Below are positions 1-64,000 of a stretch of DNA of 64,000 nucleotides, in pieces. Position numbers and translations under genes: made by a program. The notes beneath the pieces were generated by a model. That model worked only from the letters and a program-made list of their open reading frames with translations, was not told where the DNA came from and made no database searches. Source of the DNA: Somniosus microcephalus (lineage: Eukaryota); the NCBI GenBank assembly GCA_052327205.1, contig CM126224.1:25606001-25670000 (forward strand), given 5' to 3'. Position 1 is the stretch's first letter, and every line of letters starts with the position of its first letter.

Positions 1-885
1 ATTAGCTTGCACCTGTAGTGTTTAAAGCGACTTCTATACTCCTGATAGAATAACAGCAGCTCGTGCAATAGCCTCTGTATATTTGTGCCATTCCCTATTT
101 TCTATGCTATATTTTATTTTGAGTATTAACTTTGTGCATAGGGGTGGAAAAGTTAACAAGTTCCTCATTCTGCCAGCAGCTTGTCTCTTTGTACCACCAG
201 CCACAGCATTCTAAGTTTGTCTTCTGGCTGAAGTGTGTCTCATCTGTCAGCATGTTTCTATAAAGCTCATGTGTTCTGGTTGCCTGCTGTACTCGCAAGC
301 CAAAAGATTGTAAATATTTATTAGTCTTCAAAATAAGATGCTAGCTAACCATTAAATATGGGTCTGGTCTATTTTGGAAGTGTTTTGTTCATAGTTAAAT
401 AGATATTTAAAAACTCTTGTGTGCTCTGCTGAACATTGTGCTTTCTTAATGCTTAATAGCAGTCAGGTATTCTTGCATTTCAAATCTGTGAACCATGATG
501 CAGTTTGCTTAGACAAGAGTGGGAATAACGCCAAGGGATATGTTGGCAAAAAAACTAGTTGCATGGTGGGTTTTCTCTTGTTTTCTGCCAAAGTCTGTGC
601 TCTGCTTACAAACACTAATGCGAGGCTAATACGTTAACATGTAAGCTATTGCAATGTTAGATTTATTTATTTGAAGTTTTTCTTTTTTAAAACAAATTAG
701 TTTGTTTTATATTTAAAAACAAACCCCTTTCTGGGATTTGTTTTGCTGCACAGTGCACTCTCTCTCGCCCAATCAGACTTTCCTTCCTCAGCGGGAGGTT
801 ACTGCAGCCAGACCTAGACCACTGCAGTTACTTGACCATTGTCAATTTGACTTTTTCTTACATGCTTGCTATTTCTTCACTGCAG

Positions 886-1062
886 TGAAAATGTGGATGT
901 CTACTGCCTTCATATTGCTGAGGACGATGGAGAAGTCGATGGAGATTTTCCACCATTAGATTCCAATGAGCCTATTCACAAGTTCGGCTTCAGTACGCTG
1001 GCACTAGTTGAGAAGTACTCACCGCCTGGGCTGGCAACAAAACAGTCTCTCTTTGTTCGGAT
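886..1062 (+). CDS. MAPKAP1: MAPKAP1/SIN1 internal coding exon (177 nt, phase 2-2); end of CRIM and linker to RBD
   Basis: Acceptor ttcttcactgcag| and donor |gtaagt. Translates (N)[58 protein letters not shown](I), nearly identical to vertebrate SIN1 [44 protein letters not shown]. Confidence 0.97.
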
Positions 1063-2150
1063 GTAAGTTTTAAAAAAATTAACCTTTTATTTCAACTTGG
1101 GCACGTCTTTCATTTTGTCCTACTGTATTTTGTTAAGAGCACATTGCAGAATGCAAATCCATTTGAATAGCTTTGTTAAATTTTCATTACGCATTTTAAG
1201 TTCTGTGTTTAACCAGTCAACTGATGTTCTACCATGTGTGAAATTTTGTTTTTAGAAATAGCAGCTAATATAGAACATCCTTTTTCTTAGCTGTGCAGAA
1301 CCTTGTGCAAATTTCCCAACTTGATCAAAATAAGCACATGTAAAAACAGCAATGCAACATGCATTATATTTTTTAAGCAGTTTAATCTGGGGGTGACATT
1401 CATGCGAGACTGATCTCGGTTTTATTTTGCTTTTAATTATAATTACTTAGGTTTCCTTTGCAGTGTTTATTTTGTACCATTCTTGCTGTTTCCTGAGATA
1501 TTGGAGAATTCTCTTAAGGATCTCTGCAGTTCATGTTTAACGGTCAGCAGCCAACTGTGCAAATATCTGTGGCCATGGTTTCTTAAAGATTTTAAAATGA
1601 TCCTTCTGATTTTACTCTCCGATTACAAACTCAAAACTAAGATCAACATTTGCTGTGATGGATTTTAGTTGTCCATATTGTTGGGTCATGCTTTTATATA
1701 ATTACCAAGTATTCACGTCAGTTTTAATTCAACATAAGGTCTTTGGAATACATTGGTTAGAACTACAACATTGATGTTGCCAATAGAAGTGTAGTTTTTG
1801 ATTACATATGTAAGTTAAATAAAGTAAGAGTAACAGACAATCGGAAAATAACTGTTGTATAATTAGCTGTTATAAATTTGTATTTAGGATTGAACAGAAT
1901 GTATTCTAGATGGTATTAGCTTAGTTTTGTTAGTACTGCTGCTGTTTTTTCCCCCTACCTATGTGACATTCTGTGATTGAAAAATCTGAAACAAATATAA
2001 CTCAATACAAATATTAGCAGATTTGTACAATTGTCAGTAACTAACAAAGATAACCTCAACTATAACCAGAACTTTGACATACTGACCCTATTCTAATGGG
2101 CTGGTGATGAGATTAATACTGCTTGTTGCGTCGTAGTATAGATTTCTTTA

Positions 2151-2782
2151 AACAACAACTTGTATTTATATAGCGCCTTTAATGTAGTAAAACATCCCAC
2201 AGGACTGTTAAAAGACAAAAAAAATTGACACCGAGCCATATAAGGAGAAATTAGGGCAGGTGACCAAAAGCTTGGTCAAAGAGTTAGGTTTTAAGGAGCG
2301 TCTTAAAGGAGGAAAGAGAGGTGGAGAGGTTTAGGGAGGGAATTCCAGAGCTTAGGGCCTCGGCAACAGAAGGCACGGCCACCAATGGTTGAGCGATTAT
2401 AATCAGGGATGCTCAAGGGCAGAATTAGAGCAGCGCAGATATGTGGGGGGGTGGGGTGGGGGTGTTGTGGGGCTGGAGGAGATTACAGAAATGGGGAGGG
2501 GCGAGGCCATGGAGGGATTTGAAAACAAGGGTGAGAATTTTGAAATCGAGGTGTTGCTTAACTGGGAGCCAATGTAGGTCAGCGAGCACAGGGGTAATGG
2601 GTGAACGGGACTTGGTGCGAGTTAGGACACGGGCAGCCGGGTTCTGGATGACCTCAAGTTTACGTCGGGTAGAACGTGGGAGGCCAGCCAGGAGTGCGTT
2701 GGCATAGTCAAGTCTAGAGGTAACCAAGGCATGGATGAGGGTTTCAGCAGCGGATGAACTGAGGCAAGGGCGGAGACGGGCG
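2151..2782 (-). mobile_element. L2 LINE, 5'-truncated 3' end
   Basis: The minus ORF contains LIHALVTSRLDYANALLAGLP...IQNPAARVLTRTKSRSPITPVLADLHWLPV...FKILTLVFKSLHGLAP (L2 ORF2 C-terminus). The tail (GTT)n is seen as acaacaacttgtatttatatagcgcc. Confidence 0.93.
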
Positions 2783-2835
2783 TCATTGGCTTTCAGCTGT
2801 AAGCACAGAGTCATCATATAAATCAACGTGTTGAT

Positions 2836-2912
2836 TTTGAAACGTTGACTCTATTTCTCTCTCCACGGATGTTGCCTGGCCTGCTGAGTTTTTCCAGCAT
2901 TTTCTGTTATTA
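2836..2912 (+). mobile_element. Penelope-like element terminal (pLTR) fragment
   Basis: gaaacgttgactctatttctctctccacggatgttgcctggcctgctgagtttttccagcattttctg matches the pLTR end at 56399-56470. Confidence 0.7.
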
Positions 2913-5900
2913 TAAATCAACATTGTTATGCAAAGTAGAATCCTTTGAGAGCAGGAGAGCTATTTGTACCCATGTGTAACTTTTATCTGCATTTTTTAGT
3001 GATGGAGATAAAGAGCACTTTTAGGGCACTCAAAACCTGGAAAACATGCGTAGCACAAAAACTTGGGAAAGTTACTTTTTGAAGCTTCAACAAACTTTAA
3101 ACTGCTTTTACTAATGTGCCGATGTAACCTAGAAGACTAGATAAATCCCAGTGCAACATTAACAATGTTGAAAATACCAGTTGTAAGTTTGTTTGCAGCC
3201 AAATTATGTGTAAACAGGGAGGTGCTTTCGGGTGACTGTATTTGCTCAACGAGTTATTTACTTAATACCCTTGGGATGAACACAAAATATTTTGACGCTG
3301 CAGTACTTTTTTTGCTTCATAATTTTTATTGGTCATCTTTCCTTACTTTGAGAAATTAGATACTGCAGCTGTAAAGTCTTTCTACGAGCCAAAGTGCTTT
3401 GTTAATGCCTTGTACTGTGCACCGGTATTTGATCTGGCTGTGTGCCAGCTGCAGATCTTGCCCTTTACATTTTTAGAGCATTACAATAGTTTGTTATTCT
3501 AAATCCAGATTGTTGTTCCAGTCAGAAATCTTACATATGGACTTAACATAGATTTAGTATAAGTAAAACTGACACGGTTTCCTTTTTGGCAGGAGATTCT
3601 GTCTGGAAAAAGATTTTTTCCCCCCAGATTTTTACATTTCTGGAAATTTGCAGAATGACGTGCAGACGCATGTGTACAATACTCTGAAATGACAAATAGG
3701 ACTAGTCTAGTCTTTTTCATGTTTAATTTGAAATGAAGACTGCAAAAATAAAGAGGAGGGAACCAGTAACTTAAGGTCGTGGAAAAAACCCTGTGTCTGG
3801 AAATGTGAAAACAACGCTTTCGATCATGTTGAAGCAGTGAGGTCAAAAATGTTAGAACAGTGCTTAACCCATGATAGGATAAGCAGCACCGCCATCCCCT
3901 AACCAAAAAAAAGTGAAAGTAACAATCGCTTTCATACTTTCCTGACAAAGTTAGGTTGCAGTACTGTACTGTAAATTAAATCTCCCAAAATGGTGTCCGT
4001 GTTGTACTGACAATATTTGTGTGCATACAAATCTCAGGACTTGAAAGGATGTGAAGATCATGTCAGTTTTCTAAAGATGAACTTCCAGTTATTGAAACTG
4101 AGTTCACATGCTCCCCCCACCTCTCTCGTTTTTAAAGTCTGCATGTTCCTTATTTATGCTATAGTTAAATATGTATAACAGAGACCTGTTGGATACAGTT
4201 TTTAAAGTTATGTATGACAAGAATAAGGTTCACAAGCTGCATATGTATCCAATTCAGTTAGACTTTTTTTCACCATTGTTCGTAAAGAAAATACGAACAA
4301 TCAAACTCATTTGGATGTGGTTCCTCCTGACTTTCAGCATTGTAGTTCCAGGAGAGCTGACAGATATTGCCTCATCTGCAGTTTGATACTATCTAGGGAA
4401 GATGGGCAAGAGGGAAGCGACTGCCAGTGAAACTGCCATCAAGGACTGGTCTTTAAAGGGAGATGTGCGGGCGGGGTGGGGGCAAATGATATTAATGATC
4501 GTCAGATTCTTGGGAAAGCCTTCTGATGAGGCACAACAGGAGAGAGTTATTGCTGGATGTGCACTCCAGGAATTGACGGGTCTCCTTTTGTGTTATTAAT
4601 ATTTTAGAGTTTTAAAACCTGTAATTTAGTTTGATGCACTAGTGTGTGTGTGTGTCGATTTCTCCTCCTCTGCAGGCAAAGAAAAGAGAATGTAAGCACT
4701 AATTTGCGCATGCATCTACCTTTAGAGGATATTCGGTTGGTGGATAGGTTCATTCTGAAGAAATAGATCAAATACATGACATTTGTCTTGCATCATACTA
4801 ATCCTGTTAATTTCCACCCCCCCCCCCCCGTACAAAAGTCCTGTTATAATATTATATAATATCCACAATATTAATTAGTTTTCTGTTGCACCCTTCCAGA
4901 TTTTAACACTGTGATTACAAAGTGTTAAATAACTTTAAAATCAAATTTGCTCAGTCCTCTAAACTACGTGGTCAGTAGTGTATTAATAAGTTGTACAGGT
5001 AGCTACCTATTTGGCTAATGTGAGTTTCGGGACAGCTATTCTGGAGCCAGGCATTTATTTAAAACATTAGGGCCTAGGATATACAGACATCAATTGATAT
5101 TGCGTCATCTATATACAATGCTGATTAAAATGCAAAGGGTAATTAGAATTAGCATAGAGTTTATAGAGGACATTAAATTCCTAATGTGTCAAATATTTAC
5201 AAATCTAGAATTTATAAATTTCATGAAACAAAATGCTTTAGATCTTTGTCAACCAGCAGTTATATGTTGTTCAGCTGAAGGATGCAGGTTCCATTTTTTA
5301 TTACATTTCTCCCAAATTGTTCTTTGTGGTTTCAGTGCCTTTTTGCATCATTCTATTTTCCTCAGCAACTGATTTCAAATAAACCTAGCTCAATTATATT
5401 TGTTTCTCCCAATGGAATCGATTATATCTTGCACCTAAACTGCCAGATCTCTGTGCACCATTTTATTTCAAGTTGGTGGAATGAGGAATAAAAATGAGGC
5501 GACAGAGTTGGCTACTTTTAAGAATACAAGTAGGAAAAGCAGGATTAACTGAAACAACGTAAACATTCGAGTCAGTCTGTTTCTGGGATACCATTTCAGT
5601 AGGAAGTATTTCAACAGAAGCCGTTGGGGAACATGTCAAGAGTTAAATTTGTGCCAATGAAAACTATTACCCACTTCAGTTTGTAAGCAAAGCTCAGAGG
5701 TTGTCAGCAGAAGTAGTTCTTGGTGTGTGTTTGATGCTGAGCTTAATGTGGTTGTCTGTGCAAGATGTTGGTTATCATGACTGGTAAATAATTGAGTTTG
5801 AATAGGGAGAGAGCCCTCATTATCCTCCACCTGTGCCCAGCTGGAGGGGAGGGTTGAGATAAAGCCATTAACTGTCTTTTACTGGCACCACAAAGAGCTC

Positions 5901-6607
5901 AAATACATCTGTGTCTTATTTTCTTTTCTGGCACAATCAGTCGAGCAAGCTAAGCAGGCATGACCAAATTTGGCAAGTTCTGTGGACTTTGGCAAAGTCA
6001 TGCAGCAGTGTTTTTAAGGAACAGTCTGAGGCCAGTTACTTTGGCTCCTGTATGCCATCATTAGTGTATTGAATGCTTTGTTTAAAACCAGTCCATTTTG
6101 CAAAGGGAAGTGGTTTGAATAAAGTATAGATTTTCCTGGTGAAATGTGTTTTAACAATTTTTTTTCTTTCATCTTACTATTTAAAAAGGCCTGTTATAAC
6201 CACATTTTCCACAGTGATTGCAATGCTGACTGGAAGTGAAATTGATTCTTCAATATATTCCTAGGAGCACAAGCAGAGTTAGCATAGAAAGAAATAGACA
6301 ATTGCTGTCATTACATTATATTCTGTTAACTTAAAACGGATCACTTTTTAAATACGAATAGAATGCACATTTATACTTTTGGCCAAAAGTAACATGTTTG
6401 GTTTTTGATATGCATGTGTAGAACATTGAAAATATAATTGGTATTGGACAGAGCAAGAATATATGGCCCATGTTTGTTCCAGTGAATAGTTTATATCACA
6501 TAAATTATCCCAGTAATTTCTGAAGGAATAAAAAGATCTGAATTTAGTTTGTCTGTATTCTTGATTATAAGCTTTATCTAATGTGTGTGAAAAGAAACTT
6601 CATTTAG

Positions 6608-6622
6608 TGATTGATGGCTGTC
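6608..6622 (+). promoter_or_regulatory. PBX-HOX site with adjacent partial MEIS motif
   Basis: TGATTGATGG immediately followed by CTGTC, in a repeat-free stretch. Confidence 0.4.
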
Positions 6623-6724
6623 TTATGAAGCTGATTAGTGATGCAATAAATCTGTAAACTAATACATACTCTTGAATAACATCTGACAAGTCTCTAAATC
6701 CAAAATCAAAACAGAAAGTTCTGA

Positions 6725-6870
6725 AGAGTAAAGGCTGGAAATGCACAACAGGTTAGTCAGCATTTGAAGAGAAATGTAGGTTAATTGTTCTGATGAAAGG
6801 TCATATCCAAAATATTAATTTAGCTTTCTCTTCCCAATGCTGGGAACCTGTTGCGCATTTTCAGCATTAA
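6725..6870. mobile_element. Degenerate short foldback Penelope-derived element
   Basis: gctggaaatgcacaacaggtt ... aacctgttgcgcattttcagc forms an imperfect inverted repeat around a decayed hammerhead core (ttctgatgaaaggtcatatccaaaa). Confidence 0.55.
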
Positions 6871-7581
6871 AAAAAAAATTCTTTTATCATCTTTGTTGTA
6901 GCTTAAATTAATGGTGTGGTTCCTAATATCATTACTGTGATGATGAACTTGCCGCATTCGTTTGACTTCTGTGAATTATCATTTCTGATTTTCAAATAAC
7001 TTAATGGCTAGCAGCAGGTGTGAGATGTTTCAGCATTCACTGGAAGGCAAGCGTAAGGTTTTACCACGAGTAAGTCACTCCGAGAACAGCTCACTAATGA
7101 ATGAGCATTCCAAGAATGGTTTTAGTTCATGTGACTATCCTCTTGGGAAGGGTGTAGGCAGGTTGTCTTTAGGGTTGAGATGGCTGCAAGATTGGAACTG
7201 AATTAACTCTTTGTGGCAGACTCAATAATCCAATCTAATACCTTCACCAGGCAGATCCTCAATACTCTAGGATGATTGACCAGCCAGCTTAGCTTATTAA
7301 TGTGACCTGGAGGGTAGGCATGTTACTGGGGGGCTGGGATTTTTCCCCACTCGTTTCAAGATTACTGCAAGCTAATGCACTAATGGGTATGGTGGTTCTC
7401 CCTGGAAAAACAGCAGAAAGCTTACCAATGTTCTGCATGGTTTTAACTGGTTATTACTGCAAACAGTTGGGGATTCCTAAGCCTTGATTCTTGCCAACTT
7501 GAACCTGGTTAAGTTGCCAGTCCTGTGAGTAAAGTACTCTTTGTTGAACATACAAAAATTATACCTCGGTAGATTTCTCTT

Positions 7582-8262
7582 GGGTCAGAATTTGCACTCT
7601 GTTATTTATGGGTAAACGGTACAGCAACTTCAGGCGAGGAGCAGATGCGCAGTTAAATGTGAATATCCAAAAGTTGCTGTCCGAGTTGCGCCACTCCTCG
7701 GTGAGCTTTGCGAAAATAGCATCTCGTCCTTGGCCTCCCCGTTTTTTTTCAAAACCTTGCTGTATTAGCCCATTAATTGCCCATTAAACTTGCCCAGAAA
7801 ATTAAGTCTCGTCCTTACAAGCGCAAGTACCCTTTTAACAATGTTGTATGTGTTAATTACTGCCAATCAACCTCTCTGGCACTGAAAATTAAGTATTACA
7901 AGTGGGGAGTCTCATTCCTTCAGGTTTTGAATTTTTCAGGGAAATTTTAAAAGTGTCATTTTTAATGTTAAAAATGTTTTATTCTTTTCCCTTTTTCTCT
8001 CCAAGTCTTTCTTTCCCCCTCTTTCTCTTTCTGTACCTGATTTGACATTGTATTCACCCTCTTCATTCCTTCCTGTGTTTATTTCTCAATCTTAAATCTT
8101 ATTGGTTACGGAGATACCCTGTTTACGCAGGTCCCAGATACCCTATTTCCCTCGCTGTACCGTTATCAGCTCGCACTTTCACCAGCTTTTTTGGGCAAAA
8201 ATTTTGAGCTGCAGGGTGCATGGGGCAACTCTAACGGCAGATGCTAAAGCAATTTCTGGCCC
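7582..8262. mobile_element. Non-autonomous DNA transposon (MITE), GGGCC-TIR family
   Basis: TIRs gggtcagaatttgc / gcaatttctggccc; flanks ctt/att; interior resembles 47390-48162. Confidence 0.7.
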
Positions 8263-8439
8263 ATTATTTTATTTTGGAGATTCTAGAGCATGGCGATGGA
8301 TTTCCATGCATGTCAGATACCCATTAAAATTTGTTTCAATGAAAGACCATCATAATTGCCATGCATTAGCTATCGGCTTTGCTCAGTTGATAACGCACTT
8401 TACCCTGGGTCAGAAAATTGTATTTTGACCCCCAGATCG

Positions 8440-8770
8440 GAGGTTAAGGCAATAATCTAGGATAACAATGCACTGTAGTTCTGAGGGAAAGGGACATTGC
8501 TGAAGGGACATTAAACTAAAGTTTTGCCTGCCTGTTTGTGCTTTAGGTGGATGTTAAAGATCCCATGGCACTATTCAAAGAAGAGCATGGTAATTCTGTT
8601 ACCCTGGCCAACATTCCTCCTTCAACCAATGCCACCAAATAAGAATTAACTGGTCAATTTTCCTGGTGCAGAAGACATTGCAGCTATCACTGCAATTTAA
8701 AAAGTAATTGGTCCTAATGAAGCACTCTGATGTTTTAATGTTAATAAGTGCTTTATAAGTACAATTATTA
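8440..8770 (+). mobile_element. DeuSINE (SacSINE1/AmnSINE-like), decayed
   Basis: Deu-domain motif aggtggatgttaaagatcccatggcactattcaaagaagagc...ctggccaacattcctcc. Confidence 0.75.
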
Positions 8771-9245
8771 TTCTAGTTCACTAAGTGGTCAGATAGCCTC
8801 TAAACAATGGGAGCTATTTTAACTTGGTGAAAGAGAAAGTAAAAGGACACCGGCAGCACTCGGGAGTGATTAACTCAATCTTTGATTGCTGTATGCACAT
8901 TTATAGCACGTCAGGCAATGTGGGCCAAAGATACTGACCAATCACTATCTTTAAATACACAATCTTCAATCACATTGTAGCAATGCCACTCCTGAGACCG
9001 CTTCGAATCCATTAGGGAATAGTCGATGTGCAATTACTTGTCATGGATCTGAGAATAGCCAGTTCCAGAAGGGGAAGCATGCTTCCAGAATACCTCTAAT
9101 ATTTCATTGTTTTTCTAATTTACCCATTCCACGAGCCGCTTCTTCACCTGTGTCACTCATCATTCACGAGGACACAATAACTTGCCATGAAGAGGAATGC
9201 AAAAATGGCTAGAAGTGACTCAGCATCTGTAGAGAGAGAAACCGA

Positions 9246-9280
9246 GTTAACGTTTCAGGTCGATGACCCTTCATCAGAAC
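9246..9280 (-). ncRNA. Minimal type I hammerhead ribozyme in a Penelope pLTR fragment (about 9215-9280)
   Basis: Reverse complement gtt-CTGATGA-a-gggtc(atc)gacct-GAAA-cgtt-aac has intact core boxes, stem II and a palindromic stem III. Confidence 0.75.
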
Positions 9281-9561
9281 AAGGGTAACTGATAAAGTAA
9301 CGTTACTTGTATTTGCTGCTTCACCCAACTGTCTCGACCGGTGTCAGGAACTTGACATACATGTAATCCTAGCTGCCAAACTGTATTACCACACTAACTT
9401 TAATAACCGCTTAAGTATCTAAGTATGTTGGTTTAAGATATTTTCTGCATAAAACCAGATTTCATGTTTGCATAACCTACGTGTTTATAAGGCAGCAAGG
9501 TCCCACAAACAACAATAAGATAAATGATAAGTAAGTGGGTACTTGAGGTGAAAGTTTTATA

Positions 9562-9908
9562 GCACGGTGGCATAGTGGTTAGCACTGTTGCCTCACAGCG
9601 CCAGTGACCCGGGTTCAAATCCGGCCTCGGGCGACTGTCTGTGTGGAGTTTGCACATTCTCCCCGTGTTTGCGTGGGTTTCCTCCGGGTGCTCCGGTTTC
9701 CTCCCACAGTCCAAAGATGTGCGGGTTAGGTTGATTGGCTATGATAAATTGACCCTTAGTGTTAGGGGGATTAAATACGTGGGGTTACGGGGATAGGGTG
9801 GGATATGTGTTGGTGTAGGGGTTACGGGGATCGGGTGGGATATGTGTCGGTGCAGGCTTGATGGGCCGAAATGGCCTCTATCTGCACTGTGGGGTTTCTG
9901 TGATTCTG
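9562..9908 (+). mobile_element. tRNA-derived V-SINE (HE1-type elasmobranch SINE)
   Basis: A box tggcatagtgg, B box ggttcaaatcc, V domain tgtgtggagtttgcacattctccccgtg...cctccgggtgctccggtttcctcccacagtccaaagatgtgc, and CR1-derived tail gatgggccgaaatggcct. Internal 37-bp tandem duplication at 9781-9854. Confidence 0.93.
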
Positions 9909-11069
9909 CTGAGCTTCAAAGTTCCATTCGGTCGCACTTCTGCTTCGACCTAGAGTTCACTTCCAAATGGTAAATGATTCAAAGTGGTAACTATAGCTTC
10001 AAAGATTGCGTTCCATGATGCTAAACAAGCTTCATTACATCTGTGGTAAACCAAAAATGGGATTTAATTTTACAAAAAGGTTCCAGTTTGCAATAATTTT
10101 AAGAAAACAAATAAAAGTAGGTATTTGAAGTTTATAGTTTGACTGGAAATTACATAATTTACAGTTAATTTGGACAGAATGGTAGCATTATATTTTCTAT
10201 TTTTTTAATGGTGACAGCATAATATCTTTCATGGAGGCTTATTATAATCGTAACTTTTCTGTTGCATTTTGTGGCAATTTCCTTGTATGTTATTTTCATT
10301 TTCCTCCAATAAACCCTGCCACCCTGGATCTGCTGCTGAAGCTGTAGAGGAAGATGGAGAGCACAGTTACCTCAGAATGATCACTATCATTAACATTCAC
10401 GGGTGGTTCACTTATCATTTCTGACTGCAGAGACATGGCAGCCTTTATGAAACGTCTGCAGGTGTAGCAAGATGATACATATAACATTGTGCCACAATGG
10501 ATTTATGTATTCGGTTACAAAAGAAAAGTCTAATGAAAAAATACAGAAGGTAATTCTTTATTCCTGCACCACACAATTTGTCAGTAATGTCCTTAGAAGA
10601 TAAGCGCTTTTTTTCCCCTATTTTAGCCCTGTCACCTGGATGTTTTTAACTGGGACCACATCTTTTGGCGTGGGATTTACTGGTGTGCCCAGGCTGTTTT
10701 CAAAGATCAGAAAAACACACACACATCTAATGAAGCTGAGAATTATTTTCAGGAATTAAAAATGTAATGACTGGGTGGACAGGACTGGTATTGCACAGAA
10801 GGCCCACGTGGTGCTACTTCCCAGACAAGGGCCCACATCCGCATCTGGAACAATGTGAATAGTAAGCTTTTATTGTCATGGCCACTTCTGTCCCACATAA
10901 CTGGTCTTTTTATCACCCACACAAGAAAGTAAGTAATGTAAGCCTGTGAAGATAAATCATTCATTAAATGTTCAAGCCAGCTGTTAAAAATGTTGCTTAC
11001 TGTAGCCAAGTCACTGATGAGGAATATTTCTGCTCCTGAGGTCTGTTACATCGAGCCACTGATAGAGAT

Positions 11070-11195
11070 CCCTGTTTCAATGGTTTCGGTGGAATTAAAA
11101 GATCTAATGGCACTATTCAAAGAAAAGCAGGAAGTTCTCCTGGTGTACTAATCAACATTCTTCCTCAACCAAAAACAGATTATTCATCTCACTTG
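11070..11195 (+). mobile_element. DeuSINE fragment
   Basis: aaaagatctaatggcactattcaaagaaaagcaggaagttctcctggtg, homologous to 8550-8620. Confidence 0.65.
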
Positions 11196-11405
11196 CCCCT
11201 CCGTATCTTTCTAATCTCCCCGAGCCCTACAACAACACCCCCCCCCCCCCCCCCCCCCCGAGATATCTGCGCTCCTCTAATTCTGGCCTCTTGAGCATCC
11301 CTGATTTTAATCATTGGTGGCTGTGCCTTCAGCTGCCAAGGCCCTGAGCTCTGGAATTCCCTGCCTAAACCTCTCCACCTCTCTTTCCTCCTTTTTAAGA
11401 TGCTA
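11196..11405 (+). mobile_element. L2 3' fragment with poly(C) tract
   Basis: agatatctgcgctcctctaattctggcctcttgagcatccctgattttaatc is the reverse complement of the L2 at 2340-2450. Confidence 0.85.
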
Positions 11406-14264
11406 TGTTACTGTACCCGGCATGTCCAGCGCATTTACCCACAAGTTACTGCATGTCAAAGTAATTGTATGTGTCTGAGAGATTTGATGCTATTTAAATA
11501 CAAATGTATTTTTCTTAAACAATTTAAAATATTTGCCCCACTCTGAATTCTGGTTTAAGCCCCCGCCCCATTGTTTACTCCCCCTTTTTTTCTGGTCTCA
11601 CTGATGTACCAACTGTAGTTGTTGATGTTTATTTAGCTTCTCTTCATAGCAGCGTGGCTGAAATCAGGAGCTTTCAGACATTAGCCCATCTCCCATTATT
11701 TTGTTGAGCAGCCTGTTGGGGCTCCAAGGCACTCTACTCACATTCTTGTACGTATATTCTGTTTTTAGAAACAGATATGTTTGTAAGGCACTGCAACTTG
11801 AATAAACTGTTATTTCTATCAGGAGAGGAACCACATGGGTCTTCAATCATTGTGAAATAACTTCGGCAATCAACTGTAATCAGTTGCAACCCAACCTGTG
11901 ATCATCTGTGCATGTATTATAAGTATTAATGCAAGTAGCCTTGAATAATAGGATCATGACAAATATTCAGTGCAAGAGCCTTGATGCTGAAAATGTTCCT
12001 GTCATCCAATGTTGCTAGTCAGTCGGCGGGAAGTATTTGCAATTAGGGATGTCATAATCTACAAAACGATGACGACAACCCTTAAGTAATCAAATTAAAG
12101 GGTGCAGATGACCTCATAATCTCAAAGAACAAAGCTTTTGTCAACTGTTAGTTATCTGAGCCCTATGTTTGGATTACTGCCTCGTATTTTCTTTCAGATA
12201 TCATTCATAACGTACACCAGATGGAGAATTTTTATTAAAAATTATTTTCTGTATTCTTGCTGTGTTATTTCCAGAGATTTCCTGGTGTAAGTTTGAAATA
12301 TAACTTAAAGCAAAGGATATTGCAAATTTTCTGATTCATTACTTGAAGGTGTATTAGACATGACAGGACATGCATTTTATTTTGCTTGGGGTGGGGGGTT
12401 GGTGCTGAATTGTTTTGATGGACTAAATGAAAATTAGCAATCCGCTATATTCTAATATTACAACACACAATCCACAGTTACACTGTCTCTCATTATAGTG
12501 ATAACTGTGAATTATAATTGTCATGGAATGGTCATAATTGAGCCTTTTTATCTGCACAAAAAACTTGTATTTTCACAGTGCTAAATGTCTCATAAGATGT
12601 ACAGAAAATCCTTGCGTGCCATCTCAATTTTTAGTTTGCAGGATTCTTGTGTTTTGGAATAGTATGAATTTATATTTACCCGGCAATGAAGAAAGCTGAA
12701 AGTTTACCATCTGTATGACTTAAATTTACATGAGCATTCCAAACTGCAGCTTTAGTATGTGTCAGCAATACCATGGTATTTACTGTGGTGTTTAAAAAGG
12801 ATTTGTAGCTGCTACAGATTTTTTTTCCCATTGCCTGTTTCTGTAATTGTACAGAGGTTTATTATTTAGCAACATTGAAATTGATTTTTTTAAAATTCTA
12901 CACTGCTAAGTTTAAAAATAAATATCTTGTGCAACTGTGAAAGGAGAAATTCTGATGGTGGCTTGGCTTGTAAACCTGTCTGCAATGAGCAGTCTGGGAT
13001 CCGCTCCAGATCTTGATGTAAATGATGGCTGTGGTTCAGCATACATTCAGTGACAGAGTGTAATGTGTGATTAGTTTGACAGTTCTCAGCCGGCTGCTTG
13101 GTGGGAAGGATTTGACCATGGTAAACTAGCCCAACAGATTGGCAAAATGAGAGAATCCTTTTGCTAACGCCCAGCAAGCTGGTTGTGAATGTGCTGTTCA
13201 CTGAGAGTTTCTCCTGTTGGTTTAATCTGGTGATGGTACATTGTTCAGATTCTGTAGGGAAGCTTGCAGCATTGTTGGCCACATTTCCATCTTGAAGGTG
13301 TTGCTGATGCTTGAATTAGAAAAAAAAACCTGCCTGGAATTAGCACAAGAATGAAGAGTAGAGGGAGAAGGAAGTTTAAAAAACCAAACAAAGACTGTTG
13401 TCTCTCTCAAATACTAATCACTTGAACAAAGTAATTCTCAGTTTAGCATATATCCTCTCCATGTTTAGTGTGTTTTTTAAATTAAGACAAAACATGAAAA
13501 GTGATAAACAGCCAGTTTCCTTCTAGTCAGTACATCTCAATCTTTCTGAAATGTTACTTAATTCCATTGGATAATTAACAATGGTATGTTGTTGGGTAGA
13601 GACTGCGGGTTCATAATACCTGCTGGCAGTAACGGCAATGGTTTACAAATTGTACTATAGCTTTGTCTTTTGTTTCACTTCACGGATTGTAATTATCAAA
13701 TTCAACTGTTATTTGCCGTCGGCCACACAATAAGGCCGAGCAAGAAGTCACCAAAATGCTTGTGGTGCATCCAGATAGCTGCTTTTGTATCCAATTCATG
13801 GGTTAAAATTGGAATTTAAAAGCCATTTTTGTAGTTCAGATTAAATTTTAAAGACGGCCGACAGAGTTCAAAGGGCAAGGTAATGTGGGTGGAGGGATCG
13901 GATTTATTCCAAGATTGAGGAGGACGGCGCTAGTCAAATGCACCTTCTGGTTGAGTGGAATAAATTTGGCATTTCATTGTTCATATTCTGTATTTTATTT
14001 GCACAACATTTGATTTAAAAGATGACATTTAATAAAATTTGGCAATTGTAATCTTTTCCCTCCCCCACCCAAAAAAGGGATTTATTCTGAAATATACTTT
14101 GGACTGAAATATATTGTATGGCTATTTTGTAAGTAACTTGGCTGGGGGGGTGGGGTGGTGGTGCGGTGGCAGGATACTGCTCTGAATTTTCAGAATCGGG
14201 CACACTATTAGAGTCCAGAGGGAGATCTAACTTGCATATATTTCCACTTTCTCTGTTCCTTTTT

Positions 14265-14480
14265 GAGTAGTGTCATGGGATCTTTAACATCCACCTGTAG
14301 AGGCAGATGGTGCCTCGGTTTAACATTTCATCCAGATGACCACGCCTCCAAAAATGTAGTACTTCCTCAGAACTGCACTGAAATGTCAGCCTAGATTGTG
14401 CTCAAATCCTGGACTGGGGCTTGAATGCACGACCTAACTCTGAGGCAAGAGTGTTGCCACTGAGTCAAGGCTGACATTTA
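14265..14480 (-). mobile_element. DeuSINE (SacSINE1-like) head plus Deu domain
   Basis: agtgtcatgggatctttaacatccacct is the reverse complement of the Deu motif; tRNA-like head near 14410-14478. Confidence 0.75.
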
Positions 14481-16317
14481 GCTTACAAGCTTAATGTCTT
14501 TATTTGCATCCGTGGTCAGTGTTTCTGGATTGTAAAATCAGAACAAAACACATGAAAGTTTTAAAGATGTAAATTACTAGTATTTGTGTAAACCTATTGA
14601 CAAAAAGTACTTTATGGATGCTGGAACTGCAACTTGGAAGGAAAGTTACAAAGCAAATCTTTGGAGTAATGAGATGAAGGTTCAATTTTATACCAACCGT
14701 TGGAAGCTCTTTCACTTCTTCCCTTCCCTGCTGCCCTTATAGATTTGTCAACTCCAAATAAGAATGCAAAAAAAACTTATTTCTGCAAAAATGTAGCCTC
14801 CCAGCAGTTTTTCAAAAAAACTTTTCCAGAAAATCTCCAATATGGTAACGATGATAAACAATTTGAACCATCCCTATTGAGAAACAAGGCCTTTTGATCT
14901 TCAGCACTAATTGGAATTCAATTTCATCTCCAAGCTTTGTGTATAAATTGAAATGTAGCTTGACTTTAAACTACTCTACAGGGTTTTGTGTCCTTTTTAA
15001 TGAAAATTTCCAACAAAATCTTGAATAAGTAGTTCCCCCTCCCTGTTGAGCAAAATGTTTTGAAATGACAATTTAATTTAGATGTAGGAGATGAAGAACT
15101 TATTTATAAAGTGGGACTTACGACATAGAATCAGTCTTGATGTCCAAAGGTCTGAGCTGAGATCAGTTCCACAGATGTGGGAAAATCAGTGACCTCTCTG
15201 CAATCTGTTAAGGATCAGAAATACAAGGAGTTGCTGGCTATCTTTAAATAATCCTAATTTTATGAGTCCACAGAGCAGAGCTACTTGGATTTTTCATATC
15301 ACTTCCCTAGAACTTTTCTGTGGTTGAGAATTATTGTCAAGTCAATGCTTTTTAAAGGATGTGGATTTGTAAGCTTAATATCTGACTAAGGGAGTTTTAA
15401 GCACAATCTTTAAACGGGTTTCAGATGTATTCATATCTAAAGCAGAAAAATGTTACAATCTTCAGTGGGTGTCAAGAACAGCTGATCTGACAAATTCTCA
15501 GTCTTGTTCGCTTCATTTTGTTTAAATTCCGGAGTGAGGGAATTGGTACTAAAAAAAGTAGCTGACAGCTACACGAATCATGACACAAAAAATGATTGCT
15601 GTTTTAGATTGCCAAAGTCCAGCGCATCCTTTTTGACACCAATTTAGAATGGAATATTGCAATCTAATTAAATAGTGACTCACCAATTTGTTTAAGTATT
15701 GTGCAAATCACTTCATGCAGTTTTTGACTTTTGATGCCTGTTGTACTTCATCTGATTATACACTATTCCACATAGAACTAAAACTCAAATTACTCTCTGT
15801 ATTTCTGAAAAATTACTCTCTCTGAAAAATAATCGGGACAATTTGACTATCTATCTGTTTGCTTGTCTATATTTCTAGAAGAGATAACTGGGTAGATATT
15901 GTACAGTACTTTGCACCTTCTGGTAAATTCACTTTTGGTATAGAGGAGATATATTTTCTCTAAGTGCCATAACTTCATATGTTGCAACAAACTGTCAATT
16001 TAGAACTTCACAAATTGATTTTATAACCGAGTTTTTCATCTGATCCTAAATACTGCTCTTTGTGAGTTTGGTTTATCCGTCTCAGTCTAAACACTATCTG
16101 GTGTGAGCAGCTTTAGATTAAACCAGCCACAGCTGTGCAGTTGTCTACATTAAAATGCAATCTGTATTAAAACAGGTAATGTCGTCTGTTCTGTTAAACT
16201 GTTTTAATCCCGATCTAGATGTAGTCAATATAATCTAGAAATTATTAAACTTGCTGAAAGAGTTCCAAATGTTCTTCAACTGACTTTTATAATTGATTAT
16301 TATTCCTCTTATTGCAG

Positions 16318-16430
16318 TAATGCACCGCAGAGTGGATTCTCTCTCATTCAAGTTGACAGTATGAATGTCACCATGAAGGAGATTCTGCAGAAGGCTCTAA
16401 AAAGGAGAAAAGGTTCACAAAAGGCTGCAG
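16318..16430 (+). CDS. MAPKAP1: MAPKAP1/SIN1 internal coding exon (113 nt, phase 2-1); Ras-binding domain, first part
   Basis: Acceptor cctcttattgcag| and donor CAG|gtaaaa. In frame with the previous exon it reads (I)[37 protein letters not shown](G), matching SIN1 [38 protein letters not shown]. Not in the ORF track because it is too short. Confidence 0.96.
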
Positions 16431-17654
16431 GTAAAAATGAAAAGCCAAGAATTTTAAAGTGACTAAATTGAGTAATACACAATGTTGTGTTTTAATGGAC
16501 ATTGCTGTAATGTGACGAGTGACTCTTGCATCTGTGCTTTTATAATTGTATGGCATTTTTGGTACATTTGGTTCTTTAAACTTTGCATTGTTAAAACTAG
16601 CCTTCCCATTTTTAACATTTAGATTGCTTATAGGTTCAGAAAAACTGTTGTTCCCCAGGCTGCCTATATTTGTACATTTTCAGCTAATGCACTGATGCTG
16701 AAAAAAGGTGTAATATATTGATACAGAAATATCAGAGAAATTACCCTAAGCTACAAATCAAAATAGCTAAACCACAATTTTACATAAAAGTAAAAAATCA
16801 CATTGCCTGTGTTTGCCATTGTTGTTTCTCCCTCCTTAGTTATTCTTTACCCTTTTTTTAGTTTATTTTAATTTTATTCTATTCCAGCCATCTCTCCTAT
16901 TTCCACACATTGTTTTTTTTCCCCCATCTTCTGTGCTCCCAGCATCTATTTTCGAGCTGGGAGTAACTTATTTTTTTTTAAAAACACTACCACATGGTTG
17001 GTTAAAACCAAAGGCTGGTTAAATCAAATGACAAAGGCCTGAATGTTAACATCTGTGTCAAACAGGAACAGGCTTCCCAAGGATGAGTCTTCTCATTGAC
17101 AACTCGAGAAGGAAGAGTGCATCTGGATGAGTGAACTTTGTGGTTCGCTTCACTTTCTTTTTCCCATATTAAAAAGGCCTAAGATTCATTTTGTAAACAG
17201 ACCGTTAACAAAAATACACCAGCAAAGTTGCTGTGGATTTGGTGCAAGGGAATCGCCTTGTTGGACACAATTTCAAAACATTTGCTTCATTAAAATAGAT
17301 GTATCTGGAGCTTTGTGGGGGTAACATAAAAACACATTTCTAAGAGAACTAATTTTGGGAGGCAACTTAATATTATTTATCCTTCTAGGCGGAGAAAGTA
17401 CTGATTCTTTATACTTATCCGTAGCTTTAAGATCTCTCAAGACTTGACCTTATTTCCCTTTGACATTTTTATATGTTTGATTTTTTTTTGGTCCAACTTT
17501 CTCCCTTCCACATCTTTCACCTTTGGATACTACTCTTGTTAGGGTATGGTTCACAGGAGCTGGAGCTGTACTTTGGCCAAATGGTCATCCATTATACAGC
17601 TGTGCGAGTGAACGATGAATGTCGGCAAGCCAGTCAATCATGAGGCATCACAGC

Positions 17655-18380
17655 TACAACAACAACAGCTGGCATTCATATAGGCCTTTAATGTAGGAAA
17701 ATGTCCCAAGATACTCATGAGCATAATCAGACAAAAATTGACACCGAGCCAAAGAAGAAAATATTGGGATGGGTGATTTAAAAGCTTGGTCAAAGAGGTA
17801 GGTTCTAACGAGGGTCTTAAAGGAGGAGAGCGAGACAGAGAGGCAGAGGTGTTTAGAGAGAGAATTCCAGAGCTTGGGCTTAGATGACTGAGGGCACAAC
17901 CGGCAATAGTGGGGTGTAGGTTAGTGGGGGATGCATATGTGCATAAAGTTGGGGGAACACAGAGTTCTTGGAGGGTTGTAGGGCTGTGGAGGAGGTTACA
18001 GTGAAGGGCCATGGAGGGATTTGAACACAAGGATGAGAATTTTAAATTTGAGGTGTTGGCAGACCGGGAGCCAGTGTAGGTCAGCGAGCACAGGTGTGAT
18101 GGGTGAACGGGACTTGGTGTGGGTTAGGATACGGGGACCCAAGTTTGGTGAGCTCACGTTTATGGATGGTGGAAGCTGGGAGGTCAGCCAGGTGAACATT
18201 GGAATAATCAAGTGTGGAGGCAGGGGCGGATATGGGCCATGTTATGGAGGTGGAAGTCGACAGTCTTTGTGATGGTGAGGATATGGGGTCAGGAGCTCAG
18301 TTCAGGGTCAAATAGGGTGCTGAGGTTACCAATACTCTGGTTGAACCTGAGACTGTGGCCAGTGAGGGGAGGGAACTGTT
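17655..18380 (-). mobile_element. L2 LINE 3' portion
   Basis: Minus ORF TKSRSPITPVLADLHWLPVCQHLKFKILILVFKSLHG; (CAA)n tail at 17655-17668; homologous to 2151-2782. Confidence 0.9.
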
Positions 18381-18524
18381 TACAATGTCAGCTGGCATGG
18401 GGGCCAAGAAAGGAAGTTGGGTAGTCGGCACTTTAGTGGGAATAGAAGTTGAGAGCAGGACGTGGGTCTCATGGGCAAGATTACTGAGCCCAATCCTGTC
18501 CTCAATCAATTTTTATATGAACTT

Positions 18525-18700
18525 TTCAGTAGGGGTTGCTGAATAGCAATCAGGGGTGGAAAACCTGACATTTCTTCATTCCACCCCCAGCTCAGGGAGA
18601 CTGCAACAATAATCGCATCCTGGCTGAGATCAGCTAACCCAGTGAGAACTGAACTAACAGACTGGGAATTGAACCGGAGACCACCTGCTCCTAGTAACTT
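18525..18700 (-). mobile_element. Old tRNA-head SINE-like repeat (same family as 40810-41225)
   Basis: The reverse complement has a B-box-like ggttcaattccc, then gttagctgatctcagccagg...cctgattgctattcagcaacccctactgaaaag. Confidence 0.55.
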
Positions 18701-18777
18701 AATATCCTATGATATGTAGCAGATAGGGTTAAGGGGGCTCTAAAAGACTTTCCGAATTCTGAAAGGTTCAAAGAGGG

Positions 18778-19129
18778 TACAGGAAACTTCGTGATATCCG
18801 GCACCGACGGGACCAGCGTGATGCCGATCTATGAAAACTTCTGGACAGACCAGCGCTAATGTTGAAGGATACGGAGGTTTTCATCTCCGTATCTGACAAC
18901 AAACACTGTTGCTTAGCAACAGCTTGTAAACAGTCGGCCCGTACCTTGGAAGCGTCTCTGTAGCTTAGCAACAGCTTCAGAGAGGCTTTCCAGAGACTGA
19001 CTGTTTAAAAAAAAAAAAAAAAAAAAATGCTAGGAGAAGAAAAAAAAACTAACAAAATGGCTGCTGATTTCTGCCGTTAGATCGAGGTTTCCGGACATAC
19101 AACCTCCGGATAAACCAAAGTTTCCTGTA
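18778..19129 (+). mobile_element. Tc1/mariner-pogo(Tigger)-type MITE, copy 1 (TA TSD included)
   Basis: TA|CAGGAAACTT ... AAGTTTCCTG|TA inverted termini, subterminal TCCGG motifs, about 350 bp; homologous to 35062 and 60674. Confidence 0.92.
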
Positions 19130-19139
19130 AATAGTGAAA

Positions 19140-19450
19140 GGTTGTTTCCACAGGTTGGTAACAAGATGGCATAGTCTGAGATTATCACTGGGCAATGAAG
19201 GGGGAAGTTAGAAGGCATTTTTTCCCATTGTTGTTGGAGCATGAAATACTTTACCACAAGTAGCTGCTGAGGCAGAGATTATAACATTATTTAAAAGGAA
19301 ATTGGATAAATCTTTGAAAAGGAAGAATATAATATGATGCGAGGAAAAGAGCAGGAAAATTAGGTTAGAGTTGAGAGTTTTGGTTCAAGAGTTAGCAGGT
19401 GCAGTGGGCACATTGGCCTCCGTTTGTGCTAGTAGTTCTGTAATTCTTTT
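19140..19450 (+). mobile_element. Old CR1 3' end
   Basis: ttaccacaagtagctgctgaggcagag...tttaaaaggaaattggataaatctttg...gggcacattggcctccgtttgtgct resembles the CR1 ORF2 end and 3' UTR. Confidence 0.6.
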
Positions 19451-22400
19451 GACTGGTGCTCCAATACTGTCATTTACTAGTCTTTCTGTCAGTGCAGGTA
19501 CTATTTAGTACTCAGTAATATAGATCCATTACCATTGATGACCATTGCAAAATGAGAAAATAATCTTGAAGTTGGGATAATGGAAACAAGATTGTAATAA
19601 TTTTCTTTGTAATAATAATGAACCTATCTAGGAACTATCTGCACTAGTTCCATTTTAGTATTTAATAATGGCACACCAATACATTAAAAACAGACTATGA
19701 AATTAACATCTCATTCATTGTATTATGATGTTCAGTTCACTTTTCAAACAAACTGTAAAATAGGGGTAAGTAATTAATTCAATCTTTTAAAAGTTCTTAC
19801 AAGCTGTTCTGCAGATCTTTTAGGGATACATTTAAAAAGACAAACCGACTTACTCTGACATCCATCAAGGGGATTCCAGTAGACCATGTCCACGAGCTGG
19901 CATTGTTGGTGGCATAGTTTGGTTCATTTCAAGACTAATTGGTAACTTTTTTCAAAAAATACCTAGAAAAGTGTAATCCCTGTAGAGATTTTGCAAAAAC
20001 TTATTAAAATCTCAGTGGGGTCTGAGCTTAAAAGACCACTCCTGATTGGTCTGGAAACGTACCAACTGCAGTGTTGTTAGTGCTAGGTAGTGGATGCAGT
20101 CCATGGGGATCCCCTTAGTCGATGTCATCGGAGCATGTCGGCTTGACTTTTTAATGCACCAGATGGATAGCCTTCAGGGCTCTATGGAAGGGTCCGAAAA
20201 TATGAATTCTAAAATAGACTACTTTTTTGTTGGGGGGGAAAAAAAGGTTTGTTAAGTATCTAATGTTTATTCTTGAAGTCCTTCAGCCTTTTTAATGTGA
20301 AACTCAGGAGTTGGTGGATCTTTAAAACACTTACCATATGAATATTTCTAATCTTCTATACCCGAATGTGAAATAGTAAAACATCATTAGCTACTACATG
20401 TAAAACTGTCTAGTTGTGGACAAAGGTACATGTATTTTGGATATCTTTTTGTCATGGATTAGTTTTTAAATCCCATACACCACTGAAGTTTAAAACACAC
20501 ACGAAGTATTTCACACAATCTGATGTATAAAGCATACCGATCCACTCTCGCCCGAGTTAATGGTTTCTAATGTACTCCGGTTTCTGTCTGTGTTTAAACC
20601 AATCAGAGTTCTTTTACGTAAAAGGTTTAACATTGAAACCTCATCCACAAAATACCATCAGATTGTAAAAGTAGATTTTCAGCAATTTTTCTTTTTTAAA
20701 AAGTCTTTTCTGGAGTATAATCTGTCAAAGATTTAATTAACTATCTGGGGATGAGACGTGAAGTTTTATTAAAAGTTTCAATAGATAAAGTAGAAAAGGA
20801 CATGGATGAGCTGTCTCAAGGCCATATTCGGTGGGGCCGATAAGAGCTGTAAAAAATGGCAGAGGAGCATTTAACACTCTGAAATCTGATTCACATAAAA
20901 AGCCGGTAGGGTGGTTGTGGATCAAACCTGCTAGCGTCTGCAAGCAATTTGGCCACTTGCCAAGAGCCATTGTTCACCCTCAGCTGTGGCATTGCAGTCC
21001 AGATGTGCCAACTGCACGTTCTGATTTTGCCAGCTGACTGCGCCGTTTGATAACCAGCTCTCTGGATGCCCATCACTGGCCGCAGAGATAGAATTAAATG
21101 ATGATGATCTCCCCACAAGTTGCAGGAGGAAGCAATGCATATAAATCTTGATTTCATCTCAGCATGAGAAGTCTTTATCCATCATCACTCATAATGAACA
21201 AGTCGTTAGCTTCGATGAATGGTTCTGTATTTTTGAGAGCTGCTTTTGTTCGCTTTTTGGGTGACTTTATGCATTCTGGGGGTCACATTATCTCGCTAGC
21301 AAGGGAGAGATTAGTTCATCGTGCCAGGGTAATGTTTAAACAGTTCTCTCCTGCATTAGAGGGCTCTCAGCTATGACCAGAAAAACATTACTTAACCTGT
21401 GCATTTCAATCCACTTTGAAATTTTAGTTCATTTTTATTTTGCTGGTTACTATTTCTGGAAGTGTAGTACAGTACCTGGAGTGGCTTCAGTAAGTAGGTG
21501 AAGCCATTGTTTAGTAATGAGTAAATTCTGCATTCTGCAATACCAGTGCATAAAGGTACATGAAATGAAAATATTACATCCCATATAGAAAACATTTCTT
21601 TAAATGTTTTTTTTAAATGTAAATATTGACTAACACTAATTCTGGTATATGATGAAAGCACAAGTAGCATTTTTCAAGTGCCAAGTTAATAAAAATGTTC
21701 CAAAAATAGTTTTGAAGTATAACTCTTGTATCTAGTGTCAATAATTTGTATTGGTATTTTGGTACATTACAGAATGAATAATTACTGTGTTTTATCAATT
21801 GCGTTAGCTCAATTTAATGCCTCCTGTACCTCACAAAGAAACTGAAAAGCAAGCAATATTTTCAAAGGGCTTTTCATGTTTGCAAAAAAAGAGTCGATGC
21901 CCAGATTGGAATATGATTATCAGTACACTGTGGGGGGGTGGGGGGGGGGGTGAGGGAGTGAGGAAAGAAACAAACTTGAGTTGGACAGCTTTGAAACTTT
22001 TTGTTTCAGATGACTGATGGTTAACTTGTTAAGGAATGGTTGTGTAATGGCTTTATAAAAGTCATTTAAGCATTCAAAAAGAAATCAAATCAACCAGTCA
22101 CACTCGTGATAACTTTCATCAGTCCGGGCAAAGAAAAGAGTGAGACCAGCAGTTTTTCACAACAGCAAGTGTGTCTTCTGTCATTGAAAAGCCCATATCT
22201 CACTTGTGTGTCCTTCAGCTGAAAGGAAGAAAATGATGAAGTGTGCAAAAAATGATAAAGTATAGAAAATATTGTATAACCCTATCAATTCATCAACACA
22301 GCCATCGTAAGATGTTCTTCAGTTTAAGTACTTGAATTAATGAGCTTACAATGACCATTCCGGTGCTATATATCTACTAAAATATATAAATGGTTCCGCT

Positions 22401-24821
22401 AACTGAGTGAGTAACCTATGTACACCATACACATGAATGAAAATGCTACATCTTACTGACTGATGACCTGTCATAGGCTAAAAATCAGTGCGTTTAATTG
22501 ACCTGCGTTGAGTATTCTCCGTGATTTGAAAGTTTACTTTTTCTCTTTGGTGTGTACCATTAGTACTCAAGAATATTTCAGCCCATTGTCGGGGACCTGT
22601 GCCCACACTAATAAAACTGCACTGATCCTCTGGTTAAATAATGTTCATGTGTGCAATTTTTATTACCCATTATGCAGGTGACTTTTTTTTGGTTTCTTGA
22701 TAACTTCTGTGTTTTGAGAGCACTGATTTAATTGCTTGTCAATCCCTAGCATCAAAAAGCAGGATTTCTAAGAGCTGCTCTTGTAAAGCAACCTATGAAA
22801 TTGTTGGGTACCTTTTGTTAGCTAAGTGACCTTCCTTAAGTTGACACTGTAAAATTCTCATCTGTTTACTAGTTTCATGACTAGCGACACTGAACTTTCT
22901 GCAAAGTTTTACGTGTTGGAGCAAAATTTTGTAGAAATAATTACTAACTTTGGGCTACTGGAAATTAATTAACATGGTTTTTTTTAGGAAATGGTAATGG
23001 CATTTGTCGTAGTTTATGACCGACTCTTTCAGACTGCACTGTTCAAATTCTGTTTTTAATTGTTAGCCACCAGATTATGGATTTGGCCATCAAAAATTAC
23101 TTAGCTGACCAAAGTTTGGAGCTACTGAAACGGGAAAAATATTTAGACTGGAAATCGGGCAAACTCAAGTTCTTAACCTTCAACGGTAATTTTGGAAGCG
23201 GTTACATAAGTGTGCTGGCATAGAAAGCATTGCATTAATTGTGTATATAAAGTTGCAGAAAATACACAACATAATCACAGTGTGGAGGTATTAAAAATGT
23301 TACAATCCTTCAGCTATACATTTATGAAAAACAGGTGTCTTGGTAAAATGTTACACTATCTTCAGCATGCAAGTAGCTGACAAATCTTTTTCCTTTTAGT
23401 GCTAGATGAAGTGTCATTGCTCAAGAATACTTGGTCCATTATCTTTTGCCTTCAACAATTGATGTGAACTACACTAGATAGAAGTCGAAGATAACTGATC
23501 AAAATGTCCTGAAGTAATCACATCTCAACAGTGAAGCAGAGCAAAACTTTGAAATTGTGGGGAATCCGGAGTGTACAAGTAGACTCCCTCACGTCATTAT
23601 ATGTAGATATACTGAATTATAAGGTTTAAAAAGAGGCTTTTCTAACAAAACCTGCTCTTGGGGTTATTTCTATATAAATATTGGTGCAAAACATTATCGG
23701 GTGTGGTAAATTGTTCTTGAAGATTCTTTGCACAAAAAATCACCTGCATTTTAATGGCAACATTATTAATCACGTATATATTTTTTAATGTTTACATCCA
23801 TAGTTACAATTAATTAAATCATTGAGAGCTTTCCACCATTTTTAATTTGCAGCTCACTGGGATGGATCAGGGTTGGGTGGGTTAATCTTTATGGCACAGA
23901 TCCTTCAAGCAGTGGAGCCTTGAAGGACGAGCAGTTGCCTCACTGAAAGAGTGAAGCATAATTGACGTGGTGATGGCAGAACAGAGGATTCCCACAAGTG
24001 CGTTCATTTCCTAGCATTGCTGCTGACGTGTTTGATCCATTTGTGTTTTTTGGATACCCACTGTGGATTCCCTGTAACTTTGCTGTTTCAAGCGGTGAAT
24101 GGCTTGCCATCAGAGGAGCCCCTAAATACATTTTGATTTGTACATCAAAATAAAAATTGACCTGCACAACAAATCCAAACTCGAAATATATCTGATGTCA
24201 TCACTTCATGCACAGAATGTTTATTCCTACCAGTACTGTCTCCCTTAAAACAAAAAAAGTTATGCATATTTTTCATATAAAAGTTAAAGGTTTTAATATA
24301 TATTAGTACACATTTTCATGAGTTATTTGCCAACTATTGAATGATATATATTTTTTACGTTTTACTACATTACAGGTGCTATATAAATACAAGTTGTTGT
24401 TAAATAGGAACGTTACTCTTTGGGGTAGTGGTCAATAGCAATTAAGGCAAAAGTTTCCTGAAAATACTTTCTGCAAAGCCTCTCCATCTCCTAAATGTTT
24501 CTTTTGCTTAGCTGTACAAATGAATGTGAATGTATCCATATACTGGATAAACTCTCTGAAGGTGGAGTAGACTTTATGAATGCTATCTACCATGGTCCCT
24601 TAGGAATAATAGAAGAAAGAGTATGTTCCGAGTGTGTCCATTTACTGTGGGCCATGCCCTGTAATCTTTGCTCTGAGGATGCAGTTTGTATGGGGATAGT
24701 GGGAGGGCACCATTGTAGAAAAACGTATTTCTGTTAACTCTCAATTAGACTATAAACCTGAGAACTTAATTAAACCTTTCTGTGTTATCTCCGAATTGTA
24801 CTAGATTAGATGAGATGATTT

Positions 24822-25110
24822 TAACTCTGGCCTCTTGAGCATCCCTGATTTTAATCGCTCCACCATTGATGACCGTGCCTTCAGCTGCCGAGACCCCAAG
24901 CTCTGGAATTCCCTCCCTAAACTTCTGCCTCTCTACCTCTCTCCTCCATTAAGTTGCTCCTTAAAACCTACCTCTGACCAAACTTTTGGTCATCTGCCCA
25001 TATTTCTCCTTGTGTGGCTCTGTCAAATGTTTGTTTGATAATCGCTCCTGTGAAGCGCCTTGGGACATTTTACTATGTTAAAGGCGCTATATAAATACAA
25101 GTTGTTGTTG
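24822..25110 (+). mobile_element. L2 3' end
   Basis: ctctggcctcttgagcatccctgattttaatcgctcc...ggcgctatataaatacaagttgttgttg. Confidence 0.88.
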
Positions 25111-26099
25111 AGATCATTTTAAAACACTGAGCTTAAACTATATGCATCGTGCTTAGTTATATTTCTGGGCTTTCGTTATCATTTTATTACCCCCGAATTA
25201 ATATTTTGTATTTTTTTTAATATACCCTAGGTCTGAAGGAAAGGACAAAGAAAGGATCTGTAACTAGCATTGCTATATACGGCAGTTTTATCAACAACAA
25301 CAGCTTCACCAGGGAAAGCAGTAGGGGGTTAATGGAAGTACTGTATCATTGTAGGTTACATGTCTAGTGCCAGAACTTTGGGGGGGGAAGTTTAAATAAA
25401 AAGTGAACAATGCTACCTGATTCCAATGATCTCTTTTCTACAGCACAAGATAAATGTGCAAAGGAAGCAGTTACGGCAGATATTTAATTAGAAGCAGTCA
25501 CGTTGGATAAATCCAAAGAGGCTTGTCTCAGTGGACATGTTCAGGTTTTTGGTTGATAGCTTTCCTGGCAGTCACGGGTGGAAAATGGTTTACTACTTAA
25601 ACAGAAGTGCTGTCCTTAACTACATAGTGGTGAGGAGTGTAGTGTATGATGGAAGGCGACTAATGTGACCCACAGTCGTGGATGAAGAATGCAAATATTG
25701 ATGAACCATTTTCTCTTTCTACATAAAAAGAAATGTTTGTATATAAATAAAATGAGACAAATCATATGTTTTACCAAAACATTATAAAAACATAATGGTT
25801 TGATCTTGTGGTGCAGTAAAATCATCTTGCATCATATTATTTAGAGTGTTTGCTTCAAATATTGCTAGAACAGAACATCTTAATAGTTGGCAAATAGCTC
25901 ATGAGAGTGTGTATTTAATATATATAGTATAGATATATATAGATAAACCTTTAACTTTTATATATAAAAAAAATATGCATAACTTTTTCTGTCGATTCTT
26001 GCTCCACACATCATTGTGGCCAAGGTGGTGGTCAATCAACCGGGCCCTATGCATTTGCTAGTGGTACTTTATAGGTAGCTGTTTGGAGGTGTACAGTTG

Positions 26100-26701
26100 T
26101 GGCCTAGGAAAACTAACACTGATGGGCGCATACGTGGTGTGTACGTGCCCGTAAGGGCCGCGCAAGTTCCGGGTTTAGGCATGCGAAGCTTCTTGACAAA
26201 TCATCCGCATCCCCGGGGAGAGTGGGGCAACTTCTGCCCAGCGAATGCCCGTGAAATTCTTACGGCTGGTAAAAGCAGGCATAAGGCCTGCTTTTACCAG
26301 CATAAGAGTTTGATGGTTTATTTTTATGTTTTTTTAATCATTTATACATTAAAAAACCTGTACAATAAGTTAAGTTTATTTTTAGCCCCTTTTAAATTTA
26401 TTTTTCAAAACAATAAATTTTAGTTTAAAATATTTAATTAAATGGCATTTTAAATACGTAACTTTTTATTTATTTGATGTGTAGATGTATTTTTTGGGTA
26501 TCCCCATTCATTCGTTGGGCTGGCCCATATGATCCCAGGGACGCTTCCAAACCACATGCGCCCCGGGATACGTGGGCCTCTGCCCACGGGTACCCAGAGA
26601 GGCCCAGGCCCGCGAATCTCCAGAACACCAGGTACGTGGGCATTTTATTTGTGAATCCGAGGCATTTCCCCCCGGGAAGCCTCCACCGCAAATTCAGGGC
26701 C
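26100..26701. mobile_element. GGGCC-TIR MITE, inverted paralogue of 46268-46994
   Basis: GC/CpG-rich ends and an AT-rich core. The right end gcaaattcagggcc and internal motifs (gtgtgtacg, ggcatgcgaagc, ctggtaaaagcag, gggcctctgccc) align to the reverse complement of 46268-46994. Confidence 0.8.
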
Positions 26702-27394
26702 TTTCTTTTTTCCCCTCCCCACCCTCCTCCAAAAGTATAATGTAGAAGGACAAAATGATCAGTATAGAGAAAAAAAGTATTGCAGAAAATAATTTAACCA
26801 GTAATAAGGGACATACTGGTATAATGCCAAGGAAGTAGAGCACAATTTGGAGCAATAACAGATGTCTGCTAATTATTTTAGGTATCCTTTGTAAGTGTTG
26901 GTCCGAGAGATAAGGCTTGATGTGCACCCAGATGGCTGGACGCACATCAATTGAGCATGACTGGGGGAGTTATGGGATTGCACACACCACAGTGAGAAAA
27001 TCTGCTTGCCTGTGATGATCTCTGCTGTCCATTAATACCTAAAATCAGTGATTTTTCACCAGTAGATTTTGTTTCCCCCAGTTCCCCAGCATTCATGAAA
27101 ACATTGTCATGCTGAATTTTTTGCATGGTGTTAATATAGTCAAACTATTCTCCACAATAATATTTCTCAATATATTTTGTTACCTTTTTAAAGGATCAAA
27201 AAAAAACTTTACTTGTGTTTCTATAGACTTTTTCACCAAGCAGGTGTTCAGGGATAGCTTTTTTTGCGGAGGTTTAAATGCTTATTTTGACTGTTAATTT
27301 CAGTTTTGTATTAATTGTGTAATACAGTAATACTAAATATCTCAAATTTCAATGAGTTTTCATTTTCTTCTGTTCCAAGCACAATGTTATAGAT

Positions 27395-29650
27395 GAGGAA
27401 GGCCACTCAGCCCATGTAGGGCAGCGAGGACAGGGAGTATTGACGATTGGGACTTGGGGTGGGATAGAATGCAGACAGCAGAGCTTAGGATGAGCTGAAT
27501 TTTGGAGGATGGGAGGCCATTCGGGAGAGCATTGGAACAGTCACGTCTGGAGGTGACAAAAGGCATGTCTGAAGGATTCAGTAGCAGATGGGCTGAGGTA
27601 AGGACAAAGGCAGGTGATGTTAAAGAGGTGGAAATAGGCATCAGTACTGTTTCTCCACCCCCCCCCCTGATTATCAAAATCCACGACAAGGCCTTGGACA
27701 ACGTGGACCAATTTCCATACCTCCGGAGCCTGCTGTCAACAAGGGCAGACGTCGACGACGAAGTCCAACACCGCCTTCAGTGTGCCAGTGCAGCCTTCGG
27801 TCGCCTGAGGAAGAGAGTGTTTGAAGACCAGGACCTCAAACCCGGCACTAAGCTCATGGTCTAGAGAGCAGCAGTGATACCCGCCCTGCTGTATGCCTCG
27901 GAGACATGGACCATGTACAGCAGGCACCTCAAAGCACTGGAGAGGTGCCACCAACGCTGCCGCCACAAGATCCTGCAAATCCATTGGCAGGATAGGCGCA
28001 CCAACGTCCGTGTTCTTGCTCAGGCCAACATCCCCAGCATCGAAGCTTTGACCACGCTCGATCAGCTCCGATGGACGGGTCACATTGTCCGCATGCCCGA
28101 TACGAGACTCCCAAAACAAGCGCTCTACTCTGAGCTCCGGCATGGCAAGAGAGCCCTAGGTGGGCAGAGGAAATGCTTCAAGGACACCGTCAAAGCCTCC
28201 TTGGAAAAAGTGTAACATCCCCATCAACACCTGGGAATCCCTGGCCCAAGACCACACAAAGTGGAGGAGAAGCATCCGGGAAGGCGCCGAACAACTCTAG
28301 TTTCTTCGCCGGGAGCAAGCGCAGGCAGCGCAAGGAGCGCACGTCAACCCAAGCACCCCACCCACCCGCCCTTTCAACCACCGTCTGTCCCATCTGTGAC
28401 AGAGACTGTAGGTCCCGCAATGGACTCATCAGTCACCTGCGAACTCATATTTTTAATGTGGAAGCAAGTCATCCTCTGTTCCGAGGGACTGCCTAAGAAG
28501 TAAGAAGGAAATAGGCAGTCTTTTGTGATGTAAAGAAAATGGTGTTGGAAGCTCAGCTTGGGTTCAAATAGAATGCCAAGTTGTGAGCAACCTGAGACAA
28601 TGGTAAGAGCGGGGATTCGAGTCAGTGTTGAAGCTACAGTGGCTTTGTCTTCCCAGTGTCTAGCTGGAGGAAGTTGCAGTTCCTTCCTCTAAGACTGGAT
28701 GTTGGAGACGCAGTCTGACATCAAAGAAGCAGTGGAGGGGTCAAAAGGGGGAGTGGAAAGGTAGAGCTGGGTGTCATCCGCGTACATGTGAAGGCTGACC
28801 CTATGTATGCGGATGATGTCACCAACGGGCAGTATGTAGATGAGGAAGAGCACGGGGCTAAGGATGGATCCTTGGAGGACTCCAAAGTGGGTGGCGCAGA
28901 GGTGGGAAGAGAAGCCATTGTTAAAGATGTCCTGGCTATAATCGCATAGGTAAAAGTGGAAATAAATGAGCCAAACCCCTCCTCGTCTTCCTGCATGTCC
29001 TCTCCTAAAATCATGTCATCTATGAGATCGGCAGGAGGTGGTGGAATGGGATGAGGTGCTCCAAGTTTGAGAAGTTGCTAGAGGAGATGGGGATAGACCA
29101 AAGTATAACTTGGTGAGAATTATGCCGCTACTGTGGTGGTTTGGGTGGGTAAGGTGGTGGAAAATATATCCAGGTTGAGAGGCTTCAATATGAGGCAAGA
29201 TGTCGCCACCTATGAACTAAGTTTCAGTCAAAGCCAGGCTGTCAATGCAACCGTCCACAGTTAGGTCATGGATAGCAAGAACCTTGTTTTTGGGTGAATA
29301 GAAGGCAGAGGAGTATTGTGGGTTGGGGTAGGGATGGGGACAAAGTAACTGGGGAGAAATTAAGAGACATGGCTAGGTGACAGGACAGGGAAGGAAACAA
29401 GATCAAAAGCATGGGGGAGAAAGAAGTAAAGGGCGTAGGTCTGGAATAGCAGCCAAAATGAACATGCAAATACAGCTTAAGGATCCTGTCCGGCAACGAG
29501 TGATGGAGGAGTTCTGAAAGATGTGGAGCAGAGTCAGTGGCCACAAGAGACCCATCAATGCTCCTTATTAGAAATTTTCTGCCGGCCTTATTACTTAGAG
29601 TAGTAGTAGTAAAAATTGATAAAGTTATGTACTTCAGGTGGTGACACTGA
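27395..29650 (-). mobile_element. Fragmented L2 (ORF2 C-terminus, RT and APE pieces) interrupted by an RTE insertion
   Basis: Minus frames give FVTSRRDCSNALPNGLPSSKIQLI..., an RT-region piece at 28700-28950, and APE-like IDSLALTET...EASQPGYIFHHL at 29100-29260. Confidence 0.75.
27641..28506 (+). mobile_element. RTE-clade (BovB-like) LINE, 5'-truncated, with 11-bp TSD
   Basis: LDNVDQFPYLRSLLS...ASAAFGRLRKRVF...IPALLYASETWT...QLRWTGHIVRMPDTRLPKQALYSEL...CPICDRDCRSRNGLISHLRTH; (AAG)-type tail; ggaaataggca duplicated at 27630-27640 and 28507-28517; in-frame TAG at 27862. Confidence 0.93.
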
Positions 29651-30053
29651 TTTATTCCTGGCAGGACTCGAACTGGCACTGTCCCAGTTTAGCAACGCCC
29701 CACTCTCAAAATAAATGGGATGGTGATGCAAGTGATCCAGTACCCAGGGGTGAATGTTTTCACATTTTTGGCAGGTTTCAATGATTTGCTCCTCTTGAAG
29801 TGAGATACCCTACAGGCTAACATTTCTAAAAGAAAAAGTGGAAGTATGCACTATTCAGTTACTAAAGTTCACTGCTGCACTTTTTTTCAGTATAGACTAG
29901 TGACGTCTACTTGTACAATATTCCCAGCACAGAGTGGGCCTACAGTTATCATGAAGCTTTTACATTTAAATATACATTTTAAGCTTAGAACTGTTTTGTT
30001 CCTTACTACTTGCCACGTTAATCTGTGACTGCAATCTCAAACCAACCTTGAAA

Positions 30054-31505
30054 AACAACAATTTGCTCTTTTATATAGCACTTTTTAATATAATAAAGTA
30101 CGCCACGGTGTTTCATATAGGAGAGAGCAGCCACTGATTACAATTAATAAGGAATGATGATCAAATGCACAGTCGAAAAGACGAGTTTCGAAGAGGCATT
30201 TAAAGGCATGGAACTAAGTAGCATGGTAAAGATGGTTTATGGAAAATGTGGATTTTGTGGAGGCTGACGAGGAGGGTGTTGGCGAAGGTGAGCCTCGAGG
30301 TAACAAAAGTATGGGTAAGTGTTTTAGTGGTAGGGGTGACTAAGGGTGGAGGTGGGCAGTGTGCAGGTAAAAGTAAGTAGTCTTTATGAAAGGTAGGACA
30401 CGGAGTTCTAAACTCAGCTTGCAGTCAAACAGTTGGAGAGGCGATGGAATCGGAACAGCGTTACAAAAGTTGTTGGTACGAACCAAATAAGATGAGTTTG
30501 ATTTTCTCAATAATTCATTGGGCAATATAATCATAGGATACAGCACAGAAGGAGGCCATTCGGCCCATCGTGTCTGTGCGGGCTCTTTGAAAGAGCTATG
30601 CAACTAATCCCACTCCCTACTCTTTTCCCCACAGCCCTGTAAATTTTTTCCCTTCAAGTATTTATCCAGTTCCCTTTTGAAAGTTACTATTGAATCTGCT
30701 TCCACCGCCCTTTCAGGCAGTGCATTCCAGATCACAGCAACTCGCTGTATGAAAATTGTTTTTTTCCCTCATGTCGTCTCTAGTTCTTTTGTTAATCATC
30801 TTAAATCTGTGTTCTCTGGTTACCAACCCTTCTGCCACTGGAAACAGTTTCTCATTTACTCTGTCAAAAGCATTCATGATTTTAAATGCCTCTATCAAAT
30901 CTCCTCTGCTCTAAGGAGAACAACCCCAACTTCTCCAGTCTCTCCACATAACTGAAGACCCTCATCCCTGGTACCATTCTATGTCAGATAGGCAGTCTGA
31001 CAACACAGAATTTGTTGCAGAATTGTGAGTTATGGTAGTGGTAGAGCTGGGTATGATTGGCACACATATGGAAACTGACACCTTCCCTGCAGGTAATGTC
31101 TTTGAGGGGGCAGCATACAAATGAACAAAAGGACAGGGTAGGTGGCAGGGGGTTGCTAAGCATGTAATCTTGTGGCAGTTTACGGGTGACTGTGCAGGGG
31201 CTAGAAATTTGCTGGTGACAGACAAGTAGGAGTGTAACCATGAGAGTGGAAGTGGAGGAGAATGGCGTAGTCGGCCATGTTGACTGGCCTAGAGCATTGA
31301 AGGAGAAAATGGGTCATGGTCACAGTAGCAGAGGATGTCATTGGTGATTTTTTTTTTCCTAGGGCAGTCTCTGAGCCAGATGGCCTTGACGTGTTAAAGG
31401 ATCGTGAAGCGGAGTGCAAGTTTTTGATATAGAACAGTACTTGAAGCAGACAGATGGGTCAAAAGTGTTTTGTTTTCAGCAGGTAGTTGATAATGACGGT
31501 TCTGA
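30054..31505 (-). mobile_element. Old L2 fragment interrupted by CR1
   Basis: L2 tail aacaacaatttgctcttttatatagcac at 30054; decayed RT text on both sides of the CR1 (30985-31505). Confidence 0.6.
30530..30978 (-). mobile_element. CR1 3' end
   Basis: Minus ORF IEAFKIMNAFDRVNEKLFPVAEGLVTREHRFKMINKR; 3' UTR motif cagaaggaggccattcggcccatc. Confidence 0.9.
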
Positions 31506-31827
31506 AGGTAGAGAATTTTAAAATTCTCCGTAATGGCCCTTCATGCTGGATGTCAGGGACTCTCGGTATTTCTTGCACCTAACTTTACTCTGGCACAGAT
31601 GTAGGAAATATGTCCTTTGATGTATTGCATGACATCATTTTATGTCTGCATATTATGTGCTCCTCCCCATTGCTGGAATTTATAATGGTAAAAGAAGGGA
31701 TGGGAACTCTATGACCACACATTCCGGCCATGTCCTGCCAGAAAATGCTCCATTCATGGCCCCAAGGCAGTGGAATTTCAGGGCTAACTCATCAAACCAA
31801 ACACATCCCAGAAAATATTTTTAGAAA

Positions 31828-32037
31828 GTTGAGGTGCTGTTCCTCGAGCTTACGTTGAGCTTCATTGCAACAGTGTAAGAGGCCGAGGACAGAGATCAGA
31901 GTGGGAGTGAAGCGGAGAATTAAAGTGACTGGCGGACTGAACGGAGGTGTTCTGCAAAGCGGTCGCCCAATCTGCGTTTGGTCTCCCCAATGTAGAGGAG
32001 ACCACATCGTGAGCAGCGAATACAGTATACTAAATTG
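31828..32037 (-). mobile_element. Penelope-like element GIY-YIG endonuclease fragment
   Basis: The reverse complement translates NLVYCIRCSRCGLLYIGETKRRLGDRFAEHLRSVR ... ISVLGLLHCCNEAQRKLEEQHL. Confidence 0.9.
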
Positions 32038-32576
32038 CTCACTATGCGGTGTGGCTTGTTGAAAGTTGCTCAGAATTTGAGATTTTCTGCAGATTTACAG
32101 CACCTGACCTGGCCTTATTCGTTTGAAAATCCTAAACCTCACTTGGGAGGCCGATATACTTTCAAATATGTGTAGCTAACCTTAACATGGTTTTATCCCT
32201 AAGAAAGGGAATGGCCTTATCTCTAATAAGCAACTAAACATGGAATAAAGAGCCAGCAAGCTGTTTGGAGACTGTTATAATTTCTTTGAACCATTGGGAA
32301 TGGGTTGGAAAATATGTCTCAAGATACTCTAAGAAATCTAAATGATCACTGTAAAGTGTTGGGTTTGTGTTGGTCAGGTACCCTGCATATGATGTAAGCT
32401 TTTAAATGTAGGTATCTGCTATAAACATTGGTAGCCTGCATATCTCAGATAGATCAGTCTTTGGTGCAGAGGTTCAATAACGAGGTTTTCCTCACACATT
32501 TCATCTTTTTATATCGTAAAGAAAATTAATTTGTGTAAATATTTAATGTACATTGCCCCCCCGCCACCTAAATCTA

Positions 32577-32734
32577 GGGGGCGGAACTTTTAACTTTGGT
32601 GGGAGGTGTAAAATGGCCAGTAACGGAGTGGCTGCCCGTTATACATCCCGCCCGGTTTTCCTCTCCATTGAAGGCAGGCAATTTACCAATGGCCGTTTAC
32701 GCCCCCTTTCCCACCAAAGTTGAAAGCTCCGCCC
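32577..32734. mobile_element. Short MITE
   Basis: TIRs gggcggaacttttaactttggtggga / tcccaccaaagttgaaagctccgccc. Confidence 0.8.
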
Positions 32735-34404
32735 TATGTGTACAATATTATGTTGGATTCTTATGCTGCTGTGATGCATATATATTGAGCTTTTATGACC
32801 AGTTTAAATGGCATCTTCTATTCTAACAAATGTGCTAAGAGTTTATTTTAAATGTCAGGCAATCCGCAGATTTATGAAGAATTGTTGCATTATGAATAAA
32901 GACAGTTCTGTATGTAAGCCAGCTTTTTCAGAGACATGATCTGTATTTTCCATAGTCATGAACAGGCTAATAATCAACTCTGCCGTTGCTCCAAACATGA
33001 CTGATGCTTTATACCATCAGTTTTAACTTAAAACATCTGCTTTATATAAACATAAAGGGTTCTATCTTCTATATGTTTTTAATTTACAAAAGTATATCCT
33101 TTTTTTATTGGAAGAATACTTTAATTTGAAGAGTATTGCTTTTAAAGTATCAAATGGCAAACCTACACAACATTCACTTTTATACTCCCCTATCCTCCCA
33201 TGGTACATCGAAGACCACCATCCACATACCGCTAACCTCAAACAAATTCTTCAATAACTCCGTTTACAACATTTAAACAATTTAGTGTGAATTTGTGACC
33301 AAATCTACCAATATTACAGTAAATATTTACTTAAACCAGTACGTGCAATTGAAAATTGAAGGCACGTGCAATCTATATTGTAAGGAGGAGAGGAACGGTG
33401 GAAAATTTATTCTTTACAAAAGAAAGAGAAAAGATTAAATGAGGAAGAGATACTGAAGGCATATGTGAGGATAGGTTTAGATTGATCAGATAGCCTGTAG
33501 ATATTCACTGTCGAGGCTCACTGGTCACTTGGGAAAGGTATCTAAGGGTATTCAGCACCCATGGAATCTTGCCCGAGGTAAGGGCCTGCACCCTCCGGAG
33601 GGAAGGAGAGAAAGTTGGCAAAGAAAATTGAGGGGGAAAAAAATTCCATTTACAGCAATACTTTGAGTGACTTCCATTAGGTCACTCCTGATATCAGTCA
33701 GTGCTTATACTGCTGCAAACCTGGAATCCTTGAAATCCAATTGTGTAAGGGTGCTAGTGGATGACCTTTAGGTTATCTACCATTCTTTGTGCCTGGAGAC
33801 GTAGGCAATAATCAAAGCTTTATCTGTGGTGTTAAATTACATCCCTGTACACGTTCCACCAAAATTTGTAGCTAGAGGGGTGAGTTCTCCTAGCAATATG
33901 AGAGGTTATACTGCTAGAGTTCTTCCTAAGTGGAGTTGGTTTTGGCTGTACTCTGGTATGGATGTATTTTTTTAGACTGGAACAAAGGAATTGAAACACT
34001 GTTTAAGAACTGGAGGTAAACAAAACCGACTACAAGAAAGTTTTTTTTTTAAATGTGCAGGTTTATTTATTTTTGACAGTCATTTTTCCTGGTGAAAGAT
34101 TACCAGAATTGTAGGGAAGGTAAAAGTGAGTCGGATTTAATATTTTGTTTTATTGGTGATGGTTGTTTTTTTTTAAACCAATCTGTCAAATGAATAACCT
34201 GCACAGCCAAAATGTTCCTCCTTTAGTTCAACATGACGGGGTAGGGGGCGAAATCGGTCTGGCGTGAGGTTTAATCTGGCATGGCGAGGTCACTGTTATG
34301 TCATTTGGTTTTACTTGTATTGGTACTCACTGATGAAGATGATTTTTCTTTAAAATAGCAAATTTTAGAAATGTGACTCAGCAAAGCAGGATTGTATGTT
34401 AAAG

Positions 34405-34860
34405 TGCAGTAGTGATTGTTGCATTGCTGTGCAGCGCTCCACCTCATGACCATCTGTTGGACTTCTGTTTTATCCTGACTCTCAATTATGACACGCACAC
34501 CTGCTTCGTGTTTGGTTTTTCTTCTTGAAGTCTTGCTTTTGTTTTTCTTCTACAGCAGCACGCCGTCTTTCTTCCTTTAGTTTATGTTCTTCAATTTTCT
34601 TCTTGTATTCTTTGTTATTTTTCCTAATGCTGTCGTGCTTTTTACCTCTTTCAAGCAACAGTTGATCATTTGTGCCCAGCTGCTTTTGTCGTTCCTCGGC
34701 GAGCGGTGTTTCTTGCAAACATGAACAGGAAGATCTTGTTTGGTTCCAGAGTTTGCACTTTGTTCAGAAGTGGCAAAAGTTGTGCGACTCTTGACTGGCT
34801 ATTTGACTATTTTGTCCTCCACGAGCACTTGTACCTCAGAAGCACCCTCGTCCCCCTCCA
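34405..34860 (-). pseudogene. Decayed processed (intronless) MAP7/ensconsin-family retrocopy, N-terminal region and coiled coil
   Basis: The minus strand, read across frameshifts and stops, gives SRTTFATSEQSANSGTKQDLPVHV ... EERQKQLGTNDQLLLERGK-ARQH*EK* ... KKKIEEHKLKEERRRAAVEEKQKQ-LQEEK ... HEAGVR ... QKSNRWS*GGALHSN. This is colinear with MAP7 (EEREKQLAAREIVWLEREERARQHYEKH...KEERRRAAVEEKRRQRLEEDKERHEAVVRR...NRWSWGGSLH). No introns are present. Confidence 0.85.
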
Positions 34861-35061
34861 CTGGGGATGTGACTCCTACCGTCATTGCCATTGACATCAG
34901 CAATCAGCATGCCAAGATCTTCCAAAAGCTGTAAATACGATTGACATTCTCTCTTTTTGGAGCCAGAACTAGTAATTTGCCCATCTTTTAAGAATGAGGC
35001 TTTTGTCGGCTGTGTTGCTTTTTGGACCCCGGAGGCTGTCGTTCAGCATTTGGTTGCCATG

Positions 35062-35392
35062 TACAGGAAACTTTGTGCTATCCGGGACCGAGCTGCTGCC
35101 GTTCCCTCAAAACTGCCGGACACTCCAGAGCTAATGTTGAAACATACGGAGATTTTCATCTCCGTATGAATCAACAAACCCTGTTGCTTAGCAACAGCCT
35201 CTAAACAGTCGGCAAGCGTCTCTGTAGCGTCTCTAGCTGAAGCTGTTGCTTAGCTACAGACGTTGCAGAGCTTGACTGTTCAAAAAAAAAGCTAAGAAAA
35301 GAAACGAAAAGAATAAAAAACAGCTCCTGATTTTTGCCGGTGGCTCGAGCTTGCCGGACGGTTCGCCTCCGGATAACACACAGTTTCCTGTA
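35062..35392 (+). mobile_element. Tc1/mariner-pogo-type MITE, copy 2
   Basis: TA|CAGGAAACT ... AGTTTCCTG|TA; colinear with 18778-19129. Confidence 0.92.
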
Positions 35393-38300
35393 GATGGTAT
35401 TGGACGTGTTGGAGCATTTAACGGAGAGGACCACGTGAAGGTTGCCATATTCCTCTCCAGACTCAGGCTATTAACGATCAAGAGTGTGTGTAGTGTTTTG
35501 TGCGAGTTAAAGCAGACAAGAATTCCATCCAGTGCAAATGGAATGCTGCACAAGCTGTTTTGCTTCTTCCCCTCCCGTCCACAGCTGACATTTATCCACT
35601 GAAGTTTTTGCCACAGGCAATGGTCTTTTTGGTGGCTATGATTTCTGTAAAAATAATTTTATACTGCAAGTACTGGCTGTAGCTTTTCTAAAGTGCAATC
35701 TATATTTTATATCTAACAGCTAATTTCCTCTCTCTCTTTCTAGCCTTTTTTTACTCTAACAGACAAGCTTTGAGGTGCAGACATCTATATACAAAGTTAC
35801 TGATTTGAAATAGATGCAAGTGTGTATGCCAGAAAGACACAGATTTACAGCTACATATGGAAGCAAAAGCTAGCTTGGTTGCTAGTTGAATTTGAATGTA
35901 ATATGTGGTCTGTGTATGGAGACATTTCCTTTCTTTATTAAGGCACACTTCATTAGAGAAATATATTGTCAGCAACTACATCTTCTAATTTGTTGGAGGA
36001 TTTGTGTGAAGGTCATTTTGACCTCTTTCTTTCTCTCTCCTCTCTCTCTCTCTCCTCTCTCTCCATATTCTCCAAATGAATTTACACTGCAGCTCAGTTT
36101 AGCTAGTGGTAGGGTTGTTGTAAAGATGCCTTTCTGTGCTACTCCCCAAATAAAATGTTACGCATATTATTTTAACCTCGTCTCTTATCCTGTCGTATTC
36201 TTTCTACTCTTGATAGTTGGAGCTAACCAGTATATGTTCTCGCTGGCCAGTTATCCATTCTGAAGGAAGAGGTGGAGTACTTAACAATAATTCTGTTTTC
36301 TGAAGGTTGATAGTCTCTGTCTAGCCATATGTGATCCCACACTTCTCTGCGTTTTAGTTATTTAAAAAAAAAACAGAAGGATCTTCCCAAAGAAAAGAAC
36401 TTTGCATTCGCTTTATTTAGAACCAACACTACTGCTTGGTAATCTACCGTTCATTTTGATTTTCTAAACAAAAACCCTGTGGTTATTAAAGTCTTCACTC
36501 TCAGATGTTCATTTTATTTTAAACAAATCATTCCTAGAAGCTCTTTGTTTTGATATACACTGCATAGTCTCAAACTTGGATATGGTTAGAATAGTGATAT
36601 ATGACACATACTTGAAATAGATTGGAAAGCAGAAACAAACTATCGTGAGTGTATTTGATTTGGCAGTGAAAACCATTTCTTTTTCCATGGATATTAACAC
36701 AGCGAGTAGAAGTGTTTACAGCATGAAATGTATCTTTCCCAAGGCAATATAATGTATGTTAAAAATATTCATTATATTAGATTTACTGAGAGTTAGGTTT
36801 TCAGCCCAGATCACTTCAGCTGTCAGTAGACTGTTAGCTGGAATTGGTTTAAAGTGGAGTTGTTTTACTGCTCTAGAACAGATGTCAGAAACCCCTGACA
36901 CAACTGGAAATCCTGTCACTCTGCATTTTGTTTCCACGACATCGAACTGAATTCCGAAAGAGCGGCAGGTAGAAAGTGGGGTACCGATCGCTGAGGACAT
37001 TGAAAGTAAATTCAGGTTTCCTTCAAATCAGAAAGCAAATAAACTGGCTGTACTTCACATTTGGCTCTGTTACAACTCCTTGCTAAACTAAAGTTCAATA
37101 CATTTCTTGGGCAGAATAGATGATGCACTGACCCTTTTCCCCATGCCTCCCCCTTGCAAGAGTTCTTCTTGACAAAACAGTTGCAAAATTCTTGACGTGC
37201 ATTTGGCTAGTGCTGGTTCCAGACAGCACTAGGACTTGAACCACTCGACATCTTAACTGTGTTTCTCCCGGGCTGTCTACTGCCTGAAGAGACTTTAGAG
37301 CAATGAGCATTATACAGTATAAGAGAATTATTAATATTTTAAAACTCTACTATTTTGGAGCTGAAAGCTAGGTGCCATGTGTTTCTATTTTATTTAGTTA
37401 CTGGATACAAATGCAACTATATTGCAAGAAATAAGCGTTAAATTACACTCACATTCTTCTGTTCGTAACTTACTGTTTGAAAATGTCTTAACCAGGGTGC
37501 CCAGTTAGATAAACTTGTAGTTTAACACTGGAGTCCACAACAAAATTTCAATCATCCAGGTTAATTGAGATTTGAAATATTAATTGTATTAATGTAATTA
37601 TAAGTGACCCAAAAGCAGGATTTAGATATAAAATGAAAATGGTCTGTTTGCTTTACTGCATGGTGTACTGGGTTCGTTTATGATGCATTCACTTCAAAGT
37701 TGAAGTACTGCCCAGCGCAAACACAAATATATAACTCTTGTGCTTATCTACATTTTTTCCCAACAAACATCAGTCAGTAATAGTTACCCATCCACAATTT
37801 TCACCAGTTGCTTGGTCTCGTTCGAAGGATGGCAGTGTGGGAGGTCCAAGAGTCAGATTGGTGCAAACTGGAGTGTTTTTCCGAGTTTCGAGCTAAGTTA
37901 ATGATGTGCCATAAGCGGCAGGCACATGGTACTTCTGCTGCTGGTGGCACGTTATCAGTATCAAGGAGGTGAACTTGGTGCTCGCCTCAGCATCCAGAAT
38001 CAGACTTTACATGGGTTCGGGCGCAGCTGTCTGAAGCAGCTCAAATTCAGATTTCAATTGCATGGGCTGATTTTTGTGTTTGTTGAATGAAATAGAGCCG
38101 CTCATCGATCTCCGAGCTGTGTTTCTTGTTCTGTCCTACCATTGACATTGAAATACTATAAGTTGTGTCTCTGAGCAATTGAAGGGCAATCCTCAGCTGC
38201 ATTCTTTGTTGTGAATACTATGTTGCATCATATTTACAAACCATGTTAACGGCATCTAGTGGCAGAACAGCATTTTAGCCTTGTTGACTCTTTGAACCTA

Positions 38301-40809
38301 ATATTAGAATCCTGAAATGTGAATACTGGAATCTAAATTGACTTAAATTTGACACACTTATTTCCTACCTTTTCTGATAAAGGATGCTCTTTGCCATTTT
38401 TATTTACCAAGATCAGCCCTCATATCAGGGAGCAACTTTCATCATCATTTACAGCTTTGGCTATAATGTTCCCAGGTGTTATTTTTAACACATTTGTAAG
38501 AAGACTGCAGCTGATGTGAATGGTTCAAGCAGGGAAAAGCTGACCAAAGGGGTTTGTAAAGTGAGTGATAGCCAACCTAGTTAAATGTGAAGTGGCCAAA
38601 ACCTGAAACTTGGTTGATCTCTGGTGATCTGTTCAGTTTAGTTACGATTTTTATCCATTAGTTTAAGACTGGATGATGGTGATTTGGTTGCATCCAACTG
38701 TCTGGAGAAAATTGGATCTTTGATAAGCACCCTGTTATCAGAGGGGGCTCGTTTCTCATTTACATTTAGATGAGTATTGATTATTTATTTACTCAACTGA
38801 AGTGGGATTCTTTTCCAATTTTAACTGAATTGTCTGTGTTGTCAGTTGAAAGAGAGATAAAGCTCCTGACACCACCACAAGATAACAACACTTTGTAGTG
38901 AAGATAAAAGTTCGAAGGGACCTTTTTCTGTTGTTGACTGAAAGTGAAAGTTTAAAAATTAGAATTGATGGGTTGTGTTTCCAAGACCTTTTCAGAATTT
39001 TTTTTTTTTTAGTCAGGTTTGTTAAGAGTATAACCTCTATCTTTTCCTTACACCCAAACAGAAGGTAAGGTTCCATCACAGCAGCATCTTATCCGATTTT
39101 GTAAAATAATGGAAATGTTGAATACGGGTACTGCTAGAAAACTTGCTTTATGTGCAATGAAAAGGAAAGGAAAGAAAAATGTGTTTTTAGTTATGTGCAG
39201 CTCTACATATGTGTAATCTTATCACAAGTTAAATGTGTCCAGTAATCATACATAACCACAACCAATGACCTTTGTTGTACTTAAGGCAAGACCTTTGTAG
39301 TAATTTAGAGATGGGCAGTTTCCAAAGGACAGCCATTGCTTCAGCCTGTGTGATTTTTTTATTGTCTGCAAACACTTGCACACTGTCGGTTCTATGCTGT
39401 AGCATGTTTATGCATACACAGATTTTTCTACAATTGCAATAATGTGCCTGCTGTCTCATATGGTAAAACCCCCAGTTGACATGTAATATCCTAAAGTGTC
39501 TTACAGATTATGATCTGTCACTTTGCAGAATTTATATTGATTTACAAAGACAGCTTGTGTTACTGTAGCCATCAAAGATTAAAGCAGCATTTTTACACTA
39601 TATACAAATAGGACAGAGTTGGTAATATTTGGGTAATTTAGTGAATTATATTAATTAAACAGTGTTAGATTATTTCAGTACAATCAAAATAAAATATTTT
39701 GGGTCTAATGCTTCAAAAAGTAATGAAATTGAAGAATGCTCTGAATAGAAATAGTTTGTGGTCATGTTACAGAATCATTCTGAAATGCTATTTGAATCAC
39801 TAAATAGGCTCATTTGAAGGTTCTGGTTCATGTTGTGTATTTGTAATAGATGCAGGTAGTTGTAATAGTAACATACCATTATTCAGAAATAACTGCATTT
39901 CCTGCACCCAAATAATAAAAAAAAAAATCAATAGAGCTCGCCAAAATAAATGGCTCTTGGGAAAATGACAATTTAAATCCGTTTAGCTTTAGAGCTACTA
40001 AAATGGAAAGTTTGCTGAAATTTAAAGTATTCTCTTCCAACATTGAATTGTAAAAAATCAAAAGTGTCACATAGTACAGAGCATGTGGTGAGGAATATTA
40101 ATTTTTTTAAATCTTTTCCTTATTTTTTCCTTTTGAGATGCTATTTATGCTAATGTTGGGGATTGGAACTTGTTTTCCAGTTCTGGCACCATTATCAATG
40201 TCAAACAGGGACAGCTTAGCTACAGAGTAAAGCTTCCTTCACATTACCCCAACAATGCACTTCAATCTCAGCTGCAGAAAGATCAACCTCTTCTGCACTA
40301 ATTTCTTCTTTCTGTTTCTCATTCCAGCACCTTTATGGCTTATGAGTGAAACTGCTCACTTTTGTACCACGAGGGCTTGTGCTCACTGCAACAATGTTGA
40401 GACTAGTGAACTAATTTTGCTCTTGTAGAAGCAGAGACAGGACACTTTTATCTCATCTGGGATGGACTAGGTTCAAATCCAAGTGCCAGGAGGAAAAAAA
40501 CGAGTTCTTCTCAACTGCACCAGTCACTCCCTCAATCTGTTACTTCTACAAGTTAAAGTTTCATTGTTTTGTAAATGATGCTCGCCATTTGTTTCCATAA
40601 AACCCGGTGACACTCTAAGGCAATCATATACGGTGCGCTGTGTGTCAACCTCATCACTCTACACGAGTGTAAGGCTGCAGCAGGGTATGTGCCATTACAG
40701 TGGTACAGGCCCAGTATAGCTAAATCCTCAATATCTTAGTTTATAAACATTGATTCTATTATTAGATTGCAATTTGAATCTGAATTGTACTTAATTTTCA
40801 AAGGATGCC

Positions 40810-41225
40810 ATAGGACTCCTCTGGTGACTTAACTGGTTCAGGTATTGAGCAGCTGATACATTCAGGCAGCCAGCCCAGCTGGTTAAATCTCTGGTCTGGG
40901 CTGAGCCAGCTGACCAGTGGTATGAGCACCAGAATGTGCGTTAGTGCTTCTGGGTCGGGAGGGGAAGTTCACCACCGTTCATGTCTCTGGTCACGATCCA
41001 ACACACCCTCCCCCACCCACCCACCTACCTACCGACTGTAAAAGCATATGTGTGGACATTCAGTGAGGACAGATCAGCTTTATACCCCCTGCAATCCAGT
41101 AGCCTCCCAGCATCCAATGCCTAAGTTCATGTGGCCACTTGAGCGAGGTACTGGAGGGTGACTGGCACATGGAACCATATCCCAGCAAGAGTTAAGCACC
41201 TTCAGGAGAGGGAGAAAATTGATGC
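40810..41225 (+). mobile_element. Old SINE-like repeat; partial copies at about 33490-33640, 60135-60210 plus 61007-61255, and 62110-62195
   Basis: Shared 3' motif ggccacttgagcgaggtactggagggtg...catggaaccatatcccagcaagagttaagcaccttcaggagagg recurs in the listed copies. Confidence 0.65.
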
Positions 41226-41796
41226 CAAAAGACTACTTAATTTTGAGAGGGACTAAAACAAGATTTTAACTTTGAGCTTGGTATGGCCTTGTTATGGATA
41301 ATTCCACAATACTTGAGCAGGTTAGCAGCTATTAAATTCTATGCAAAATGGGTTGGGTAGATAAATTAGAGAGGAAGGGAACAGGAGTTTTGATTAGAAC
41401 TGTGACATCCAAGGGCAGAATTTCATGTAGTCACAGAATCTGAGAAAAAAAATAGGAGAAATTCCAAATCGACTTAAATTAGTTTGATGCCTGCAGACTG
41501 CTGTAAATTGCAGCACGACATAGCAGAAACCCCGTATTATATTCAAATTCTATGTTGAGTTACACTTAGTACGTGGAGCAATTTACCTCTTTAGGTCTTG
41601 ACCACAAAATAAAAATTCCCACTGATTTCAGTGAAAAGATGCTTAATACATTATAATCAGCTTATGGCATTTTTTGCATTGGGATGGGGGGAGAGAATAT
41701 ATACCCAAATTTTTGAAGTGTTTTAACTACAGTTTCTGCACAATTAGCATGAAAGTTTCTCATTCACATTATTTGCTGGCCTTTTTTTCGTTCCAG

Positions 41797-41904
41797 GGCA
41801 TCAGTATCGGCTTGAGAGGCAAAATGAACCTAACGTAGCTGTAGATTTAGATCGTACCTTAGAGAGTCAGAGCACTTTGGAATTCTGTCTGGTCAGAGAG
41901 TACA
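41797..41904 (+). CDS. MAPKAP1: MAPKAP1/SIN1 internal coding exon (108 nt, phase 1-1); RBD, second part
   Basis: Acceptor ctttttttcgttccag| and donor |gtaagt. Reads (G)[35 protein letters not shown](S), matching SIN1 [36 protein letters not shown]. Confidence 0.96.
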
Positions 41905-43756
41905 GTAAGTTTGACCTTTTAACCTTTGAACAAGCTTAATTTTCAAAATACATGTGTCAGCAAAACACTGATTAGAAATATGCATGTTTGAAATGGTTGT
42001 CTTTTTTTAAACGATAAAGATTTGGGATATTTACATAATCTGATGATTTTAAAATGCAATATACAGATGGCAGGTTTTGATAACTATCATTGATATAAAA
42101 TATTAAGTGATTGTTTGCAACTACTGTAATGGACGAAGGAACACATGCCTTAACATTCCTTTGCAAAAGGAAAATTTGAAGAAGATTTTGGCAGAAACTG
42201 ACTCTGCACTCCTTATCTCTTCTGTTTCAACACTGTGTCAATGCAAATGTAGTATCAGCAACTTTAGCTCTGAAGTGACGTGCCTCAGCCTGTTTAATTC
42301 TAAAATCCTCTATCAAAAATCCTACATTAACCATTATAGAGGTGTAGTTGCATTTTTAACTTGCGATCTGAATAATTTTGCTCCAGAAACAGCTAACACT
42401 CTAGATTTAGCTGTAAAAAGATGATTGGGTGGGGGAGGGGGAGAAATGCGTGTCATTGATTTTAGGACAAACGTGTGACAGATACCATAGATATTCTTTG
42501 CATTTCAAGTAGAAGCAAGACTTGAATGAGGGATTTTGCCTTCAGTAACCCTTTTAAAACCTAAACATTGCAAAGAATTATGATTAACCTTGACGGTGAT
42601 TTTGGTTTCTTTTCCTTTTGTTTCAATCATTGAGTGCTAATTACTTCACCGGAACAACTGACCAGGAGGAATTACTGAGCCTGGCAGTGTGAGGGAGCTG
42701 AATTAACATACATAGTTGAAATACAAGATTGAAAACATTCTCTTTGTATCTCCTACATTCAGCTGTTTCAGGCTTCAGTAATTCTCTCTCCCTTTTGCCC
42801 ACACCCCCACCCCCACCCCAACCCCAAACCAATTCCTCTGATGCGACCATCAGTACTCGGCATTGAAACACAAATAAAATTCAAATTGAAAGTAGAAAAC
42901 AAGAGGATGTTGAAGTTGATGGTATTTCTTTTAACTGGATTTGAAAGGGGTGCTGATCTCTAGGCTTTCAGATCAAAGAATCTTATGATCTCAACAAATT
43001 GTAGAAACTGAGACATTTATGTATTTGGAAAGGATTGCTGGAATCTCAATCTGATTGTAATCCAGTTTCATTAGTTTTTACAGTACAACAACCCACTCAA
43101 AGGTGAATTCTTTTTCACCTTTTCAGTACCAATACTTTATATCTTTGAGTCTAATGAAATTTCACGTGGCAAAATTTGTATCTAGTTGTGATTTGTGTAT
43201 TTGTAAATTAAAGGGAACTTGAAGGCTAGCACAGTAACTATTGGGAATTTTAAAACTTTTTTGTGTCTTATCGAAGGATGAGAGTTTTTTGGCATGGATC
43301 TGCTATTGTAGTTTAATGCAACACAAGAATTTGTCCCTTTTTTCTGATGACCAATGCAGACTATTTTTATCTTGTCAAAATGTTAAGAGGATATTGTAAT
43401 CTACAAAATTTCAGGAGTTTTTGACTTTTCCACATTTTGCAATAACAGAACTTTTAGGATGATAATTGTTCAATGGTAACAACTTACATTTTTCCTGAGT
43501 AAATGATTTGGTAATGATGTTTGTATGTCTTCAGTGCAGGTTTTATTTCCCACAGTTGTGCAAACTTTTGATAAATCGAGCAAAGCTATAGTTTTCATCA
43601 GTTGTTTGCCTAATGATTAAAGTTTATGTATTAATTAATCCATTTAGTTCTAATTAAAAACATTGTATGTTGGTCAAACAATCAAAAAAATAATGTTTAA
43701 GTTACAAATGATTAAATTAATAAATGATTGCTAAAGATATGCCAAATGCCAAGTTT

Positions 43757-43850
43757 ATGGTGTTCACGGAAGAAGACACAGAAAACTTCCCGGAAATAGT
43801 GGAGAACCAAGGGTCCAGCGAGAATGAGGAACTGAAAGAAATTAATATTA

Positions 43851-43881
<31 letters not shown>

Positions 43882-45795
43882 AGTACTGGAGAAATTAATG
43901 GGACTAAAAGCCGGTAAATCCCCTGGACCTGATAGCCTACATCCTAGGGTTTTGAAAGAGTTGGCTATAGAGATAGTGGATGCATTGGTTGTCATTTTCC
44001 CAAATTCCATAGATTCTAGAATGGTTCCCGCAGATTGGAAGGTAGCAAATGTAACCCCATTAATTAAGAAAGGAGGGGGAGAGAAAACAGGGAACCACAG
44101 ACCAGTTAGCCTGACGACAGTACAGGAAACTCTCGTTTAAACGACACCTAATTATCTGGAATTCTCTAATAACCGACAAAATTCAGGAGTAGGTTTTGAG
44201 GCTTCTGTATACTGTATAATTGCGGCTGTGTAACCGGGGATCTCGTACCTTTTGCCGTGTAACCATGGCTTCTGCACCTCTGGTTGTGTAACCGGGTCCC
44301 CTGTACCTGTGTTACGGGGCTCCAGCACTTCTGGCTGTGCTACGGGGCTCTTGTATCTTGGGCCATTGTCACTCCATGTCCCTTCTTCCTTATCCGGAAT
44401 TTTTAATCAACCGGCACCATCCCGGTCCCATCGGTGCCGGATACCAAAGTGTTTCCTGTAGTAGGGAAAATGCTAAAATCTATTATTAAGGACGAAAATA
44501 ATAATAGGATTGGGCAGAGTCACCACGGATTTATGAAAGGGAAATCGTGTTTGACAAATCTATTGGACTTTTTTGAGGTTGTAACTAACAGAATAGATAA
44601 GGGGGAACCAGTGGATGTGATGTATTTGGATTTTCAGAAGGCATTTGATAAGGTGCCACACAAGAGGTTATTAAACAAAATTAGGGCTCGTGGGATTGGG
44701 GGTAATATACTAGCATGGATTGAGGATTGGTTAACGGACAGAAAACAAGAGAGTAGGAATAAACGGGTCATTTTCAGGTTGGCAGGCTGTAACTGGTAGG
44801 GTACCGCGAGGATCAGTGCTGGGGCCTCAGCTATTCACAATCTATATCAATGATTTGGATGAGGGGACCAAATGTAATATATCCAGGTTTGCTGATGATA
44901 CAAAGCTGGGTGGGGATGTAAGTTGTGAGGAGGATGCAAGGAGGCTTCAAGGGGATATAGACAGGCTAAATGATTGGGCAAGAATATGGCAAATTGAATA
45001 TAATGTGGAGAAATGTGAAGTTATCCACTTTGGTAAGAAAAAAGAAAAGCAGAGTATTTTTTTAAATGGTGAGAGATTGGGAAATGTTGGTGTTCAGAGG
45101 GACCTGGGTGGTGTCATACACGAATCACAAAGTTAAATGCAAGCAATTAGGAAAGCAAATGGTATGTTGGCCTTTATTACAAGAGGATTTGAGTATAAGA
45201 GTAAAGACGTCTTACTGCAATTATATAGGGCCCTGGTGAGACCGCACCTGGAGTATTGTGTATAGTTTTGGTCTCCTTACCTAAGGAAGGATATACTTGC
45301 CATAGAGGGAGTGCAACGAAGGTTCACCAGACTGGTTCCTGGGATGGAGAGATTGTCCTGTGAGGAGAGATTGAGTAGATTAGGCCTATATTCTCTAGAA
45401 TTTAGAAGAATGCGAGATGATCTCATTGAAACATACAAAATTCTTACAGGGATTGACAGTGTAGATGCAGGGAGGATGTTTCCCCTGGCTGGGGAGTCTA
45501 GAACCAGGGGTCACAGTCTCGGAATAAGGGGTCGGCATTTAGGACTGATGAGGAGAAATTTCTTCACTCAGAGGGTGGTGAATCTTTGGAATTCTCTACC
45601 CCCGAGGGCTGTGGAGGCTCAGTCGTTGAGTATATTCAAGATAGAGATCGATAGATTTTTGGATATTAAGGGAATCGAGGGATATGGGGATAGTGCAGGA
45701 AAGTGGAGATGAGGAAGAAGATCAGCCATGATCTTATTGAATGGCGGAGGAGGCTCGAAGGGCCAAATGGCCTTCTCCTATTTCTTATGTTCTTA
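43757..45795 (+). mobile_element. CR1 LINE (HER1-like), 5'-truncated ORF2/RT, defective, with nested MITE
   Basis: KSPGPDSLHPRVLKELA...DWKVANVTPL; HGFMKGKSCLTNLLDFF...YLDFQKAFDKVPH; LGPQLFTIYINDLD...FADDTKLGG; tail cctatttcttatgttctta; frameshifts present. Confidence 0.96.
44121..44460 (-). mobile_element. Tc1/mariner-pogo-type MITE, related family, inserted in CR1
   Basis: TA|CAGGAAAC ... GTTTCCTG|TA. The reverse complement of the right end (tacaggaaacactttggtatccggcaccgatgggacc) matches the left ends of copies 1 and 3. The empty site cagtagtggggaaaatgct is present in the CR1 paralogue near 52647. Confidence 0.92.
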
Positions 45796-46267
45796 AAAGG
45801 TGTGCATAGTAATTTGTACAGTCCACAGCTCAATTAAAAGTCCTTATTCAGTACGGAGACAGAGAACTGTGCATGTATGCATACTGGCTGAAATTGTCAC
45901 TATGCTGCAAGTCTGTGTGCTGGCCTGCTCTTGACATTCCCCACAATGTGAATTATTTGATCTCAGCTGGAGATACCTGGGTTGCCAAACAGAAGGCAAA
46001 ACCCTTCCATCAAGGGAAGGAAGGGGAAATTTGCAGGAAAGTTGAAGAGTATCGCTCATTTTGTTCATTTCTCCTTACACTGCCACTAAATTTTGCCTTT
46101 TATTTACTATTTGACGTGTCTCTTTCATTGATAAAATGAAATAGTCTGACTTGAGTTAATAAGTATAAGAAACTGCCAGCAACAGGGTTAGATGGGCTAG
46201 GTCCTGCTTGACAAAGCATCTCAACTTATTTGAGGATGCTGCAGATATGCAGACATCATAAAATAAT

Positions 46268-46994
46268 GGGCCGGATTTTCCGATCAGAGGCTTCCTGCGT
46301 GCGGATGCCTCCGATCGGGAAAAATCTACGCACTTAGCTGCTGGCTCCGTAGATCCCGAGACTAGCGATCCTGGGCCTCTCCGGGTCCGCGCGGGCAGAG
46401 GCCCAGGTATCCCAGGGGCGCGTGCAATTCGTAAGCGACCCTGGGACCACATGGGCCATGGGGAGCCAATCAAAGATGGGAATCCCCTTTCATACTTTTG
46501 ACAGGCCTCTACGCATAGATCTGTCAAGTATGAATGGGAATCACTTAAACACAGTTACACATTAAGTAAATATTTTTAAGTCATATTTAAAATTAGTTAA
46601 AATTACATTAAATCAAATATTTTAAACATTTAATTTTTTGAGAAAAATAAGTTTTTTACGGGGCTAAAAATAAACTTTTTTAAAAGGTATTTTTAAATTA
46701 TAAGTGAGTTGGGGGGGGGGGGGAATATTTAATTTTTTTTTAAACTCTTATGCTGCTTTTACCAGGTGTAAGATTTTTTAAGGTTTTCAACGGGCGGAGG
46801 TTGTACAGAAAGCAGAACTCTGCCCGCGGAGGCCCTTCTCCTGGGCAGGCGTGCAATCTCAAGAGAATTCTTGACAGATCGGAAGTGCCGGGTTTTAGTG
46901 TATGTGCTTCGCATGCCTGAAAGCGGCACTTGCGAAGCTCATGCGGGTGCGTACACACCTCGTACGCACCCGTGGGGATTGGAATATCCGGCCC
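46268..46994. mobile_element. GGGCC-TIR MITE with 3-bp AAT TSD
   Basis: aat|gggccggattttcc ... ggaatatccggccc|aat. Confidence 0.88.
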
Positions 46995-47059
46995 AATATA
47001 TTTAGACTCTCGGAATGCTTTTTGCAAGTGCTGTGTGAAAGACTTTGTTAAACTGAAAG

Positions 47060-48780
47060 CTGCAAGAATTCAAGGAAGAATATAGGCTGACAAGTAATGG
47101 GTTAAAAAGAGGTAAACCAAGAGTACTCCTGAGAGGGTATGACGCCAAAATGGAGGGAAGGGAAAGCGAAGTGAAGTTCTCCAAGGGTTAAAGGGTCAGT
47201 GCTTGGGGCCCTACTGTTCCTAATCTACATAAATGCTATGGATACCGAAATCAACTTAAAATGTGCTGATGACACAAAATTAAAAGGACAGTGGAGACTG
47301 CAGACGCAGCAGATTATTGGCAAAAGGGTTTAAATCAGTTACATTGTTGGGCAAACGTAAAAAAATGATGCTGAGAAATGTCAAATAATGGCCCAGAATT
47401 TGCGTTCATGATGACGGCGAACTGGCAACGTTCCATCATTCCACCTTTTGAAACTGGCCACAATTTTGGGATTTGGCGCATGTGGAAATCCCCGAAGTTG
47501 CGGTCGGTCAATGACCACTCCGAAACAGGCAGTGCTGTGCCCACCCCCCATCCCGCGCAGAGCCGGCAATCTGTGCAATCGGCCAAATCATTGAAACTGA
47601 CAAACTTCGGCAATTACGCTGTTAAATTCCCCACTAAAAGTTAGACCCAAAGGGATTAGGTGTAACTGGGCTTTTAACAGCGTATTGACTGTTAAACAAA
47701 TGTTAAGGGCCTGGAAAACTAATTTTAGATTTTGTGCAATGTGAAATTTGTCCATTTTAATAAAAATTAAAAAACTTTAAGAAACTTTATCAACAAACAT
47801 TTTTTACATTAAAAAAAAAAAAAGTTTGTCCATCTTTATTTCAGGTTTGCCTTTCCCCATGCGAGAGCCCCCATCTTTGTTTTGCTGTCACTAACTATTT
47901 CAAAAAGTTATAATTTTAACAGCGCACACACTTGTTCGCTGTCTGAGAGAATTCTGCAATTTGATTGGCTGCTTAGGCAGCCTGTTGACGTCCTAGCAGT
48001 TCGAACAAAGGGATCCCCATTACAGTCCATTGAATTCGAGGTCGGAAAACCGGTTGGAAAACCAGTCTTTCTCGACACAGGGATTGCGAGATCCTTGTGC
48101 GGAGCGTACTTCGGGGCCAGTCACAATGTCTTTGCTTCGCTGCTGACTGCAAATTCCAGGCCATTACATACAAGTGAAAAGAAGTATGCAACTTCAGTAT
48201 ATATAAATTAAATGAGTACAAGGAGACGTCGCGACCTGGGTGCAGTACAAGACTCCTTGCATTCAATGTCCAGATAATGCAGCAAAGCTGTTAACAAATG
48301 AATTTAATGTTAGACCATATAGCCAGAATAGTCAAATGTAAGTCTGCAGAAGTTATGTTGCTGCTTTTCAATGCAATGACTTCAAAACCGGTGTTCAGTT
48401 TTTGGCCACCACACCACAAAAAAAGTGCTTACATTAGAAAGAGTGCAGAAAAAAGCAGCAAGTGTAAAGATTACAAGGAAAGATTTAAAAAGCTTATGAA
48501 TGGGGAGGTGTGGGTCTTGTCTAAGTGTATAATAAAGTATTAAATCTATAGATAAAGTAGACCCAAGTTATTACATTAAAATATGCCAATAAAAGTAGGA
48601 AGATCAGGTGACAATGTTTAGAAGATGTCAGGGAAGATTTCTTTACCGAAGAGTGAAAAATGTTTGGAATAAGTGATCAAAGTATATTATAGAGGCAAGA
48701 AACTTGGGGTTGTTCAAAAACAGTTGAATGCCATGATGGCAGTGTAAACGGATGAGCTTCAGTGGGTTTTTCTCCTATTA
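47060..48780 (+). mobile_element. Old CR1 fragment interrupted by a MITE
   Basis: gggtcagtgcttggggccctactgttcctaatctacataaatg...tgctgatgacacaaaatt (RT motifs GSVLGPLLF, ADDTK); continues after 48165 to a decayed 3' UTR. Confidence 0.75.
47390..48162. mobile_element. GGCC-TIR MITE
   Basis: aat|ggcccagaatttgc ... gcaaattccaggcc|att; removing it restores the host CR1 frame EKCQILH. Confidence 0.85.
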
Positions 48781-51654
48781 TAAATTGATCTGAAGGGTTG
48801 TTGCTGATCATGTGTGGATCTGTGAAGTGTTACTTATTACTTTTGGAGCATGTGACTTAGGGTGCCTTAACCATGCTAGAAAGTAATTTCTGCTCTGCAC
48901 TGGTGCTAAACTGGCAGTGAAAATAGAGTTTGGGCCCAACGTGAGTCGCGAGCAAAGCTGAATGCGTGCAAATCCAGTGTGGTGTCGAATGTGGTTTGCA
49001 AAGTACTTAGATGGTCTATTGGAACCTTTAGACACTTGGTAAATCTACCTAACTTTAATTTAAACGTTTAAGCAGAGATTCCTCCCACTCTCTAAACATT
49101 GACATTTTTGGAGTCAGCGCTGCATACTCTTGGGTTCAGACATGCACAGAGACGTCTCTGAAACAGTACAGTTAAAATTCCAGCCAGGCAGGACCCAAGC
49201 AGTGTAAACGGAGTTCTGCCCTGTTGAAATAACTACAGATATGGCTCTTAAACTGGTAGCTACTCTAAGTGCACCCTTTGTCTTTGTCAGTTTCTAACAT
49301 CATTTGGTTATTGGTATTCAAAGCAAATTGGTGTTAATTTATTAAAATTGGTTATAAGACTTCAAATCTGAGTTGCACACAGTGGAAACTCAATTCATAC
49401 AGTAAATTTAGTTGGGGAGTTGGTCTGGACAATTTGTTTAATTACAGGTAATAGCTGCGCATCATTATAGTAATTCAATTACAGTAATATAACTGAATTA
49501 TTGTGTGGGTGGTGTTCTTGCTTATTTATCTAAATTGTTTATAAAGTTCCAACTCATGGCTTGCATTTTAAAAAGCATATTTAAAAAAAAAAAAAAAAAA
49601 ATTCTATCATCTGTACTTATGAACGTACATGTTGGGATCAATGGTTGGCGCAAAATAACCGCCGAATGCTGCTGACATGACTCCGGAGTGCCACAGGGTT
49701 GAAGTGTGTTACAACAGATGAAACACAAGTGATGGGTTTTGTTTACATAGTACCTAGGGTGGAATTTGAATTTAGGGAAATACTAATTCAAGTTAAGCAC
49801 TGTAGAAAATGCAAATGATTAGTCTGGCATGCCTATTGAAAAGCTGTTTGTTATTTTTGTATTTACTATAACATAACAGTACAGCAGATTAGAGGTGAGC
49901 TTAATTTTGCTTTATATAAAGGTTAGGATGGAGGGATGACATTTACTACAGTAGTCTTTGCTGCCAAAGTTAAGTTCCTTTCTCAAGAACTCTTTCTTAC
50001 AAATGCACCTAATGAAATGGAGAAATCACAATTAAAGCCAGTTTCCATTCAGAATAGGACGACAAAAATCGTCATCTTTTAACTGGTGTTCATAATAGAA
50101 CTCTGAAGCCTCTGATTCAGTTAGAAATTTAAATAAGGTTGGTCACCAGTATTTATACCACACCTGTCATGTGATGGGTGATCCTTCGTCCTTCTCCAAC
50201 CTTCAAGCTGTTCCTCGATCTGTCGGAATCTTTATTTTTCTCTATTTTATCAATACTGCTATGGTTACTGCTTCTCTGAACTTTCTCCTTCTGTTTCTTC
50301 GAAGCTCCTTGTGTGTTCTTCTTCCCAATCTCTGATGTGTTGATGTCATCATTTCCTGGTTTGCCTGGGCTTCTCTTGCACTTCTCAGTGTTGGTAATGT
50401 CCTGCAGTATAGCCCTTGGCACTTCACTTCCATTTCTCAATTCAAGAAATTCTATGCTCCTGAACCAGAAGTGCACTTTGGCAAAGGTACCCTTTTTGCT
50501 TTTTTTAGGGAAAGGTTTTTTTTTTCTTTTTGTTTCCCAGACTACATCGCAACTGAAGTAGGCTACTGAACTCTGTTCTTAAACATCATCATGCTGCTTT
50601 CCACAGGCCATTTGGAGATACCCAAGGACAGCCTGGAGATTAATATCTCTGCTTTTGTTTTATGTTTTTTATTTAAATGCTTCCCCACAATGTAACTGAG
50701 ATGGGGAGCAAAGCAGTGTTGAAAATTAAACTCACAAATATGTGGGACAGCATTCTGTTGTTCCATTGAACTGCCTAACATTGCTCTTTATCTTTGTATG
50801 GTTTAAAGCTGGTTTTACATTCCAATTCTCTACATTTGTGACAACTACAGTATAAACTGGGATTATTATTTCAAATTTAGGAGGCTAATTGTAAATTTAA
50901 CACTAACCCCAGTTTTAAAAATAATGCTGCATGCTCACAAACTCACATCTGCTTTTAAAAGGAAGGTACAGAGTAACTTCAACTTCAATTAACCTTAACC
51001 TTCATGTGCATGGGAACCAAAGACGCATTTCATTGAACAAAGCAAAATCATAGAACAGAAGTTATGTGGTTTTAAAGGTTTTACTATTACATGTGTAAGA
51101 ATACTTTTACATGGTCAGTGATAAACAACTGTATATGCTCGTTGTTACTACATTAACGAACTCACTCGTGCTGAAAGCAAAGGTATAAATATGTCAACTC
51201 TTCGCATTTAGACTATGAAAAAGAAACATAGGATCAGATAAAGATGAGTGCAGCCTTAGTGCTATAATCAGTAGTATTGGTACTGAAATGTAAACAGGTG
51301 ATTTATACATGTTCTAGTGTTTAATAAAAGATAGTATCTTCTGTAATGAAGGACAGTGTTCCTTTTTAATTTTGTTTAATAAGTATTTTCAAGGTTAGAG
51401 AGGTATTCTACAAGGTATTAAATAGAAATGGTGTAATATATCAAAGTGTACACTCAGACTCTTGATTGGTCAACTAAGAGGTCACTCTTGAGGGCAAAGT
51501 GATCTTGTCAGGGTTCATCAGTTTAAAAGCAGTCGTCTCAGCCTAAAAACATTATCTACAGGGATATATGATCTTATTTAAGATAATCTTGGGTAAGAAT
51601 CTTGTGTGTATTACAGTGAAATCCAGTTGAAGTGATCAATTTTGATAACTCCCC

Positions 51655-53905
51655 ATGTGATACTAGAATCAGGCCATCTTAGACTGGGTATTATGTAATG
51701 AGAAAGGATTAATTAGCAATCTTGTTGTGCGCGGCCCCTTGGGGCGGAGCGATCATATGATGATAGAATTCTTTATGAAGATGGAGAGTGAAGTATTTGA
51801 CTCGGAGACTAGGGTCCTGAATTTAAATAAAGGAAACTATGATGGTATGTGGCGCAAGTTGGCTAGGATGGATTGGGGAACGTTACTTAAAGGGTTGACG
51901 GTGGATAGGCAATGGCAAACATTTTAAAGATCGCATGGATGAACTACAGAATTTGTTCATCCCTCTTTGGCATAAAAATAAAACAAAAAAGGTGACTCAA
52001 CCATGGCTAACAAGGGAAATTAGGGATAGCATAAGATCCAAGGAGAGGACATATACACTGGCCAGAAAAAGCAGCAAACCTGAGGATTGGGAGCAGTTTA
52101 GGATTCACAAAGGAGGACAAAGGGATTAATTAGAGAGGGAAAATAGAGTATGAGAGTAAGCTTGCAGGGAACATAAAAACTGACTGCAAAAGCTTCTATA
52201 GATATGTGAAGAGAAAAAGATTGGTGAAGTAAAGCGTAGGCCCCTTGCAGTCAGAATCAGGGGAATTTATAATGGAGAACAAAGAAATGGCAGACCAATA
52301 AAATACATACTTTGGTTCTGTCTTCACAAAGGAGGACACATATAACCTCCCAGAGATGTCGGGGAACATAGGGTCTAATGAGAGAAGGAACTGAATGAAA
52401 TCAGTATTTGTAGGGAAATGGTGTTAGGGAAATTGACGGATTGAAGGCCGATAAATCCCCAGGGCCTGATAATCTATATCCTAGGGTACTTAAGGAAGTG
52501 GCCCTAGAAATAGTAGATGCATTGCTGGTCATCTTCCAAAATTCTATAGACTCTGGAACAGTTCCCATGGATTGGAGGGTAGCTCATGTAACCCCACTAT
52601 TTAGAAAAAGGTGGTAGAGAAAAAATGGGGAATTATAGCCTGACATCAGTAGTGGGGAAAATGCTAGAGTCTATTATAAAAGATGCAATAGCAGAGCACT
52701 TGACTAATCTACTGGAATTTTTTGAGGATGTAACTGGTAGAATAGATAAGGGAGAACCAGTGGGTGCGGTGTATTTGGACTTTCAGAAGGCTTTCGATAA
52801 GGTCCCGCATAAGAGATTAGCGTGTAAAGTTAAAGCACATGGGATTTGGGGGTAAGGTACTGACTTGGATAGAGAACTGGTTGGCAGACAGGAAGCAAAG
52901 AGTTGGAATAAACGGGTCTTTTTCCGAGTGGCAGGCAGTGTGAGGTACCGCAGGGATCTTTGCTAGGACCCCAGCTATTCACAATATATATTAATGATCT
53001 AGACGAGGGAACTAGATGTAATATCTCCAAGTTTGCAGACGACACAAAGCTGGGTGGGCGTGTGTGCTGTGAGGAGGATGCCGAGAAACTCCAGGATGAT
53101 TTGGACAGGTTGGGTGATTGGGCAGAAGCATGGCAGATGCATTATAATGTGGATAAATGCGAGGTTATCCACTTTGGTGGCAAAAACAGGAAGGCAGATT
53201 ATTATCTGAACGGCAATAGATTGGGAGAAGGGGAAGTGCAACGAGACCTGGGTGTCCTTGTGCACTAGTTGCTAAAGGTAAGCATGCAGGTGCAGCAGGC
53301 GGTTAAGAAGGCAAATGGTATGTTGGCCTTCATAGCGAGAGGATTCGAGTACAGGAGCAAAGATGTCTTGCTGCAGTTGTACAGGGCCTTGGTGAGGCCA
53401 CACCTTGAGTATTGTGTGCAGTTTTGGACGCCTTATCTGAGGAAGGATGTTCTTGCCATGGAGGGAGTGCAGCAAAGATTCACCAGACTGATACCTGGGA
53501 TGGCAGGAGTGACATATGAGGAGAGATTGGGTCGATTGGGCTTACATTCGCTGGAGTTTAGAAGAATGAGAGGGGATCTCATTGAAACTTATAAAATTCT
53601 AACAGGACTAGACAGACTAGATGCAGGAAGGATGTTCCTGATGGTGGGGGAGTCCAGAACCAGGGGTCACAGGCTAAAGATAAGGGGTAAGCCATTTAGG
53701 ACAGAGATGAGGAGGAATTTCTTCACCGAGAGTGGTGAACCTGTGGAATTCTCTACCACAAAAGGCAGTTGAAGGCTAAAGGGATATGGGGAGAAAGCAG
53801 GGACAGGGTACTGAATTTGGATGATCAGCCATGATCACATTGAATGGCGGAGCAGGATCGAGGGGCCGAATGGCCTACTCCTGCTCCTATCTTCTATGTT
53901 TCTAT
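51655..53905 (+). mobile_element. CR1 LINE, 5'-truncated (APE end through RT), defective
   Basis: PLGRSDHMMIEF (APE end), PWLTREIRDSI, YLDFQKAFDKVPH, FADDTKLGG, LYRALVRPHLEYCVQFW; tail ctatcttctatgtttctat; several stops and deletions. Confidence 0.96.
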
Positions 53906-56179
53906 AATTGAATGATCACCAAATCCAAAGGTGGCAATCCCATAATGTACAGCAGGGCAGTTGTCAACCAAAAATGGCCAGCTAGCAGAGTTGCTAAACA
54001 GTGCTGATAGCACAGTTTGGTTTCTTTTATCCTTTTCGTACCATTTTGGGGAATCCAGCTCAAACCGGTCAGCACAACTGACTTGGCCTGATGCGTACAA
54101 CCAGTGGGAAATTTGCAGGTTTGGGATATGTGATTTGATCCTTAGTGCATGTAAATACTGCAGATATGTCAGGAAATCTCAAACCCTAAAATATAATTGA
54201 ACTGCTCCCAAGAAATGTTATGCTTAGCTTTGGAGCTCTGCACAATGCAAGTGAATGGAAAGGATTTATTTTTCCTTATTCACTTATCCTTCACGTACAG
54301 ATGAACAAGCCATCATTTAAATGGAGAAAAACTGCCACCAGCACATTTGCAATCAGTATGGCACCAGGCATTCCGCTCGTGTCGTTGCTCCAAACCAGAA
54401 GAGCAACATGCCTCTAATATCATTCCAAGAGTCTTCCTTCGCTAATAGTAACTCCCATTGATACTGTTCTAAGAAGCATGGGGCAGATTGTTAGATTTAT
54501 AGCTCTCCAAAAGAAAGTTTCAACTCCATCATTTCAACCATGCAAGATTTAGCTTCCCTTTTGGCAGAGCCTGTGTCGGACCAACTTGTTCACAATGTCA
54601 CTGGTATTGATTGATGCCCCATATTCAGTCTTCAAATAATCTCAGCAGAAATTTCTGGTTCGTAGTATTGAGTCAGCTAATGAGTTCCATGAATCTGAAG
54701 TCACCAAAGGTGAATCTGAAAGGGTGAAGGCCATATACATGAAGAGGAGGAGGAAACCTCCACCTTGTGCTCCAGGTTTAAATCCTGTTTAATTTCATGG
54801 CTGTAATACTTGTGTTGCCTCTAAATTGAGTCTGTACATCCCAGTACTTCTCGCTAGATCTCCATCCGAGATTCAGTGGACCTTTTTGTAATTCACCTAA
54901 TTTCACAGATTTTTTTTCTTCCAATCGCAATGTGGGCAGTTTGAGAAGTGGGAAAAGTTAATTCCATTTGCCCCAGCTTCTAAAAAATCTGATGAGATAT
55001 AGTCCCAGTAACAACTTAAGATGCCCTTTGTACCTGCTAGTTCAAGGTTCCTCAGTGGTATTACACAGACTATACATGATAAACCACCTGTACTTGGAGA
55101 AGCACTGATTCTTCACAACAAGAACCTAAAAAGTATCATAACGGAGAATGCAGCTATGCATATTTATTCTATCTATCTATCCTGGGCATCTGTTAGATGA
55201 GGACTGCATTGCATCTAGGCTATTGGATCAAATTTGTACACAAGCAAGTAGTAAAAGTAAGTGCAACAGTTACTGCAGATTTTCATGCCATCATGGTCAG
55301 TTCCCTTTTCAGTTTGGATAATTTAAAAGCTCATTGCTAAACGATTTGAGTTGTCTATGGTCAACAAAGATATGCCTCGAGACATCGATATGGGCTGCAG
55401 CCTAGGGATTCTGCTTTACATGCGTGCTTAGCTGAGAATTTTGGATTTCATATCCGACCCATAGGGCAAATTATTACCAATTGCTGGCTCAGGAAAGCAT
55501 TTCTTTTTAGGAATATCTGGCTGAGGAAGGCGGTGAAGGAATGTTATACCCTTTATTCCCTAGGCATACCACCTCTTTCCCCAAGATTCAGCAGGGAAAT
55601 TTTTGAGACCATCAGTGCACCTGCCAGAGATATTCTGGCCCCAAAAGGTTTAGGAGCTCGTTTTCCTCGGCTGCGAAGAAAATATGGGATTTTGTGGGTC
55701 CAGGAGGATGGGTGTTGGGGTATTTAATCTGTTCTGAGCCATAGAACCTGAAGGAGAGAACAGTGAAGTTGGAGAACAAAATAATCAAACTTGTGGGATT
55801 TGTTGAATATAAAAGGAGTAAAGATGAGTGGTAAACATTGGAAGAGGAGGTTCAAACTAACAACATGGCTATTGGAGCAGATTCCCACTTGTTGGTGGGA
55901 ACTGTAGATTCCAGGAAGGCGTGCAGCAATAAGCTTAGCGATGGCCTCGCTTTGTGTGAAGTTTCATCCATCCTTAAGTATCCGCAGCATCTACTAAATC
56001 CCAATTGGAAATTGTATATGTTCTTGTAGCAAAAGAATTGCAGGTTTGGTAAACAGAAACTGTAGTGTTTGATCAATCTTATTGCATGTGATGTTAGATT
56101 AGAGTAATCCTTCGACATCATCTGAAGTCCCCACTAAAGTAGCCTGACTTTCATCCCTCTCGGGCAGCTGTTGGTAATG

Positions 56180-56502
56180 ATTCTGCTATTGCCATTTACA
56201 CCTCCTCTAGATCCATCTTTTTAACTTTACCACCCTCTCTTGCCTTGCACCAGCATCCCTTTTGTCTTTTAATCTCTCCTGCCTTCCACCCTATCACAGA
56301 CCTTTTTGTTCTTTCCTCCTGTTTCCCTGCCTCTTAAAACCTGCTTAAAACCTTTTCCATCTTAACTTTTTCCAGTTCTGATGAAAAGTCATCAACCTGA
56401 AACATTAACTCTGTTTCTCTCTCCACAGATGCTGCCTGATCCACTGAGTATTTCCAGCATTTTCTGTTTTTATTTCCGATTTCCGCAGTATTTTGCTTTT
56501 GC
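56180..56502 (+). mobile_element. Penelope pLTR with partly decayed hammerhead (56375-56409)
   Basis: Pyrimidine-rich region, then gtt-CTGATGA-aaagtcatcaacct-GAAA-cattaac-tctgtttctctctccacagatgctgcctg...tttccagcattttctg. Confidence 0.85.
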
Positions 56503-59398
56503 TGTTACACTGTCCTGTCTGACTCTTCCTCCGTCAGGAGTGCAGCATGGATCCCATTGTATAGATGCAAACTGCACTCTCCTCTCCATGTATAAGAAGA
56601 GATCAGTTGTAAAATTAGACAGTTGTTTGTGTTCCACAGGGCATGTACCTTGTATGGCTTTCAACAATAATAACTTACATTGATCTAGCGCTTTAACGTA
56701 GGAAAACGGCCCAAGGCCCTTCGCAGCAGCGTAATGAGCAAAAATTAATGGAATGATTCTCCACATGCCAAGTTCCAATCGGCCCAATTGGAAATGATTA
56801 GTTGTAGATGAAATGTTTTTTGTGGTGGTTTTTTGCTACCATATTATCACATTATGAATATCTTTTAGGAGGTGGATAAGGGAAGAACACCCCTTCATGT
56901 GAAAGGATAGTTGCTTGGGTGACATCATGATACCATAAGTGTCCCTCAGGGTTACTTGTGATTCTCTCTGATGGCATGGTGATTTTAGAAGGTATTTCTA
57001 TTAAGAGTGAAAGCCTTGAGCTATGAAATCCTTTGTTTTATATTCAGAAATTTGTACAAATGAATCCAAAAAACAAGTTGATGGATGGGGAAGAGCAGCT
57101 TATTTTACATCCAATTGTTTTACGAAGAAAACTAGCAAATAAAATAATCTTTTGATATCATTATCCAATTGTCCCTAATTGTTACATACATTCTTAATCC
57201 CAAATTGTAGAACGTATAATTTTGTAATGCTGTTTCCTGAAACCGTTGATTGAACCTTGAGGTCCCTGGGAGACGAGCTGGCAATCTTCCACTAATAACA
57301 ATTGCAGAAAAATGTGACTCTAGTAAATCCCCAGTGTGTATTTGAGAAGATGGCTGATGGTTGCATGCACTACCCTTGATTACCAAACCATCACTGAAAG
57401 ATTCTGTGATAAACGCAGCATTTACTCAAGTTATGTTAGAGGCTCTAATACTACCCACTCTTGCCGAATCGATAGTGTTACAGTGCACCTGTATTTACAA
57501 ACATTAATCTTGCCTGGGCACTGAGTCTGGCTGCTAAGCTGCAGTTGACACATCACATTTCTATCTTGTTTGCCCCCACCCCCATTCTCCAATACAAGGG
57601 TTTTCTACAGAAAATACACCTGAAAGCTTAAATAGTTCTATATGTTTGTAGTCTACGGAGGTTACATTTTGAGTGCTGTGCATCCTATTGGCATGATGCC
57701 TTGTAAGCTAAAAACCTTGTACTAAGAGTTTGGCAAATAGTATGTATTACAAGCTTCCTTAAAAGGTTTATTAACAAGAAGTTATGATTTTAAATTTGCT
57801 ATATATGCTTTTATCCTTCGGTTCTATAGAGTTCCTAATACTAGTTGCAAGCAAATCATCTAGTTTTAAAGGCATGTGATACTGCTTCAGACATAATGAT
57901 GTAATAATGGTCAAGAAATTCCCTGTTTTCCAACATTTTCTGTGCTAGGAATACATGTTCCAAACTGAGAAGCACTTATTGTGGAACAATTACTGTCCTG
58001 CTTCAATGCTTAAAGATTAGGTTGTGTAGACTTTGCAATTCTTCAGTAAACTTACTGAAATACACCCTACCAGCTCTGTCTGTGACATCTTGATTTATGA
58101 AGGGTTTAACATACCAGTTTAATGTAGATCTTTTAAACCTTTGAAATCATGATTGTATTAATGGAGATGATGTGTGATTGTCATACAGGAAGCTGTGTAC
58201 TAAGTTCAACACGCATTTAGTTGCTGTTATGGATTTTTTTTTATACTTGAGGGTGATTTTCTCTGTGATGTTCAGCACAGGTGTTAACATTTACATTCTT
58301 TGCCTGATGTAGTGTAGCATGTGCTTGATTTCATTTCAGAGTGAAAAATAGATGAAATGCCAGGGATTCAAATAATGTATAATTCACAGCAAGTGACAGC
58401 AGGCTTTTAATACTGGCTCTAGCCGACAGCCTAGCGCCAGGAAATGTCACACTTGGAGTGAAAGCGACTTGCTTCCTGTTATGTAGGCTTTCTTGATGAC
58501 TAAGTGATCGATTACCTATGACTTTTTTTTTTCTTTTGGGAAAACCATATGCAAAATTGTGTTTTTAAGCCGTTTCATTTGTTAAACACAACGGACAGTG
58601 TTAATATATAAATATATAAAGTGTGCTTGAAATATCATTCACATCACCTGACTGCACAAAGTGCTTGTCAAACTGAAAGAACCAGCACTAATTCACTGAG
58701 CTAGTGGATGAGTTAAAGATTTTAAAATGCAAAATGAATAAGGGTATACGTTGTGTTGAGACATTTTATTTACTAGTCACCTTTACCAGTATTCCTTAAT
58801 GCCCCATTTCCACTAGGCTGTGAAATTTTCTTACATTAGGTCCTCATAAGAACATCTGTCTAAAGAGCAATGGCAGCAAATCTAAGATGAGTGCTGATCA
58901 GAGAGACTTAAACTACTGGGATTAAGGAAAGCATTGTAGAAAACGTAGAAAGACAAAGCGTAGTGATAGTTGAGGAAGACTGGAACGATGAAGACAATAA
59001 AAGAAAGAGAAAATATCAGATGACAAAAGAAACCAGGGAAGATCTCTGGGTAGCCCAGTGGGTGTTCCTTGCACCTTTGGACATGGATTCAAATCCAACC
59101 CAGCCCAGGGTGTGAACATTCTAAGGGAATGAGGAAACTTGAAAGGAGTTTGGACAGTATCTCCACAATGTGGGATCACAGCAGAAAATGGCCCCTAATT
59201 AGCACCAATAGAATGTCTCACTCAGAGAGGCTGCAAGGATAGCTGATGTGAAAAATGAAGAGCAAGTTTCCACTGGTGCAAAAACAGCTGTCTGTATGAG
59301 ATTGTAGCCATGGTGTGGAGATGCCGATGTTGGACTGGGGTGGACAAATGTAAGAAGTCACACAACACCAGGTTATAGTCCAACAGTTTTATTTGAAA

Positions 59399-59435
59399 TC
59401 ACAAGCTTTCGGAGCGCTGCTCCTTCGTCAGGTGA
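59399..59435 (-). ncRNA. Minimal type I hammerhead ribozyme (antisense copy)
   Basis: Reverse complement tcac-CTGACGA-a-ggagc(agc)gctcc-GAAA-gctt-gtga. Confidence 0.8.
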
Positions 59436-59833
59436 AGTGGAGAGATGCATAAAGACACAGCTTATATAGTCAGAGAATAATGCCAGATGATTACAGGTAA
59501 TCTTTCTAACTGCCATTTATCATACCTCGGCAGAGAGATAATCACAGCGATCAAAGGTGTGAATGGTGTCCAAACAGGTTAGTCAGGAAAACATTATATC
59601 AAAGAACAATGAGGTGGGGTCACAAGGGGTCAAATGTTGCAGATGCTGGGGTCTGTATGAAAAACTTTGATGTAATGTTTTCCTGACTAACCTGTTTGGA
59701 CACCATTCACACCATTGATTGCTGTGACTATCTCTCTGCTGAGGTGTGATAAATGGCAGTTAGAAAGATTACCTGTAATCATCTGGCATTATTCTCTGAC
59801 TATATAAGCCGTGTCTTTATGCATCTCTCCACT

Positions 59834-59870
59834 TCACCTGACGAAGGAGCAGCACTCCGAAAGCTTGTGA
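59834..59870 (+). ncRNA. Minimal type I hammerhead ribozyme (sense to MAPKAP1)
   Basis: tcac-CTGACGA-a-ggag(cagca)ctcc-GAAA-gctt-gtga: stem I tcac/gtga, stem II and palindromic stem III AAGCTT. Confidence 0.8.
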
Positions 59871-60229
59871 TTTCAAATAAAACTGTTGGACTATAACCTG
59901 GTGTTGTGTGACTACTTACATGTATGAGATTGGGTTGAAGACACGTCGTTGCCACAGTACAGAGTCCCTTACTCCGCAGCTGACTGCTGTACCTGACCTG
60001 CACATGCTTGATTGATGCTGACACTGGAAATATTCCATTCTTCAAATGTTCACAATCTTCACTTCAAGAGCAAAATTCTGCAAGTTCCTTTTTTTTACAA
60101 TAAAAATGAATTTGACATTCTGATGGCTCAGAGATGACATCTTTGTTGTCTGACCTGTACCGACCAGGAAGGTCCCAGGTTTCATCCCCGATCAGTACTT
60201 CGCTGGGCCAGTAATAGAAAAGAGAGAAC

Positions 60230-60550
60230 TTCATAGAATCATAGAAGCTCACAGCACAGAAGGAGGCCATTCGGCCCATTGTGCCTGTGCTGGCTCTTAG
60301 AAAGATCAGTCGTGCTCAGTCCCACATCCCCGCTTTTGGTCCGTAACCCTGTAAGTTCCTTATCCTCAAGTACCCGTCCAACTCCCTTTTAAAATTATTT
60401 ATGGAATCGGCTTCCACCACTTTTTCAAAGCGCGTTCCAGATTCCGACAACTGAGTGGAAAAAATTGACCCTCGTCTCCTCTCTAGATCTTTTGCCAACA
60501 ATTTTGAATCTATGACCTCTGGTTGTTGACCCACTTGCCAGAGGGAATAG
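60230..60550 (-). mobile_element. CR1 3' end
   Basis: Tail catagaatcatagaa; cagaaggaggccattcggccca; minus ORF VVEADSINNFKRELDGYL. Confidence 0.88.
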
Positions 60551-60650
60551 TTTTGCATTTTATATAGGGTCTTTCATGACCTCAGGACATCCCAAAGCGC
60601 TTTACAGCCAACGAAGTACTTTTGAAGTGCAGTCACTGTTGTGATGTAGA
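60551..60650 (-). mobile_element. DeuSINE 3' tail fragment
   Basis: ttgcattttatatagggtctttcatgacctcaggacatcccaaagcgctttacagccaacgaagtacttttgaagtgcagtcactgttg. Confidence 0.7.
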
Positions 60651-60673
60651 TGGGGCACTACAACTACCCACAA

Positions 60674-61006
60674 TACAGGAAACTTTGATATCCGGCACCG
60701 ACGGGACCGAGCTGTTGCCGTCCCATCAAAACTGCCGGACAAACCAGCGCTAATGTTGAAACATACGGAGCTTTTGAGCTCCGTATCTGGCAACAAACCC
60801 TGTTGCTTAGCTTCTAAACAGTCGGCCGTACCTTGCAAAGCGTCTCTGTAGCTTAGCAACAGCTTCAGCGAGACCTTGCAGAGCCTGACTGGTGGGGGAA
60901 AAAAAGCAACGAAAAGAAAAAAAACCTAACGAAACGGCTCCTGATTTTTGCCGGTGGATCGAGCATTCCGGACAGTTAACCTCCGGATAAACCAAAGTTT
61001 CCTGTA
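60674..61006 (+). mobile_element. Tc1/mariner-pogo-type MITE, copy 3
   Basis: TA|CAGGAAACTTTG ... CAAAGTTTCCTG|TA; colinear with copies 1 and 2. Confidence 0.92.
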
Positions 61007-61802
61007 TTTCTTGGTTAGATGAGGGCAAATCCGCCAGTCCTGCTTCTCATCGCTACTGGAAATGGGCATGTATGGAGATCAACAGCGGTTAGCATCCATT
61101 TTTAGCCATGATGTCCCCACAGTCAGACAGCCTTCCAGCCCTCGCAGTCAAGACTTGAACATGGATACTGTCCCACCTGGGCAAGGTACCAGAGGTTGAC
61201 ATGTGTCCATGGAAATATACCCCACTGCAGGAGTTAGTGTCTTAAGAGGAGGAGGAAACCAGTGTTCTGACAATCTGAAATGAATATTTCAGCAACAACA
61301 ACAACTTGCATTTATATAGCATTTTAAGTGACAAAAAGAAAGGAATGGAAGGTTTTTTTTGTAAAAGGACAACTGAAAATAAAAAGTAATTGGGAAGTAC
61401 GGTAATAGTGTTTTGGGAAGAATTGAAAGCCTTCAAAGACAAAGGAAACTTTCCTTTTGTTGGAAACATTTTGTAAATGAACTCCGAGTGCTGCTAAGTA
61501 ATTTAAAACATTGACTCTCGCCTTGGGCTACTGGAACTTGGTCTCTTGTTTGCAATGCCACTGGTACTAATTTCTGCTAGATACTGCTTCCACATCATTA
61601 GTTCTGCATAGGTTGTTCATAGCTTTCTTGATTTATCATTTTTGATCAATGTATGTTGAGCATTGTTTGGAAAATCACATTACAAAGACTCCTCTCCAAG
61701 AGCAGTAACAGAGCTGCAGTCCTGCTAAAGAGGGAGTTCTTCAAAAAAAACTTTAATATGCACAGTTGCTTCGTGTGTCAAACATAATTTATTTGCTTAA
61801 AC

Positions 61803-61880
61803 TAAAAACAAAAAACTGCAGATGCTGGAAAGCTGAAAGAAACACAGCAACACTCGGTCAGCATCTGCGGAGAGAACAGA
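61803..61880 (-). mobile_element. Penelope pLTR end fragment
   Basis: aaactgcagatgctggaaa...ggtcagcatctgcggagaga is the reverse complement of the pLTR end. Confidence 0.6.
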
Positions 61881-61889
61881 GGATTTCTT

Positions 61890-62060
61890 GGGGTAGATTT
61901 TCTACTTGCTGCACAAGCGTAAAACTGGCATTGCGAGTTAATTGATTGGAAACTGCCTGATTTTAAAATGAATGGAAATGAATATTTGGCGGTTTCTAGT
62001 GCGGGCAGCTGATCTGCAGTGGCAGTTTCACACCCTGGCAGCAAGTTGAAAATCTGCCCC
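61890..62060. mobile_element. Short MITE
   Basis: TIRs ggggtagattttctacttgctgc / gcagcaagttgaaaatctgcccc. Confidence 0.8.
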
Positions 62061-62463
62061 AGCGCTTAGGGTGTGAACCCTTAGTCAAATTGGAAAGCAC
62101 TGTTGAGGCTTCAATGGCCACCTGAGCAAGGTACCAAAGGTTGACCTGTGTCAATGCAAACATGTCCCAGTGAGGGAGTCAGTGTTTTAAGAGGATTAAA
62201 TTAGTTTGAGGAGATAGCAATTTGAAAGTCAAAAATGAGTTCTGACAGAGTTCAATGAGTGAAACGTTAACTCATCAGTCTTTCAAGTATTTTCTGTAAT
62301 TTATTTGCTTATTATGTCAAACTAATATTCTTTCCTTTTTCTATAATGCCTATTGCTGATAATCCCTTCAAAAGTTGGATTGATTTAATTTTTAAACAAG
62401 TACATAATGTTTTTTGCACTTGGAAGGTTTCCTTTACTTCACAGTTCCTTTTTTTACCTGCAG

Positions 62464-62604
62464 GTTCAAGAGGAGAGGAGAGTTCAGAGGACGAGCCACC
62501 TCTGGATATGACTACAGTGCAGGATATTCTGAGCAGTCATCGTTACAAATCTTACAAAGTCAGCATTGTTCACAAGCTTCGATTCACCACTGATGTCCAA
62601 TTAG
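62464..62604 (+). CDS. MAPKAP1: MAPKAP1/SIN1 internal coding exon (141 nt, phase 1-1); start of PH domain
   Basis: Acceptor tttttacctgcag| and donor TAG|gtaatt. Reads (S)[46 protein letters not shown](G), matching SIN1 [31 protein letters not shown]. Confidence 0.97.
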
Positions 62605-62837
62605 GTAATTCTTAGTACTTTGGACATGCATAAAGGTTGCATTTCACAATGATTTCAGAACAACCAAAAATTTGATTTTTTTAAACATTATTACCTAAAG
62701 TAAATTGGCCTCTTTCCTGTAAATTGCTCATTTTCAAAATAATTCTTTAATGGCTGGCTATAATGTAGGTGCCAATTATATTAATTGTACTGAAACATGA
62801 AGAAACTAATTATTCAGATTGCTGCGGAAAGTATTAA

Positions 62838-64000
62838 TTTTTTTTTTTTATTCGTTCATGGGATGTGGGCGTCACTGAGAAGGCCAGCATTTATTGCCCA
62901 TCCCTAGTTGCCCTCGAAGGTGGTGGTGAGCCGCCTTCAACCCCTGCAGTCCGTGTGGTGAAGGTACTCCCACAGTGCTGTTAGGGAGGGAGTTCCAGGA
63001 TTTTAACCCAGCGACTATGAAGGATCGGCGATATAATTCCAAGTCAGGGTGGTGTGTGACTTGCAGGGGAACTTGGAGGTGGTGGTGTTCCCATGCGCCT
63101 GTTGCCCTTGTCCTTTTAGGTGGTAGAGGCCGTGGGTTTAGGAGGTGCTGCCGAAGAAGCCTTGGCGAGTTGCTGCAGTGCATTTTGTAGAGGGTACACA
63201 CTGCGGCCATGGTACACCGGTGGTGGAGGGAGTGAATGTTTAAGGTGGTGGATGGGGTGCCAATCAAGCGGGCTGCTTTGTCTTGGATGGTGTCGAGCTT
63301 CTTGAGTGTTGTTGGAGCTGCACTCATCCAGACAAGTGGAGAGTATTCCATCACACTCCTGACTTGTGCCTTGTAAATGGTGGAAAGGCTTTGAGGAGTC
63401 GAGGTGAGACACTCGCCGCAGAATACCCAGCATTTGACCTGCTCTTGTTGCCACAGTATTTATGTGGCTGGTCCCATTAAGTTTCTGGTCAATGGTGACC
63501 TCCCAGGATATTGATGGTGGAGGATTCGGCGATGGTAATGCCGTTGAATGTCAAGGAGCGGTGGTTAGACACTCGCTTGTTGCTGATGGTCTTTGCCCGG
63601 CACTTGTGTGGCACGAATGTTACCTGCCACTTATCAGCCCAAACCTGAATGTTGTCCAGGACTTGCTGCATGTGGGCATGGACTGCTTCATTATCTGAGG
63701 AGTTGCAAATGGCACTGAACACTGTGCAGTCATCAGCGAACATCTTCATTTCTGACCTTCTGATAGAGGGCAGGTCATTGATGAAGCAGCTGAAGATGGT
63801 TGGCCCTGAGGAACTCCTGCAGCGATGTCCTGGGGTTGAGATGATTGACCTCCAACCACCACAACCATCTTCCTTTGTGCTAGGTATGACTCCAGCCAGT
63901 GGAGCGTTTTCCCCCTGATTCCCATTGACTTCAGTTTTACTAGGGCTCCTTGATGCCGCACTCGGTCAAATGCTGCCTTGATGTCAAAGGCAGTCACTCT
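62838..64000 (-). mobile_element. CR1-clade LINE (distinct subfamily, poly(A) tail), running off the window end
   Basis: Minus ORFs AFDIKAAFDRVRHQGALVKLKSMGIRGKTLHWLESYL...GVPQG, MFADDCTVF and MEYSPLVWMSAAPTTLKKLDTIQDKAARLI; T-run at 62838-62849 preceded on the minus strand by aataaa. Confidence 0.93.

Follow-up and report, generated by a model that had tools for sequence, protein, structure and literature searches.

The window analysed here, the whole 64,000-nucleotide stretch of Somniosus microcephalus contig CM126224.1, carries exons and introns of MAPKAP1, which lies on the plus strand. A Pfam scan of 31 of the 48 long open frames in the window returned no host exon; a splice-site scan revealed the host exons, and three of four plus-strand candidates were matched to the Pfam domains CRIM and RBD_SIN1. 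Three copies of a MITE, all intronic, and one sister MITE are arranged around these exons as follows.

887..1060, plus strand: host exon, SIN1 CRIM domain (MAPKAP1), from the splice-site scan and Pfam
16319..16456, plus strand: host exon, SIN1 Ras-binding domain, from the splice-site scan and Pfam
18778..19129, plus strand: MITE copy 1, subfamily A/S19, bounded by TA duplications (18778-18779, 19128-19129)
18780..18850, plus strand: copy 1 left terminal repeat and subterminal CCGG-type motifs, common to the autonomous element
18860..18901, unstranded: copy 1 inverted repeat H1, core 18868-18893, outer TGTTG/CAACA
18906..18922, unstranded: copy 1 H2, a 17-bp palindrome whose positions 18908-18920 fit the restricted RFX X-box consensus
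18927..19007, unstranded: copy 1 inverted repeat H3, from folding and the subfamily consensuses
18960..18972, plus strand: copy 1 second, imperfect X-box in the H3 loop, with one perfect RGYAAC half, in an invertible cassette
19007..19057, plus strand: copy 1 A-rich tract of variable length
19060..19127, plus strand: copy 1 right subterminal motifs and terminal repeat, from comparison with the ends of the autonomous element
35062..35392, plus strand: MITE copy 2, subfamily B/S1, with H2 whole at 35181-35197
35232..35260, minus strand: copy 2 second-box cassette, inverted, from inverted-repeat comparison and a box scan
41799..41903, plus strand: host exon, SIN1 Ras-binding domain, from the splice-site scan and Pfam
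44121..44460, minus strand: sister MITE whose ends are those of copies 1-3 and whose tandem-unit interior lacks the palindromic box; it lies on the strand opposite to these copies
60674..61006, plus strand: MITE copy 3, subfamily C/S11
60799..60815, plus strand: copy 3 H2 remnant, 6 nt short, representing one of the many deletion alleles of H2

The terminal sequences of the three copies are CAGGAAAC/GTTTCCTG, flanked by TA duplications, and the left end of copy 1 (18780..18850) is oriented antisense relative to the transposase frame of the autonomous element. The original prediction placed the three copies, H1, H3 and the A-rich tract where they were found. Its description of the interior needs amendment: the H2 palindrome is whole in copies 1 and 2 but lacks 6 nt in copy 3, and the outer H1 pair flips from G-C to C-G between copies 1 and 2 but is a C.C mismatch in copy 3, as it is in 6 of the 13 subfamily consensuses. 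The inner H1 pair is indeed C-G in copy 3, although in only 4 of its 30 closest copies, the other 26 having an A.G mismatch. Compared with copies 1 and 3, copy 2 has its H3 loop the other way round. It is also true that all three copies are sense to MAPKAP1, but three of three is a weak pattern and the sister MITE is antisense. Elsewhere in the window there is a 257-bp inverted repeat (59348-59921, 96% complementary, 60-nt spacer) and an intronic plus-strand open frame with a weak C2H2 zinc-finger match (28134-28496), located in a stretch (about 24250-29700) that forms inverted repeats with 46358-46971 and is probably another DNA transposon. Two diverged copies of a long repeat (43901-45438 and 52438-53594, about 8.1 kb apart) and a minus-strand reverse-transcriptase fragment (63489-63965) are probably LINE remnants.

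Exact-pattern matches across the 6.45-Gb genome number at least 11,140 by one pattern and 7,682 by another. Each window copy retrieved a separate set of 93-98% identical copies (40 scored per search), so that copies 1, 2 and 3 belong to three different subfamilies and the changes that had been read as compensatory fall between masters. Clustering of 238 full copies gave 13 clusters with at least three members, a consensus set that excludes 20 copies from smaller clusters; non-CpG divergence is about 1-4% and CpG decay 2-10%, with all lineages similar in age. TA/TA flanks were present in 50 of the 52 H2-deleted copies with both ends found. The family is a young pogo/Tigger-type MITE, short, non-coding and of high copy number, with a TA duplication and terminal inverted repeats. 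Of 30 loci retrieved from the genome with Pfam DDE_1, 21 carry the two matching ends 2.3-2.8 kb apart; the one taken as partner (L123, 2.39 kb) has a 585-aa frame with CENP-B_N, HTH_Tnp_Tc5 and DDE_1 domains. Its catalytic spacing, counted by eye, is DD32D, within the DD29-36D given for Tigger, a range that pogoR overlaps (PMC7386202, available text). The ends of the hairpin-bearing MITEs are 68-78% identical to those of the partner over about 142 columns, with the outer repeat and the CCGG motifs kept, and the ends of tandem-type MITEs are 84-87% identical. The TA duplications, the genome copies and a transposase partner with matching ends bear out the proposal of a TA-inserting Tigger-type MITE, and sequence likeness makes it likely that the 2.39-kb element in the same genome moves these MITEs. 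A full X-box is absent from the non-coding ends of the three partner copies tested. Loci L121-L150 represent a young autonomous Tigger-type family in which several copies retain frames of 540-585 aa, and L097, L100 and L111 are simple internal-deletion derivatives of the autonomous element. The MITE family is probably a new one within a known superfamily, and may already bear a Dfam or Repbase name.

Two origins had been proposed for the hairpins: a structured RNA cargo (a captured ncRNA or pre-miRNA-like module with its fold under selection) or palindromes shaped at the DNA level. The three window interiors fold strongly (z -4.3 to -9.8 as DNA, 0 of 200 shuffles each), a point in favor of RNA, but they do so on both strands, and folding is similar on the two strands in all 13 subfamily consensuses. 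Among 14 representatives, the covariation score and the number of doubly changed cells both lie above every one of 500 shuffles, with kinship among the representatives uncontrolled. Against this, only 4 of 40 pairs are changed on both sides, where 3.3 are expected and that count is reached in 222 of 500 shuffles; the three pairs cited earlier do show double changes, yet are unpaired in 7, 3 and 4 of the 14 rows, and masters with stem mismatches spread too. A strand bias of G-U wobbles, which would have spoken for RNA, does not appear in H1 (four sites on the plus strand, three on the minus), and Rfam gives 0 matches at gathering score in the window and, on six loci with E up to 1, a single match at E 0.83.

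The second box in the H3 loop is inverted in 6 of the 13 consensuses, and among 100 copies it is forward in 62, inverted in 36 and absent in 2; the inversions have three or more breakpoints. In S20 an arm is made perfect by the inversion as well, a combination that is the signature of template switching. One group of 7 per 100 copies (L222, L233, L251, L263, L267, L271, L272) has the left H1 arm replaced, which makes H1 dispensable for spread. Private mutations fall at 89 of 11,578 stem positions, 34 of 4,465 unpaired and 173 of 20,523 end positions (p 1.0 and 0.52): individual copies decay neutrally, without stem constraint. An apparent shortage of stem substitutions (1.21% versus 2.05%) was a product of mixed subfamilies and is gone once private mutations only are counted. 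In two standard 101-nt RNA-seq runs the interior is covered on both strands, and the preference for one of them, about 2-fold in X21 and 4- to 7-fold in X22, is what an RNA cargo might produce, as could A-tract capture. At either end the reads continue out of the element into numerous distinct flanks, and the two runs have no start or end point in common within it. With both strands folding alike, an invertible loop, a dispensable H1, neutral stems and a blank Rfam result, the structured-RNA reading is already largely refuted and we regard it as highly improbable; the inversions between arms and the equal folding of the strands uphold instead the proposal of palindromes shaped at the DNA level.

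The one part of the interior that appears conserved among masters is H2. All 7 of its pairs are invariant across the 14 representatives, as against 75 of 188 variable terminal columns, although this invariance is inflated by subfamilies that were found with an H2-containing pattern; in 100 copies chosen without regard to H2, its sole shared variant is a T to C change at the centre base (4 of 100). H2 fits the restricted X-box consensus GYTRYY-N1-3-RRHRAC (PMC2375033, available text) on both strands in 13 of 14 consensuses, the fourteenth having been built mostly from H2-deleted copies, and is one base off per half from the mammalian consensus GTNRCC (PMC5752003, available text). The unpaired half-site of the H3 loop is retained in either orientation and, as described below, the box is multiplied in sister elements; an orientation-free half-site and a multiplied box are how a candidate double-stranded protein site would behave. 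The conserved core is an X-box-like site of the RFX type to which a host protein likely binds; RFX may be that protein, and its binding may help transposition. RFX2 drives germ-cell transcription in mouse, according to the accessible text of PMC4498915. Apart from the one built mostly from deleted copies, no consensus lacks the box although it is frequently hit, which suggests selection among masters for the box. Arm-to-arm correction of a palindrome can also preserve H2. The premise that MITEs need only their termini was too strong, as internal sequences tune the mobility of mPing and Stowaway Ost35 in the available part of PMC9921582.

A search by end pattern returned sister MITEs with tandem-unit interiors. 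One tandem type, also present at 44121-44460 of the window, has non-palindromic units, and in others the units end in a palindromic box; 12,270 exact tandem units in sister MITEs carry the H2 box without the hairpins, and the box is multiplied up to seven times within an element. One sister MITE (L401:190-830, minus strand) consists of seven 58-bp composite units, each an X-box-like unit plus a non-palindromic one. Three loci (L108, L252, L284) are intermediates in which H1, H2 and the second box are present and H3 is absent. In the tree of ends the hairpin group is supported at 100 and the order among tandem types is not separated, so the direction of the tandem-to-hairpin series is inferred; the hairpin group looks most derived, since its ends are less like those of the partner than the tandem types' ends are. 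The interior would have grown from a short-unit array like those of the sister MITEs, gaining palindromy stepwise, and its homology to a repeat array is an argument against a captured RNA gene. The units of the sister MITE at 44121-44460 (minus strand) share the sequence CCGGTTA with the subterminal motifs, and additional transposase sites may therefore be what the array started from.

H2 is also a hotspot for deletion. It is shortened in 48 of 100 copies in the lineage of copy 3 (copy 3 included), in 15 of 100 in the context of S3, S4, S7 and S13 (B-type copies there, 0 of 11), in 3 of 100 copy 1-type copies, two of the three being TG slips at the edge, and in 2 of 100 of the tandem type; 48 versus 3 of 100 gives p 2e-14. 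Each sample comprises the first 100 exact matches to its context pattern, all from contig C1, the patterns exclude longer deletion alleles, and the count of 48 was made by script and those of 15, 3 and 2 by eye. Within the lineage of copy 3, deletions occur in 48 of 89 copies with downstream CTTCT and 0 of 11 with CTTCA. The 23-bp context is nevertheless insufficient to set the rate, since the same flanks in another lineage are deleted in 1 of 6. For the allele set we used 54 deletions outside the top-match set of copy 3, dropping 16 from that set as query-biased; a figure of 15 of 18 from supposedly H2-unbiased rows was likewise set aside, as L251-L290 had been picked to be non-overlapping with an intact-H2 search and were deletion-enriched. 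The 54 deletions comprise 32 distinct alleles of 2-15 nt, and their junctions are blunt in 26, have 1 nt of microhomology in 16 (thus 0-1 nt in 42 of 54) and 2-4 nt in 8, and contain inserted bases in 4. A single break inside TTAGC fits 47-50 of the 54 without insertions, compared with 37 for a point two bases to the left and 39 for one four bases to the right. Two subfamily backgrounds share deletion alleles, and in such copies the second box is undamaged every time (38 of 38).

Several causes were considered and rejected. Hairpin strength does not account for the same palindrome being deleted in 48 versus 3 of 100 copies, nor for the low rate in tandem-type boxes. Pseudo-end cleavage by the transposase as sole cause fails because no end-like sequence separates hot from cold lineages: true ends score 29-39 and the site following the central TA about -31 to -36, with no difference at this site between hot S11g and cold S17, S9 and S10, and a minus-strand stretch resembling an end has a lower score in S11g than in cold S1 and S6. 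Excision footprints with added bases at H2 are absent from 100 copies, save for one TG duplication and one large insertion. Box substitutions, judged by eye, are no commoner in hot than in cold contexts, which argues against biased conversion driven by a recombination hotspot; in the single cartilaginous fish species that PMC5519329 treats in detail, PRDM9 is partial. Age is a weak explanation, CpG decay being 7.6% in 47 deleted copies versus 5.2% in the 19 compared (p 0.04), with non-CpG p 0.38 and no difference between deleted and intact copies in a second comparison. Large insertions beginning TG at or just before the left H2 edge, possibly LTR elements, were seen in L244 and L162. The deletions are likely to be scars of repeated, sequence-dependent breaks.

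Taken together, these observations are best explained, with a probability of roughly 0.6, by a partner-moved MITE with template-switched DNA inverted repeats, a conserved X-box-like core and repeated breaks at that core. Template switching and inversion likely reshaped the hairpins in a few master copies; masters whose box was intact would have spread better, most plausibly since RFX opens the element in germ cells; and the deletions would be end-joining scars of a break at TTAGC, at a rate set by flanks or lineage. A bolder version, to which we give only tentative credence, is that the MITE uses a borrowed host RFX site for its spread and that a sequence-specific germline cutter, either a host defence protein or the transposase acting at the central TA, breaks this site, with CRISPR-like scars as the result in about half of the 2,600+ copies of one lineage; lineages with single-base changes next to the box would have retained it and escaped cutting.

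Two further explanations compete with the partner-moved MITE broken at its X-box-like core. Neutral DNA symmetry would attribute all the palindromes to template switching, the X-box match to coincidence and the deletions to hairpin instability. Template switching is an established way for inverted repeats to become perfect and longer (PMC13100816; PMC7954356, available text), inversions and arm perfection are observed in the MITE consensuses, and X-boxes are themselves palindromes, so any GTTGC palindrome fits; this explanation is nonetheless rather unlikely, because the same 17-bp palindrome is deleted in 48 or in 3 of 100 copies depending on context, tandem-type boxes, many with a 9-bp perfect arm, are deleted in only 2 of 100, the unpaired H3-loop half-site is kept in either orientation, and sister elements repeat the box up to seven times. 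We consider it quite improbable, and more so than neutral symmetry, that the hotspot was created by assembly or sequencing errors at a hairpin in what is otherwise an ordinary MITE with X-box-like repeats. An artefact would not readily generate 32 alleles in near-identical contexts with about half of the copies intact, a rate tied to lineage or alleles with inserted bases, and base accuracy is otherwise high, with short homopolymers invariant and long transposase frames open. What speaks for it is that, relative to the intact copy, no H2 deletion allele reached a 1% share in the two raw RNA runs and no read or contig in these data spans a deleted junction with unique flank; the commonest allele would itself be expected near the 1% threshold. 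Contigs from two other organisms gave 0 matching records, a result of no evidential weight. The deletion alleles are known from the assembly alone, and the RNA-read result neither confirms nor excludes an artefact.

If the reading of a selected X-box-like core is true, a vertebrate MITE that multiplies a host transcription-factor site would be a passenger selected to use a germline regulator, and box-carrying MITEs would have scattered more than 20,000 such sites. A point-specific, context-dependent scar in thousands of natural copies would imply an unknown germline break, for which the sister subfamilies, one or two bases apart, are ready hot and cold substrates. A literature search, with most subscription journals and repeat libraries outside its coverage, found neither a box-multiplying MITE nor a deletion scar for this family.

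Among known systems, the partner resembles Tigger of the pogo superfamily in its TA duplication, short terminal repeats, CENP-B_N, HTH_Tnp_Tc5 and DDE_1 domains and DD32D spacing, and its 2.39 kb and 585 aa lie within the ranges given for Chondrichthyes Tigger elements; the elements described in the available text of those surveys are autonomous, and a MITE with this interior is absent there (PMC7386202, PMC9219625). Stowaway Ost35 and mPing of rice are like this MITE in having an interior that would tune non-autonomous mobility; their effect is measured and, in the accessible description, involves no shared motif, whereas the MITE here has a conserved host-factor motif known from sequence (PMC9921582). 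H2 resembles RFX X-boxes in matching the consensus on both strands with perfect RGYAAC halves (PMC2375033, PMC5752003, PMC4498915, available text) and differs in being 13 bp, compared with the 14-bp testis RFX motif, and in being a predicted site present in thousands of copies of a transposon. With template switching and quasi-palindrome correction, as outlined in PMC7954356 and PMC13100816, the MITE shares the inversion of a loop flanked by short inverted repeats and the perfection of arms. In the MITE the template-switch events were fixed in masters and then amplified, and its lineage-dependent deletions are left unexplained by template switching. Nuclease breaks repaired by end joining leave many small, mostly blunt deletions round one point, with few insertions; the H2 deletions differ from such scars in being natural, germline and spread over many dispersed copies.
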